The position numbers and the translations under genes were made by a program. A stretch of 64,000 nucleotides of DNA, taken from assembly GCA_965285935.1 (NCBI GenBank), contig OZ260667.1, positions 39,246,001-39,310,000 on the forward strand, written 5' to 3'. The DNA is from Ophelia neglecta (taxonomy: Eukaryota). Within the stretch, counting starts at the first letter, position 1. Each line of letters starts with the position of its first letter. Positions 1 through 64,000 of this stretch are shown one piece after another. The notes beneath the pieces are model-generated. The model was not told the origin of the DNA. It saw only the letters and a program-made list of their open reading frames with translations, and ran no database searches.

Positions 1-1827
1 CAGCTCGTTAAATGATTGATATTTATTCAAGTGCCCAAATAATTAAGATTAAATAACTAAGATAGGAATTTATTTCCAAAAAATGAGAAATTAAATTTTA
101 CTTAAATGCCACACCCACTCCTCGCACCCACCATATGACGATTCCATGGGTATCACATTTACATAAGTGTTAAAATTGATAGTTTGAAGCTGTTGAATAG
201 CCTCATATTTTTGGATAAAGAGTATATTAGATACTGCGTATGTTTTAATTCGATTTGCTGGTGCTTTACAACTATCAATTAATTAAATGATATTCTGCAC
301 AATGCTGATTTTTTAAAGCTGATTTTAAAAACAAATTCTAAGAATCTGATTTATAGCATGGGCGGCGTGTTTGTCTCAGACAGGTCAACAAAATACTGTA
401 ACTTACGAAGTTATTTCTTCAGTTGTATCAAACAATCTTGTTTAGAGATTGTTGAGAAGGCCAACACATTGACGCTTTTTTAAAGTTACCATTCATCAAA
501 GTTTTAACTCTCTTCCTACAACCAGACCAAAACTTCTTCCCTAAATATAAAGTGATCTGCTGTGAAAGTTCCTTTTTTAGTATAAGTCATCGGCATTTTT
601 CAGCATAAGTACGACCTATATGTTTATGGTGACATACCTGTAATAGACTGGGTTGGGAGTTAATTCAGTTCAATTTCGTGTGTTTCCCCATTATTGGATG
701 AAAAATTGAATTAATTTCATCTCAAATGGTAGTAAACTAAAATTGGTGCGATGTTTGCATACATTTCATCTATATGTCCTCTGATTTCATGTCAATTGCA
801 CCGCCCGTTTCGAGGCTAACAGTGTAACTATGACATAGAGGTTTCGCCCATGTCTATTAACTCTTAACTAAGGCGAAATATGACCTTGAGGAGTAACCAC
901 TCGCATAACTTTGAGTTTAAAGATGAATCTGTCTCCATAACCTCTAGAACAGAGACTGATGTACAGTGTACCTGCATTCTAAAGAGACAAACGCATATTA
1001 TATCGCTTCGACAGTGCACAAAAATGATCCACTGACACACTTTTCTATTACAAGACAAAATGGTAAGAATTCTTCAATCCAGTTTGAATTATCATTGCTA
1101 TGATTCTAATTTGATCTTATAAACGCTTTGTTGAGTTATAAGTTGACCTAAGCTTTGTAAATAATGGACATACTAACAGATGAATTTGTGAAGCATTGGG
1201 TAAGGTGGACGTTTTATTATGAGAAGAAATGAAAGGAAATGTTTTTCAAAGGAATCCTGGTCAAATTTAACGTAAGCACATCTCGAACTGAATCCACAAT
1301 TTCTATTCTCTCTCTCGATCTATTGACATTCTTTGAAAAAAAAATCTTTGTTACAACTTTAAACTCAGAATAAATGTAATGATTTGGTTAATGCAATTCT
1401 AATACTTATAAAATTGTATATTTTTATCGTTAAAAAAAAACCAGTCTCTAGCGATCTCTGAAACATGCCAGTCGAGCAGACTTGGTCAATACACCTCCCT
1501 TCTCATACAACGCGGGATTTGTAAGAATATTTCGACAGATGTACGTATATAAGATTTGAGGTAAACATCGTTTAGTTGTCATTAACTTTATATATTTCAG
1601 TATTTGCATTTGTAACAAAATCAAAATGCGTCTTTTTTGAAGGCTATGCCTAAGAGATATTGCCCTCCTTGGCAATCTTTGTTGAAACAACATTTATTTG
1701 GGCATATTATTATGCATCCGGTCGGGTATCCTGTGCGCCAGCTTGGGGCTTTTTAGAAGCATATTATATATATAACCATATCTCATTGGTAATTGATGAA
1801 AAAGGCATCACATCGCTTCAAATCAGT

Positions 1828-1884
1828 ACTAAAAGAAAAATATATTCAGACTAAAAGAAAAATATATTCATACTGAGAGAAAAA
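1828..1884. repeat. 22-bp tandem repeat (ACTAAAAGAAAAATATATTCAG), ~2.6 copies
   Basis: Two near-identical units plus a partial third, read directly from the sequence. Confidence 0.8.
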
Positions 1885-4217
1885 TGTCTCTGAGGGGAAT
1901 TGTTGTTTGGGGTTTTACGCGGCTTTGCGTGGAAAAAATGCAAGCACCGAGCAACCTTGATTAAGGGGTGAAACTCCAAAGAGGGTGCTTTTTGTAGGAG
2001 ATGTCAAACCAATCTGCCGGCCCGGCCTCTAATTCCAGTCGATACGACTTTGGTGGCCGTGTCTTCTGGGAGAAAGTCTCTAAACTGACTTCAAGGGCCA
2101 GTCTCGTGTTCTTGTTTGTTCTCGTTTCACCCGAGACCTGGAGTAAAAAGAAAGTGAAGCGACCTGTGCAAACACCATGTGCGAACCTATTAGGGAATTG
2201 TTTATTCATGCCGAATACGTAGCCTACACACAACAACTAGCCAGCTGCGATCCAATGCCAGCCTGCCCTCCAAGGACAGTGAGAAAATGACTTTCTAGCG
2301 TTTCATATATTCGAAAGACAGCTTCTTTTTTCTTTTATTTATTCGCTTGAGTTGCTTTAAATAGCCTTTGTTCAGAATCTACATGTTCAATATTCAGTCC
2401 AATGAATTGAGTGCGAATTCAGTAATCTACTATGTAGATGAATTTAGTGCTTCGGGAAACTTGGGATTGTGGCCAAATCGATTGCATCAATTGTAGAATA
2501 TATTGGCTAAAAGGCGTGTCCTCTTAGGTTAAGGAAATGTATGGATATTTCGTCAGTTTTCAGAATTTGGGGCTGCTCACAGAGTAGCACTCCTTGTAAA
2601 TGATATGCCGTATACGCACTTATAAATCAAGGGTGATACTTCAAAAGGCTAGGTCTCTTGGAAAAATCGCAAGATAACATACGCTGATAAAATATGGACA
2701 TTGGATGAAAATTTTGTGACAGCTAAGCCGCCAATGGCCTGAATCGTTAAAAACGTGCGGGATTTAAACGAATGTCATAATATCCACCAATGGAAATGAA
2801 TGTTTTATAGCCTGAGTTTAACTAGCCTTTTATTCGCCCTCGAATACTTGGAATGAGAGTTGTGTTCTTTCTATCAGTTAGAGTATATTTCATTTTGGCT
2901 AGCCCTATTACCAACAAAGGCTTGCTCATTTATTTGTTTTGACTAATTTTGATGCTGAACAACTCGCTTGTCTAACTAATTGCAAATCGAGGTATATAGA
3001 CTCAACTCTCTCCTGATAGTCAAGAAACCAATAAACACTATTGATCTCGTATCTAATAATTACCAGGATGTTAATGATTCTTGTGCCAAATTAGTGGTGT
3101 TTATTGTTATTAACTTTGAATAGAACAAGCCTTTAATCTGCCAACCTCATTAAGTCAGCAACACAATACAGGTGTATCATTAATCAATCATCATGCTTAT
3201 TGTATTTAGCTTACTTGGATAACACTAACATAAATGTTGTGCGGAGTTTTATGATTCCGCACAGTAATATTTATCAGCGGTAATGCCTATATAGGGCGAA
3301 CAAAGTAATGCAATTATAAGGTGTAAGCTTGAGGTTGGCTTAGACTGCTACGGCCTAAATAATCAAATATGGCCCTATTTATTGGATTTTATTGCTAATC
3401 AGTCATTTGTAAATCGCTGACTGTCTTTGTCCTGCAATTACCGAGCCTTGAAGTAAAAGGACAATCGCGATCCCGTTTGATTAATCGGCCACCTACACCA
3501 TAGTTTCAACGTTAGGTGCAAAATGTTCATGTAGACTAGAATATGCCTCTGAGTTATGGGGAAATGAGCCATAATGCCGGTTTACCTCATTAGCATGTTC
3601 CAGGTGTCTTCTATCGAGCTGATGTTCTTTCAAGGACGACTGGCAACTGAGGCCTTCTGCTCACATAGGCGGGAAGCCTCGCAGATGGCACTCTATCTCA
3701 TACTACCGACAAACACTTTTAACCCGATTTTTCCATAATCATCCTTTGATATGAATATATGAACGTGTCAGTTCTACTTTCGGTTATATTTTAATTACAC
3801 ATATCTTTGCTGCTCTCATGGCGTACGTTTCCACGCATTTATATGAAAAAAAAGAAAACAACGCATTGCACATAATATAGCTTGATAAATATGAAGGGTT
3901 GGGAGTTTGGTCGGAGGTTTGGAAGCATTTGATTGATTCCGAAATATATGATTATATTATACATTTTAAAATGTTGTAAATATATCATAGTTCAATTCGT
4001 CCATCAAAAATGCCATGTAAGGGCCAATGCGAAAGTCTCTCGGGTTGCTCTGAGAGATGGTGGTGTAGTCCTTTCAGCTGTTTTTCGTTGTTTTATCCTG
4101 CCTTGTTAACATAATAAGTAAGTTAGCATCTTATTGGTCAAAGATACTACATCACTTGTAAGAATAATAAGTGGATCGGTCCATACATTAATGGAACATT
4201 CTAGTAAATGGAATCCG

Positions 4218-5330
4218 CATCAAGCAATCCCTAGAAAATCTGGGCGTTGAACGATGGATTGCTGCCGAAGACACCACCATGGACATATAGGCCACTGTTG
4301 GTGGATTGGTTTATGGTCACGGGTAGTAAAAACTACACTCCACAAATAACGGCCATTGATCTAGCTCTGGACTATGTCGTCCAGTCTAGTGACAGAGAAT
4401 TTGTTATCGCCTCAGACTCAATGTCGTCCCTCCAAGCTCTAGAAGGGTTTAGCTGGTCTAACCCTTTGGTTGTCTCTCGACGAGAAACCTTAAATAAAAT
4501 CCTCAAAAGAGGAAAAACTGTAGTACTTCTGTGGGTGTAAAGCCACGTGGGCATCAAAGGCAACGAGGCTGCCGACAATATCTGCAAATGAGCCTCTGGA
4601 AGATCCCATCTTCCCAATTATGATTCCGATTTCTGACTACAAGAGCCTGATAAACCAGTATGGCTGGAAACAATGGCAAACCGCCTGGGACCAGGCCATA
4701 GAAAACAAACAGCACTCTGTCTGCTCCACAAAACCGAAATCATTTCGACAGCCTCTTGCCTCCCGGAGGGACGACTTGATCATTTCTCGTCTGCACATCG
4801 GCCACTCTCATTTCACACACACTCATCTTCAGAGAAGAGAGGAACCACCTTTTTGTGAGGCCTGTCAGTGCCAGATTACCTTCCAACATATTCTGTTGGA
4901 ATGTAGCGATTTTGCCGAGGCTAGATACCGTTTTTATAATGTTAACAGCTTCTAAACCTTATTCGACAAGGTCTGCCCACACCAGATCCTTAATTTTTTA
5001 AAATCTATAGATCTCTACCACAAAATGTAGTAGATCTAAAACGTGGGAACCATTTTAAAAAAGCGAAAGTTTATGGAACTTTCTTTTATTTATTTATTGA
5101 ACAACTAACCTTTATCTTCCTTTCCTAACACTTTTTAGTCAGAAAAACATCTGACCCATCCACCTACAAGATTTATTATAAAATAGAGCTCAATAACCGC
5201 CTAATTGTTACTAGTATCCCTTGTAAATAAAAATAGACAGTGCAATAAATGATAAACTATACCCAACTTAAGACACGAAATGGTCCACATGGCGTCTATG
5301 TGTCGTTAAGCCCCAAAAATCAAAAATCCC
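4218..5330 (+). mobile_element. Decayed, 5'-truncated and internally deleted I-group (I/Nimb-like) non-LTR retrotransposon: RNase H, CCHC C-terminus and 3' UTR
   Basis: Translation gives ..TPPW.., AIDLALD..FVIASDSMSSLQAL..VVLLWV*SHVGIKGNEAAD (non-LTR RNase H motifs with an in-frame stop), then ISRLHIGHSHFTH..CEACQCQITFQHILLEC (CCHC). The 3' end GTGTCGTTAAG-CCCCAAAAATCAAAAATCC is shared with the copy at 46.8 kb. Confidence 0.88.
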
Positions 5331-6193
5331 TGTGTCCATCTGTGCCTGTGTACAATTATATTGCTTTGAAAGAACAGTGGCCCAGACAGTCTGACAATAA
5401 ACATATGTCTTAGCATCCGCAAGGAAACAAAGGTGTCGGAATAGACAGCTGAATAACATTTACCCCTTAGGAAGACTTAGGTGTCATCTATGTTTCCTGA
5501 CGCAACACCTCAGCAAGCAAGGTGTTCTCTCTTTCGTGTATGTTGAGCGCTAAGCATAAACAGCGATTGGACGTTGAGATTCAAGTATCTCATATGACTG
5601 TTATTTTTCCGTTGAAGGGTGATGAGTGACATTTCATGGCACTTAAAACACAGGAATTTGACCGTTTCATTACTTTATTGTAATGTTGATTTCCTGCTTT
5701 GTCTAAGCCTATTATAATTAAACTGCACATTTCTTGCACCTAAAACTCTTTCAGTGCGCATTGTGTCATTAATTGGAATTTTAATTCATAAAATGCACAC
5801 GACATTGACAAGTTATATCTGTCTCTTAGCCCATTGTATACAAACACCTAATTGATTTTAGGCCATAGATTAGCTGTCAGTCGATTTTCTCTTTCCACCC
5901 TGCAGAGAAGTTCTTTGCTATGATTCCGTCACGTCTTTTTGTGTAGTTCATATTGATAAGTCTGAGAAATGTTACATTTTGCAGAAGAAGGATCGAGAAC
6001 TAGCTTTACATAATGTGATGTTGTTTACGTTGTCTTATCGTCATGCATTTAAGAGCTAATAGGGTCTAATTGAATAATCGGGGTGGAAAATGTGCCTGGC
6101 AGGGGCATCCTTAAGTGGCCACATAGCATTTATCAAGGTTGAATCACCAAATGATAGCGCGCAACGACTTTGTACCAACCAGTTTTGTGCTAA

Positions 6194-7424
6194 GGGCTCT
6201 TCCATTTGAAAAGGTGTGTGGGGGGGGGGGGTGGAACTGGCTTTTTTTTGCACCCCCCCACCAACAGTTTTTTTTTTCTTTGGACCCCCCCAACCAAGGT
6301 AAAAGGTTCATTCGTGACCCCCCCCCCCATGTATAGTTATGAAATTTCAAATAACCCCCCCCCCCCCAAAGCAAATAACTTATACTAAAGCATCTTCAAT
6401 TCAGGCTTTAAAATTGAATCTGTGGTATGCTTTCACAATGCACCTGATCAGGCTGATGAGCTAACCGACTTGCTTCCTACCTCTATAAGTAATTTTATTT
6501 ATTAATATTGCCAGGTTTTGAAAAAAAAGTAAAATATAAACACCATGGTATAGATGGGTATTAATGCCAATCCAAACAGAAATTAAAACAAAATGTTGGG
6601 CTATTTCAGCAGGTCAGGTGCTGCTAAGTTGAGTTAGACAGTAACCTGGTAATTGACAGGCAAACCCTAAACCCAAACATAACCCTAATACATGCAAAAC
6701 AACTGATTTGTCTTTTAAACAGTACCCAATACAGCAATATTCAGCAATGAAAGTTTTCTCAAAATTGGTCTGGCCGGTTTAGATACGATCCCTTTAATGT
6801 AATACGTGGTCCCCATCTCTTAATCGGCCCTCACAACATCGTCAGATCATCAGTCTATCAGTCTACCTATCTATAGCCAGTCAGGCCTCATCAGCAGCAG
6901 TCATTCAGTCAGATCAATGTACTTGTGTACCACGCACACTTGAACTGTTGAATCTAGCCTAGACAGCGTGGTTCCGGTTACCCGACCGACACTAAAAAAG
7001 TCCCCGACCCTACGGTTTTTACAGCTTTATTCAGAATAAAATTTTGGCCTGCGACCCCCGGTCCTGGCCTGACAAACGCATTTTTTCGTGTTCGGTTTCT
7101 TTCTTGCTCTGCTCTGCCGGAAATAAACTGGTCGTAAAGTTTTCTTCCTTCTCCCGCTATTGTGCCGAGAGCTACATGGCTCTTACTTCAACCTGCACCC
7201 TCCCCGCACTGTCGCTATTTTTATGCGGGTACTCCCTCCACACGCTGGCAGGGGTGTGTGCAAACCGCTCAACAGCTGGTCGTCGGGAAGAGCTAGGTGC
7301 GTCTTTTATATTTAACGACCCCCGCACCAATAGAAAATATTTAATGGTCGAGGGGTGCAGGAATAGAAAAACAAAACGCTTCCGTTCCACCCCCCCCCCC
7401 TGATCTTTTTAAATGGAAGAGCCC
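6194..7424. mobile_element. PIF/Harbinger-like non-autonomous element (MITE), 1231 bp
   Basis: TIRs GGGCTCTTCCATTT(G/A)AAAAG followed by poly-G and TGGAAC at both ends. TAA target duplication at 6191-6193 and 7425-7427. No transposase inside. Confidence 0.85.
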
Positions 7425-8284
7425 TAACCTCGAAGTTGTACCTTATTCTACGTGCTGCGTCACTTTGAAGGTGTGCTTTTAATTGTCTTGCCGAACACAG
7501 GGAGGGAAAATGTACAGTTTATTCATTGGTCAAGTCATATAAATCAGAAGGGGACCTTTCATCTTCACGTTCCTTCGCGGATTGTTTTTGGTGCTTCAAT
7601 TTTTTTTTCAAAGACTGGGTTGCGATGCATTAATTTATATACGCTCATTAAAAAAACACAAGCAGCTTTTGCAAATTGTCATTAATTTTCCTTGTAAATG
7701 TATCCGCCAGTTACATTTACTTTTTACAGCGTTGTGGTCCACCCATCAAATAAAAAGCATCACGGGGGATAATCCTTTCGCCCTTTTATGGCTTTTTCGG
7801 CACGAGTCCAGGTGTTTTCTCTGATCATTTCTATGGAGAGCCTAAATCTAATAAAGAATTAATACGCAAGCCTGTGTTAGCATTTGGTCACCATTTCAAA
7901 GGGAACTGTTACGATTATTCCAAACAGAAACGAAATAAGTGTAGACGAATCGTTTATTAATATTCTCCTTAGGAGTGGCTCTTATAATATAGGGTAGAGA
8001 CAATCATTTATTATCCAGCCATGTTGAAACGATATTTCGCTCGTTAGGCGACCAAGAAACACACAGTAAATGTAATTTGACATCTGGTATCGCATGCAGT
8101 TGCAGCATAGATCAAGCACGATTAGTAAACAATTTCCTTCCCAGGAAAGAAGTCACTACATATTCATATCTTCACCAATGATCGACAATGCGCATAAACA
8201 TTACTCTGGTTGAACAATGAATTTATTGAGACAGTTCAATGAATGTTTGTTTCGGCATAACGTGGGAATATAGCCGTTGCTTGT

Positions 8285-8350
8285 GTTTAATTCAATGGTT
8301 GTCAATAGACTTACTGGCCGAAGGCCGAATGCTTGAGCATTGCATTTAAC
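8285..8350 (+). repeat. Degenerate hairpin relic with GGCC-GAA-GGCC apex
   Basis: Apex at 8316-8326. The outer arms GTTTAATTCAATG and CATTGCATTTAAC are imperfectly complementary. Confidence 0.35.
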
Positions 8351-11300
8351 GTGAATTCGAATGGTAGCATCCTAGGAAGACATTGAATCTAACCTGCATA
8401 TGCCATGATTATAAAGCAAAAATAAAGTTCTTAAAGAGAATGTATCTCATATGTTTGAAGAAGTTGATTTATAAGTTCTTCGTTTACAGGGAAATTTAAA
8501 TCGTTTACGGAATATATGGGCACGAAATGACGGAACTACAATTACACGATTGAATCGGAATCTGACCAGGACATTTGAATCAAGAGTATGAAACCGACAG
8601 GCAACGAAGAATGTTTAAAGGGAACCTGACCAGTGTATTTGATACTAGCATAATAAACAGACATGTAACGAATAGTTTCATTTGACATCGTATAACGAAT
8701 GAACATATGCATAAAATTGCCAACCGTGCAGCAGTCACGCTAATATACAATGTACATAGAATCGACACTTTATTGACTTCCAGAATCTCACTTGTCCAAA
8801 CTTGTGGTTTAAGAATTGCAAAGCAGAGAGGAAATGATCTGTTAATTATAAATACAAATGAGTTTCTTTCCCAAACAGCCAATGCCAAACTATATTATCT
8901 TTGCAAAAAAATAAGGAAAATCATTAGGAGCCAGCAACTTCAAGCCCACAACCATCAATCCGCAGCTTCCAAGCGGTAAATAAATTTATAATTATAAAAT
9001 GAAAATATGAAATTGATATCAAAAGATATTTTTCTAAATAGCGAGTCATTAGTCAATCACTTAGGACGGAGATGAAAATGCCATAGGAGAGTCTGTAGTA
9101 GTCCATGCCGTATAACAAACTTCTGACAAGAAATACATCATTCTCTCGCATGGACCATTAGCATTATGCGTATCCTGGGATCATGTGCTTTCTGTTGATG
9201 TATAAGGAGGTTCTGAAATAATAAAAATGAAAAAGGGATGCACCTTTTCCACCCTGATTATTCTTGTCCAGCTGATATGAACAAGTTGGTTATTTCGATA
9301 ACAGTTTGTTTGCATAAAAGTGTTTTCCCTGTATAATGTTTTGAAATTATTCGTTCATGTAAAGGGGTCCATTTCGGGTAAATGAAATTTACCATTACTA
9401 AGTTTATTAGTTTTGAGACACCAAAAGTCATAACATATATCCAATTATCTAAGCCTACACTTATGACAAGAGTTCATATGTTAAGACAAAAAAGTTAGTT
9501 CTCATTAATATATATTAATGTTCAAATATTTCCTAATTATAACTGAAGCATACATATATCGATTTCAACATAAAAGGACACTTATCAATTTCTACATTAT
9601 ATGACTATCTGTTCACAGGCAGCCCATGGCTGAACCACCATTTTACACATTTGGTTGTTTTGACCTTAATGTTAAAAAATATGTCATTCATAAATATATT
9701 GACATGTTGTCCATGATATGTTCCCTATTAAATTCAGTTAGAATCTGTTCATCATTTACAGAGGCTTTTATTTTGTTTCAAAAAGTAAATGTGCAGCGTT
9801 ACATGAGGAAAGCACATGCTAGACCTCTCCCTGGAACTAACTGGTGGCGTAAGGTCGGTTAAGGCACATGGTGTGAAGTGACTTCCTCAAAGAACCATAG
9901 ACCATTATAATACTGTCACACCGGACGTCCAAGGCAATTAATCTGGCGAAAATACATCGCACGTGGAAAACAGCTTCCCGTGAGTGACAAAGTAACTTAT
10001 TTTCAGCCCCTCCCTTTAATTGACATAGCATTTTAGGTAGACCCCTAGCCATTATTATTGACTGAATCCTTGGTACACGGTAACACTAGTGGCAGAAATA
10101 CTGCAGAGTAGAACTGTATGGTTCTTTGCTTCTGTAATTCCAGACATTACAAACGTACCTGAGAGTATTTTTTATTCTGAGAGTGTTATAATTGTCCACA
10201 GTCTGCAACTGACTTGGGACCTTTGTTCTTCTGCAGCGAATAACCTTTGTTCATTTCCTTCAAGCACTGGCACATTGTGATTTGAAGCCATAGTGTAGAG
10301 TTCAATGGAATCGTTTCATGCGTCTAAAGTATAAACGGATTGGGGAAAAACTACAAAGTCACATGAGAATATACACGTTGCTGTATGAATATCTGGTGAA
10401 ATCAACAAAAAACTAATTCAAAAGAATGTTACTTCTTGGTAAAAGTCACAGACGAAATTTGATGAACAAATCACGAATATTTCTCAAAGCAGAAAGTGGT
10501 TCTCAATGACGACAGCATGCACTGTAGAACTGTTGAATATACGACACCAAGTTAAGTGTGCTTTGCCATGTACCACTTCCGGTAACCTTCAGGTGAAATT
10601 GCATTCTCTTGTCCGTCTACAATAACGAGCCACTGCACCTTCAATTGGTACTCACATTTTTCACTCTGGCACCAACGTGGGCGGTTAGATGTAAATGATT
10701 GCAGCAATAAGAGTAAATATGTTCTACCTTCATTTTTAGAATGGGACCGTGAACGAAGTCCTACGTTGGACGCAGTAGGATGGTTACAGTTTTCCTTTAA
10801 ACCTTTGCTCTGGCAGCCTGAGTGAAGAGTAATCATGTTGATATTCCAAAATGACTAGTTATTTGTTTTGTTTTCTACGCGTGTCAGTTTGCATCCAAAG
10901 TATCAGTAAAAGAAGCAAATCGTGCCATTTTTGGGGGAAAATTGAGTCCCTGCTATAGTAATTAACCGCTAGTTGGAGAATTGTTTTGAATACTTCACGG
11001 AGTTGTGCAGACTGTTACTGAACACATAATATTAAGTTGGTGTCAAAGAAATGTGACTCTTTATTGGGTCATCCCTTTTTTGTCGTTCATTGTTTTTCCT
11101 TCGTTGGAACTTGATTTACGGCCAATTTGGAAGCAATTAACCATCCTGATGTAAGTTTGAGGTAAATTTGTGAAATCAGTATAAGACAAAGTTGTAATGC
11201 AACGTGTCACTATCACTCACGGAAGGTTGTCACTTGTCGTAATGGGCGAGTTTCACAAAAGTTCACTGAGCATATGAACCGAAAATCTACCAGAAGGTAC

Positions 11301-14300
11301 TGGACAGGATAGTGTGTCAAGGATTTCAACTGACTACAAGTCTGAACGTCCCCTATAACGAATTTCTTTTATAAAAATAATTTTCCATTATATATAAAAG
11401 CCTAATGCATTTCTTTTTATAGACATAGATCAATGGCATAGACAAAAGCAATATAGGAATTAATGTCCTACGGCCACAGAGAACCAGGATTGCGAGCACT
11501 CAGCGAGGAATTCTCTCAGTCCTTCAACAACGGAACTATGTTAACCTTGCCCATTTCAGACCGAAGTAGAACAAATCTTCATTAATGTGAAACAAAATGG
11601 TACCATTACTTCAAACCTACCGACAAACACAATGGTGCAATTCTCGGACAATTGCTCGGTTGTGAGCTAAATGGTTTAGCGGAAGATCTGTCACCGTACC
11701 AGGTCACAGAGAAAGGATTTTGTTGGAAGGAAACGACTAAATGCGCTGTCGATCAAAGGAACCTTAAATGTCGAGAGCCAAACTAAAAGGGCGTCGTGCT
11801 CAACCTACTTGCATTTAGTCTCCTCGACTTGCCCGCTTTTTTGATATATCTCGCTGCTTTTTTCCTAATATTGAAAGTCAGTGACAAAGATTTTTGGTAC
11901 CACAGAGATTGTGGATGTGGAGTCGTCCGTTGGGTGACTGTTTAAACGATAATTTATGTCGTGAGCGTCACATGTGCTTTATAATCATTTATAAGCAAGG
12001 TGCTTTTTTGATCCACGGACATGATAAATTGCTTTAAGTTTATACCGATAAAAAAGTTAAGCTTGTGAGTAAATAGTCACAGTTTGCCCTGTCGCATTAA
12101 AAGACAAACATTATCAAAATGAGGTCTTGGTTACATCCGTTTCCATGAATAATTGATAAGCGAGTCGTACAAGTTATATCTAGTGTTTTTGTAACTTAAA
12201 ATCGTCTTTTATTCAAAGCGCTTTATTCATTGGCATTTTTCTTGAATTTCGAATGTGCTGCTGGCAATGTCTAGGTCGTTTAAATCTTGCGATTAAAGTT
12301 CAGACTTAAACTAACGAAGCGATTACCGGCACGAGGTCCGGACCTGGAAATGCACACTCACGAATGAAGTCCTGCCAGATCTGATATCGTATGATAATGT
12401 GCTCAAGGTGTCTTGTAATCAGGATTGCGTTTTCGGGGCTCTTAACCCTTCCATAATTCTTCTGTATATGTGCATCATGACAATTATTCGTTGATGCTTG
12501 CTTTATCTTCAGTGGCATCCTTGGCCTCATTAGTAAGAATGTGAATGGACGGCCTGATATCAAAAGACAATCTGAGAGGACACTCGCACACTCATGTGCA
12601 TGTTAAGATCGTTTGACTTCGCTGTTCCAGATCATTTAGCTAATATATCTGAAGAACAATTGGAAGATAGTTCAAGCGATTAATTCCATCAGATGCTATC
12701 GGTCTCGAAACATCTTGATTAACTGAGAAAACCTGGGTAAAAACCACACATTACCAAATAAAGATAAAGAAACACATTTGACTATTTATCTCACCTAAAG
12801 TCCATTAAAGAAGCCGACAACGCGTCTAGAGTAGTACCAACACACCTACCTTGAATAATTTTGAATACGCTCCCAACTAACAATTCGAAAACACTCATCT
12901 CGTGCAGCCCGCATTCAGCTGATGAAGCATCAAGAGCTGGGAGTCGACACGATATTCCGTTTATTCCGTGTAGTCACATATTCAAAGAGGAAAAATTGCC
13001 CCATTTTCTACTATCACAGACATGTGTGACCTGTAGTACACACAAAGTGCAATTTGTTCCAGTTATTAAAATAAATGAACAACATCATTTGTTAGAACAT
13101 ATACGGCATCTACTTGGACAGCCTTTATAAAGCATAACTGACAATGAATCATCCCTTCTAAGTCACTTGCTTCAAACCACTCTCCAGAAACAATGGAAGT
13201 AATATCATTGTGTATATAATGAAAGTACACTGCGATAACATTTCCATAAAAACAGTCGAAGCAATTGTCTCCTACCTGATCAGGTGTCATTATGTATCCT
13301 GCAATATCCATCAGTTTATTCTTTTCAACAGCAAATCGATGAAATTTTCTAAAAAGCAGGAGAAAGATGAGTTCTCTTGATGTGACTGCATAAAAAACAT
13401 ACGACGCCAGACTGAATACAAGAGATGGACAAATGCCGTCTGCACAGCTGGTATTTCACCAGGGGGTGTTTCTGAATCAATGATAAGGATCAATAGTACA
13501 ACTAGAACCAGAAAAGCTCATAATATTACAGCAAAAATCTATTTTATTCTCCAGCCCAATACACACTCTCCTGATTAACAGATCCAGGTAGTAACCCAAA
13601 ATCCTGCCTAGATACCAATTTTACCAATTTGGGAACGTAAGCTTCAACGAAGAGAAGCTCCACTTGATTAAGAACTCAACCGAATACAAATTTGAATTAG
13701 GCAGTGGGACAAGCTACTGACGTAAAGGGCCAGTCATGTGCTGTATCAGGCACCAGGCACATGATATTGGGCTCTTTACCAAGGCTAAAGAGGTCAAAAG
13801 AAAGACATGTATGACAAGTGTAGAGCAAAAAGATTGGGTGTGTCTCAAACAACAGGCAAACGGGGCAAACCCCGATAAAACACTGACACAAAGGAATGAC
13901 ATTTTCATTAAAAAAGGACATCCAAAGCGCACATTGATTTTAACGGACTTCAGTATATCCTTTAAACATTCAAGGAAGATGGTTCACCGGGCTTTGTTTA
14001 TGAATTTTTCTTCAAACTACATTGCACATTGCTGCTTTAAGCCTGATTTTTACCTCTTTTTCAGTTTATTAAGCTAGTTCCTTGAACAACAATGGAAAAA
14101 AAGGAGTAGCCTAAAGTAAGTTTGAGTTCAATGTCTTTAATAAATATAGTGCCCAGTATGACAAGAGCCCTACAGTCCTCTGTAAATGGCTTATCATCCT
14201 ATCAACTCACACGCTTTATACTTGGTCATGCTATTAATTTCTTCAGTGCTGACCACTATGATTTCTCAACCTTAAAATTATCCAGAAAACCATAGAGCGT

Positions 14301-16818
14301 GTTTCAGCTGATGAGTTTTCTTTAAGAATCATCAAGCCTCTATCGACACGCAAGCGTCCTCTTTGGATTCGGATTACCAAAATAACGATACGTGGTCCCG
14401 ATTCCTTCATTTTCAGAAAACTAGCTGTAGTGATGGTGTTGCACGGAAAGCGGTCTTGGTGTGTTCCCAGTAATGATCTTACTTACTGGGTGCACCAATG
14501 CATTTCTTGTCGGAGATAGATTATGCGGATTGCTTGTTCATAAAACTGAAATTGTTGCGCAGTGGTAAGCCAGTAGGCGAAGATAACAATGTTAGGGCTA
14601 GGGTAAAATAATTCATTCCTGCCCCAGCTTTGTCTTTCCCAGATTGCATAGGCGAAGCGATCAACAACCCAGATAAGCATTTAGTTGCTCTGTACAAAGT
14701 AAAGCAAAAACGCCGAAGCTGGAATTTGTGCAGAAATAACGAGGATGGCTATATTATAACTGTGAGATATAATGCGTGTACTCCTATCCTGGTTCAATTA
14801 TTAAAATTAATTGAAGATATGTCAACCAGTTTATTGGACATAGTGACTAAAATTGCAACTTGCAAACTGCAATTAAAATTTGCTCATTAGACAACTGCAT
14901 GTTCTCCAGGCCTGTGTTATTATTAAAAAGATTAGTTTCATTAGGGACATAGGAGATGTCACATGCTACACTTGGAGGTCAACGACTATTATTTCACCAT
15001 AAAATCATAAATTAATTACAGCCATCTTTGTTGGGGAAAAAGGGCTGCCAATAAATGATTTGCATACCACATACCCCCCCCCCCCCTATCTCTGATAAGC
15101 TTAAGGCTCAAGAAATGAAATACGATTCCGTAAATACGAGCGCAATGAATCCAACTTTCTAATTATCATCATGTAAGTGAGAAATGGACAACAAAGAAGA
15201 CAAAAAAGACTTTCGCTTTTCGTGCCAAAAATATATTGGTTTTTGATGATTGTATGAGCAAAAGTCCTTTATACGTTCATTCACTAACAAGGCATTTCGA
15301 TAAAACACGAAGTTATCATTAAAGGGGTCTGATCAATGACATATGACTATAATACATTGTTGGTATTTATTTGTTTTAGATATCTCATCATTCATTTCGA
15401 TACCCTGACAATTTTCCTTACGGATCATATTACCTTCGTATTTTTAAGACCCGTGATTGTCACTACAGTATAAAAATAATTGTTAAAATGGACCGACTCT
15501 TTAGATTAACTGTTTTGTGTTTACATTGCTAAATGCTATTTAACGCGATTGCTAAGTTTGCAATGTATGTTTTTTGTTTTGTTCTCTAAAGCAAGGACCA
15601 AACCCCGAAAGACGGCCTAGCATATTGCAAAAAACACCTTTAACGTATTTTTATTTCTATGTTCATCAGCGCCGCCGTCGGACAGTCATCAGCGCCATCT
15701 AGCGCCTGAAAAGGGCTAACTTGGATACTGAGAATCCCTTGTCAAGCGCAATATTTCATAACCTCATCCCTAAAAACATATAATGCAACCGGTATATTGT
15801 CCCGAAAGAGGAAGTTTTCGCAGCAAACATCTACATTTTTTGTTGTTTAAAACATGATGAAACGTCTATTATATCATTCACATCATTCTCAAGGTCCCAC
15901 CAAGCATGTTATACAACAAAAGCCAACATTGGTGCTATTCAAGAAGGTAGAATAATGAATTCTTATATTTTTGCAAAACAATATAGAGTTTCAATATAGG
16001 CCTAGGAGACAATGCCTTCAAGAACATGGCAGTAAATTGTCTAGCCTTTTCTAGTTCAATTTACCAAGCCATTCTCACGATACCCGGAGCTCAATAGACT
16101 GCCATCAGCTTTGATGGGCGTTCAATTGATGCCCATACGCATGCCCAAGGCATGGTGGGGAACCTACTGCCTTTGTACACATACTCATTATTGATAAAAG
16201 CACTGTCCTTTAACTTTTAAAGCGCATTCTAGTGTAAGGCATCTTACGACACATCTTGGCGTAGCAGCGCCCATTTAATCTACAGAAATCCAGATCTTTC
16301 TCAAAGGGAGTAATCTAGCGAACACAATCAACACTACGAGTGGAATAATAACGTGAATAGTGTAGAGCTATTGGTAGATGACAATTTTTCACACATATCA
16401 AATCACCATGTAAGGCAAACGGAAATGGCATGTCTCGGTAGCGTTGCTTTTCGTTATTATGCAACTGTTTTGGGCGGCGGGCATGCGAAGACTGTTTGAA
16501 TGCTCAAGTTTACATTTATTACTGGCTTCAAATTAACGTCAGACGTCTAAACCTACTTATAAAGTATATAAATACAAGCGTCACTCGTATCAGAAAATTC
16601 AGTGAGTAACAAATGCCCTATTAGCTCTGATATTGGTATCTCACGCGTGCATTCGGGAATACACCAAGAACATAATTATATAGCCATTATATATAGCAGT
16701 TAAACTTAAAGTATTTTTTTCTCAGTTTTCAAGTATTTATTGCCATGGACAGTTTAGATACATGGAATATGGTATGCTATTTCACAAATATACACGGTAT
16801 ACTCCCGCCGCCCAAAAC

Positions 16819-16906
16819 AGTTGCATAAAAAAGATTTTTTGCTGGACAACAATTGTTGTATGTGCCCTATTATTAATCTACACTGATGACAAATGAATGA
16901 TGGGCA
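16819..16906 (+). repeat. 88-bp dispersed direct repeat, copy 1
   Basis: Matches 19067-19154 except for about 3 substitutions. Confidence 0.92.
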
Positions 16907-18950
16907 CATTCTAAAAGGAAAACAGTACTGTATCTCAACGATAGTGCAAGAACATGTTAAATATGTAAGTGTGCCAGTCACGAACTATTGGACCACAACC
17001 CCGGTTTGTTGATTTTAGTAAATTGGTACTCTGAAAGAAAAAGGCGCCAATCAAATAAAAAGTACTCGTTATAAGCAAATATCCATCATACATGCCCCGC
17101 CCCGAATCCCATGTGCGAGATGTTTGCTATTTCGATGCGATCTTTGAATTAAACAATAATGTGTCATTTCTTCACAAGTAGAACTATTGGAAATAACAGT
17201 ACCTTCAAATAACCACAAGACGAACGCAATTTGTATTTTTAAATTAGGAGCATGTTGGCTGTGAATTATCCCCGCAGCATGAGAATTTGCATGAATATAT
17301 CTACCGAAACAATGGCATTAACTGCACTCTTAATCCTGACGAGTGAAATATCCGGGTATTTCAGCTTATTTCATGAAGAACTCTGGGTAACAAGCAGCTT
17401 CCAAAAGTATAAAAAAGTGACATAAGTTGGGTTTGTAGAATACATGTCGGGTATGATATAGAACACATAATTTGCGGCATTTAAATATTTCGTAAAAGTG
17501 GACTTTCATCACTTGGGCCAAAATCACCACTTCCGCATGATATAGTTGAGGCCAAATTACCTCGCGTATGAACACTTTGCCAAGCGTCGATAATGCCAGG
17601 CATTAATTATTTAATGTATAATTGTTGATCATGTAAGTTTGTGTACTTACCGTCTCTTTATAGATAATGACGTAAATAAATCGAGGAAAATCCCATCCAC
17701 AAAATAGTAGTAAAACAAAGCTGTTTCATTGGCAAAAATTCCTTTCATAAACAACAGAATAATTCTCAGAAGCCTGAGAATATAGTCACCACTAGCAGGA
17801 TTTCATCATCAACCAGTAGCGGGTTGAAGCCAGCGGCAGAGCTACACACCATCAAGCAACTGATAAAAACAACTCAAGGGGTGTGAACTGTTAAACAGCA
17901 AGTATTTCTATGACAGCAGGTTTTGCGCGCCTTTATCCCACCTGCGCTGTCCATTGAAATACAAATTGTGCGAGTCCTCTAAAATCGTTAACTCGACGTA
18001 TCATGTTTTTAAGTTTTCGAGGATGATCAAATGCAAAGGAGACGCCTTAAAGGCCGGCGCTTTACACTGATCATCTGTTACATTTAAGAGTTCCAAACCA
18101 AAGACAAACGAGGTGTGATGGGTAGAGTGTTCTGGAAATATTCCCTGATATACATGTAGCTGTACAAATATTGAATATACATTGAGGGCCATAGACTGGC
18201 ACCGACATACAGTTATTAACACCTAATTCTTTTGTTTCGTGCCGTTGATTAGTTTCAAACGAAACCAATTAATCCACGGCTTGTCATAGTCTGGCACATG
18301 CACTGAGGATAACCTGAACGACCTTTAGCTTAAAGTACTTTACAGCAAGAGTTACTTAGCAAAGCAATGCAATTGCCGATATAGCAACTCGTTCCTCAGG
18401 GAGGGTGAGGGGGAGTGGAAAGGTGGAGGGGATGGGTACTCGGTTTAACTTTAAGCTTACTTCATCAACAAATTGTAGCTTGACAAATTATTTTAACATA
18501 CTGCAGATTTCTTACATAGTTCTACATTTTCGTATCTTGAGCGCAGTTCATCCATTCCTGGTCAGATAAAGCTATGTTAAATTCAAATACAGACATTTCT
18601 AACACATGCATGTTAAATGACGGCATAAAGACATATATATATACATTTGCTGTCCTTTCAAGATTATAAAGCTAGCCATACTGAGAAAGGAAAGCAATAG
18701 GTTCGGATATGGACTTGAGTTTTTTCACAGATTTAGGTCACCCTTGCAGGCAAGCCGGCAAATTCAAAGCATGTTAGACCAAAACAAACATATTCTTCTT
18801 ACCATGACCGCTTGCCCTTTCACATCCGACTGACACATTCACCATGAGCTGAAACAATATTTTCGATAAATATAAGAAAAAGTAGAAAAAAATCACTAGT
18901 ATGCTTGGAGAGTGGAAAGTAAGTGAATCCACTTCCTTTCTTGTAATAAC

Positions 18951-19054
18951 TAACTTGTTTTAATGGGCGAGAATACCCTCAGCTCTTTAGGCTTCGGGCA
19001 TTCTTCCGCCCAATTGAAAAAGTCTGTTAATCCACCCAAAGTCGTGGATTAACA
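18951..19054 (-). mobile_element. Degenerate hairpin-element relic, same architecture as 35032-35206
   Basis: Imperfect inverted repeat AATGGGCG-AGAATACCCTCAGC..GCTTCGGGCATTCTTCCGCCCAATT, which reads CCC-GA-xGC...GCx-GA-GGG on the minus strand. A perfect 11-bp stem TGTTAATCCAC/GTGGATTAACA follows at 19025-19054. Confidence 0.5.
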
Positions 19055-19066
19055 ATAACAGACTCT

Positions 19067-19154
19067 AGTTGCATAAAAATGATTTTTTGCTGGACAACAA
19101 TTGTTGCATGTGCCCTATCATTAATCTACACTGATGACAAATGAATGATGGGCA
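19067..19154 (+). repeat. 88-bp dispersed direct repeat, copy 2
   Basis: Matches 16819-16906. Confidence 0.92.
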
Positions 19155-21878
19155 GTGCAGGTGAAAAAGAGAAAAAAAAAGAAAAGTAAAATTAATTCAG
19201 AACATTACATTAGTAACAACATTTATACAGACTTTAAGTACTCTTTTAGAGTCATCAAATGAGAACAGGTACTTCCGTTAGTGTTGCTTGAAGGTAGATC
19301 TTTCACATTGATATTCAAAGTAACTTGAAACATAAACTGCACTTTAAAAGGTTTTTGCATGGCGGAGATTCAGCTAACTGAACATGTAGCTTGATTGACA
19401 GTATGGTGTAGTGATCATGAATTTGGGGAATTAGCAGTTCAACGCATTGCACCTCACATGAACCAGTTACAAGGCAGAATGAGTGAATGCTTACTGGGGT
19501 CATCTAGACTAATGTTCAAAATATGAGGCACACATTGCCCGACTTTTAAAAATAAATTACTACTTTATTATATTCTCAAAATATACTTTTTAGTTTTCCC
19601 AGCTATGTTGGCATACGCAGGTTGCATGCGTCTGCTGTAATCAATGCCATTCCGAAGTCCCTCATTGTAAATGTTTATTCCCTTTTGTCTAATTTGTTTT
19701 TTTGCCAAAGCATTCTTAGCTATAAACATTTCATGTGTTCTTGCATATTATACACAGAGCTACAGTAACAGTGTTCTACATTTTTTTCCTGGTCCTAGTC
19801 TGCTGCAAAATTCGTATTGTTATATATATATATATATATTTATTGCACTGCACAGCGTTCATAATATTATAACATATTTAGTTATTTGAATGTGGACTAC
19901 GATCTAGCCTACACAAAAAGATATTTTGTACAAAGGCTGCCATTAAAGCCTATGTGGGAAGGGTGGGAGTAAGTTTTAATGTCAGTCAATCTCACTTAGT
20001 CGCTAGGTGAGTGCGAGAATGCTAAGCAAAACTGTCACAAGTTATGTAGACGTTTAGCAGGCAATTACACCGACTAGTATAGGCATGGGATGAAATTCCT
20101 TGTCGCATAACTCTTGTTGAATTCGAAGTTTGTGAGAACAAGGAATCTCATTTCTGAGGTGGTGCTTCTATCAAAACCCCTATAAGACCAATATGCGTAA
20201 ATCTACGTACGTAAATTGCCACTACTTCTTTAGTTCGTTGATAGATGGCCAAGGAATCCCTAACGCTGATGAAAGAAGTCACGTCCTGATATATATATAT
20301 ATTGTGATTAGTTTTTCCCTAATTAATATGCTCAGCATTGCACCTGCCATGCCGTTTTATTAGTGGGTGAAGGGCGAAGCTCGTAACCTTTATTGCGTCA
20401 CGATAGAAATATCAAACAGATTCATCACAAACTGGCCATAAATGGTGGCCGTCCTCCCCCCCCCCCCCTCCCCCCCTACAGCAAATGCGAACTGCTTCAC
20501 ATATATAGACAAGATTGCTTTCGGAATGCGATTATTATATCTATCAAACAGCCGTTGAAGTTTAAATTTTGAGGGTGAAAAACCAATAAACACGTCTGAA
20601 TACTTGCAAAGAATTGCAAACTACAATGATTGTGATTAAATATATAAAAAATAGCTTAGGGTGTAAACTATTCCGAATGGATGATCATCAGCATGGATTC
20701 TTGCAACTTCTCATCCGGTGTGACAGCAATTTCATTCCAACGCCAATACCAATTTGTACATGGAGATAAGAGAGAAATTAACACTTCTTAGCCGGAACTA
20801 TATCATCAATGCTGGTAACGAGAAGACACTGAGTGGCTTCTTCGAAAGACCCATTGCCAATTTAGGATTCTTCTATCAGTGATTTTGCAATTGGATGAAT
20901 ATCATTCGTTCAGGACGTTGTACTCAATAGCACTATTCATTATGTGGACACTGCAAACACTAATCAGAAGTGAAACTTGCCTTGTTGAAACACAATGCAC
21001 CAATTTTTTTTCTTTTGTAAATAGCAGATGGCATGTATAACCCGACATGGACTTAGGTTGATCAGCCTGTATCTTAGAATACCGATACAACATAATGTCA
21101 ATCAAATCCACAATAAAACTAATAAAAGAACTGTCTTGGGCGGATGAATTGATTTTATCTTTCGGAATATTGACAGGTACGGAATTAAATTTTTTATGTT
21201 ATTAACTGCACAACGGTTGAGGACCAATTTCACTTAATTGTTCAAAGAAATGAACTGATGAATTATTTTTTCATACTTTTTCAAGGTACTACGCTTGGGT
21301 CCGCAACTCAGATTCATATTGTTTATTCCAACAGCTCACTGAGATGGAAGCAATTAATGAAAATGGTACAGTTCAGGGTCGCAGGTAATGGAATATATGC
21401 CTTTGTATGACTTTGACGAGTACGCACTGGTTTTCATGATGAAGGCCGTTAGGCATAAAACCTATTTCGCTTCTAAATTACTGGCCTGTTACTGAATAAA
21501 GTAGGAAGCTGACACAACAGAAGCTATCGAACCTTCTTACCTTCAGAGCTTGAGCAAAGAAACGGGCTACAGCAGTAGCACTGAATAACACCCAGCCATT
21601 TGATAGTCTTGTACATGTATATCTATAAGACAAACGAGTTAGCCGTTGTGTTATACTTTATTGTCCCGATGTTCCTCTGCTTACAAGTGCGCACCCAGTC
21701 GTTTATATATGATGTTTCAATGGGTGGGACCTATGTATCATATTGCGCTTCACACTGGTTGAACCAAAGTTGTGGACTGCGGTCGTTTCAGATTAAAACA
21801 ATAGCTTTATAAAACGTACACTGAACCAAGTCTTTGCCAAGAGGTGGCTTAGTGCTTCTTTGATGGATTGAGTTGGGG

Positions 21879-22188
21879 CTTTTGATATACTATGATTTGA
21901 TTCTTCTTACATTATTCCCCATTTAATTTTAGATTAGTCCCTAATCTTGGTCAACCAATGATCCACTTTGCTCAATGGAATACTATTTTAACATTATCTT
22001 TATTGAACAATATAATCAGCTCGCAGATTCAATATAGCTTCACACAACAAAATTAAGCAACATATGTATAATAATTATACAGATCATTAGTCTATTATAT
22101 TTTCTAATACAATAATCTAGTCAATAATCATTATGTGGTTTACACATAATTACACTTTTGATATACTATGATTTGATTCTTCTTACAT
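21879..22188 (+). repeat. Pair of identical 34-bp direct repeats (21879-21912, 22155-22188)
   Basis: CTTTTGATATACTATGATTTGATTCTTCTTACAT occurs twice, 276 bp apart. Confidence 0.88.
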
Positions 22189-22264
22189 ATCTGCTAATTT
22201 CTTAATGCTTCATATTTCTAAATGTTTACACAAACTGCACATACCGTTCAGTTGTCATCTTATC

Positions 22265-22805
22265 ATTCAAGCTGACGCCTTATGGTCACTGACCGCACCA
22301 TTCCTGAAGTGTGTTGATCGAAAAGTCCCACCAGACAGTAACTGTGCCTTTCATTAGCTAGATGAACATAGCTGCAAACCTCATTGATTACCTCCGACTC
22401 CGAAATGTCCTGTTGGTACTTTTGTAGGTCGATCTTGTCATAATTGCATATAAATATGGAATCGCGTAACAATGTTCTTTTGATACTTAGTAAAGTGTGA
22501 TCAGAGGTCCTCTCGTGCAAAGAAGTCCCCCAAACAGCTCATAGCAAAATGTCAAAAGTGTGGCATTGCGAGGTGTTGGAGCAGTTACTAATTGTTTGGC
22601 TGATACAATTTACATCACTTCTACACAATCCCGCTTTTTTCTAGATATTTTTGAAATTTCGTTTGTTGTCAAGGTGAAAATTTGTGTCAGCAACCAGAAT
22701 CTTGTCATCATCATTAATCTTGGGTCAAGCATAGTAATGACAACGAAAATTATGATAAAGCTTTTAGTTAAATTTGGAAATAACGTTTTGGGCTTATGTA
22801 AAATC
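22265..22805 (-). pseudogene. Highly decayed L2/CR1-group LINE fragment: apurinic endonuclease domain and linker
   Basis: Minus-strand translation across frameshifts gives ILVADTNFHLD (GDFN motif), KQLVTAPT..HTFDI (QxVxxPTHxxGHTLDL), TSDH, then NYDKIDLQKYQQDISES..LFDQHT..RSVTIR, typical of the L2 post-endonuclease region. Confidence 0.68.
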
Positions 22806-23462
22806 CAACATTGAAAAAATATATCTTTAAAGTAAAATTGGTTTGATTTGAGAACACTTATCTATATCATGACTTGTATGTATGCTGAGAGGATTACAAA
22901 CAGCTTTCTTTGCCAGTCAGTTTTGCCGTCACGGCACTGCAAATAGTTATAGAATTACTTTGCTAGTCGCTCAGCGAGCCACCTCCTCCCACACACTCTT
23001 GGCAGTCCACGACATCTATTGTACATTCACTTCTCACCTGCCCTTTACCGTAAATCTAAGTTAATTTCTTATTCGAATTTGGCTGAAAGAAAATACAATT
23101 TGATCAAGTAACAGGGAATAATACCTACACAAATGCCGCTGGGTCTTTTATTGTTTTAGACAATAACCTGAAATGTTATTCTCACGTCGTTCACTTCCAG
23201 ACACACCTTGTCTGCAATCCATGCAGGAAGGAAAAGGTCACACGAACACCAACAAAAAAGGTGAGGGGATAATTAAAATTAATAAAACTTCTCAAATGTA
23301 ATGGTTTGGTTCTTGTTGTCAAGTTATTTTTCACCGTCAAACAGAAATACATTTATTGGGAGATAAATTACATGTTTACAGAAGATCACTTAAGCTGTTT
23401 GAAGCAACACAAAACTTTCAATATCAAAACAAATGCGTCCGTGATCAACGCTTTTTTGACAG

Positions 23463-23522
23463 GTGTCAAAAAACATCGTTTACCCAGTATGTCCATACTG
23501 GGTAAACGATGTTTTTTGACAC
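23463..23522. repeat. Perfect inverted repeat, 29-bp arms with a 2-nt spacer
   Basis: GTGTCAAAAAACATCGTTTACCCAGTATG-TC-CATACTGGGTAAACGATGTTTTTTGACAC. Confidence 0.95.
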
Positions 23523-23899
23523 TACATGTATATCATAAAGAGCTGAATGAGACACCAAAGCCAGTATAAAAGCTGGCCCGATTGCGATCTCAAGGTCATG
23601 ATTTTATTAGAAATAACTGAATAAATATTCTTCAGACAATGCAAGATCATAAATAAGTAATGTTGGTCCGAATATAGCAATAACCGACAGCTACAGTATC
23701 TAAAGTAAGTCTTATTAAGCTTCAATGACGTAAGAACGCCCATGCAGTTTGAAGAGGAAATAAGACTTGTTTTTTTGGCATATATACTTTCGACAGTGCC
23801 ATATATGGAATTGGAAGAGACCAATAGGGAATCGTCGATTGGAGCTTCCTTAATCCTGTATATAACTCACAAAATGCTTCCGGAATGTTCGGTCTCTAC

Positions 23900-23985
23900 C
23901 ACATTACCCCGAGCTTTATGAACTTCACTGGCTGCCAGTAAATACCGAATTGACTTGTAAGCTTTAATTGCTGGTGTACAAGGAA
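23900..23985 (+). pseudogene. Short decayed L2 LINE ORF2 fragment
   Basis: HITP..ELHWLPV..YRI..K..LVYK motif read across frameshifts. Confidence 0.65.
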
Positions 23986-24014
23986 TGGCGATTCTCATTT
24001 GCAAATCTGCAACA

Positions 24015-24510
24015 CATTACTGGCACAGTTACATTGGCTCCCCGTTAAGCACAGGGTTTGTTTCAAGGTGTGCCTTCTTGCATTTAAGTGTTTGCATGGA
24101 ATGGCCCCAGAGTATCTGAGTAAACTGATTACCCCATATGTGCCTAGCCGTGGGTTGAGGTCGGAGAGTCACAACCTATTGGTTATCCCCAGGTTCCGCA
24201 CCTTAACCTACGGCTGTCGGCGGTTTTCCCATGCAGCCCCATTCCACTGGAATGCCCTTCCTGCAGAGGTAAAAACCAGCCCAAGTCTAGTCATTTTTAA
24301 AAGAAAGCTTAAGACACATTTTTATAAAATTGCATTTGAATCTTAGCTCGAGGTTTTTATAGTTTATTATTTTTTTTAACTTAAATGTGTCTTCTCTGCA
24401 TGTCATTGTATATATGTACCGCATTTTTCATTCATGATATCATACCAGTATTGTATCATTTTAAATATATTATATTCCCCGCTTTTTACTGTACAGCGCT
24501 TTTGAACAGT
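24015..24510 (+). mobile_element. L2-clade LINE 3' fragment (ORF2 C-terminus and 3' UTR)
   Basis: ORF 23999-24346: LHWLPVKHRVCFK..LHGMAPEYL..PYVPSRGLRS..G.RRFSHAAP.HWNALP..FKRKLKTH. The 3' UTR ends with the L2-type TGTACAGCGCTTT at ~24490. Confidence 0.9.
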
Positions 24511-25127
24511 CTCCATATTTTTTTTCAGGCTTAATTAACTTTTGTCGAAGTGACGCTTAAGGGACAGGTCCGCCACCTGCAGAATTGTTTTCCTCGGCCA
24601 CTGCTGCGGTGGCTTGGTTCTTGGTGGGCGGTTTCGTGACTGGATAGTTTTTTCTCTGTGTTCATTTCCGCTTTGCAAATGTCACTTGCAAATTGGCAGG
24701 ATTGTGGGAGTACAGATGTTCCTGTAAATTCATGTAATAGGAGCATACATTTTCTAACAGCCTGGCCTTTAACATTTGAATGGGTTCAAATGGGGGGGGG
24801 GGGGGGGGGCTGCACGCCCCAAATATATGTATGCTTATTCACATAGCCTTGATAAGCCCTTTCGTCAGTAAAGATTTATTACAGATGGCGCAACGATGTT
24901 GTTTCTTTTGGTAGTCACTGTAGAAATGTTGCAATTGTGAATGCCATTGAAACTTAATCTAGCTCGCTAATGAAAGGCCGCAAATTTGACAAACAACCGG
25001 CACGTTTACTCCGTGCACTCAGGTAACATGCTGATTCAAGTATTAAGCTGAAGGTAGGGCAAACTTAGATGGATCAAGACAGAAGACATTTTCTCTAGAA
25101 CCGTGCATCCTTTGCAGGTGTTCTCTG

Positions 25128-25180
25128 ATATATATGTATGTATATATGTATACATGTATGTATGTGTGTGTGTGTGTGTA
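25128..25180. repeat. Compound (TA)/(TATG)/(TG) microsatellite
   Basis: Direct reading. Confidence 0.85.
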
Positions 25181-26844
25181 TCAATAAATATAAAATGGTT
25201 GTCAAACACAACAGTAGAAAGAAATAACTAGTGGGGATACAATGCAGCAGTGACGATACAGTTATGCAATTACTGCTAACTTTCGAAGGGCTAGAAGCTG
25301 CAGAGGGGTTTAAAACCATACATTGACGTGCTTTGTACACTTTGCTTCCGTCCGGTGTGCACGTCACTTATCCCATAGCGCCCTCTGGTCAATCTCAATA
25401 AAGAATGACAAGTTATACAATAACTAACGTCAGTAGAGCTAATTGTACAATACCGTAATACCATAACGTAGTATGTTTGAGATTTGCGACATGTATACTT
25501 ATTATAAATAAGCTAATCAACAGGGTTTTTGGTGTGCGGGTAAATTTGCCGATCCTTTTTCTGTATTGCGAAGACAGCGCGCTACTGTTCATGATGTTTT
25601 TTACGTTTTCAATTAGTTTATTTAACCTTGCTCGTTTGTAGGACGACCCCCCAAAATGTTATGTCAATAAACAGGATCCACTGGGCGTATTATGTCTGAC
25701 CATAACGTCACACCATTGATGTACTTCGCACTCAACCCGTCTCGGAATAAGGTCATGTATCTCATCAACCCATCCCGATCTGTCATGAGTTAATACATGC
25801 TTCAGACCAGGACGAACCAATGAAATATTGCCGAAAATTATGACAGAAAGAAATTTCCTTCATTGTCGCAATTGCCTTCATCATTAAAGCATAGGCATTA
25901 ATGCTTTATGAACGCACTATTATTCAAATGAAGTTCTACCAGCGAAGATAATCAGGATATTATATGGTATGAAATATTCGTTAATACATTTGAATGACTT
26001 AGAATATTATACCCTGTCAATTAGGTTATATACTGGTCAACAACAGAACACTTCTATTCAGTCTACGGTTTTGAGACTGCATCACCATCACCATCAACCA
26101 GTGCTATAGGTAACATTAGACGGTTAGGCGTACATCCTCTCTGTGTTTATTTTCATTTCTCTATTCTCCTTCCAAGAATCCTTATTTATTAGTTTATAAA
26201 AACACTTGATGGATGAATTTTTGACGAGTTTCACGACTTTAGTGTTCGGGCCACTATAACCAGTTGGCTTATAAACGTAGTTTTTATGAACATAAACTTA
26301 CAGAAGCCTCATCAACCACCACAGATAAAATATTGTTTACGTTTCCTCGGCCTTAACTGTTCTAACCCCGTCGTGGATCAAGTGCTTAGTAATTTATACG
26401 ATTCCGTATTAAAGGTGCCTATAATAAACGGTACAAGAAAGAATGTTGTCGGAGATTCTAGTGGATCTGCCGTCTCATGGACGTCTGTCATTCCTGCCCT
26501 TTTCATTATTACACAGGTTTCGCAATAATATTGAATATTCTGCTTGCGCCACCTGTTGGCTCGCGCTTTTGTGATTATTCAATCTGATGTCAAAGAAGAC
26601 TGAACACAAGGAGCTGCAGCTTTATGGCGGAAAAAAGAGATTAAGAACCCGGAACAATGTATATGTATGAACAAATTGAAACTGGTCACCTTGTTAAAAC
26701 CCCGGGACAGTCTCAACTGTTGGGACTCAACCGGTCACTGTATATCCGGTCTAGTCTTTGGTTTTAACATCTGCTCTCTATAGTCTCTGGCATGTTGGTC
26801 CTTTACTATGTAGTCTATGCATATGTTACGCGCTCACTTGGTGA

Positions 26845-26990
26845 ACGCTGATTGGCCCAGAAAGCAAATGACGCTTGGCCTGCTTTCGGCGATGACGTCA
26901 CCACCAGAAGGCAGCGGCACCCAGGGACACAGTGCTCTGGCGAAACGCGTCACTTGCCTTCGGGTTTAAATGGGTCAAAGGTCATACTTA
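26845..26990. promoter_or_regulatory. Candidate promoter/enhancer motif cluster
   Basis: Locally GC/CpG-rich. Inverted CCAAT (ATTGG 26851-26855), half-CRE TGACG at 26869, full CRE TGACGTCA at 26893-26900, CTCF-like CCACCAGAAGGCAGC at 26901-26915, nuclear-receptor DR1 GGGTCA-A-AGGTCA at 26972-26984. Confidence 0.4.
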
Positions 26991-27549
26991 GCAAACCAAG
27001 TAGAGGCAGCCTTTTTTAAACACACCACCACACATAGACAATATGTGCGTCAGCAGTAGCTTGTGCACACTGTTTTCTAGCATCGTATGATTTTAAACCT
27101 TTTTTCTGAAAGTCTCCAGATTTTACAGGCTGGTATAAGACGTTTAATACGTTTTTTACACACCTGCATCACTGGGCACAGTACTGTATTCTTCATTGCG
27201 AGCCGCAGTATTTCAGCATAATAACATCATCTGATTCTTCACATGTCAATTCTTTAATATTTTTAATTACGTGCCTTTCGACAGCCTTATTGTATCTAGT
27301 GATATTGTGTAAAGACGTGCAAGCCCATCATTTGTGGTAGGACTATATCTAACTCAGAAATTATCTGAAAACGAAAGAGACGGTTGTTGTCCAAAGTATA
27401 TATCGTTCAAAAGTTCAAAATTGACATTATGTTTTGCATCTTCCTGTCACTCATCACATTCACGAAACTGGTCTTAATTGCAACATTAACAGTTTGCTTC
27501 ACATGGACAAGATTCCAAAGCATGGGTAACATAGCAAGAGCAGAATAAG

Positions 27550-27646
27550 CACAGGTGCTAGTGTTAATGTCAATGCTACCCACTGTGTATAAGAGCGAAG
27601 CTCTTATACACAGTGGGTAGCATTGACATTGACACTAGCACCTGTG
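27550..27646. mobile_element. 97-bp fold-back mini-transposon with an 8-bp target-site duplication (hAT/P-like signature)
   Basis: 47-bp arms with one mismatch around a GAA loop, CA...TG termini, and AGAATAAG duplicated at 27542-27549 and 27647-27654. Confidence 0.88.
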
Positions 27647-28302
27647 AGAATAAGTAGGGAACTATACTTTGAGGCTCGCCATGGAGGATGCGGTATCGGC
27701 CGTAATCTTAATCAGTTGAGTGGGTGTGATGAAGTTAACCCAAAATCATACATACTCAGCTTTAATCGACAAAATAAACAAAATTAAATAGTGTCTCTGA
27801 ACGCACCATTTTACAAAATCACCATTTTCTGGTAGGGAGAAGGGGATAACAGCGACCTTAGCTGAACATATCTTTCCAAGTTGATGAATTTATCATTCAC
27901 ACCGCATTGGACATTGCACCCTTTTTGGCTTTTTTTGGCAAATAAATCTTGCTTTTGAACGTCACTAGCATGTTTGATTGCTAGATAGGGTATGTTATAA
28001 GCAAATTATATCATTTAGTAAAATAAAAGATCAAAAGCATCCGCGTAATGGATATTGTACTGGTTTTTGCAGATGCTCTGGGATAAAAACGAGCCGCAAA
28101 ATTCATTTCTATTTATATTGATCACAAGTAATCATAAGTTTGATCACACACAATGAACTGCTATATGACTAGGTTTGCCGGCAATTCCAAACAGATCATT
28201 ATGGTAATGTGCGCCTTTTGATTACAGCGTACATAGAATAAGGGTGATATGTGTGCGCCTGCAGCTATGTAAATTGTTCTAACTGCGAAATAAAACTACT
28301 AT

Positions 28303-30480
28303 ACCCTGTTATATTTGCCTTCCTCATCAACGATATGGATACATATAACGTGATAACTTACATGAGGACTGTGGTGCCACGTGGGACACACTGAATATAT
28401 TGGCTCTTCTGTATGCAGACGATTGTTGTCTTGTGGCAGAAAATCCCCAGGACCTACAAGAACTGCTGACCTTGTTAGGTGATTACTGTGATCGATGGGG
28501 GCTCGAAGTTAACATAGACAATACAAAGATTCTCACCTTTTGTAACAAAGGAGACGATCGTTAATACATTTTCAGGTACAAAGGTCAACTACTAGAGATA
28601 GTTGATGAATTTTCCTTAGGCCAGACTTTGTCGTTTAACGCTTCGTGGCGTAGGACAAAAGAAATCAATGTCAACAAGGCCTTAAAAGCCATGTTCTTGT
28701 TAGAGAAGAAAACCGGCTATTTGCGCATGCCATTTGCCGATACTCTGGACTTATTTCATAGATGCGTGCTACCTGTTCTACTTTATGGTGTTGAGCTGTG
28801 GGGAACCGAAAACTGTGATAACATTGATAGATTCCCTCTCAAATTCATGAAGAGGCATTTGAGGCTTAAACAGGGCACGCCAAGTGATTGGATTTATCTC
28901 GAGACTGGGTTTCCCCCACTACAGTGTGTCAGACATTGCAGGGTGGTTGGTTACTGGGCGTCCCTTGTAGATCCTCGCAGTCACCGCAAACTGTCTTACT
29001 TGACTATCGAGAGATGAAGAGGTTCGGTAAAAATCTTTGGTGTAAAGGTGTCAAGGAAATACTAGATAAACACGGGTTTTCTTGGGCATGGGAGAATGAG
29101 GACATAGGTAACAAGACTTGGTTTGCAGATATTTTCAAAGATATGTGCCACCTAGACAGTTTCACAAAAGCATATGCTAACGCCCTAGAATCCAAAAAGA
29201 GCAAACTGTTCTCCGAACTTGCAACGCATATTAACTATGCGGAGGGGGCAAAGTATCTCCATTTGCTGACAACTTCACAATGCGCTGAGGTGGCCAGGTT
29301 TAGGCTCCGTAATGTTTATCTCGCTGCTGAGGTTGGTCAGTGGAAAGGCAGCTTGACATGGGATGGTGTTAATTGCGAGTGTTGTGGGCGGGAGGACAAT
29401 GAGGCCCATTTTCTACTCGAGTGTCAGCAGTTTGACCACCTGAGGTACAGGTATATCGCTCCTTACTACCTACATGGTCCTCCTGAACAGAAACTTGTAG
29501 AATTACTCAACACTATCGATATAAAAACAATACAAAACCTCTTGACTTTCATACGTAAGGCAATGCTTATTAAAAAGGAAACATATAAATGGCTACAAAC
29601 CATGTCCCTGAAAAAAATCATGATATAGCCAGGTCATTCTTTGCTAACCTCTAACTTTACCTCAACAAAGGTGTATAAAGTAGTCAGCACTATAGTATGG
29701 CAAATTGTGTGTGTCCATGTATGTCATATTATCTGAGAACGTATACCGTATATTCCTGTATTAATCCTGAAATTTTTTGTTTGCGACTATGAGGAAGATT
29801 GCCTTACTATATATTTGTTATTGCAAAATCTGTGCGTATGTATGTGTTATGATGTGATATACTTAGTTAGAATAATTGTGCTACTACACCTGGGACTCGG
29901 ATGATGTGTGCAAGAAGTACATGTGTAACTAATGTATTATATTTTTACAGAGGATATAAAGGTAGTCACTACGAGGAGATCGGCTCCGGGTTTACTGGAA
30001 CAGCCTGTAATCTACTTCCAGAACTATAACGAAATACGTCCCTTATTTTCTTGCATGTACAATTTCTTTATACTTATATTCATTAGCATTACACACTTAT
30101 TATATTATATGACGCTATTTTCTAATTTTGTTTGTACCCAATGTAATAGCTGGTTGAATGAGAATGATGTAAAAGTTCGTCGCCGTAAATATCATAATCG
30201 TATAAATATATAAACTGTATTATGTATATGAATTATTATATTATTATATAAGATGTAAATTATTATTATAGGTTTATTATCCCGAACTTAATCGGAGCAG
30301 CATACAGCCAAAGACATAGTACATAATTCAAAAAAAAAAAAAAAAAAAAAAAAAAGTTATTTTCAACAAAGGTTCATCAATCAAATATGTTTTGTATGAG
30401 CATGTTGGGAGCGAAACTCATGTTTGACCCAATAAAATAAATGTCATTGTCATTGTCATTGTCATTGTCATTGTCATTGT
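28303..30480 (+). mobile_element. 5'-truncated, decayed RTE-X-like non-LTR retrotransposon (RT C-half, CCHC, long 3' region, (TGTCAT)n tail)
   Basis: PVIFAFLINDMD, ILALLYADDCCLVAENPQDLQELL..YCDRWGLEVNIDNTKILTF, VLPVLLYGVELWG, ARFRL..CECCGREDNEAHFLLEC, with stops and frameshifts. AATAAA and a (TGTCAT)n tail lie at ~30431-30480. Whether the whole 29.6-30.4 kb stretch belongs to this element is uncertain. Confidence 0.88.
30330..30355 (+). repeat. Poly(A) tract (A26)
   Basis: Direct reading. Confidence 0.9.
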
Positions 30481-31244
30481 AAATGTTGTTTTGATAGTGC
30501 AGTAGAACAAATCAACTTTCCTTCTGACTAATTTTGCCCTAAATTATGACGCCACTTGATGGAAAAACAAGGCATCCAAAGAAGATGTTCGTCGCTTGAG
30601 GAAGCGTGTTGGGTGTAGCAGTGTAAACAGTTGACCACGTATTTCGGAATTATGAAGCAGCTTTGTTAACGGTGTTCTGTATGTTTGCTGCTCTTTTTGA
30701 TTTGTTACTTCCCAGATGGGCATATACATGTAGTCTTATCAACTCTGAAACGGAAGAATTGAATAATTTACTTTCTTGTGTAAACCAGATTTGTTGGAAA
30801 TTGCACTTTAAAACTAACCAATACAATTTAGAACACACATATGATGGACTGACTAATCAGGAGCATACATTTACTACGCATTGAGAATTGTAGGCGGAAG
30901 GATGATGCTGCTACATTCCTGCCTCGCTAATCCGTTATAATCCGCTTCTTATATACAAATATAGCATACTCGTTGGCAAAATTCTGAACTTTCACAGATT
31001 ATAATCATAGGGCAACAACCAGTTACAAAATGCCTTACGGGCCAACAAGTGGGTGTTTGCAAAAAAAGCAACGTGATTGTACCATTGCATAAAAATAACG
31101 TGCCCATCTCAAAAAGATAACTGCGCAAAGTGTTACTATAAGGAAATAGCGACATTATAGCCCACCAGAGGGCGGCCATTGCAGACGTGCCATTTTTGCG
31201 TGTCTTCTGTAAGCCGTTGTAAATGTATACACTATCCCCCGAAT

Positions 31245-31580
31245 AAATAGTCCCCAGAACAACTGACCTCAATAATAAATTGTCCTACCGTAGGGTATAT
31301 ACTGTCCCTGCAAATACAAAAAGGTCCCTCCCTTTCCAGGTTGACATTATATATGTCACCGAACAACATCCGTCGGACAATAAAAACACGCGGACATTAT
31401 GTTTGACCTCAATTTATACGGGACACTGGTTACAGGACATAGGCCTAGTTATTTTGGGGGGAAATATAATCCTAACAGGACATCTAACACCGGAATTGAT
31501 TGTCCGGCCGGACTTCCTACTTGATTTATTCTGTCTTTGGGACAGTTTATTCTAGGATATTTGGTCCACCGGTCCAATTC
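31245..31580. repeat. Degenerate GTCC/GGAC-rich repeat relic (probable old MITE)
   Basis: Recurrent GTCC..GGAC micro-palindromes and a TAACACCGG motif. Similar texture at 34655-34945. Confidence 0.3.
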
Positions 31581-33336
31581 TACGACGGACATTCCTCCCT
31601 GGCTCGCCGGTCTGTAAGCGGAAACAGCCATGCTGTCCAAACAATACATCTGGGTGATCTATGTTACGTGCCAAAACTTCAAATATTTAGCCGGCTTAAG
31701 TAGTTTCTCCTTCCTTTGTTGACCGAAAATGTTCTCCACAATTTATACAGGGTTTTATAGAATTTCCAAGCAGGCTATGTGGGCATAGTCCGTCAATACT
31801 TGTTTTCTTACAAAAATAAAACTCCGTATCTTGACAGTTTATTAGGCCTACAAGTTAACGGGTGTGATTTCTTTGAACGCCTTATTCGTTGAAATGCGGT
31901 CATTTCTTTCCTAGTTAAATGAAGAGGACATAGCCGATCATGAACATGATACTGTTATTCACAGTGTAATCTGAGAATATCGATCGCCCTAGTTACTGGA
32001 GAATACTGGTCTCAATATAGACGTGGTCTGTTAATACAGGTTTTTTTAAACTTTTAAAGTGTACATCATGGTCTTCATATTAACGGACTGAATTGACAGG
32101 TGGTCCAACTATAGAGGTGATGTTTAAAAAACTCCTGCAATGAATAAGCCAGACGGATAGGTTTATTTCCTAATCATTACCCGGTTAGATATAAGTTATT
32201 TTATTAGTTACCAGTGAAAATCGGAATTACTTTCAACTACTCTTGTGTCATTTGATAGAAATACAACTTGTGACAAAAGTCAAAAGTCTGCGCTTATTAA
32301 CCGTAATAATACTGGTAATATCAATCAATGCCTTTGACGTCCTTTATTTCGCACTTATTCCAATTGGACACTGGACCTTAATGACTGAGGGCAACCAGCT
32401 ACTTGGCTGGGATGTGTTAACCGCGATATGAGTGTATACATGTATGTGTGTAATTCATTAAACTAAAGTATTATCCACCATATGTAAGCTCTTTTATCGA
32501 ATGTTTAACATAATTGAGGAGCAAGGACTTTTTGTGGAGCATCATAACTTTGGTAAACTTTATTTTTTTTGTGATTGGAGACATTTCACGGGTAATTGGA
32601 AAGTCGTCTGGGACGACATATATCCTTTAGTGTTATTTGCAACATTTGGGATCGAGTCATTTTTCCTCAGGTCCTGACGCGTTGCAAATGGAAGTTTGAT
32701 TTACTATGTGTTTTGGGAGTATATCGGACACCTGGGCTTAAGCGATGAACCAAGCGTCCAAGATAGTTTGCAAAAAAAGTCAAATTTGACTCCTTGGGTA
32801 ATTATCTTTACTGCGTTTGATTATGTTCTTATGGCAATCACCACATTAAACTGTCTGGAAGTGGTTTGTTGGATGAGATGCAAAATGGCTAAAATATACA
32901 CAAATTTTATTACTGAACAACTTAAGGAGACTTACGCTACTCAATTTACAAATAACTTGAACTTCCGGCTAGCTTCGCACCTTATTGCAAAGGAACCACT
33001 TACTGCACAAGTAATCGATGTCGGTTTCGTATGTTTATTTCATAAGTATTTTTTTTTTCTCGTGACCAACATACATACAAACCACCACAATAGAATAATA
33101 AAACACAGAAAAAAAAACAGATAAAAAATAATTAGATTTCAAATATAATTATACTGGAACAAATTGCCAATGACACTCGCGAACAGAGCTTATTTTTTAC
33201 TATGTTACAATACGGGAGATATGGATAGCAAGTTAGATAAAATAAGTCTGTAATAAGAGGCGAATTATGCTAAAGGTCTCTCTAGTGAAACGATTCGCCA
33301 ATTGCACGTTCGAAGGTTACATGTCAGTCCTCCATT

Positions 33337-33444
33337 AGGCCAAAGCTGGATCTATTCCCCGGCCGAGCCCTTATTCAGGCACCAGCTAGACGCGTCCCCT
33401 ACCTAGCTATGTCTTTTTCCAGGCCCAAGCTGGATCTATTCCCC
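33337..33444 (+). repeat. Pair of 24-bp direct repeats AGGCC(A/C)AAGCTGGATCTATTCCCC
   Basis: Copies at 33337-33360 and 33421-33444. Confidence 0.8.
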
Positions 33445-34654
33445 AAAGATATCAACGGTACTGATCACTACACTGTGAACTTTTTTAAATATATGGCAAC
33501 AACAAATCGAGATGGAGATGTAATACAACTAAAAACAACAATGTGAAAAATATTTGATTACACAGATTTGTTTCATCCTTCTGTCCGGAGGAGTAATGCA
33601 TAAAACTGCGATAAGAGGACAATCATATATTATATTTTGCATTGTATGCCTCTATTTTTATTTGTATATTGCCCATTTCAACAAATTAATATTGCTGCAA
33701 ATTGTGGGGGACAACTTGAACAGAGACTAAAAATGTTGGTTTAAGATCATTTAGTGCCGCCAGTGGAAAACCTTCTTTACCGAGAACACCACGTCGTCTA
33801 ACCCTTAACTGTTTTATGATTTCGTGTAGAAAGAATCCTAAAAAGGTGTGTGCAAAATGATGAACTATTTGCTCTAGATTCAGATTTACTTAGTAAAGTG
33901 AATTTTTCTTCCTAATTCCAAAGCAACGAGCAACTTGTGAATATTTCTTTTCGATAATGTGAATTTGCTCTTCACTAACAATGGTTTGGAATACCAACGA
34001 ATAGATTGAATGACATTGAGAAGGTAAGTCTCGTCAATATGTAATGATCCAGATACAGTCTCCGGCAAATGCTGCAGTTCATATTACTGTTACTGTTAGA
34101 CTAGGTATTCAAGAGGGCTAATCTAATAAAACTTATATTCATGGACAAGTGGTGTCAATGGAGCATAAAACGTTGGTGAATTATTGAATTCCTAGCAGCG
34201 TTATAAATTTTACAGCACAAGCTTAATTACATTAGCATCGTATTATAACCACTGTGGAAAAGGCGGGAAGTGGATATCATGCAAATCATCTAATAGTAGT
34301 GGGCCTTACCTAGCTTAAAACTCAAAACAAGCCGTAAGTAAAGAAAGCTTTGGATAAGAATATGAAAATATGTAAAGGCATAAATTGTCTACTAGAGCGG
34401 GTTATCATTTTGGAAGTTAAATCATTAAAAAATTAAGAAAAACATGCAAATTGTTCATTGTAAAATTAATTCTAAACATGAACATATGCAGTGCACTTTT
34501 ATCTCATGCTGTAAAATCTCGGGTGAAAAGAAAAAGCCTTAATAGCTTCTCAGAAAGCACTCCTCCATGGCCAGCCAGGAGACATTTTGTATTCGGTATA
34601 TATGTGTCCGTTTCAGAAAGACTATTCGTCTGTAGAGCAGGCCTAAAAGGAAAA

Positions 34655-34945
34655 AGTAGTCCCCTGAAACGGACAATGGTTCTTAGATATATGGCCTAGA
34701 ACAAACAATCCTGGTAATACTTGTCCATAGGACAACCATACCTACGGGATGAAATGTATCCTCGAATATATTTTCTGCCTATATTGAGGAAATTAATACC
34801 TAATATACGAATACTGTGTTATATAGTCCCACGGACAATACATACTGGGACTAACGTATTTGTCACACCAGTTACCGGTATGATAGTGCCCAGAAAGTAT
34901 GGTGCACTGGGACATTTATTTCAAGAGGTCATATGGTCCTAGTCA
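34655..34945. repeat. Degenerate GTCC/GGAC-rich repeat relic (probable old MITE)
   Basis: GTCC..GGAC pairs and TGTCACACCAG. Resembles 31245-31580. Confidence 0.3.
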
Positions 34946-35031
34946 CAAATGAAGGTTATAAAAACGTGCATGATATTCACCCTCTCGTGAAATGAAGCAG
35001 TAAGGCTTTTATCAGCGCTTAATATTATACC

Positions 35032-35717
35032 AATAACATGATTTTGCAGGGCGTTACGCTATATCAGTGGCCCGACATAAATTATTAGCAGCCCGCCATA
35101 GTCATAGCGCCCGAGGCGTAGCCGAGGGTGCTATGACTATGAAGGGCTACTAATAATTTATGGAGGGACACTGAAGTAGCGTAACGCCCGTCAAAATCAT
35201 GTTATTACTATTATTATCACTTTTTAAATGACGTTCCGGTGTCGACGTGAAAGGAATATAGCCCCCCGCTTTGTGTATCCTATCAGGTAGTATGTGTATT
35301 TTATAGCAGTGATCGGCACCAGAAGACTGCTAGGTAATACTACTTATGCTTGTGATATGTATATGCCGACTTTTGTCCCGCTACGCAATATTAATCCAAT
35401 TTTCTCGAAAAACAATATGATCAAAATAAACATTTTATACACATATTTGTAACGTTAGTTAAATCTTGGAATTTAGCTATTTCCTGGGAATATATATTAA
35501 TAAATGCATTTAAAGGTTAATCATTATAATCGTACCACCCGGCTTTACGTCACAAATGAACATGTATATAACACTACCAGTCCGCTAATCATTAGCGGAC
35601 TGCCTCTCATTAGCGGACTGCCACCAAGGCTCTGACGTCACCAGTCAGCAGTTATTCTGTTTTACCGCCAATGTAAAATAGAGCTATCCTACAGGTAATG
35701 CCCTCGTAAGTGATAAT
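35032..35717 (+). mobile_element. Non-autonomous element with a 175-nt terminal hairpin and a 10-bp subterminal inverted repeat (Crypton- or Helentron-type architecture; family unassigned)
   Basis: Hairpin 35032-35206 (86-bp arms, GTA loop, no indels). ATTATCACTT at 35213-35222 is inverted with AAGTGATAAT at 35708-35717. Internal palindrome CAGTCCGCTAAT-C-ATTAGCGGACTG at ~35578-35602. No TSD seen. Confidence 0.6.
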
Positions 35718-38700
35718 TATTGCCAATGCAACATATGATGGTATATTAGTATGAACTTTACCAGTCCTATATTATAAAACGCAAATGAGCTTGGTATTAA
35801 TAAAACGCCGGTTCTACCGGATGAGGCCACCTGTAGGAAATTTCCATGGCACTGCGCTGTCGCAGCCTTATGTTTCTGTTAATACCATATAGAAAAAACC
35901 ATAAAAATGCTATCATGCGACAGCTAATCATCCCCGAAGATTTTATCGATACCTGGACGTGGTTGATGTTGAGTTGTCAGGGGTAAATAACTATCATTTG
36001 TGATGAAAGCAAGCCAGGGATTGAGGCAAGGAAGATTAGCCAGGTCCAAGTTTTAGTCTCACGTGAAATCATGTCTAGACATTTTCTGACAGATACACGA
36101 ATCATGTATTTCTTAGGGTACAGACCAATATCTTATTTATTTTCATAGTGACTTAGCAGTTTCCAGAGTAGTTGTACAAAGGAGAGTGTCAATCGCCTAA
36201 TAACTAGGCCAGATGTTTGGGCTTATGCTCGAATATTAATGATATTTGTAAGCCAATAACATCTACATGTATATTATTATCCTCCTACGTTCTGCAATCC
36301 AGACGCAAATGCTAATTTTAATAAAGCCAAACATATTTTTAATTCTGATAACTGACATCCTAACAAGACTCTAGTGTCATTTATCCCTTTCTTTGGCTTG
36401 TTTGTTTTCAGACACACCCGTTGGTATTGGTAGCTTCATCCAGGCAGTGCCAACATTTGTGGGCTGCTGACCCTTGTTTTGGCTAACATTTTTTTTAAAC
36501 ATTTTGCACAAAGATCTGGGCCCGTTATTTAAAAAAAATCAAGCTTTGTTAACGGGTCATAGTCACCCGAATGTCACCCAATATCGATTGTTTCACGGTG
36601 CTACCGGCCGAGAATCAACTATTGAATAATGTTGATCATTTAACGTATAGTTATAATGCTTGATTTATAAGTTGCATATTTCCCAGCTGAATGTTAACTA
36701 TTAGCATTAAAACTCTATAACTAATTATGAATATCAAACTAAGAGTTTTGACAAATTGCAATTAAGCAGGTAATTCTTACCTTATGGTTTTACCTTAAAC
36801 ATAATATAGATAGATAGATCATTATTTATTTAAGGGGCACGTGTAAATACAATAACATTATATTTTTATAAGGAATATTGGGCCGGAAAAAAACCCCATG
36901 TATCCAATACAGCCAGCCTCTGTCCCTGCTAATATGACCGCAGACTCTATCGAACAAACAGGCAACCCAATGGTCAAAGTGTAGTCTGCCTATATTTATC
37001 AATCCATTATGATGGGCTTATGACTTCAATAATAGTTTCAGTGAAAATATGAAAATATCAGATGTCATTTGCGACAGACATAAGACAGCTTACTCTCAGA
37101 GTATACAATTCCACATGAGTGCCATGATACCATTTCAAATATGGAAAATATCAATTTGTTTTTTTAGTAATGCCATTTCTCGGCTAACATTATGGTGGGG
37201 ACCTTTGTTCCTTTGTAAGGCAACGCGCCGCTTTGAGCTGTTGGCTATTGAAGTTCGTCCATTGTGGCATTTTTATGGACCCAACCGGTCCTTTGCAGCA
37301 GATCAAAGTCCACCCCACTGTTCCATCTTTTTGTACGTTCTACAAACATTTACTGATAAATTTATAAGTTCTGATGGTCATTTCAGCCTTAGTTTTTACG
37401 AACTAGGGGCGGATATCCTAAGATAAATACTTGGGTAGAGGTGGCATAGCGTATATCAATATACTTTTTATTGTAATAAAAAGACAGTATCACCATCCCG
37501 GCCCTAAATCGCTAGAATACACGAAAAGATGAATATATCTATCGCCGATCTGGCAGAAATTATTGAGTTATTTCTGTGGCATTTTGTGGCTATTTCATGG
37601 TTTCTGGTTTTCAATACTTAAATGTCAAAACTGTAGTTTTGCTTGTTAATCAGATGTCAGATCTGGCGCGTATCCGATTTTGTTTTATCGGCCATTAAAC
37701 AAGGCAGGCTACACACAAAGCAAAGTCAACATGCTTTTATTGCTCTGTTTTAAGTGGCACACAATGTTGCAGTATTTAAGACACATATTCATCTTGAGCA
37801 TTGAACCGATACAGGCCACAGTGGGTCATCAATGACAAATAAATTGGTCAATTGATGTCGCCAATATGTTCAGTCACTTAAGCTTAAAGTCTGATATATA
37901 CTAGGTATATTACTCACGAGATGCTTGCTATCTACTCTTAAAAACTGCTTAACAGAACATATTTATTGTTAGTTGATAAGCACAAAGCTAAGTTTAACCA
38001 AAAAATTGTCACAAAAAGATGCTTGTTTGACGATTATGTATTGCTAAGCCAATAATGGTTAAATGCATACAACATTTAATAAACTTAACACTTTATTCGT
38101 GTTAATAATGCATCAATTCAGGTTAGTTTAATGGTATACAGGGCACTATGTTATGTAGATCATCAAAAGGTGCAGTCAACTTACTCGCAAAGTTTGGATG
38201 ATTGAGCATTACTATCTTGAAAGATAGGTGGTGTCAGACACAGAGTAAGTATTCATCGTATGCAAGACCACAATAAAATCGTAATAATTTTAAAACTGGA
38301 AATATCAGATTGATTTTATTGCCATCTTAAAACCCTTTGGCTAGGCTTATTTTCCTTAACTTCATTTGAACATCCTTTGGTTGAAATAAATTTCAAGATT
38401 ATACCAATTATTTGTCAAATGACAAATGACTCATTTGTAAATGAGAGAAAAATCTTAATGTCAGATGCTAATATGACAAATCGGGCTGGGCGAATCAACC
38501 CTGTTGGTGAAGGAAAGTAAGTGAGGTATTTCATATGCTTTTTTAAGATAAACCTTTGAAGATGACAGAGTTTATACAAATGCAAAAAGCAGTTATATAA
38601 AAATAAATCCTTGTCCTGCATCACATTTAATTCACTGGCAGTATGAAAGTGAACAGTCAACTTTAATGCAGATATACGCTGCTAAAACATTATTCATTCA

Positions 38701-40617
38701 CCTCCTTTGTCCCACTTCAGCTTTTATGAGGATGTAAATAATGACTGGTGTACTCGCGGCCCCTAGCATTCATAGCGGTAGGAGAGCTTGAACATGGGGC
38801 TCAAAGCACCTGTCATAAATTTCGTCAACATAGCAGGTTTCTGAATAATGCATTGTGTCTTATTAACACAAAGCTGTTGTCGTAGGATATACGAGAGCAT
38901 GATTTTTATCCCACTGATACATTTGTTTCCGTGTCGCTGTGCTTTCAATATGCTATATTGAATGGATGCTGTTAACTTTGAAGTCATAAATATTTATCAT
39001 TTCGCGACTTTGCTGACTCAGTTGATTGTTTCCGGCAACTGAAGTGTATCCATAGGAAGGAAGATGGGATCAGGCTTTGATGGGCGGAGATGTGTATTTG
39101 TGTTATTTGATCAGCAATAATGGCAACACATTAAATGGACAATTCGGCAGACACTACAAGACTCTTTGGAAAGGAGAAGGACATTATGTTGCATCAATTG
39201 ACGATAAATCTAACTGTGTGGTATTAATGTAACAAGAATTCAGTAACGGCAATGAAATTTTGATATGTTTAATCAATTATATGCCCTTTTATGATTTACA
39301 TTTGAGAAATTATCTCGATGAGAAACTACGCTTGATATCTAAACTAAAGATACCTCAGCAGATAGATGTGTATATTTGGTAATGTCTTATTGAGATTATT
39401 GATGAATGACTCCTGCTTGGGTTTCATTACCCTGCTGTAGTTCTGTAGTTCTGGCACTAATCATTTTAGTATTTTAATGTTTATATTATCTCGTTCTGGA
39501 ACACACATAAGCATTTCAACTAATGATTCAACTCGTTGTGGAAACCAAAAGACTGAACAAGTTTCTTCTAACAAACTTGTTTTGCATAGTCTTAGGAAAC
39601 GTTACATAAATAATCGAATGTGCAACTTCAGATTTACCTGAGGAGGTGCACCATCACACTGAATAGTGCATGGTTTCTGGAAACGACACAAACATGATCA
39701 AATCCTAAATAGATGATACATCTCATTCAGTCGAGCGAAGGCGTGATTGATGGCACCATCAGGCTTTTGCTTAACATCAATCAACTTTATTTTTTGTCTC
39801 ATACATCTTCCTGATCAAAGTTCAACACAATAATGTTGACAGCACATTGATCTTTTATTTCGTGGGCAAATATACGGAAACACTGTGCTTATCGCCATCA
39901 TTTTAAAACAGGCATACTAGGCATATATATTAACAATGCATGTCATGATGCCCTCCCATTGTGCACTCAGTGGCCCTATTAGGCTAAAATGAGTTTGATA
40001 AGGAACATACACAAGGAATGAACATGTTTATTTCATTTCTGAGCAGTGGCGTATATGAAAAAAACCAATACCGCATTTTGTTACAAGAATGGTTTACTTG
40101 TAGTCCAAATAAATTTTTCTGAATTATCGTTCTCAAATGTGACATGGGCATGTAATACTCATGTTCATACCGTGCCCCATTTACAAGCAATTGATTCCCT
40201 CACAGCAAATATAACTAGGCTTGTGACCAAACACATATTTGACCCCGAGTCACAATTTATAAGAGATATATTTGACTGCCGAAAATAGCATATAAAAACA
40301 AAAAAAAATATGATTCCATCATATTTCTTGGGAAACAACAGGTTTAAATCAGGAGTATATCACAGGTATTCGTACGGTGTTAACTAATTGCAGTTCGGTT
40401 GGGCGCCGCATTCGCACTTCCCGACAGCCTAACATACTGCGATGTAATCAAAGGCCGTCTACATAATGTGTCCAAGAATCGGCCCTTCTTTGATTAATAC
40501 TGATAATCTTACATCTAAGGCCTCCGTGGACGACAAAACTCACTTAAATCAGTGAATAAAATGACAGTTAGAAGTGTCAGAAAGAACTCGCGATAAGCAG
40601 CAGACTCAAGTGATTTA

Positions 40618-41603
40618 CTAGTTCCTAGTTCCTAGTTCCTAGTTCGAATTAGGAAATGAAACTCAAGCCATTTCCTAATTCCAGTTCCTAGTTCCTTATT
40701 CGAAATAAACCTACTAACCTAGATCTAAGCACACAATATCACTCTTTATGACCCCTAGTGATCATTTCTGCCCAAAAAGAATCAAAATCCGGCGGTTTTT
40801 GGCCCTTTTTCGCCCATTGAAAGTTGAGGGGAAAGAGGCCGCCAGCCGAGTTAGCCTACCGGGCGCCGCCGGTAAGGCCATGAGGTCGGAGGGGGTATAC
40901 AATTTGCAGGAAAAAAACATGCAAAATTGGCCATCTAGAAATGATCCTGGGAGCGTGAAACGCCTATAAAACACAAGTACCCGTTGCAAAATTTTCTGGC
41001 CCACCATGAATTAGGAAATGGCACTTAACCGATTCACTATTCATTAATCGCCGAGAGTAAGTAAATATCCATTTTAAGAATTCCAGGCAACTTCCAGTAG
41101 CTTCTAATGATGACTTATCTTTACTGGTATACCTACCAGGTCATTAGACACAAAGGCAACGCGATTTTTCTCCATTATTTGCACATTGAAAACACAAAGT
41201 CGAACTAGGAACTAGGAACTAGGAACTAGGAAATGGCCAGTTCCTAGTTCGAAAGCCTAGTTCCTTATTCAAAAAACGATTAAAAAATCACTCTAAAAGT
41301 ACCTAAATCAACCATGTTTCATCTCCAAAGTACATTTCCGGCCCAAAAAACTTGAAATTCGGCGATTTTTGGCCCATTTTCGCCCATTGAAAATCAAAAT
41401 CGAATAAGGAAATGGCCAATCTACGCAATCTACCCAAAATTTAAGGCCACCATTCAACTCTCCATGGCCCTAAAACAAATTTCTGACCCAAAAATTACAA
41501 AATTAGGCGATTTTTGGCCTATTTTCGCCCATTGAAAATCAAAATCGAATAAGGAAATGGCCAAACTACGCAATCCACCCAAAATTTAAGGCCACCATTC
41601 AAC
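40618..41603. repeat. Complex repeat: inverted (CTAGTTC)4/(GAACTAG)4 arrays plus a 145-bp-period tandem duplication
   Basis: Heptamer arrays at 40618-40645 and 41202-41229. Units at ~41354-41458 and ~41499-41603 are near identical, with related units near 40765-40820 and 41160-41210. Many TCGAA(C/T)(T/A)AGGAA variants occur in both orientations. Confidence 0.8.
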
Positions 41604-42594
41604 ATTCAACAAAAATTATAAATAAGACATTCTGGAAAGCCTTAACAATGAATTGGAAATCATTTGCTCTTTATTCAACAGGTCGGCGGATGCGATGAAA
41701 TGACGGTGTTTTTCATTTTCGTCGTAATGTAGCAAGACCAAATGTAATGTAATATTCAAATTAAAGACGACTATCATATACGTCTCATGCTAACATTCAA
41801 TTTGAATAACTAGACTATGTACCTTTAAAAAGTAAGGCACGCCATCAAATTGCACACACACAAAATAATTCTGATCATATTATATTTACTAAAAGGAATT
41901 TGTTAATGCTTCGAAAAGGTTAATTTCTTATTGAACAGCCAGATAGCATCATTCATAACCGATAAGCATCTCAATTAATCAATACATTTTATCGATGCTT
42001 GACAATGTGGGCAAAAAGCAAATAAAACCGCACCTTCAAACGTAACTTAACATTTTCTTATATAACTAGATGCAACAGGCAACAGATTATGCTGTATCGT
42101 ATCCCTAGTTAGATAATACACAAAATATCCCAATTGAAATAGGAAATCCATCCACCTACAAAAATATACAGATCATGTAATGGGACGTTTACATTACAGT
42201 GTATATAGCAGACCTGCCCTGACTTCCTGCGCGTTAATGAAGAGGTGTTACTTGTTAGAAGATTAAGCAGCCACGCGATGTCAACCCTGAGCCGGAACTG
42301 GATGGTATTTTTTGTCGGTGGGGGATGCTAATTTGGGTCATTAGTATCGCAATTTGCCACAGGAGGTCATAGGTTTAAAGTTATGGTTTGTCCGAGACAC
42401 ACACGAAGGCCACAGACAAATTAGTCACTAGGGGCTATTTGGTATGGGATGTCTATTTAGTTCCTGTTTCATGCAATCCAAAGAAAAATGTATGTGGAGC
42501 ATCAGCATTGTCACTGTATAGTGATACCCATACCAATAATTAAAGTTATTTGCATACAGTTAATGATGTATATTACAAAAGAGGGTTGAGGTAA

Positions 42595-42974
42595 GGGACG
42601 GACCATTCAATATCTGGGGGGGGGGGGGGGGGGGGCGACAATTAAAAAAAAAAAATTGTTTGTTTCTGGTTATGCATAAAAAAAATTGTTTGTTTCTGAC
42701 TCTGGAAAAAATAAATTGTTTGTCTGATATTCAAAAAGATTAACAAACCAAAGGCTCCTGCTAACTATGAACGCGAACACTGCCTTTATTTTAAATGTTT
42801 GATCAAGGCTAGGGAAAAAATATTTGACAGAGATTTGTTAGAAAAAAAAATTGTTTGCTTTCCAGATAGGAAAAAATAAATTGTTTGTTTGTCCAAAGCT
42901 AGAATTTTTTTTGTTTCACCAGAAAATATTTTGTCGCCCCCCCCCCCCCCCCCAAATATCTAATGGTGCGTCCC
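42595..42974. mobile_element. PIF/Harbinger-like MITE, 380 bp
   Basis: TIRs GGGACG(G/C)ACCATT..ATAT(C/T)T, poly-G, CGACAA. TAA duplication at 42592-42594 and 42975-42977. Internal AAAAATTGTTTG repeats. Confidence 0.88.
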
Positions 42975-43550
42975 TAACGCCAATCAGACGAAAATCTAAA
43001 TAACGAAAACACTCTAAGTTATAAAGTTTCTTTGCATATGACTTCCCATCAGTGTTAAATACATTTTATTTATCTTGTTTACAACCGTTAGGCTATCACC
43101 ACGTCAGATGGCAATTTGGCAAGACTCTGACGATCACTTTTTTGTTCAGAATGTCTTTTTAAACAATCCCGTGAAGTTACATGTTCATCATTGTAGAACA
43201 ACACTAGTAAACAATTTTATAGAACTACAGTGTGAATGAGTTGTTCTAACTTCTCATTCAAACATAATTCAAGAACATTGATATAATGTTTAAAACCATC
43301 CCAGTAATAACGATTCTTTAATATCCTGTATTACTCTCATTTTTGTTGTTGCATCTTTGTTGTATTTTACACAATGATCTGCATAACGAGTTATAGTTTA
43401 CTAATATGAAGACATATACTATAAGTTCCTAGATTTCATTGTTTAGTGTTTACCCCTTGCGCTAATACTACTATCATGATGCTAACCGCAGTTTATTCAT
43501 TTGTGGAGCTTGTTTTTTTTTCGCATTATTGTGCATTTGGATTGCTGGGG

Positions 43551-43635
43551 AAGAGCGCAAAATATCGATTATATGTAAACTTTGAAACCAGACAGATACA
43601 TACGAGATTATTGGATTTACCGTTTTCAGCACCAA
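43551..43635 (+). repeat. 85-bp diverged direct repeat, copy 1
   Basis: Colinear with 45024-45108 (shared AAACTTTGAAACCA..ATACGAGA..GGATTTACCGTTTT.AGCACCAA). Confidence 0.82.
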
Positions 43636-45023
43636 AACCTAAAGCAATAAAACCGAATTGAATTGCATTGCATTGGAGCTCATGGAGTTATAACGATATC
43701 TTTCCTCCAAAGTCCCTCCCCCCTGTCCCTCAACAACTAGCGAAACAATATAAAAAATCTTTAAATCGTATTCATGTTTGAAAAGGCGAATAATGGGGCA
43801 CTTCAACACGACAATGTGCACTATGTGGACTACAGATACATCAACAAGTTTTTAAATAAGTAATCATTCCTTTTTTTCTTGTGAAATGATCGGAGCACTT
43901 GATATTGGACTTCACTGGCACTCATTGATAACTCATAGGGCCGCGAAATTTCAGCACATTTGAACAAGTCTCTCTTTGTATAATCCTATGCTGGGAAGCC
44001 TTAGTGTATACATTTGTCAATTTTGACACCCGGGTTCTCTCGAGAATATCCATAATGCGTCTGTGTATCCACTGACATTTGCAATATGACAGGGCTGCCA
44101 TAAGAAATGGCTTATCTGTTACAGAAGGTCAGTAGATAATTTTTTGCATGATCCTAGAGCTATAGCATAGATGGTAATTCTTTGGTCAGTGCTGTCTTGG
44201 TCAATAATTTATGTAGTCGTAATATTGGCCAACTTATTCGCCGATGAATCCCCTATTACCAGTCACGGTACATAGAAATTTAGCTGTGCGTATTTTTAAG
44301 GCTATGGATGGGGCTTGGACTATGAGCTAGATGATATTCAACCATTAACTGATAGTTACTTATATTTGCCGACCGATTTAATCGAAATTTCTTGTTTCAT
44401 GATGATGCTTTGTCTACCGTGGATACACTCATACTTGTTCAGAATGTATGGGAATATGGGAGGTCTAGTATCTCTTCCATTTCTATATAGCGATTCTATG
44501 AAAGAACATTGAACCAGAAAAAATCAACTTTTTAATTGGCGCTTAGTTTAAGATTTTTTAAATAAATGGCTCCATGTGACATTTATGTCTATCAATTTTT
44601 GCCTATGGGAGCGAAGGGTTGCCTGGAAAACTCTGAAAGGTTTGGGTCAGAGACAAATATTTATGTCTCCTTTCCATCTCTCGGCAATTGAGTAAGCCTA
44701 TCACATGCAATTGCCTTGATCCATTATAAAGATAGTGAATAATTTTGACATTCCTTGCTTTGGCCGTCATAAATGATTATTTCAAAATCAGACAATCACA
44801 TGAAGAAGATAAACCACCAGCATGTCGGTAGTCGCGGGTTTATTTGCATGTTCTACCGAATTGAGAATTGGTTATGCTGGCTGTGGTGAAAACTGATAAT
44901 TAATTTCATCCAATGACAGAGGCGAATGTGAAGGATATTATAACAAATAAGATTATCGTATGATAATGGGATGATTGTACCTTTTTGGTTCTTTCGATAA
45001 GATCATATAGCACATGTGACAGA

Positions 45024-45108
45024 AAGAACGCAAAATACCGAATATATACAAACTTTGAAACCAAAGAGATAAATACGAGAGTAACGGATTTACCGTTTTT
45101 AGCACCAA
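45024..45108 (+). repeat. 85-bp diverged direct repeat, copy 2
   Basis: Colinear with 43551-43635. Confidence 0.82.
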
Positions 45109-46759
45109 GAGAAATTTTGATAAAAGCATCTCCGATCCAACATATCGAAATCCTTTCATAAGGCACATATATATTCATCTATATCTTTTATGATTTAATC
45201 AATTTCATAATAATTCAAGTCGGAAAATTTACAATCAAATGTGAAAGTAAAGGTTTACACAACCTTTCATTACTAGTGATTATCACTCGTAAAAGGGAGG
45301 GGGCACCATTCCAACCAAAGTCACAGGGAAAATTACAGCGCTGACCATAGGCCAATGATTGCCTCAGACAAATGAGGTAATGATGCATCACTGCCTTTTT
45401 GAAACTATCAATATCATAACATTTTCAACGATTATGAAAAGCATTTTTTATTTTGTATAACCAAACAATACGCATGTATATTAAACGCGATATCTCAATT
45501 GTGGTAAAGATTCTTTCACTATGGCCTTGGTCTAATTTGCGCTTGCGTCACTTTCAATTCCACAACATTAAGCTAACATGCCAAATAAGATAAAATTTGC
45601 TATCACCGTGGTTTGCCTTCCAGTCATTGCCATGTGTATTTATTTATAATGCTTGCAAACTAACACGCAATTTCCGACGGCAATGTCCCCTATATATGAC
45701 CTATCGTGGCAGGCCACTATGAAGATATTAAGATATCAACCGACATCAATATAGCTTGGGTATCAATACACAACACCTTTGCGGTCGAAAAGACGGACAA
45801 AGCAAATTCGTAGTCACAAGTAGGCTATCAAATCTGTCCGAATCTCCAGGAACTGTCAGCTGCAAGCCCACTTACATCAAGTGCCAGTTTTCTAGCCGTA
45901 ATAAAACTGTGGATGCAATCCGACCTCTAACGTCCATACAGTGTATATACAGTGTATATACAGGACATATGCAGTAAAAAAAACATTCTGTTTTATCCTT
46001 TGTCGAGAATATGGATCAATATGTACCACAATTAATGTTTCAAAACAGTATGCAAACACAGAACGAATATTAGGCCACCAGTTAAGAATAAATAGATATT
46101 TTGGAGACCATCCACTACCATTAATATCCAGTTTTAAGCGGAACACGCATGACACCAAATGCCCAAATTTCACCAGTATTAACATTTTGTACCAAAATGT
46201 ACATAATATATTATAATATAAATTTTTTTTCTGGTTGATTGACTAGCAGAGTATAACTATAAGTTCGCTATGTTACGAATTTGATCTGTGTGATCTCTTG
46301 TCACATAACTCTCGGAAACATGTCGGACGCAATCAGGGTCTATTTATCGTTGCACTCATGCTTTACTGACTTTCATTTTTTATTTCAAAATACACTGATT
46401 GGAAATTTATATCTATATCCATCAAATCAATATCAGCTTGCACTAAATATTTTACCTGAGATTCTACAAAACTTCAAAGCTTTTGATTAATTGTTAAACA
46501 AATGGCGACATAATGATAATTATAAAATCACATCATACTTGTTTCGATATAGAGTTTCACACCTGGTTATATATAACCGTATAATAAGTTTTAGCCCATT
46601 GCTGGATTATATGATTTGTGCATCATCGTAGATACAAATCATCAATACAAAATAATATACGTAATAGTAGTATCAATGCACAGAAACAAAAACAATAGTG
46701 GGTCGTATAACCAATTTGATACTGTTTATGTGTCAATTAGCAGCATCATAACTCTTGGA

Positions 46760-47414
46760 TTTAGGATTTGGATTTTGGTGCTTAACGACACATAATCACC
46801 ATGTTGTCTATTTCGTGTCTTAAGTTCATTTAGTATCTGTTGTGTTGTCTGCTTTATTTACATGGGGATAATAGGAAGACATAAGTGGTTATTGAACTCT
46901 ATTTCATAAAAATCGTCCAGATGTTTTTCTTACTAAAATGTGAAAAGGAAAATAAAAAGTTAGTAGTTCAATAAGTAGATAAAAGAAGGATCCAAAATGT
47001 TTAAAATGTTGCCATGTTATATATGTCCTTCATTTTGAATAAGAGATCTATAGTTTTCCAGATATTAAGGATCTGCTGTGGACATATCTTGTCGAATAAG
47101 GTTTTGAGGCTGTTCACGTTACAAAAACGGTTTCTACCCTCGATTGAATCGCTTCATTCCAAAAGAATATGTTGGGTGGTAATCTGGCAATGACAGGATT
47201 CGCAAAAAGGTGGATCCTCTCAAAAGATGAGTGTGTGTGAAATGAGAGAGGCCAATGCGCAGACGAGACATGAACAAGTCGTCCCTCCGGGAGACAAATT
47301 GTTGTCGAAAAGATTTCGTCATGGGGCAGAAAGTGTGCAGTTTGTTTTCTATGGCCTGGTTCCAGGCGGTCTGCCATTTTTCCAGCCATACTTGTTGATG
47401 GGGGTCTTGTAATG
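46760..47414 (-). mobile_element. 5'-truncated I-group LINE 3' end, same family as 4218-5330, with target-site duplication
   Basis: WQTAWNQAIENKLH..RRDDLFMSRLRIGLSHFTHTHL matches the 4620-4955 ORF, and the 3' UTR terminus is shared. (AAATCC)-type tail. ACTCTTGGA is duplicated at 46751-46759 and 47415-47423. Confidence 0.9.
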
Positions 47415-48280
47415 ACTCTTGGAGAGACATGGATAGTGCTTATACTACATTGTGTAATTGGTAAAAGTTATTATTAATAGAGGACACTTGCCAATCAACC
47501 GTTGCATCATAAACTGGGCAATGGAAGTAAACAACTGCCCAAATGAAAGTTTTTCTTTTCAAAAACCGGCCCAAGCAATCGCTGTTGGAATTTTCTCGAT
47601 TATCAGATGATAAATGATCAAATTACAACGGCCGGCGAAACAATCACAGTTTAAGGGTGAGGCTGGAGAGAGGAATTCAGGCACTCCTCATACAGAATTG
47701 AGAATTGAGATCAGTTGGAGGCAACCAGTCGTTGTTTTCTTTTCACTTGGTAAGAAAGAACCAATATATCAGAAACTTGACAGGAAAAAACACGAAGGTC
47801 GACTTCCAGAACCTTGAAAATCAACATCTACATGCAATTTTAATTTATGTAAAAACCGGGAGACCTGGAAAAAGACTGGGGACATATTTATGAATGCCTC
47901 GACCGCAACCAAGCAGCAACATGATGTATTAATATACATATGCACACATTGCGTTTCAAACATTTAGATCATTTAATCTTTGCTTGTTACTTATCGCATG
48001 CACATGTAGACTATAGTAATCTCATAACCTGACCCCAGGATTAACGTATCGGTTCCCATTATTAGAAGTAGTATTATTTTAATGACAATCACCGTTTTCA
48101 TGGCTCTTTAGTCATCACTGGGCCTTTCACATTTGGCCCATCTGAGCTAGGGAGGTAAAAGGGATCTGAATTATCCTACCATCAATGTACAATGAGGATC
48201 GGCATTGGAATTACGCGTTTCATATCAACTTCTTTAAACAGTAGATCATAATGTTTAGCTCCTCATGATACCTGGTGACA

Positions 48281-48439
48281 AGCCACTGAAAAGAGTATGG
48301 TTTAAAACCAAATAAAAAAGTGTAAGAGAATAGCCACTGAAAGCAGTATGGCTTAAAAACAAATAAAACAGTGTAACAGAATAGGCACTGAAAAAAGAGA
48401 ATGGCTTAAAACCAAATAAAACAGTGTAAGAGAATAGCC
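48281..48439. repeat. Minisatellite, ~51-bp unit x3
   Basis: AGCCACTGAAAAGAGTATGG(T/C)TTAAAACCAAATAAAA(A/C)AGTGTAAGAGAAT units start at 48281, 48332 and 48383. Confidence 0.92.
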
Positions 48440-51400
48440 CGACATTGACAGTGGTCCAAAAGGGTCTTTATATTCTGGTAAGGTTGTTACAGTGACCTTT
48501 TAATATGTGGCCAGTTTATATTATTTTCGAACGGCCCCAGTTTAGCAACCAAACTGATTATCATAGCCATTCAACCCTAGACGGTGTTATATTATCATCA
48601 CTTGAAGACAAAAATATTAAATGTTAAAAAGGAGTTTGGAAAACAAAGAAATGAAGACCGAGATATAGAAGTAGTTAGGATTCTGCAAAACTACGACGTC
48701 TACCATTTTCCCATTCAGATATTGGCTAACCTGTATTCAATGAGTTAAAAGGCATCAATGTTCCGTTAACAGTAATGACCCCAGCTTTTCCTTCGAAATA
48801 TTGGCACATCAGAAATAAAAGAATGGAAAGACTCCTGCATAGTCAACACCCAACAATTGATCGACGCAATGACGTGAATTAATGCTAGTTGTGTTCTGAC
48901 AACTATGATAGCGATTATTGCATCATTACAATGCAGCATTGGGCTAGGAAATATTCCAGCTTTGACTAAAGTTAAAATAAATACTAAACCAACATGGAAC
49001 TTTGTTACATGAGGCTACATTTATGGAGATGGCAGCCCTCACATTAAGTCATGAATATACTTTCAGACGGTTTATGTTTTCTTCTTCTTGTATTCTTCAC
49101 GATTGAACTGTGGCCGGTCTTTATGTTCGTTCCCTTTCCTTTCCAAGACGTTTTATTTTTATTAATTTTTTGTCCAAATATACAAGCTTTAAAACTCTGA
49201 AAATATTTTATCATAGCAAAGGAATCAGTGGAAATATACAGTATTGTTTTGACCCAAACGATGATCAAATCAGCAAAAATGCTTGTCGACAATAAGTCAT
49301 TTACCCACCAATTTATTGCCTCATTTCCAAAATAATATTAAATAATTGAAAGCAGTCGGTGGTTGCTACAATATTTTCAATATTTGGATTATACAAAACA
49401 TGAAAGGATAGTCGACGGCAATGACTGTTCAAATAAACGAAATTAAAAGGTAAAGTCATGATTTTGACAAGCAATTAATCTGCAATATGACTCGCCTTTC
49501 TAATGCATAACTCATCAAACGACAAAACAGGCAGGAAAATATCAATAACATCTGTCCAACAGGCATCTGAAGGCACAATGTGAATCGATAATAAATCCTT
49601 TTACTAGCTAGCCACGAGAAGTTGTGATCATTCTCAACAAAATCTATAACAAAAAGAGTCCGTGATGAAGTATGAAGAAGGTTAAATAAAGTCTCTTATA
49701 AATACAACGGGTCTACAGTTTAGGTTGTATTCTTCGCACTCGGTCTAAAAGGATGTAATAGGTACAGATTCAGTGGAAGAAAAGTGTCAATCTCTCAACA
49801 ACAATTCATAAAGATGTTACCTGTACTTGGCAAAATGATCTATTTCAATAAGTATAAACAATATGAATAAACCTTAATCAATAAATCAATTTAAACAGCG
49901 CCCCATTCAATACACTGTTCTGTAGCAGTGTACAAACAGTTTGCCAATATGAGCAAGAACTAGTTAAGAATAAAACAAGGATGGTAGCATTTATATGCAT
50001 GGACGAAAAAACGAAGAATGAAAGATTAAACAATGATGATAGAATTTATATACATGTATATAAAACAAGGAATAAAATGTCAGCTAAGCTAACCAAAAGT
50101 AATTGTAAAAAATAGGTCTCGTAAGACTTCTATTAAAATGGACAGTCCAGAAGATGTCGTTATATGCCACAGAGGAACATGTGTCACCTGGATTTGGCCT
50201 GAATAAGGAAATGTAGGCCAGCGGAACGCAATACTGAATAGGATGAGGCCCGAAAAGGGGTCAGGTCTGCCGAATAAGCGCCGTGGATACCAACCATTGA
50301 GGCCGCTATATGTAATTAACTGAAGATAATGGTGATCTGAGCAACCTGAGAATTGGTGGGATGTGATCTGACATATGTGTATTTTTGGAAATACAAGCCG
50401 CAAAGCTTTATATCCGCTGCAGTTTGAAAATGGAACCAGCCGGTAAACCAACAAGCAGGGAAATACAATCGTCGAGACATTAGGAGATATTAAAATGCGT
50501 GCATTGCTTTTTTCTAGACTCCCTCGGGAGTTTTTTGCGAATTGTTCTGATGTAACGCAGATGAATATCTGATTATTTGCAAATGGTGTTACCTGATAGG
50601 TGATGTTTAGAATGGTTTTAAAGTGAAATCCTAGAAACCTAGGTCCACCTGAGAAGCAGAAACAATAACAAAGCCACTATTAAGGACCCGGTTCTTGAGC
50701 AAGTTGCGGCAGTGTGAAGACGGGAATAATATCAACTGGGCCTTATCATCTTTCAGCTCAAGCATATTATTTCTTATCCCCAACCCAATTTCACACACAG
50801 GTATTCGTCTTCATTATCCAAATATAGCTGATTACCACCAGGGTACAGGTGAAAATCGATCTTATAATTCCTGTGTTTTGCCATGACATACACAGAAGGT
50901 AGAGGGGGGCCGGGACTGGGGCGCCTAAACATGATGATCTGAATGCCGAGTGGCAAAGTATACGGTTTATGTTCAGTCGTTTAGGTCAGCTTCCTCCATA
51001 GTAATACATGACCCTTCAGATCGCATGACATTTCCGACCGTTTTAGTAAACAGCCTGATATATGATGTCAACTGCTTTACTGAGGTCGAGCCACTTCGTT
51101 ATATCTGCTTTTTTCCCCATCAATTGCTAGCAGAATATTATTCTGAATTCCTAATGTAGATGTTTTTGTGCAATGACGTGTATACAGGGAAATACTGGTA
51201 AATCTGTAAATAGCGACAATGAGCAACACGGATTTACGTTGAGTGTTGGGCCTTAGACTCAATGTTTGGCTAATCGCTAATTTCATAAAATGCAGTATGC
51301 TACGTTTGAAAAAAGCGAAAACTTTCAACGCGCAGTTTGAACAACCAGAGTAAAATTCAAAATAAATAAAGCATAAAGCGTTTTTCACCATCCATATATA

Positions 51401-54400
51401 CTAAATTCACGAAATTATAATCCACGGTTTATTTCAATTGCAATATTTTTACGTATGGGTGCCAAGCATAATATATTCATTCGCTATTATATATTCATTC
51501 GCTATAGTAAAATCCATCTATCACACATTATGTATAATGAGTCAAATTGTTCCATGATATAAACAGAATATATTCCTTTATGGACCATATCCACACATTG
51601 TCAACTAGCCATTACACCAATGTTCAGCATGTACATTAATGTGAAACAAATGAATCACAATATTGGTTCACACATGCATATCTAATAAAATGATTTAGAT
51701 AGACGATACAAAATGTAAATGGCATTTATTGATAAAAAATAAGATGCTTACGTACGAAAAAAAACAAGTATATGACGTCGCAAAGGAATATAATAGACCT
51801 AAAAACAATTCTATACATATATATATATACCCACCTTAAATGTTCTGATGGGCCTTAGAAACCGAGAATTTGGTATTGAACTGAGGTAACTGTCCTTGGA
51901 GGAACACATCTGGAAGTGAGCTAAAAGGTGTTCAATGCATTCCTGTCCCGGAATAAAAAAAATCAATTGACAACTGTCCTTTTCACTCTTGTTCTCATAC
52001 ATGGAGTCGTCACTAAAGGAAAAAAACAGAAAAGTCGATTATCAGTGGTGTTGCATGCGATACCAGCTGTGCACACAGTATATTTGGCATTGTTTCATGC
52101 TAACTTGATTTGGCCCGTTCACCTAACTCGCTAATCATTGCTGTTTATGTATATATATTTAAATGAAATTTCGAAACATATGGTGTTCCGTAACAGAGCA
52201 ATCCGGATAATATATAATCGTAGACCGAATAAATTTTATTTGTCTCAATTATTGCGAGCAGCTGTCTATTTAAGGCAGTGGGGTTTCCTATGCAGAAAAG
52301 CACAATAACATCGCGGGAATGCATGAGATTTTGGTCTGATGTCTAACCTGTTGTCACAAGGAGGGATACTTTCGTGCCCAGCAGTGCTAGCCTCCTTTTT
52401 TCTCTTACTCGTATCCTTCTACCTGAAAGCTAGAAGATCACTGCAAGTGGTTTGGGGGTACATATAAGACAAAGACAGCGATTTGCTTTAAAATATTACC
52501 AGAACATGTGAACCTCCCTTTTCTGGTAGAACTTTCGTTTCATCTCCTCTGCTAAGATTGTGTATTCCATGGAAAGTAGTGATTATTTTTGGAAATTGCG
52601 ATTGGTGGGGTCATTGTGGACATAAACTTGTACGGACTGTTTTAGCGAAAGGTTTGAATTCCATGTTCTCTGCGAGCGACTAACTCATTTTCGAGGAGAA
52701 GAACTATATGTCATTATGGTCGATTAAAACTGAGATCAGCGCAATGAGTTTTGCATAGGAGCCGTCCTTGTAAATATTATGCACCACTTGTTATGCCAAT
52801 CACATGAATGTAGATGGAGATATCTTAACTACGGATATAACCGGCATTCAACTGATGAACCAGAGGATTGGTAACTTTTTCAATATATTAATCAAAAAAT
52901 AACATCAGTATTGGTTTGACGTATCTCCGCGGATGATTGTCATTCTATTTGCAGCAGAGAGAAAGTCAACGCCCTTGGGGAAAACATCGGAGATATTTAC
53001 TTGAAGCGACACCTTTGGTAACCAAGTACAAATGGAAAATCCATTTTTAGTTCCAGGGCCAATCCAACACGTGAAACGAGAATTCATCCTTTCGGTCTTG
53101 TGATGTCTGTTTTGTTTATAACTTGGAATATCCAACGTTTTTATATTTATTTGTCTTCATGGAATATTTCTCAAGCTTATCTAGATTCATATGTAAGCCT
53201 GTCCTGAGTTTGTTATGTTTTGCTTCGCTTTAATATGTGTATTATTTGTGAGAATTGTCTAATTTCCCACTTGCGTTTATCATCCACTATGCTCACTACT
53301 AAGGAGTACCCAAGTTGTATCAGTTTAAGGCCACAAATCGCCAAAGGTTGATGCATGTATAGTTTTTGCTTAGGGTCTACTGGTGACGATGATTATGTTA
53401 CAATTAACACGGCAAATTTGTGCCTCTTTGTTGCCACTTTCTACTGCGAGACAGTTGTATACTGTTCATATTTGCTAATAGTTACTATATGTACTACCAG
53501 TAATTTGCCTGAGGTGATTGGAATTGTTTTGGCTTGTGGGAAATTGTATCGGATTAATTCAGACCGTTTTAATACACTTTGAGAAATATCCGATTCTGTT
53601 TTCCTAATGGGTATCCTTTCCTTTTCTTTCGTAGGTTAGTAGCCAATTAGGAGCCTATTGTGTAGTACTTTGGAAGCGTTACGGTAAACCTTCCTTTAAT
53701 ATAATAAATTCCCTCAACCAAGCAATGTGTCCTATGAAGGACCTCCTCTGGCAACCAACGACAGAACCAGGATCCTTTTTATGCCATTGCTCATGATAAT
53801 AAAATTACTGTCCTTCTCTCACCCTGCATTGGTCACATGTTATTATTTGTCAGAATCGGGTGTTTTTTTCCTCCCTCCGCATGCAGTGCAGTGCCAGTTA
53901 TGACCCAGAAGAACGGAATTTACTTTGATCTTGCTTTCTCAAATATGGTCTCACTTCTTGACTTTTTGACATGTGCATGCCCTGTATGTCACATGTGGGC
54001 TTTCCCTTGGCGTGCTCTTCAGTTTAGAAATTCTTTCCTTGGAATATTTTGTGGTGTGCCAAACCTTTAATGATGAAAGTATTTTTTGTTGCATGCTCCA
54101 TATGTTTCCGTTCTTAATTTAACTATCCCGCTTGTCATCTACAGCGGTGGTTTTCCTATTAATTTCTGATAGGCAGCTGTTTCGAAACCGTTCTGCTACG
54201 AAAGTCTTATTACGAGCACTCATATAATTGTTATTTTGCATCCACCAATCTGCTTAATTTAATTCTATGAATGACTTTCACCTGTTCCTTTGTTAACTGC
54301 TTCTTAGACATGCAACTCGCGTGTCCAAATATTTGACCAAGGGTTACGAACTATGCCGTTTAAAAACTTTTACTTTTACAGAATTAACAGATAATTATTC

Positions 54401-54703
54401 TACTCCATTAGCTCAGAATAACACGAATTGCCAACTTATGGAAGCCTATATATGATATCAAGTATCAACAGACGGACAACAAGTCCAAATAACAGTTCAA
54501 AATCTTCACGAACCACCAGTCACAGAAACAGACACATCAATAAATCAATTTGCAGCTCCCCAAAACTAATTTAACTTATAAGGAAAGTCAGCCTACAAGC
54601 GATGACTCCTTTTTAGGTATCAAATCCAATTGCCATCGTTCGAACCCATTTGTTTAAAAGACTGAAAAGGCTTCGCGTAATCTCTTCTGCTCATCCCACG
54701 GAT

Positions 54704-56684
54704 GAGTGTGTAAATTGGTCGAGCGGCGAGGAGCGAGTTAAAAAAGCGAGGAGCGAGATGAAAAGTCGAGGAGCGAGTTATGAAAGCGAGGGGAAGGTGA
54801 ATAAAACATATTTTGCAAATTTACGTGAAAGAATATTTTCCACAGCAATGATAATGCAATGGTTGATTAATTTCCGCAAAGTGTCATAATATAGTCGAAG
54901 TGGATAAAGTGCCATTAAATAGTCGAAGCGCGCCTAGCTCTTTTAGCCATGCGCGTGCGCAGTGTGAGGCAAACCCGTGATCTCGAGTCGAACCAATCTA
55001 ACGTTACCAAAATTATTTACTACTACCTGAATCAGCTGGCATATCTGCTGATTGCGAGAGAGGAGAGGCGACACTAGGCACGCAAATACCTTCCTTTTCA
55101 TTTACCACGTGCTCTCTGGCATCAGCTGTAATATTTTGATTCTCAAATCAAATAATCTACGTCAGATTATCCTTCGATTGATAAGGGAGAGTTTATTATT
55201 TATGGCCAGGGGGGGGGGGGGGGTAATTTTAAAAATAAATACGTCAAAAAAAATTGCCCCGCTTGGAAATAGGTGGGAAAATATTGCCCCCCTCCTCAAA
55301 AAAAAAAGGTGGAGAAATATTGCCCCCACTCTCAGAAATAGGTGAAATAAAATCGTCTCCCTCTCGGAAATAGGTGGAAAAATAATTCCCCCCCCCCCAT
55401 CAAAGACAGGCTGTGATTCACTGGATGGTATTTCTAGATCTCCAGTGCGCAGGGGAAAGGAGTACTTGGAGGTGAGGGGGATGCTTTCATGTGGTACTGT
55501 GCATGCGCTCGACAGTTACATCAACTGAAGGGACCAAATTAATTTTAAATGATTCGAGTCATAGTATGTCATTAGGTAAAGAGTGTATGAAACTTTTTGA
55601 GCTGATGTTGTTCAGGATTTGATCATTTTGGCATATATTTCGATGGTTTTATTTTAGCTCAATGACCCTGGTGATATTATAATTAATAACAAAGCTTCAA
55701 TAAGCTGAGCCAAATAGATATATTTTGTCTTTGATTCGTTGATTTAATAGACTTTCTCCCGATTTTTGTGAACTCTGAAATTGTCATCGCCATGGAAATT
55801 TTGGAAGAATTTGTTACCAAACATGTCATACGTTGTTGAAGAAATTTTTCATTTTACTAACCAGACTTGTCTTTCCGAAATGTTGTGCCAGACTTGAACA
55901 ACCGTTGCGTGGGCAGTATTTATTCTGTAGAATTAGAGATTTCATCGTCTTTATTCTGTATTTACTGACTTTCCATGGCCACTCTCTCGCTAGGATTTCT
56001 ACCTTCCTCCTCGCCTCCAATCTCTTAAGCTGCCATATTTGGTCAAGGGTCGTCACGAGAACTTTATAATATTGAACTAGCAGGGATTATTTCCACTGAA
56101 TCAGAGTCGAACATGTCTTCACGATCCCTCATTTTGAGTGATTATTAAAGGCTGTAATATGAAATATATTAAGATGTGTTGATTACCCACAAAATGATAT
56201 AGCCAAACTTTTGTATGTTTTTAATGTAATTGTTTGTAAATGTTGTACTATGTATCATTGCACGTCATGTCAATACATCTATCACATGAAAGTCAGGGAG
56301 ACTGCACATACATTGACCAAATGGCCCCATAGGGGGTGGCCCAATGGAACATCCTCATTCAAACGTCCTCGTAATTCCAGTTATTATACTTGAATTTTAT
56401 TACAATTTGATATAAGTATCACTGTGTAATTGCCGGCTTTATTCTTTCACTATTTGTATGTGCTGTATTGGTGCATAAAATAAATGTTGTTTTGTTTAAA
56501 AAACCGTGGTGCAACTCGTGCGCTTTCTGTGCAGGGCGCATTCGATTTGCCTGCACGGGAGAATTATCGGACATGTCACTCGTGGTTGAGGACGGGCCTC
56601 GCCTTCTTAACTCGTTCCTCGACTTTTTATCTCGCCCCTCGATTTTTTAACTCGCTCCTCGCCGCTCGACCAATTTACACACTC
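54704..56684. mobile_element. Mutator (MULE)-like non-autonomous DNA transposon, ~1.98 kb
   Basis: ~88-bp TIRs starting GAGTGTGTAAATTGGTCGAGCGG and containing ~20-bp CGAGGAGCGAGTTAAAAAA subrepeats. 9-bp duplication CCCACGGAT (54695-54703) / CCTACGGAT (56685-56693). Confidence 0.85.
55185..55400 (+). mobile_element. One-ended Harbinger-like MITE fragment nested in the Mutator-like element
   Basis: TAA + GGGAGAGTTTATTATTTATGGCCA + poly-G, the same terminal style as 6194 and 42595, followed by about 4 AAATAGGTGG(G)AAAATATTGCCCC repeats. No matching second TIR found. Confidence 0.5.
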
Positions 56685-59600
56685 CCTACGGATATAGGCC
56701 ATGGGCATTTGCTTCATACTGATGTAGTATCGGGTTTGCAGATGCAGACGTTCAGTCACAAAAACCATTCATGTGTGCCGCAAATAGCGGAAACTAGTTC
56801 GCCATGGTCAGTTAAAAGTAAAATGAATTAACTTTAATAGGCACATATTCAGCGTATTTGTGGACCATGTGCATAATGTGTTTTACTTTGTTGTTAATCG
56901 GCAACTAATAAGCATAATTAGAATTTATTTTATTTTCAGAGGAGAAATATACTACAATATACGGAACAAAAGTAATGTTAGGTGTACTAATTACAAATTA
57001 AAAACCACTATGCAAATTTAAGATGCCATCTTCAACATATGCCAAGGATACCCTTGGCTAAATGGAGCTGGAGCTTCCACATTGTGCCCAAAGGGCGCCA
57101 GTACAGTTAGGTATCGAACTTTATAAAACTATAATTGCCAGCAAATGAAATGTAAACGATATCGTTATCTGGGTTCTTTTTTTGAGATTGGCTTCCAGAC
57201 TAATGTAAAAAAACAAAACAATTTGATCACGAAATAAATGGCTTCCAGACTATAATAAAAATTTGATAACTGAATGAACTGTGGCGCATGTAATTTTATA
57301 ATTTGTTGTATTACTCAGATGCATTACTATTTCTTCTGTTTAATAATAGCAAGAACTGCCATTATTATGTTTACATAAAAAGCTCATAGTTTATATTTCT
57401 CCGCTAGAATCCTGAATCGAATTGCGCTTAACTTGAGAGGACGAACTAGAGTTAATTGTATATTATATCCTTTTACTTAACGCCTATAAAACTAATGCTT
57501 GCAATAAGCAAATGGCAATGAAATGTAAATGATATGTAGTGTGTAACAAATGGCAAGGCCGTCCTCCTTGTACATACTGGTTTAATATAGGCCTACTGTC
57601 CACCAAACTGCAAACATGTGGCCCTAAATATTATCAAACTCCCAACTGCTCAACCAGATTGCCTGACACACTGATCCAATTTCCACCAACTTCACTTTGA
57701 AATGTCATGGCTGTTATATGGGTTGTTTTATATTTGCCGACAATAAATCCGTAGAGGGCCGATGGTCTCCAAATTATATAATAACTAATATACATTAAAT
57801 GAAGTGAGCAAACCATGACTTCAATATGCATGAAACTCGTTACATAACTTTTATAATATATCACTGACTTAATCCGTTATTATTTTCAATGCATGAAAAT
57901 ATTATACTTAAAACATTAAGATACTACATGTCAATGTATGCTGTGTGCCGCCGTGACAGTTGTAGTTTTTGTTTGTGATAAACCTTTTGGGATTAGTCTC
58001 GTCACAGAATGACTTTGTTTCCGGTCCAGCCTTTGATTGGATTGGCGAGAACCTAATGCTTGTGCCCCTGTGGATCTACTGGAATTGCCCTTCATCAAAG
58101 TGCCTGAAATCATATTATTTTTCCTTATTTGTTTTTTGTGAGATATATTTCTTATCACGTTCCCTGTCTGCCAGTGTCTGTTCAGAATTTTATATTACCA
58201 AAATAGTCACGGTACCTCCTTCCTAAGGGTGGCTCTCACATTAGCGTGGCATCTTTATGCTTAGTGAGAGTCTCCCAGTCTAGGTATTGTTGTCTGTTTT
58301 ATAACTTTCTCAAAAAAAGGGTAAATTTTTTTTCATATGTTATGTAATTTAAATCAATATATTCATGTTATTTGGCTGAATAAATAATATCTGAGTGAGC
58401 CTGAGGCTACCCGCGGAACATGCAAAAACCTGCACAATATCATGTGTTGTTAACGAAAAAGGAAAATATAGGCCTTAAAAAGGCAGAAAATGGAGTCGCT
58501 CTTGTTGGTGCCACCTGCCACTGCATTATTCTGTTAATCACCAACTATAGGAAATCGTTCCGTCTTACCCTCGAACTTACTTTGGGAAATACTTTGTAGA
58601 TGACTTTCGCCATAAAATCCATATATACTTAATATAGCTGTCACAGAGGACTTTATTTATTTAGAGCTTCGATATATTACCTGTTACGCCATTAGTTTTG
58701 TCATAACAGAAACTCTTAAACTACAACGTTTCTTGTACACGTTTGAAGTTATAGCCGTGTTGGCTCACAAAATGAAATCAGACAGTTTGAAATGCCATTT
58801 ACCGATGACTTCTGGCTATTTGTAGGCTCACATTCGGGATACTAATTATGTCTATTGAAGTAAACCATAGATATTTTTTATATAGAAATTAGTTGGAATC
58901 TTTCAAGGTAATTTGGATGTTATTTTGATATTGAAATAATTCCAAGCACAGAAATTTTAATGACTGGCAGTGCGAGAGTCCCAGTCTATACTTTGCATGT
59001 CGAATGTGAAATGGAACTGGTAAATTATAAACCATAAAGAACTGCATTAGCTTGTGCTAAACACATGGGCTTGTGTCAACACACCTATACTAGCTTTGAC
59101 ACGAGCCCCTGTGGTGCTAAATGGGAATTACCCACACACTTAGAATAAAAGACGTAGATACAACGAATGAACGACGAAATCTTGGAAATCGATTTATATG
59201 CGTTGTTCGGACTTAGGTAATTCATCTCTGACCAAAATTTCAGGACAATCAATAATATTTAAATGTTATGAATGACTGACGTCTCGAAAATCGTCATGGC
59301 CGACATCGAGGTATGTGTTTCTACAGTTTGAAACAAATTGCATCGACAACACTTATCAATGCGGAAATTTTATATTTAGGTAAAGACGATTAAAGCTTAG
59401 AAGTTAAATGATGCCACAAGCCTATATCAATATAATCGAATGGCGCTTGAAATATCCTAAAACAAGCTCCAGCTTTATATATCTTTGACAATCGAGCATT
59501 CGAGCATGATGAATAATCGAAAAAGGCAACGCTATTGCATGCGTATACGAAATTAGAACAACATTATATTGATTTGTAGCCTCGAGACGCCAATCGTTGA

Positions 59601-60188
59601 CAATAAACGAGTAAACTGAAAAAAAGGCACAATTTAAGGAATATATTGTCCCTGTGGTATTTCAGACAACGATCGTATAAAATGGCACCCGTTACTATAG
59701 CTATCATGAGGTGTGTTCATTTACCCAAGAAGATGCACACATTTGACATGAAACGTAATGCACAAGAAATAAAAGTAGTCAGAATACAAAATCACCCTAG
59801 TTTCTTATAATTCATTCCAAATATATAAGTTTTTATGCAATTGTATTCAGGGTAGTGAAAAACAATGCCTTGCCATCCACATGAGCCCTTATACAAGCCT
59901 TTAGATTTGTAAATCAGTGATAAGGTGATCCATTTACCGTCCCGAAATCCAAGCGATATTGTATTGTATTGTATTGTATTTCTTTATTTCCCTCATTTAC
60001 AACAGAGGAGCATGAACCACAACGAATATCCACACACAATAATAGGGCACAGTCCATATATATTATGTACACTAGAAGAAAATTCAATTTAGTTATTGGG
60101 CCTCGTATATGGAATCACATATACAAGAGCTTCATTAATCCTTCATAATTGTGTAGTTCGACACTTATGATAGCGCGCTGTTATACAC

Positions 60189-63100
60189 TTAAAGGATAAC
60201 ATGTATTCTGCCCCAGTAGATAGCACTTAATTTCAGCAGCTCTAGATTTTGGATATTAAACATTTCGACATCGTATTGATGGCATTCAAATTTACCCAAC
60301 AAAGCGTTAACAAAGTGCCTGTTGTCCATTTGGTATAAGTTCACCGCGAGTGGAGGGTCAATATTATCAAAAATAGCATCCCAATGCAAATCACGTACGT
60401 CTCTGAAATTAGGACATGTACAAATGAAGTGAGTCACAGTATCGGTTATTACCTCCTCACACATTGGACACGGGGAAGGCATAGATATTGCTTTACTTGC
60501 AATGGTGGCAAGTGCGGAAAAGCAGCCCCGGAGGTGAGGGAAATGGGATGCTGCAGTCCATATCAGATGAGACTGTGCAGGGTCGAGACATGTCTGCTTG
60601 TAATGTTCCAAAGACCTGTCTTGTGTCAGCTCCCAAGACACCCAGTTCGTGTAAGCGCGTCCAACAGCATCCCTTACCAAGTGCTTCCATTCACATTGGC
60701 TTGGCCATTCAGCGTATTGAACCAGCTGCAGGAGGTACCCGCGCAGACCGAGACGACTCATGCACTCCATCAGGTCAGGTAGGAGTCCGTATCGTGAGAC
60801 TGAAGAAAATAAAGCATGATGAAGTCTCTCTCGGAATACTTTCACCACTAGATGGTTTGGCGGAAGTTGCAAAATTCTTCCCATAAAGAGTAGCTTTTTC
60901 TCGTCTATCAGTGTTTTTAATGGCAACACGCCAAGCATACTATGCGCAATCACTGTCCTGGTGAGGAGGGGGAGATTCTGGATTGATTTGGTGCAGAAGC
61001 GATGGGCTCTCTCAATTTGGGCTAATTCTGAATGAGACATCTGCGACCATAACTCACAACCGAACAAAGCCCTAGGCAGAACCATGCACTGATACAGCTT
61101 CCTGGCTGTCAATACCGAAAGTCCTCTTGGATGCACACCAAGGCCGGCAAGAGAAATGATTCCCTGTTTCAGTCGGTGAGATGTTTCTTTTGCCCGATCG
61201 ACGTTCGTATCACGTGTGTTAAGGAGAATACCCACATGAGTTTCCTTTGACGACACCGGTAAGGGCGTCCCATTGAGGAGCCACTTCCTTAAAGGTGTCA
61301 GCCTAACTGTATCCCGCGGAGACTCGTTAAACACAAGTACGGTAGATTTTGACTCGTTGTATGTGTATCTCCACTTTGCTGCATATCGTTCACATATTAA
61401 AATCATTTTCTGGAGGGCATTTGGTGAGTAAGAAACAAGCGCAATGTCGTCAGCTTGCTGCACGGACCCGGTGTATATTGAACCAACCGTTGCGCCAAAA
61501 CCACAGTCTCTTAACTCCGTGGTCAGTTCGTGGACAAATGCCAGGTATAGTCTTGCGCCTAATACGGACCCCTGTCTGCAGGATTGTAAGACAGGAATGG
61601 GGGTTGATGCCTGCCCGTTGACGATGACCGACGCCGTCATGTTTTTGTATTCTGCCCTAAGGAGACTCCAAAGCTTGCCGCGGATCCCCAAGTCGTGCAG
61701 TTTTATAAAAAGACCATCAAGCCAGACACTGTCGAAAGCTGTGGATGCGTCTAATAGACATACATAGGCCTTTGTTCCCCGCTCTCTAGCATAAGCAATT
61801 GTTTCTTGGAGCACAAACGATGTCATGAGACAACATCGCTTCCTCTGGTAGGCGTTTTGACTGTCAATCGGAAACGGCTTCGGTTGTCGGACGCTATAAT
61901 TTTCCCACCTAACCAGAATGACTTTCTCAAGAAGTTTTGCGATGACTGGGAGTAGGCTAATGCAACGATGGTTTTTTCGGTCATCCGAATACTTTCGTTT
62001 TCCTTTGTGGATGGTTAAAATCAAGCTATGCTTCATGTCGCTAGGCACGTGTGAAGCTTTGTATGAACTGTTGAACAGCACGGCTAAACAAGAATAAAGC
62101 GTAACGCCTCCATATTTCAGGTGTTCATATGTGAGGCTGTCCGCCCCTCCACATGAACCGTTCTTAAATTGTTTAATAACGCATGCCAGTTCCTCTGGCG
62201 TGACTGGGTTTTCCATTATCGGATCTGCTTCATGTAAGGATGTCGCGTGCTCGATCGTGTTAACAGATTCTGAAACTTTTTCGTAGTGACCTCTATCAAA
62301 AAGCTCGCTATCAGTGGGGGCGTACAAATTGGCAATGTGTTCTTCCCAGGCATCCATGATTTTGTTTTGAGAGACAATGGTCTTCTCATCAATTACTAGA
62401 GATATGTTGTTATCCTTCGTACGGGTAGAACCACGTCTCTGGCGCAATTTGCGCCATAGACGCTGTTGATTGACCACAGCTGCTTCGTCTATTGCTGAAT
62501 AGAATTCTGTGTCAGCCTGCCTTTCTAAGCGTGCCATGGAGTTCGCAAATTTTCGCTTTGACTTCTTATAAGTTGCATAGGAACTAAACTGCATTCCCCG
62601 AGGTCGACCCTCAGAAATCCACACCTTTCTCATTAAGAATTGTTGCTTTTGAAGTTCTTTTAGACCACTAGACTTCCAATGAGGCCTCAGATAAGAGCGA
62701 AAATGTGTAGTTGGTATGGTGATATTTGCTGCCACCTGAAGGGATGCAACAATGGACGCGTAAAATGTATCGATAGATCGCGGATTGGAGTCAGGGAGGA
62801 GGGGATCTTTAAGGAGGTTATTTAGTAATCCAGTATATGCCATCCTGGCGGCGTCATCCATTTTGTCCCACGCTAGGCGGGGCGGCCTTTCGTTTTCCCG
62901 AACCTCCGCCACCGGTATTGTCAAGCAGGTCTTGACGGGCAAGTGATCGGATGTGTTGACATGAGAGTCATCAACAACTTCCGTAAGCGTGAGAAGGTTC
63001 TTAATTGCATATGAGCAAACAATATGGTCTATGAAGGACTGGGGGCCACCTTCATATGGGTCAAAAGTATAGTGTGGCCCGACAACTTGTCCTAAATCTG

Positions 63101-63692
63101 TTTTTATGTACAAGTTATGATTCCAGATCATATCATGGACGAGCGCTGCTCTGGGGGAGTTCCTTTTTCTAATATCACAGTTAAAGTCGCCCAGTAATAT
63201 TACGCTGTCAGTTTCAGACAGTGTTGGCAGGAAGTTGTCAAGCTTTTCAATGGTGTGAGCAAATTCAACAAACCCTCTCTCGGCAGAGGGAAGGTAGACG
63301 CCGATTATGACGACTTGGGTCGATACATCAGGTCGGATTCGTATTGCTATGAAGCGGTCCGAATCTGTTGGAATTTTGGATATGATGTGTCTCAATGAGT
63401 TGCGCCACATGATGGCGACACCACCTACACCACGTCGGCGTTTGTCCCATGGATTATTGCGTCGGTCAGATACCGCGTGTATTGAATATCGACTGTCCAC
63501 TGAACTTAAGAAATTGATACTGTCCTCAAAGAGCCAGTGTTCACTGATAATCAAAACATCATTAGATGCGAGTAACGTGGATAAATAGTTTGCTGATCGC
63601 ATTGCTCCTTTGCAGTTAAAAGCGGAGAGAGAAAGATGATGTGCTTCCATGATTGGAGTGTATAGAGTTTTTATTTTGGGTCTTTTGACCAT
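60189..63692 (-). CDS. LINE ORF2: apurinic-like endonuclease, reverse transcriptase and C-terminal CCHC zinc knuckle
   Basis: APE motifs FNCKG, ISEHWL, GVGGVAI, GVYLPS, GDFN, SFIDH, SDHLP. RT motifs RCISLL, QNAYQ, LDASTAFDSV, RQGSVLG, QADD, ETHVG. C-terminal CPMC..THFICTC. The true start may be the second Met at 63650. Confidence 0.95.
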   Translation of the reverse strand: MVKRPKIKTLYTPIMEAHHLSLSAFNCKGAMRSANYLSTLLASNDVLIISEHWLFEDSINFLSSVDSRYSIHAVSDRRNNPWDKRRRGVGGVAIMWRNSLRHIISKIPTDSDRFIAIRIRPDVSTQVVIIGVYLPSAERGFVEFAHTIEKLDNFLPTLSETDSVILLGDFNCDIRKRNSPRAALVHDMIWNHNLYIKTDLGQVVGPHYTFDPYEGGPQSFIDHIVCSYAIKNLLTLTEVVDDSHVNTSDHLPVKTCLTIPVAEVRENERPPRLAWDKMDDAARMAYTGLLNNLLKDPLLPDSNPRSIDTFYASIVASLQVAANITIPTTHFRSYLRPHWKSSGLKELQKQQFLMRKVWISEGRPRGMQFSSYATYKKSKRKFANSMARLERQADTEFYSAIDEAAVVNQQRLWRKLRQRRGSTRTKDNNISLVIDEKTIVSQNKIMDAWEEHIANLYAPTDSELFDRGHYEKVSESVNTIEHATSLHEADPIMENPVTPEELACVIKQFKNGSCGGADSLTYEHLKYGGVTLYSCLAVLFNSSYKASHVPSDMKHSLILTIHKGKRKYSDDRKNHRCISLLPVIAKLLEKVILVRWENYSVRQPKPFPIDSQNAYQRKRCCLMTSFVLQETIAYARERGTKAYVCLLDASTAFDSVWLDGLFIKLHDLGIRGKLWSLLRAEYKNMTASVIVNGQASTPIPVLQSCRQGSVLGARLYLAFVHELTTELRDCGFGATVGSIYTGSVQQADDIALVSYSPNALQKMILICERYAAKWRYTYNESKSTVLVFNESPRDTVRLTPLRKWLLNGTPLPVSSKETHVGILLNTRDTNVDRAKETSHRLKQGIISLAGLGVHPRGLSVLTARKLYQCMVLPRALFGCELWSQMSHSELAQIERAHRFCTKSIQNLPLLTRTVIAHSMLGVLPLKTLIDEKKLLFMGRILQLPPNHLVVKVFRERLHHALFSSVSRYGLLPDLMECMSRLGLRGYLLQLVQYAEWPSQCEWKHLVRDAVGRAYTNWVSWELTQDRSLEHYKQTCLDPAQSHLIWTAASHFPHLRGCFSALATIASKAISMPSPCPMCEEVITDTVTHFICTCPNFRDVRDLHWDAIFDNIDPPLAVNLYQMDNRHFVNALLGKFECHQYDVEMFNIQNLELLKLSAIYWGRIHVIL

Positions 63693-64000
63693 CGTTGGGA
63701 AGTTTTATCCTGTCTACTATCGTCACCTGATTTCGTAAGCCATTTATTTGCATACGCCTTTTTTGGCCACTGAATGTCATGAAGGAAAGCGGCCGCTTCC
63801 TTAGTAGCAACCTTGACCTTTGCGTATTTACTCTCACCTGTCAGGCTTTGTTTGATATAAATAGACTTGATGTGGAAACCGTGCGAGTTGATAAATTGTT
63901 TGACCTGTTCATCTGGGGCTTTGGGACCAATGCCTCCTACATAAATTTTTGTGTAATTTCTTGGCTGTACCTCAATGAGTGGAGACTCTTCTCCGTCAGT
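63671..64000 (-). CDS. LINE ORF1 C-terminal fragment with an RRM-like domain (absent from the ORF track; 5'-open)
   Basis: Manual translation from 64000: TDGEESPLIEVQPRNYTKIYVGGIGPKAPDEQVKQFINSHGFHIKSIYIKQSLTGESKYAKVKVATKEAAAFLHDIQWPKKAYANKWLTKSGDDSRQDKTSQRWSKDPK*. IYVGGI is RNP2-like and YAKVKV is RNP1-like. Confidence 0.8.
   Translation of the reverse strand, partial: TDGEESPLIEVQPRNYTKIYVGGIGPKAPDEQVKQFINSHGFHIKSIYIKQSLTGESKYAKVKVATKEAAAFLHDIQWPKKAYANKWLTKSGDDSRQDKTSQRWSKDPK

What the first reader, a model, noticed from the sequence alone, without database searches (positions are those of the whole stretch)
35032..35206. 175-nt hairpin with a GNA triloop and patterned tandem mismatches: candidate folded-ssDNA recombination or replication signal
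Seen: the 86-bp arms align with no indels and 13 mismatches. Ten of these form five 2-nt tandem mismatches, four directly abutting a CCC/GGG triplet, and two are GA opposite GA. The apex is GC-GTA-GC. Established: d(GC-GNA-GC) triloops and tandem sheared G.A pairs stabilise DNA hairpins on one strand only, and integron attC sites and HUH-type origins are recognised as folded ssDNA with defined unpaired bases. Inference: random decay should not give mismatches this patterned, so this may be the strand-specific cis-signal of a non-autonomous element moved by a tyrosine recombinase (Crypton-like) or an HUH enzyme (Helentron-like).
Basis: partly seen in the sequence, partly recalled or inferred. 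Interest (0 to 1): 0.72.

Follow-up and report, generated by a model that had tools for sequence, protein, structure and literature searches.

The report
Crypton transposon's self-pairing hairpin end
The hairpin is one end of a young, several-hundred-copy jumping element derived from a recombinase-coding Crypton transposon in the same genome, and its layout suggests that one DNA strand likely folds up to bring both ends together as the enzyme's substrate, much as in bacterial integrons.

Summary
The hairpin is real (86-bp arms, 13 mismatches, GTA loop). It is the left end of a 694-bp element (35026-35719) with about 350 copies, and 12 of the 13 mismatches are family-wide. The element is an internal-deletion derivative of a 2.7-kb Crypton found twice in this genome, whose tyrosine recombinase keeps R-H-R-H-Y. 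No HUH partner was seen. Next to the hairpin is a 12-nt stretch complementary to the far end, so one folded strand would rebuild the end-to-end junction, like the DIRS ICR. Copies insert without duplication at TAN^N6-NTA, a recombinase-like core with a 6-bp spacer. The element's spacer stays on the left, as expected from a single strand exchange. GA/GA pairs lie on the left-to-right strand in 7 of 8 recombinase families here, whichever way the gene runs, and relatives from other organisms show compensatory stem changes. Folded-strand recombination is inferred, not shown, and both strands fold in silico. I found no paper describing this layout for Cryptons (Repbase and Dfam could not be searched), but this scan noted it earlier in other genomes.

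The parts
35026..35719 (+). Whole non-autonomous Crypton element, 694 bp, no gene; internal-deletion derivative of the 2.7-kb recombinase-coding copies L081/L082
   Evidence: Ends from 43 copies, depth step and loose ends in read contigs, match to L081/L082
35023..35025 (+). Target-derived 3-nt core (TAT here; consensus TAN) left of the cut
   Evidence: Variable among copies (T34 A42 A30 of 43); belongs to the target in empty paralogous sites
35026..35032 (+). Left terminus L: 7-nt element spacer TATACCA, unpaired against a 5-nt stretch in the folded form
   Evidence: First six bases nearly invariant in 43 copies; same 7/5 asymmetry read by eye in family B and metagenome locus L193
35032..35117 (+). 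Hairpin arm 1
35113..35125 (+). Apex: GA/GA tandem, 3-bp stem, C-GTA-G triloop
   Evidence: 186 of 191 genomic apex matches have GA, GNA and GA on the same strand
35074..35075 (+). Second GA/GA tandem (partner 35163-35164)
35121..35206 (+). Hairpin arm 2; with site I it is complementary to both element ends (ICR-like)
35211..35222 (+). Internal site I, reverse complement of the right terminus
   Evidence: Predicted to pair with the last bases in 26 of 28 whole copies, on either strand; pair probability 0.79-0.96 for 35213-35221 in the window copy
35225..35226 (+). Deletion junction where about 2.07 kb, including the whole recombinase reading frame, is missing
35226..35719 (-). Body: region upstream of the parent's recombinase gene (gene runs on the minus strand; likely promoter and leader, inferred)
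   Evidence: 83-85% identical with gaps to the DNA upstream of the L081/L082 reading frame
35708..35719 (+). Right terminus R (last 3 nt TAA in 39 of 43 copies, TTA in this one)
35720..35728 (+). Target-derived 6-bp spacer and second half-site (T at +8 in 38 of 43 copies)

Best explanation
The hairpin is the left end of a 694-bp non-autonomous Crypton DNA transposon derived from a tyrosine-recombinase-coding element in the same genome, and it likely works as a folded single-strand recombination site. Shown (about 0.95): family, ends, parent element, intact catalytic residues, insertion without duplication at TAN^N6-NTA, and an internal site complementary to the far end. Inferred (about 0.55): when the left-to-right strand is exposed, probably during replication, the GNA loop and GA/GA pairs would nucleate the hairpin on that strand, and site I would then capture the right end. 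This would build a duplex recombinase site TAA^spacer-NTA with a mismatched 7/5-nt spacer. The recombinase, supplied in trans, would exchange one strand to release a self-paired circle and leave the other strand at the donor. It would then exchange one strand with a target sharing the 3-nt core, and replication would resolve the junction, as for integron attC and CTX phage attP. The result would be copy-and-paste spread.
For: Parent found: window halves join at a 1-nt overlap in L081/L082; PF00589 and PF12012 over cut-off; R203 H322 R325 H348 Y357 invariant in six aligned proteins from five families; Cre-like fold, Foldseek E 1.5e-9. Precise insertion at paralogous empty sites: 2 clear plus 1 partial for this family, 3 for family B. 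Family B hit one repeat on opposite strands with cuts 6 nt apart. Fixed polarity: none of 14 exact 'right end + TATACC' sites was seen as a spacer-swapped copy, against 349 right ends, and the right core does not carry earlier donor flanks. I/R complementarity falls at the copy-defined end in 5 of 6 families with defined ends. GA/GA lies on the left-to-right strand in 7 of 8 recombinase families, although the gene is antisense in 3 and sense in 5; a C-GNA-G loop is present in 6 of 8. 9 of 11 hairpins beside related recombinases in metagenome contigs show the same polarity (read by eye; about six families), with 3-4 compensatory pairs in the basal 22 bp. Joined right-left ends occur at 12 of 13 junction-pattern hits; 3 are inverted copies read across the joint.
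Against: No circle, single strand or reaction was observed. Both strands fold and pair I with R equally in silico. 23 of 42 copies carry G35186A, which breaks a pair on the GA strand and leaves a wobble on the other. Substitutions are not rarer at mismatch columns. The 12-nt I/R match of this family does not beat shuffled controls by score (12 vs 15); only 4 of 8 genomic and 4 of 9 metagenome loci do, one of them doubtful. Two families have TTT or GTCA loops, and one metagenome hairpin (L222) has the opposite polarity. 17 of 27 metagenome loci with 0.5 kb or more of downstream DNA showed no candidate terminal hairpin. Head-to-tail dimers can arise by re-insertion, because a right junction recreates a target. 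The model's best structural matches are Cre, a double-strand enzyme; the integron integrase ranks 35th. Both coding copies have damaged hairpins.
Confidence: 0.55

Rival explanations
1. Classical Crypton model: the recombinase excises a double-stranded circle by two strand exchanges between the short terminal repeats. The hairpin and site I are double-stranded binding arms, a cruciform or an accessory site.
For: It is the published proposal (PMC3212892, PMC13565253, passages). The target is a symmetric core with a 6-bp spacer, and the fold is Cre-like. Two independent copies have TATACC at both ends, against about 0.4 expected by my rough estimate.
Against: A junction-target pair without spacer homology should leave both spacer arrangements, and only one is seen. 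L and I do not invert freely: 2 of 30 apices were flipped, both inside the arms. Bases flanking GA/GA differ between families yet stay paired.
Confidence: 0.22
2. The fold matters but not as the recombination site: the GNA/GA apex is a priming or origin signal that converts an excised single-stranded circle to double-stranded DNA before integration.
For: The conserved GA/GA and GNA lie about 80 bp from the crossover, too far for a core site. GNA mini-hairpins at phage single-strand origins are recalled and were named in scan note e1-6324139. The DIRS model has such a conversion step (PMC7192593).
Against: It does not explain the fixed spacer polarity or the conserved 7/5 spacer at the junction. 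It is compatible with the best explanation as an added role.
Confidence: 0.1
3. RNA route: a transcript is reverse-transcribed in trans (DIRS-like) and site I restores the ends on the cDNA; or the hairpin acts as RNA.
For: The layout and the 3-nt shared core match the DIRS ICR description (PMC7192593 passages). Rfam gives only sub-threshold MIR4387 matches on both strands.
Against: The parent holds no reverse transcriptase: its only reading frame of 250 aa or more is the recombinase. GA polarity follows the ends, not the gene direction. The parent keeps a likely intron. No RNA data were examined.
Confidence: 0.07
4. The mismatches are neutral relics of one master copy, and the hairpin is a by-product of past template switching.
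For: The family is young (98-100% over the hairpin), so fixation alone proves nothing. Three of the five tandems are not shared with other families.
Against: The same GA/GA polarity and end geometry occur in families whose recombinases are 20-30% identical and in other organisms with compensatory changes.
Confidence: 0.05
5. Helentron/HUH-type element moved by rolling-circle transposase.
For: No target duplication, insertion before a T, hairpin and short asymmetric inverted repeats resemble the second Helitron type (PMC8969392 passage).
Against: The only long copies found (2 full-length among 11 matches) encode a tyrosine recombinase, and the target has recombinase-core symmetry. I did not search the genome for Rep/helicase genes.
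Confidence: 0.02

Closest known systems
Crypton DNA transposons, CryptonA group and non-autonomous derivatives (Kojima and Jurka 2011, PMC3212892; part 1 of 7 and passages read)
   Same: Recombinase-only element with DUF3504/YR, R-H-R-Y intact, short similar sequence at both termini, deletion derivatives far more abundant than coding copies
   Different: That paper reports no terminal repeats in animal Cryptons, and 'hairpin' and 'palindrom' occur 0 times in its main text. Here there is an 86-bp hairpin, an internal complement of both ends and a defined 6-bp-spacer target
DIRS-1 internal complementary region (PMC7192593, passages)
   Same: [quoted passage not shown]
   Different: No reverse transcriptase, no long inverted terminal repeats. 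The complement sits 3 nt from the left segment, forming a hairpin, and matches it imperfectly (7/5 spacer)
Integron attC and CTX phage attP(+) (PMC4792948, passages)
   Same: Imperfect palindrome, 3-nt microhomology at the crossover, unpaired bases, inferred single exchange with replicative resolution
   Different: Eukaryotic. The enzyme model is closer to Cre than to IntI4, an I2-like domain was not identified, and folded-strand use is not shown
Eulor5/Eulor6 and salmon Crypton-N1_SSa, CryptonA-N2_SSa (PMC5753468, passages)
   Same: Short non-autonomous animal Crypton repeats
   Different: My recollection that Eulor5/6 are hairpin-shaped comes from no call; the paper's text has no 'hairpin'
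Helentron/Helitron2 non-autonomous elements (PMC8969392, passage)
   Same: Hairpin, short asymmetric inverted repeats, no duplication, 5' T
   Different: Parent encodes a tyrosine recombinase, not an HUH Rep/helicase

Membership tests
Crypton (CryptonA-type) | Autonomous element encodes a tyrosine recombinase with R-H-R-Y and DUF3504 similarity | tested here: met
Crypton (CryptonA-type) | No reverse transcriptase, DDE transposase or C-terminal GCR1 domain | tested here: met
   Only reading frame of 250 aa or more inside L081/L082 is the recombinase; Pfam finds only PF12012 and PF00589
Crypton (CryptonA-type) | Short direct repeat at the termini, one from the target and one from the element; no true target duplication | tested here: met
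   TAAT left in 23 of 43 and right in 38 of 43; empty sites hold one copy
Crypton (CryptonA-type) | No terminal inverted repeats | tested here: met
   The two termini are not inverted copies of each other; the inverted partner of both is internal
Crypton (CryptonA-type) | Phylogenetic placement in CryptonA rather than CryptonV or another Repbase group | not testable with these tools
   No Repbase reference proteins at hand; the few named relatives among the 120 listed are unannotated proteins of a barnacle and two corals
Crypton (CryptonA-type) | Extrachromosomal circular intermediate | tested here: inconclusive
   Joined ends occur in the genome but dimers can form by re-insertion
Folded-ssDNA recombination sites (attC, CTX attP) | Imperfect palindrome with conserved unpaired bases and covarying stem | tested here: met
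Folded-ssDNA recombination sites (attC, CTX attP) | One strand exchange with replicative resolution | tested here: inconclusive
   Product polarity fits; biased repair after a double exchange is not excluded
Folded-ssDNA recombination sites (attC, CTX attP) | Recombinase binds and cuts the folded strand | not testable with these tools
   Needs biochemistry
DIRS retrotransposons | ICR complementary to both termini | tested here: met
DIRS retrotransposons | gag, reverse transcriptase/RNase H and inverted terminal repeats | tested here: not met
Helentron/Helitron2 | Partner encodes HUH Rep/helicase | tested here: not met
   Both long copies found encode a tyrosine recombinase; no genome-wide Rep/helicase search was run

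The most novel reading that the evidence does not exclude
Animal Cryptons are the eukaryotic counterpart of integron cassettes and CTX phage. One strand folds into a self-splinted site with a mismatched 7/5-nt spacer, the recombinase makes a single strand exchange into TAN^N6-NTA targets, and replication completes a copy-and-paste cycle with no RNA step and no double-strand break.
Probability: 0.45. Interest if true: 0.85.

Novelty: new variant of a known kind. Interest (0 to 1): 0.6.

Why it matters
A 2026 review states that Crypton transposition has not been shown experimentally and that a double-stranded circle is assumed (PMC13565253, passage). This family supplies what a test needs: an intact recombinase, a young 0.7-kb substrate with exact ends, a defined target and a specific prediction (single-strand exchange on a folded strand). 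If confirmed, it would put integron-like chemistry in animals, link Crypton ends to the DIRS ICR, and give a structural signature for classifying many unassigned hairpin repeats.

Tried and rejected
Rfam: only sub-threshold MIR4387 matches on both strands, a generic hairpin effect. No second copy in the window. Sequence search of the PDB gave only weak integrase hits, E 0.09-0.8. Folding energies do not separate the strands, so they are not used as evidence of polarity. Read-contig depth (up to about 80,000 against 26) marks the ends but is not a copy number; no joint skipping the whole element was among those shown. Read support for the coding copies was not obtained, so whether an intact-hairpin coding copy exists outside the assembly stays open. 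Head-to-tail dimers were rejected as proof of circles. Several recombinase-like loci, mostly decayed (L127, L128, L130-L133, L135), showed no GA-type hairpin in 9.9 kb. Literature searches found no paper describing a hairpin or ICR-like site in Cryptons; two of them were uninformative. Repbase Reports, Dfam entries, subscription papers and all supplements were not seen and may describe it.

Full report
Observation. The hairpin is as described: arms 35032-35117 and 35121-35206, 13 non-Watson-Crick pairs, five tandems, two of them GA/GA, and a C-GTA-G loop. It folds far better than 200 shuffles on both strands (-74 and -69.4 kcal/mol), so 'one strand only' is not borne out by the model. A C:G closing pair is the stable one for d(GNA) loops (PMC3201870, abstract).

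It is the end of a larger element. The genome (762 Mb, probably an animal: inference) gave 601 candidates; the 40 scored were 98-100% identical over the hairpin. Shared sequence starts at 35026 and runs to 35719, and contigs of three runs from one sample show the same limits. The right-end 19-mer has 349 matches with up to one mismatch. Of 60 loci (30 best matches, 30 chosen by an exact apex, so biased towards conservation), 42 gave distinct ungapped hairpins. In them 12 of the 13 mismatches are family-wide and one (35149) is private. Genome-wide, 186 of 191 apex matches have GA, GNA and GA on one strand. Fixation in so young a family is only descent, not proof of function. Against strict selection, 23 of 42 copies carry G35186A, which breaks a pair on the GA strand.

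The parent. A DUF3504 search gave 27 matches, one of them 1.3 kb from an apex match. L081 and L082 are about 2.7 kb long and 96% identical; each carries the hairpin end, a reading frame on the minus strand and the 495-bp right part. The window element is their left 200 and right 495 bases joined at a 1-nt overlap just upstream of the likely start codon. A search with the missing middle found only these two full copies among 11 matches. The protein passes the cut-offs of PF00589 and PF12012 and keeps R203, H322, R325, H348 and Y357. Its model (pLDDT 88) matches Cre best (E 1.5e-9). It has 172 relatives at E 1e-10 or better. Both coding copies have damaged hairpins: an inner flip with deletion in L081 and a truncation in L082.

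Ends and target. In 43 copies (one tandem copy left out; loci lacking a matching end and duplicates dropped), the left end starts TATACC and the right end finishes in TAA in 39. The three bases before the element vary around TAN, and the flank after it has T at +8 (38 of 43) and A at +9 (30 of 43). A second family (B, 22 copies) has the same bias. Empty paralogous sites show insertion at one point with no gain or loss: two clear and one partial case for this family, three for B. Two B copies entered the same repeat on opposite strands, with cuts 6 nt apart (window 40642 and 40649). The target is therefore TAN^N6-NTA, a symmetric recombinase core. The whole target spacer ends up on the right. 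Two exchanges from a double-stranded circle without spacer homology should also leave the swapped arrangement. A direct search found 14 right ends followed by TATACC: 11 continue into left-end sequence (joined ends), 3 loci (two events) have an intact left end, and none was seen as a swapped copy.

Three-site layout. Directly after arm 2, bases 35211-35222 are the reverse complement of the right end. Whole-element folds pair them in 26 of 28 copies, on either strand. Arm 2 plus this site is thus complementary to both termini, like the DIRS ICR (PMC7192593, passages), and a folded strand would hold a recombinase core whose spacer is 7 nt on one side and 5 nt on the other. The same 7/5 spacer can be read in family B and in metagenome locus L193. 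Of eight recombinase families with a terminal hairpin in this genome, six have ends defined by copy comparison, and five of these show the I/R match exactly at the far end. By score alone only 4 of 8 beat shuffled controls, and this family does not. GA/GA lies on the strand that runs from the hairpin into the element in 7 of 8 families (the eighth is a decayed GA/GC). A GNA loop is present in 6 of 8; the other two have TTT and GTCA. The gene is antisense to that strand in three families and sense in five, which points to DNA geometry rather than RNA.

Other organisms. Of 39 metagenome loci with related recombinases, 27 had at least 0.5 kb downstream; 10 of these had a candidate terminal hairpin, and one further locus had one upstream. 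Nine of the 11, from about six families, show GA/GA in the expected polarity, one is one-sided and one is opposite (read by eye). The basal 22 bp show 3-4 compensatory pairs against the window copy. An I/R match beat controls in 4 of 9 loci with flank, one of them doubtful.

Joined ends. The right-left junction pattern occurs 13 times: six head-to-tail arrangements, three inverted copies that read across the joint, three short stubs, and one copy whose site I was converted to the perfect complement of the left end. These fit a circle paired with site I but do not prove it, since a right junction recreates a target for re-insertion.

Mechanism and standing. Shown: a non-autonomous Crypton, its parent, ends, target and conserved layout. 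Inferred: folding of the left-to-right strand, one strand exchange and replicative resolution, as for attC and CTX attP (PMC4792948, passages), about 0.55. The main rival is the published double-stranded circle model, which is untested (PMC13565253, passage). Kojima and Jurka found no terminal repeats in animal Cryptons (PMC3212892), and a curation guide lists a short direct repeat as the only distinguishing feature (PMC8969392, passage). Ten searches found no paper on this layout, but Repbase Reports, Dfam and supplements were not seen. This scan recorded the same design in other genomes. Those are unchecked AI notes and not support. I noted the I/R match before opening them; the integron comparison appears in e1-7769975, which I read before writing my model. 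Verdict: new variant of a known kind, interest 0.6.

Noticed in passing
window 60189-63704 (-): Uninterrupted 1171-aa frame with endonuclease (PF03372) and reverse transcriptase (PF00078) domains: a young non-LTR retrotransposon.
   Followed up: partly
window 27550-27646: Near-perfect 47-bp-arm palindrome with a GC-GAA-GC apex but no GA/GA pair; family not examined.
   Followed up: no
window 23463-23522: Perfect 28-bp-arm palindrome with a 4-nt loop.
   Followed up: no
window 40597-40860 and 41197-41274: Repeat with CTAGTTC arrays in inverted orientation; its copies elsewhere are targets of Crypton family B on both strands.
   Followed up: partly
window 34655-34867: Short stretch with raised contig depth, probably another repeat, just left of the element.
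   Followed up: no
L042-L044, L047-L050/L085, L033/L035, L034/L036: At least four further young Crypton families with recombinase frames, some copies intact, in this genome; the L047 family has about six copies, 94-99% identical.
   Followed up: partly
L141:1400-1640: Another hairpin family with GA-GGCC-GAA-GGCC-GA apex and long arms; partner recombinase not identified.
   Followed up: no
L081:4380-5320: The recombinase frame appears to continue after a likely intron into a short exon ending in a motif like the C-termini of the other families.
   Followed up: partly
L057, L072, L074, L081, L180: Arm-to-arm conversions and inner flips of the hairpin occur in single copies but have not spread.
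   Followed up: partly
L031, L032/L041/L046, L045: Single-copy DUF3504 loci; the L031 and L045 frames lack parts of the catalytic set by eye: likely domesticated genes of the ZMYM/KIAA1958 kind.
   Followed up: no
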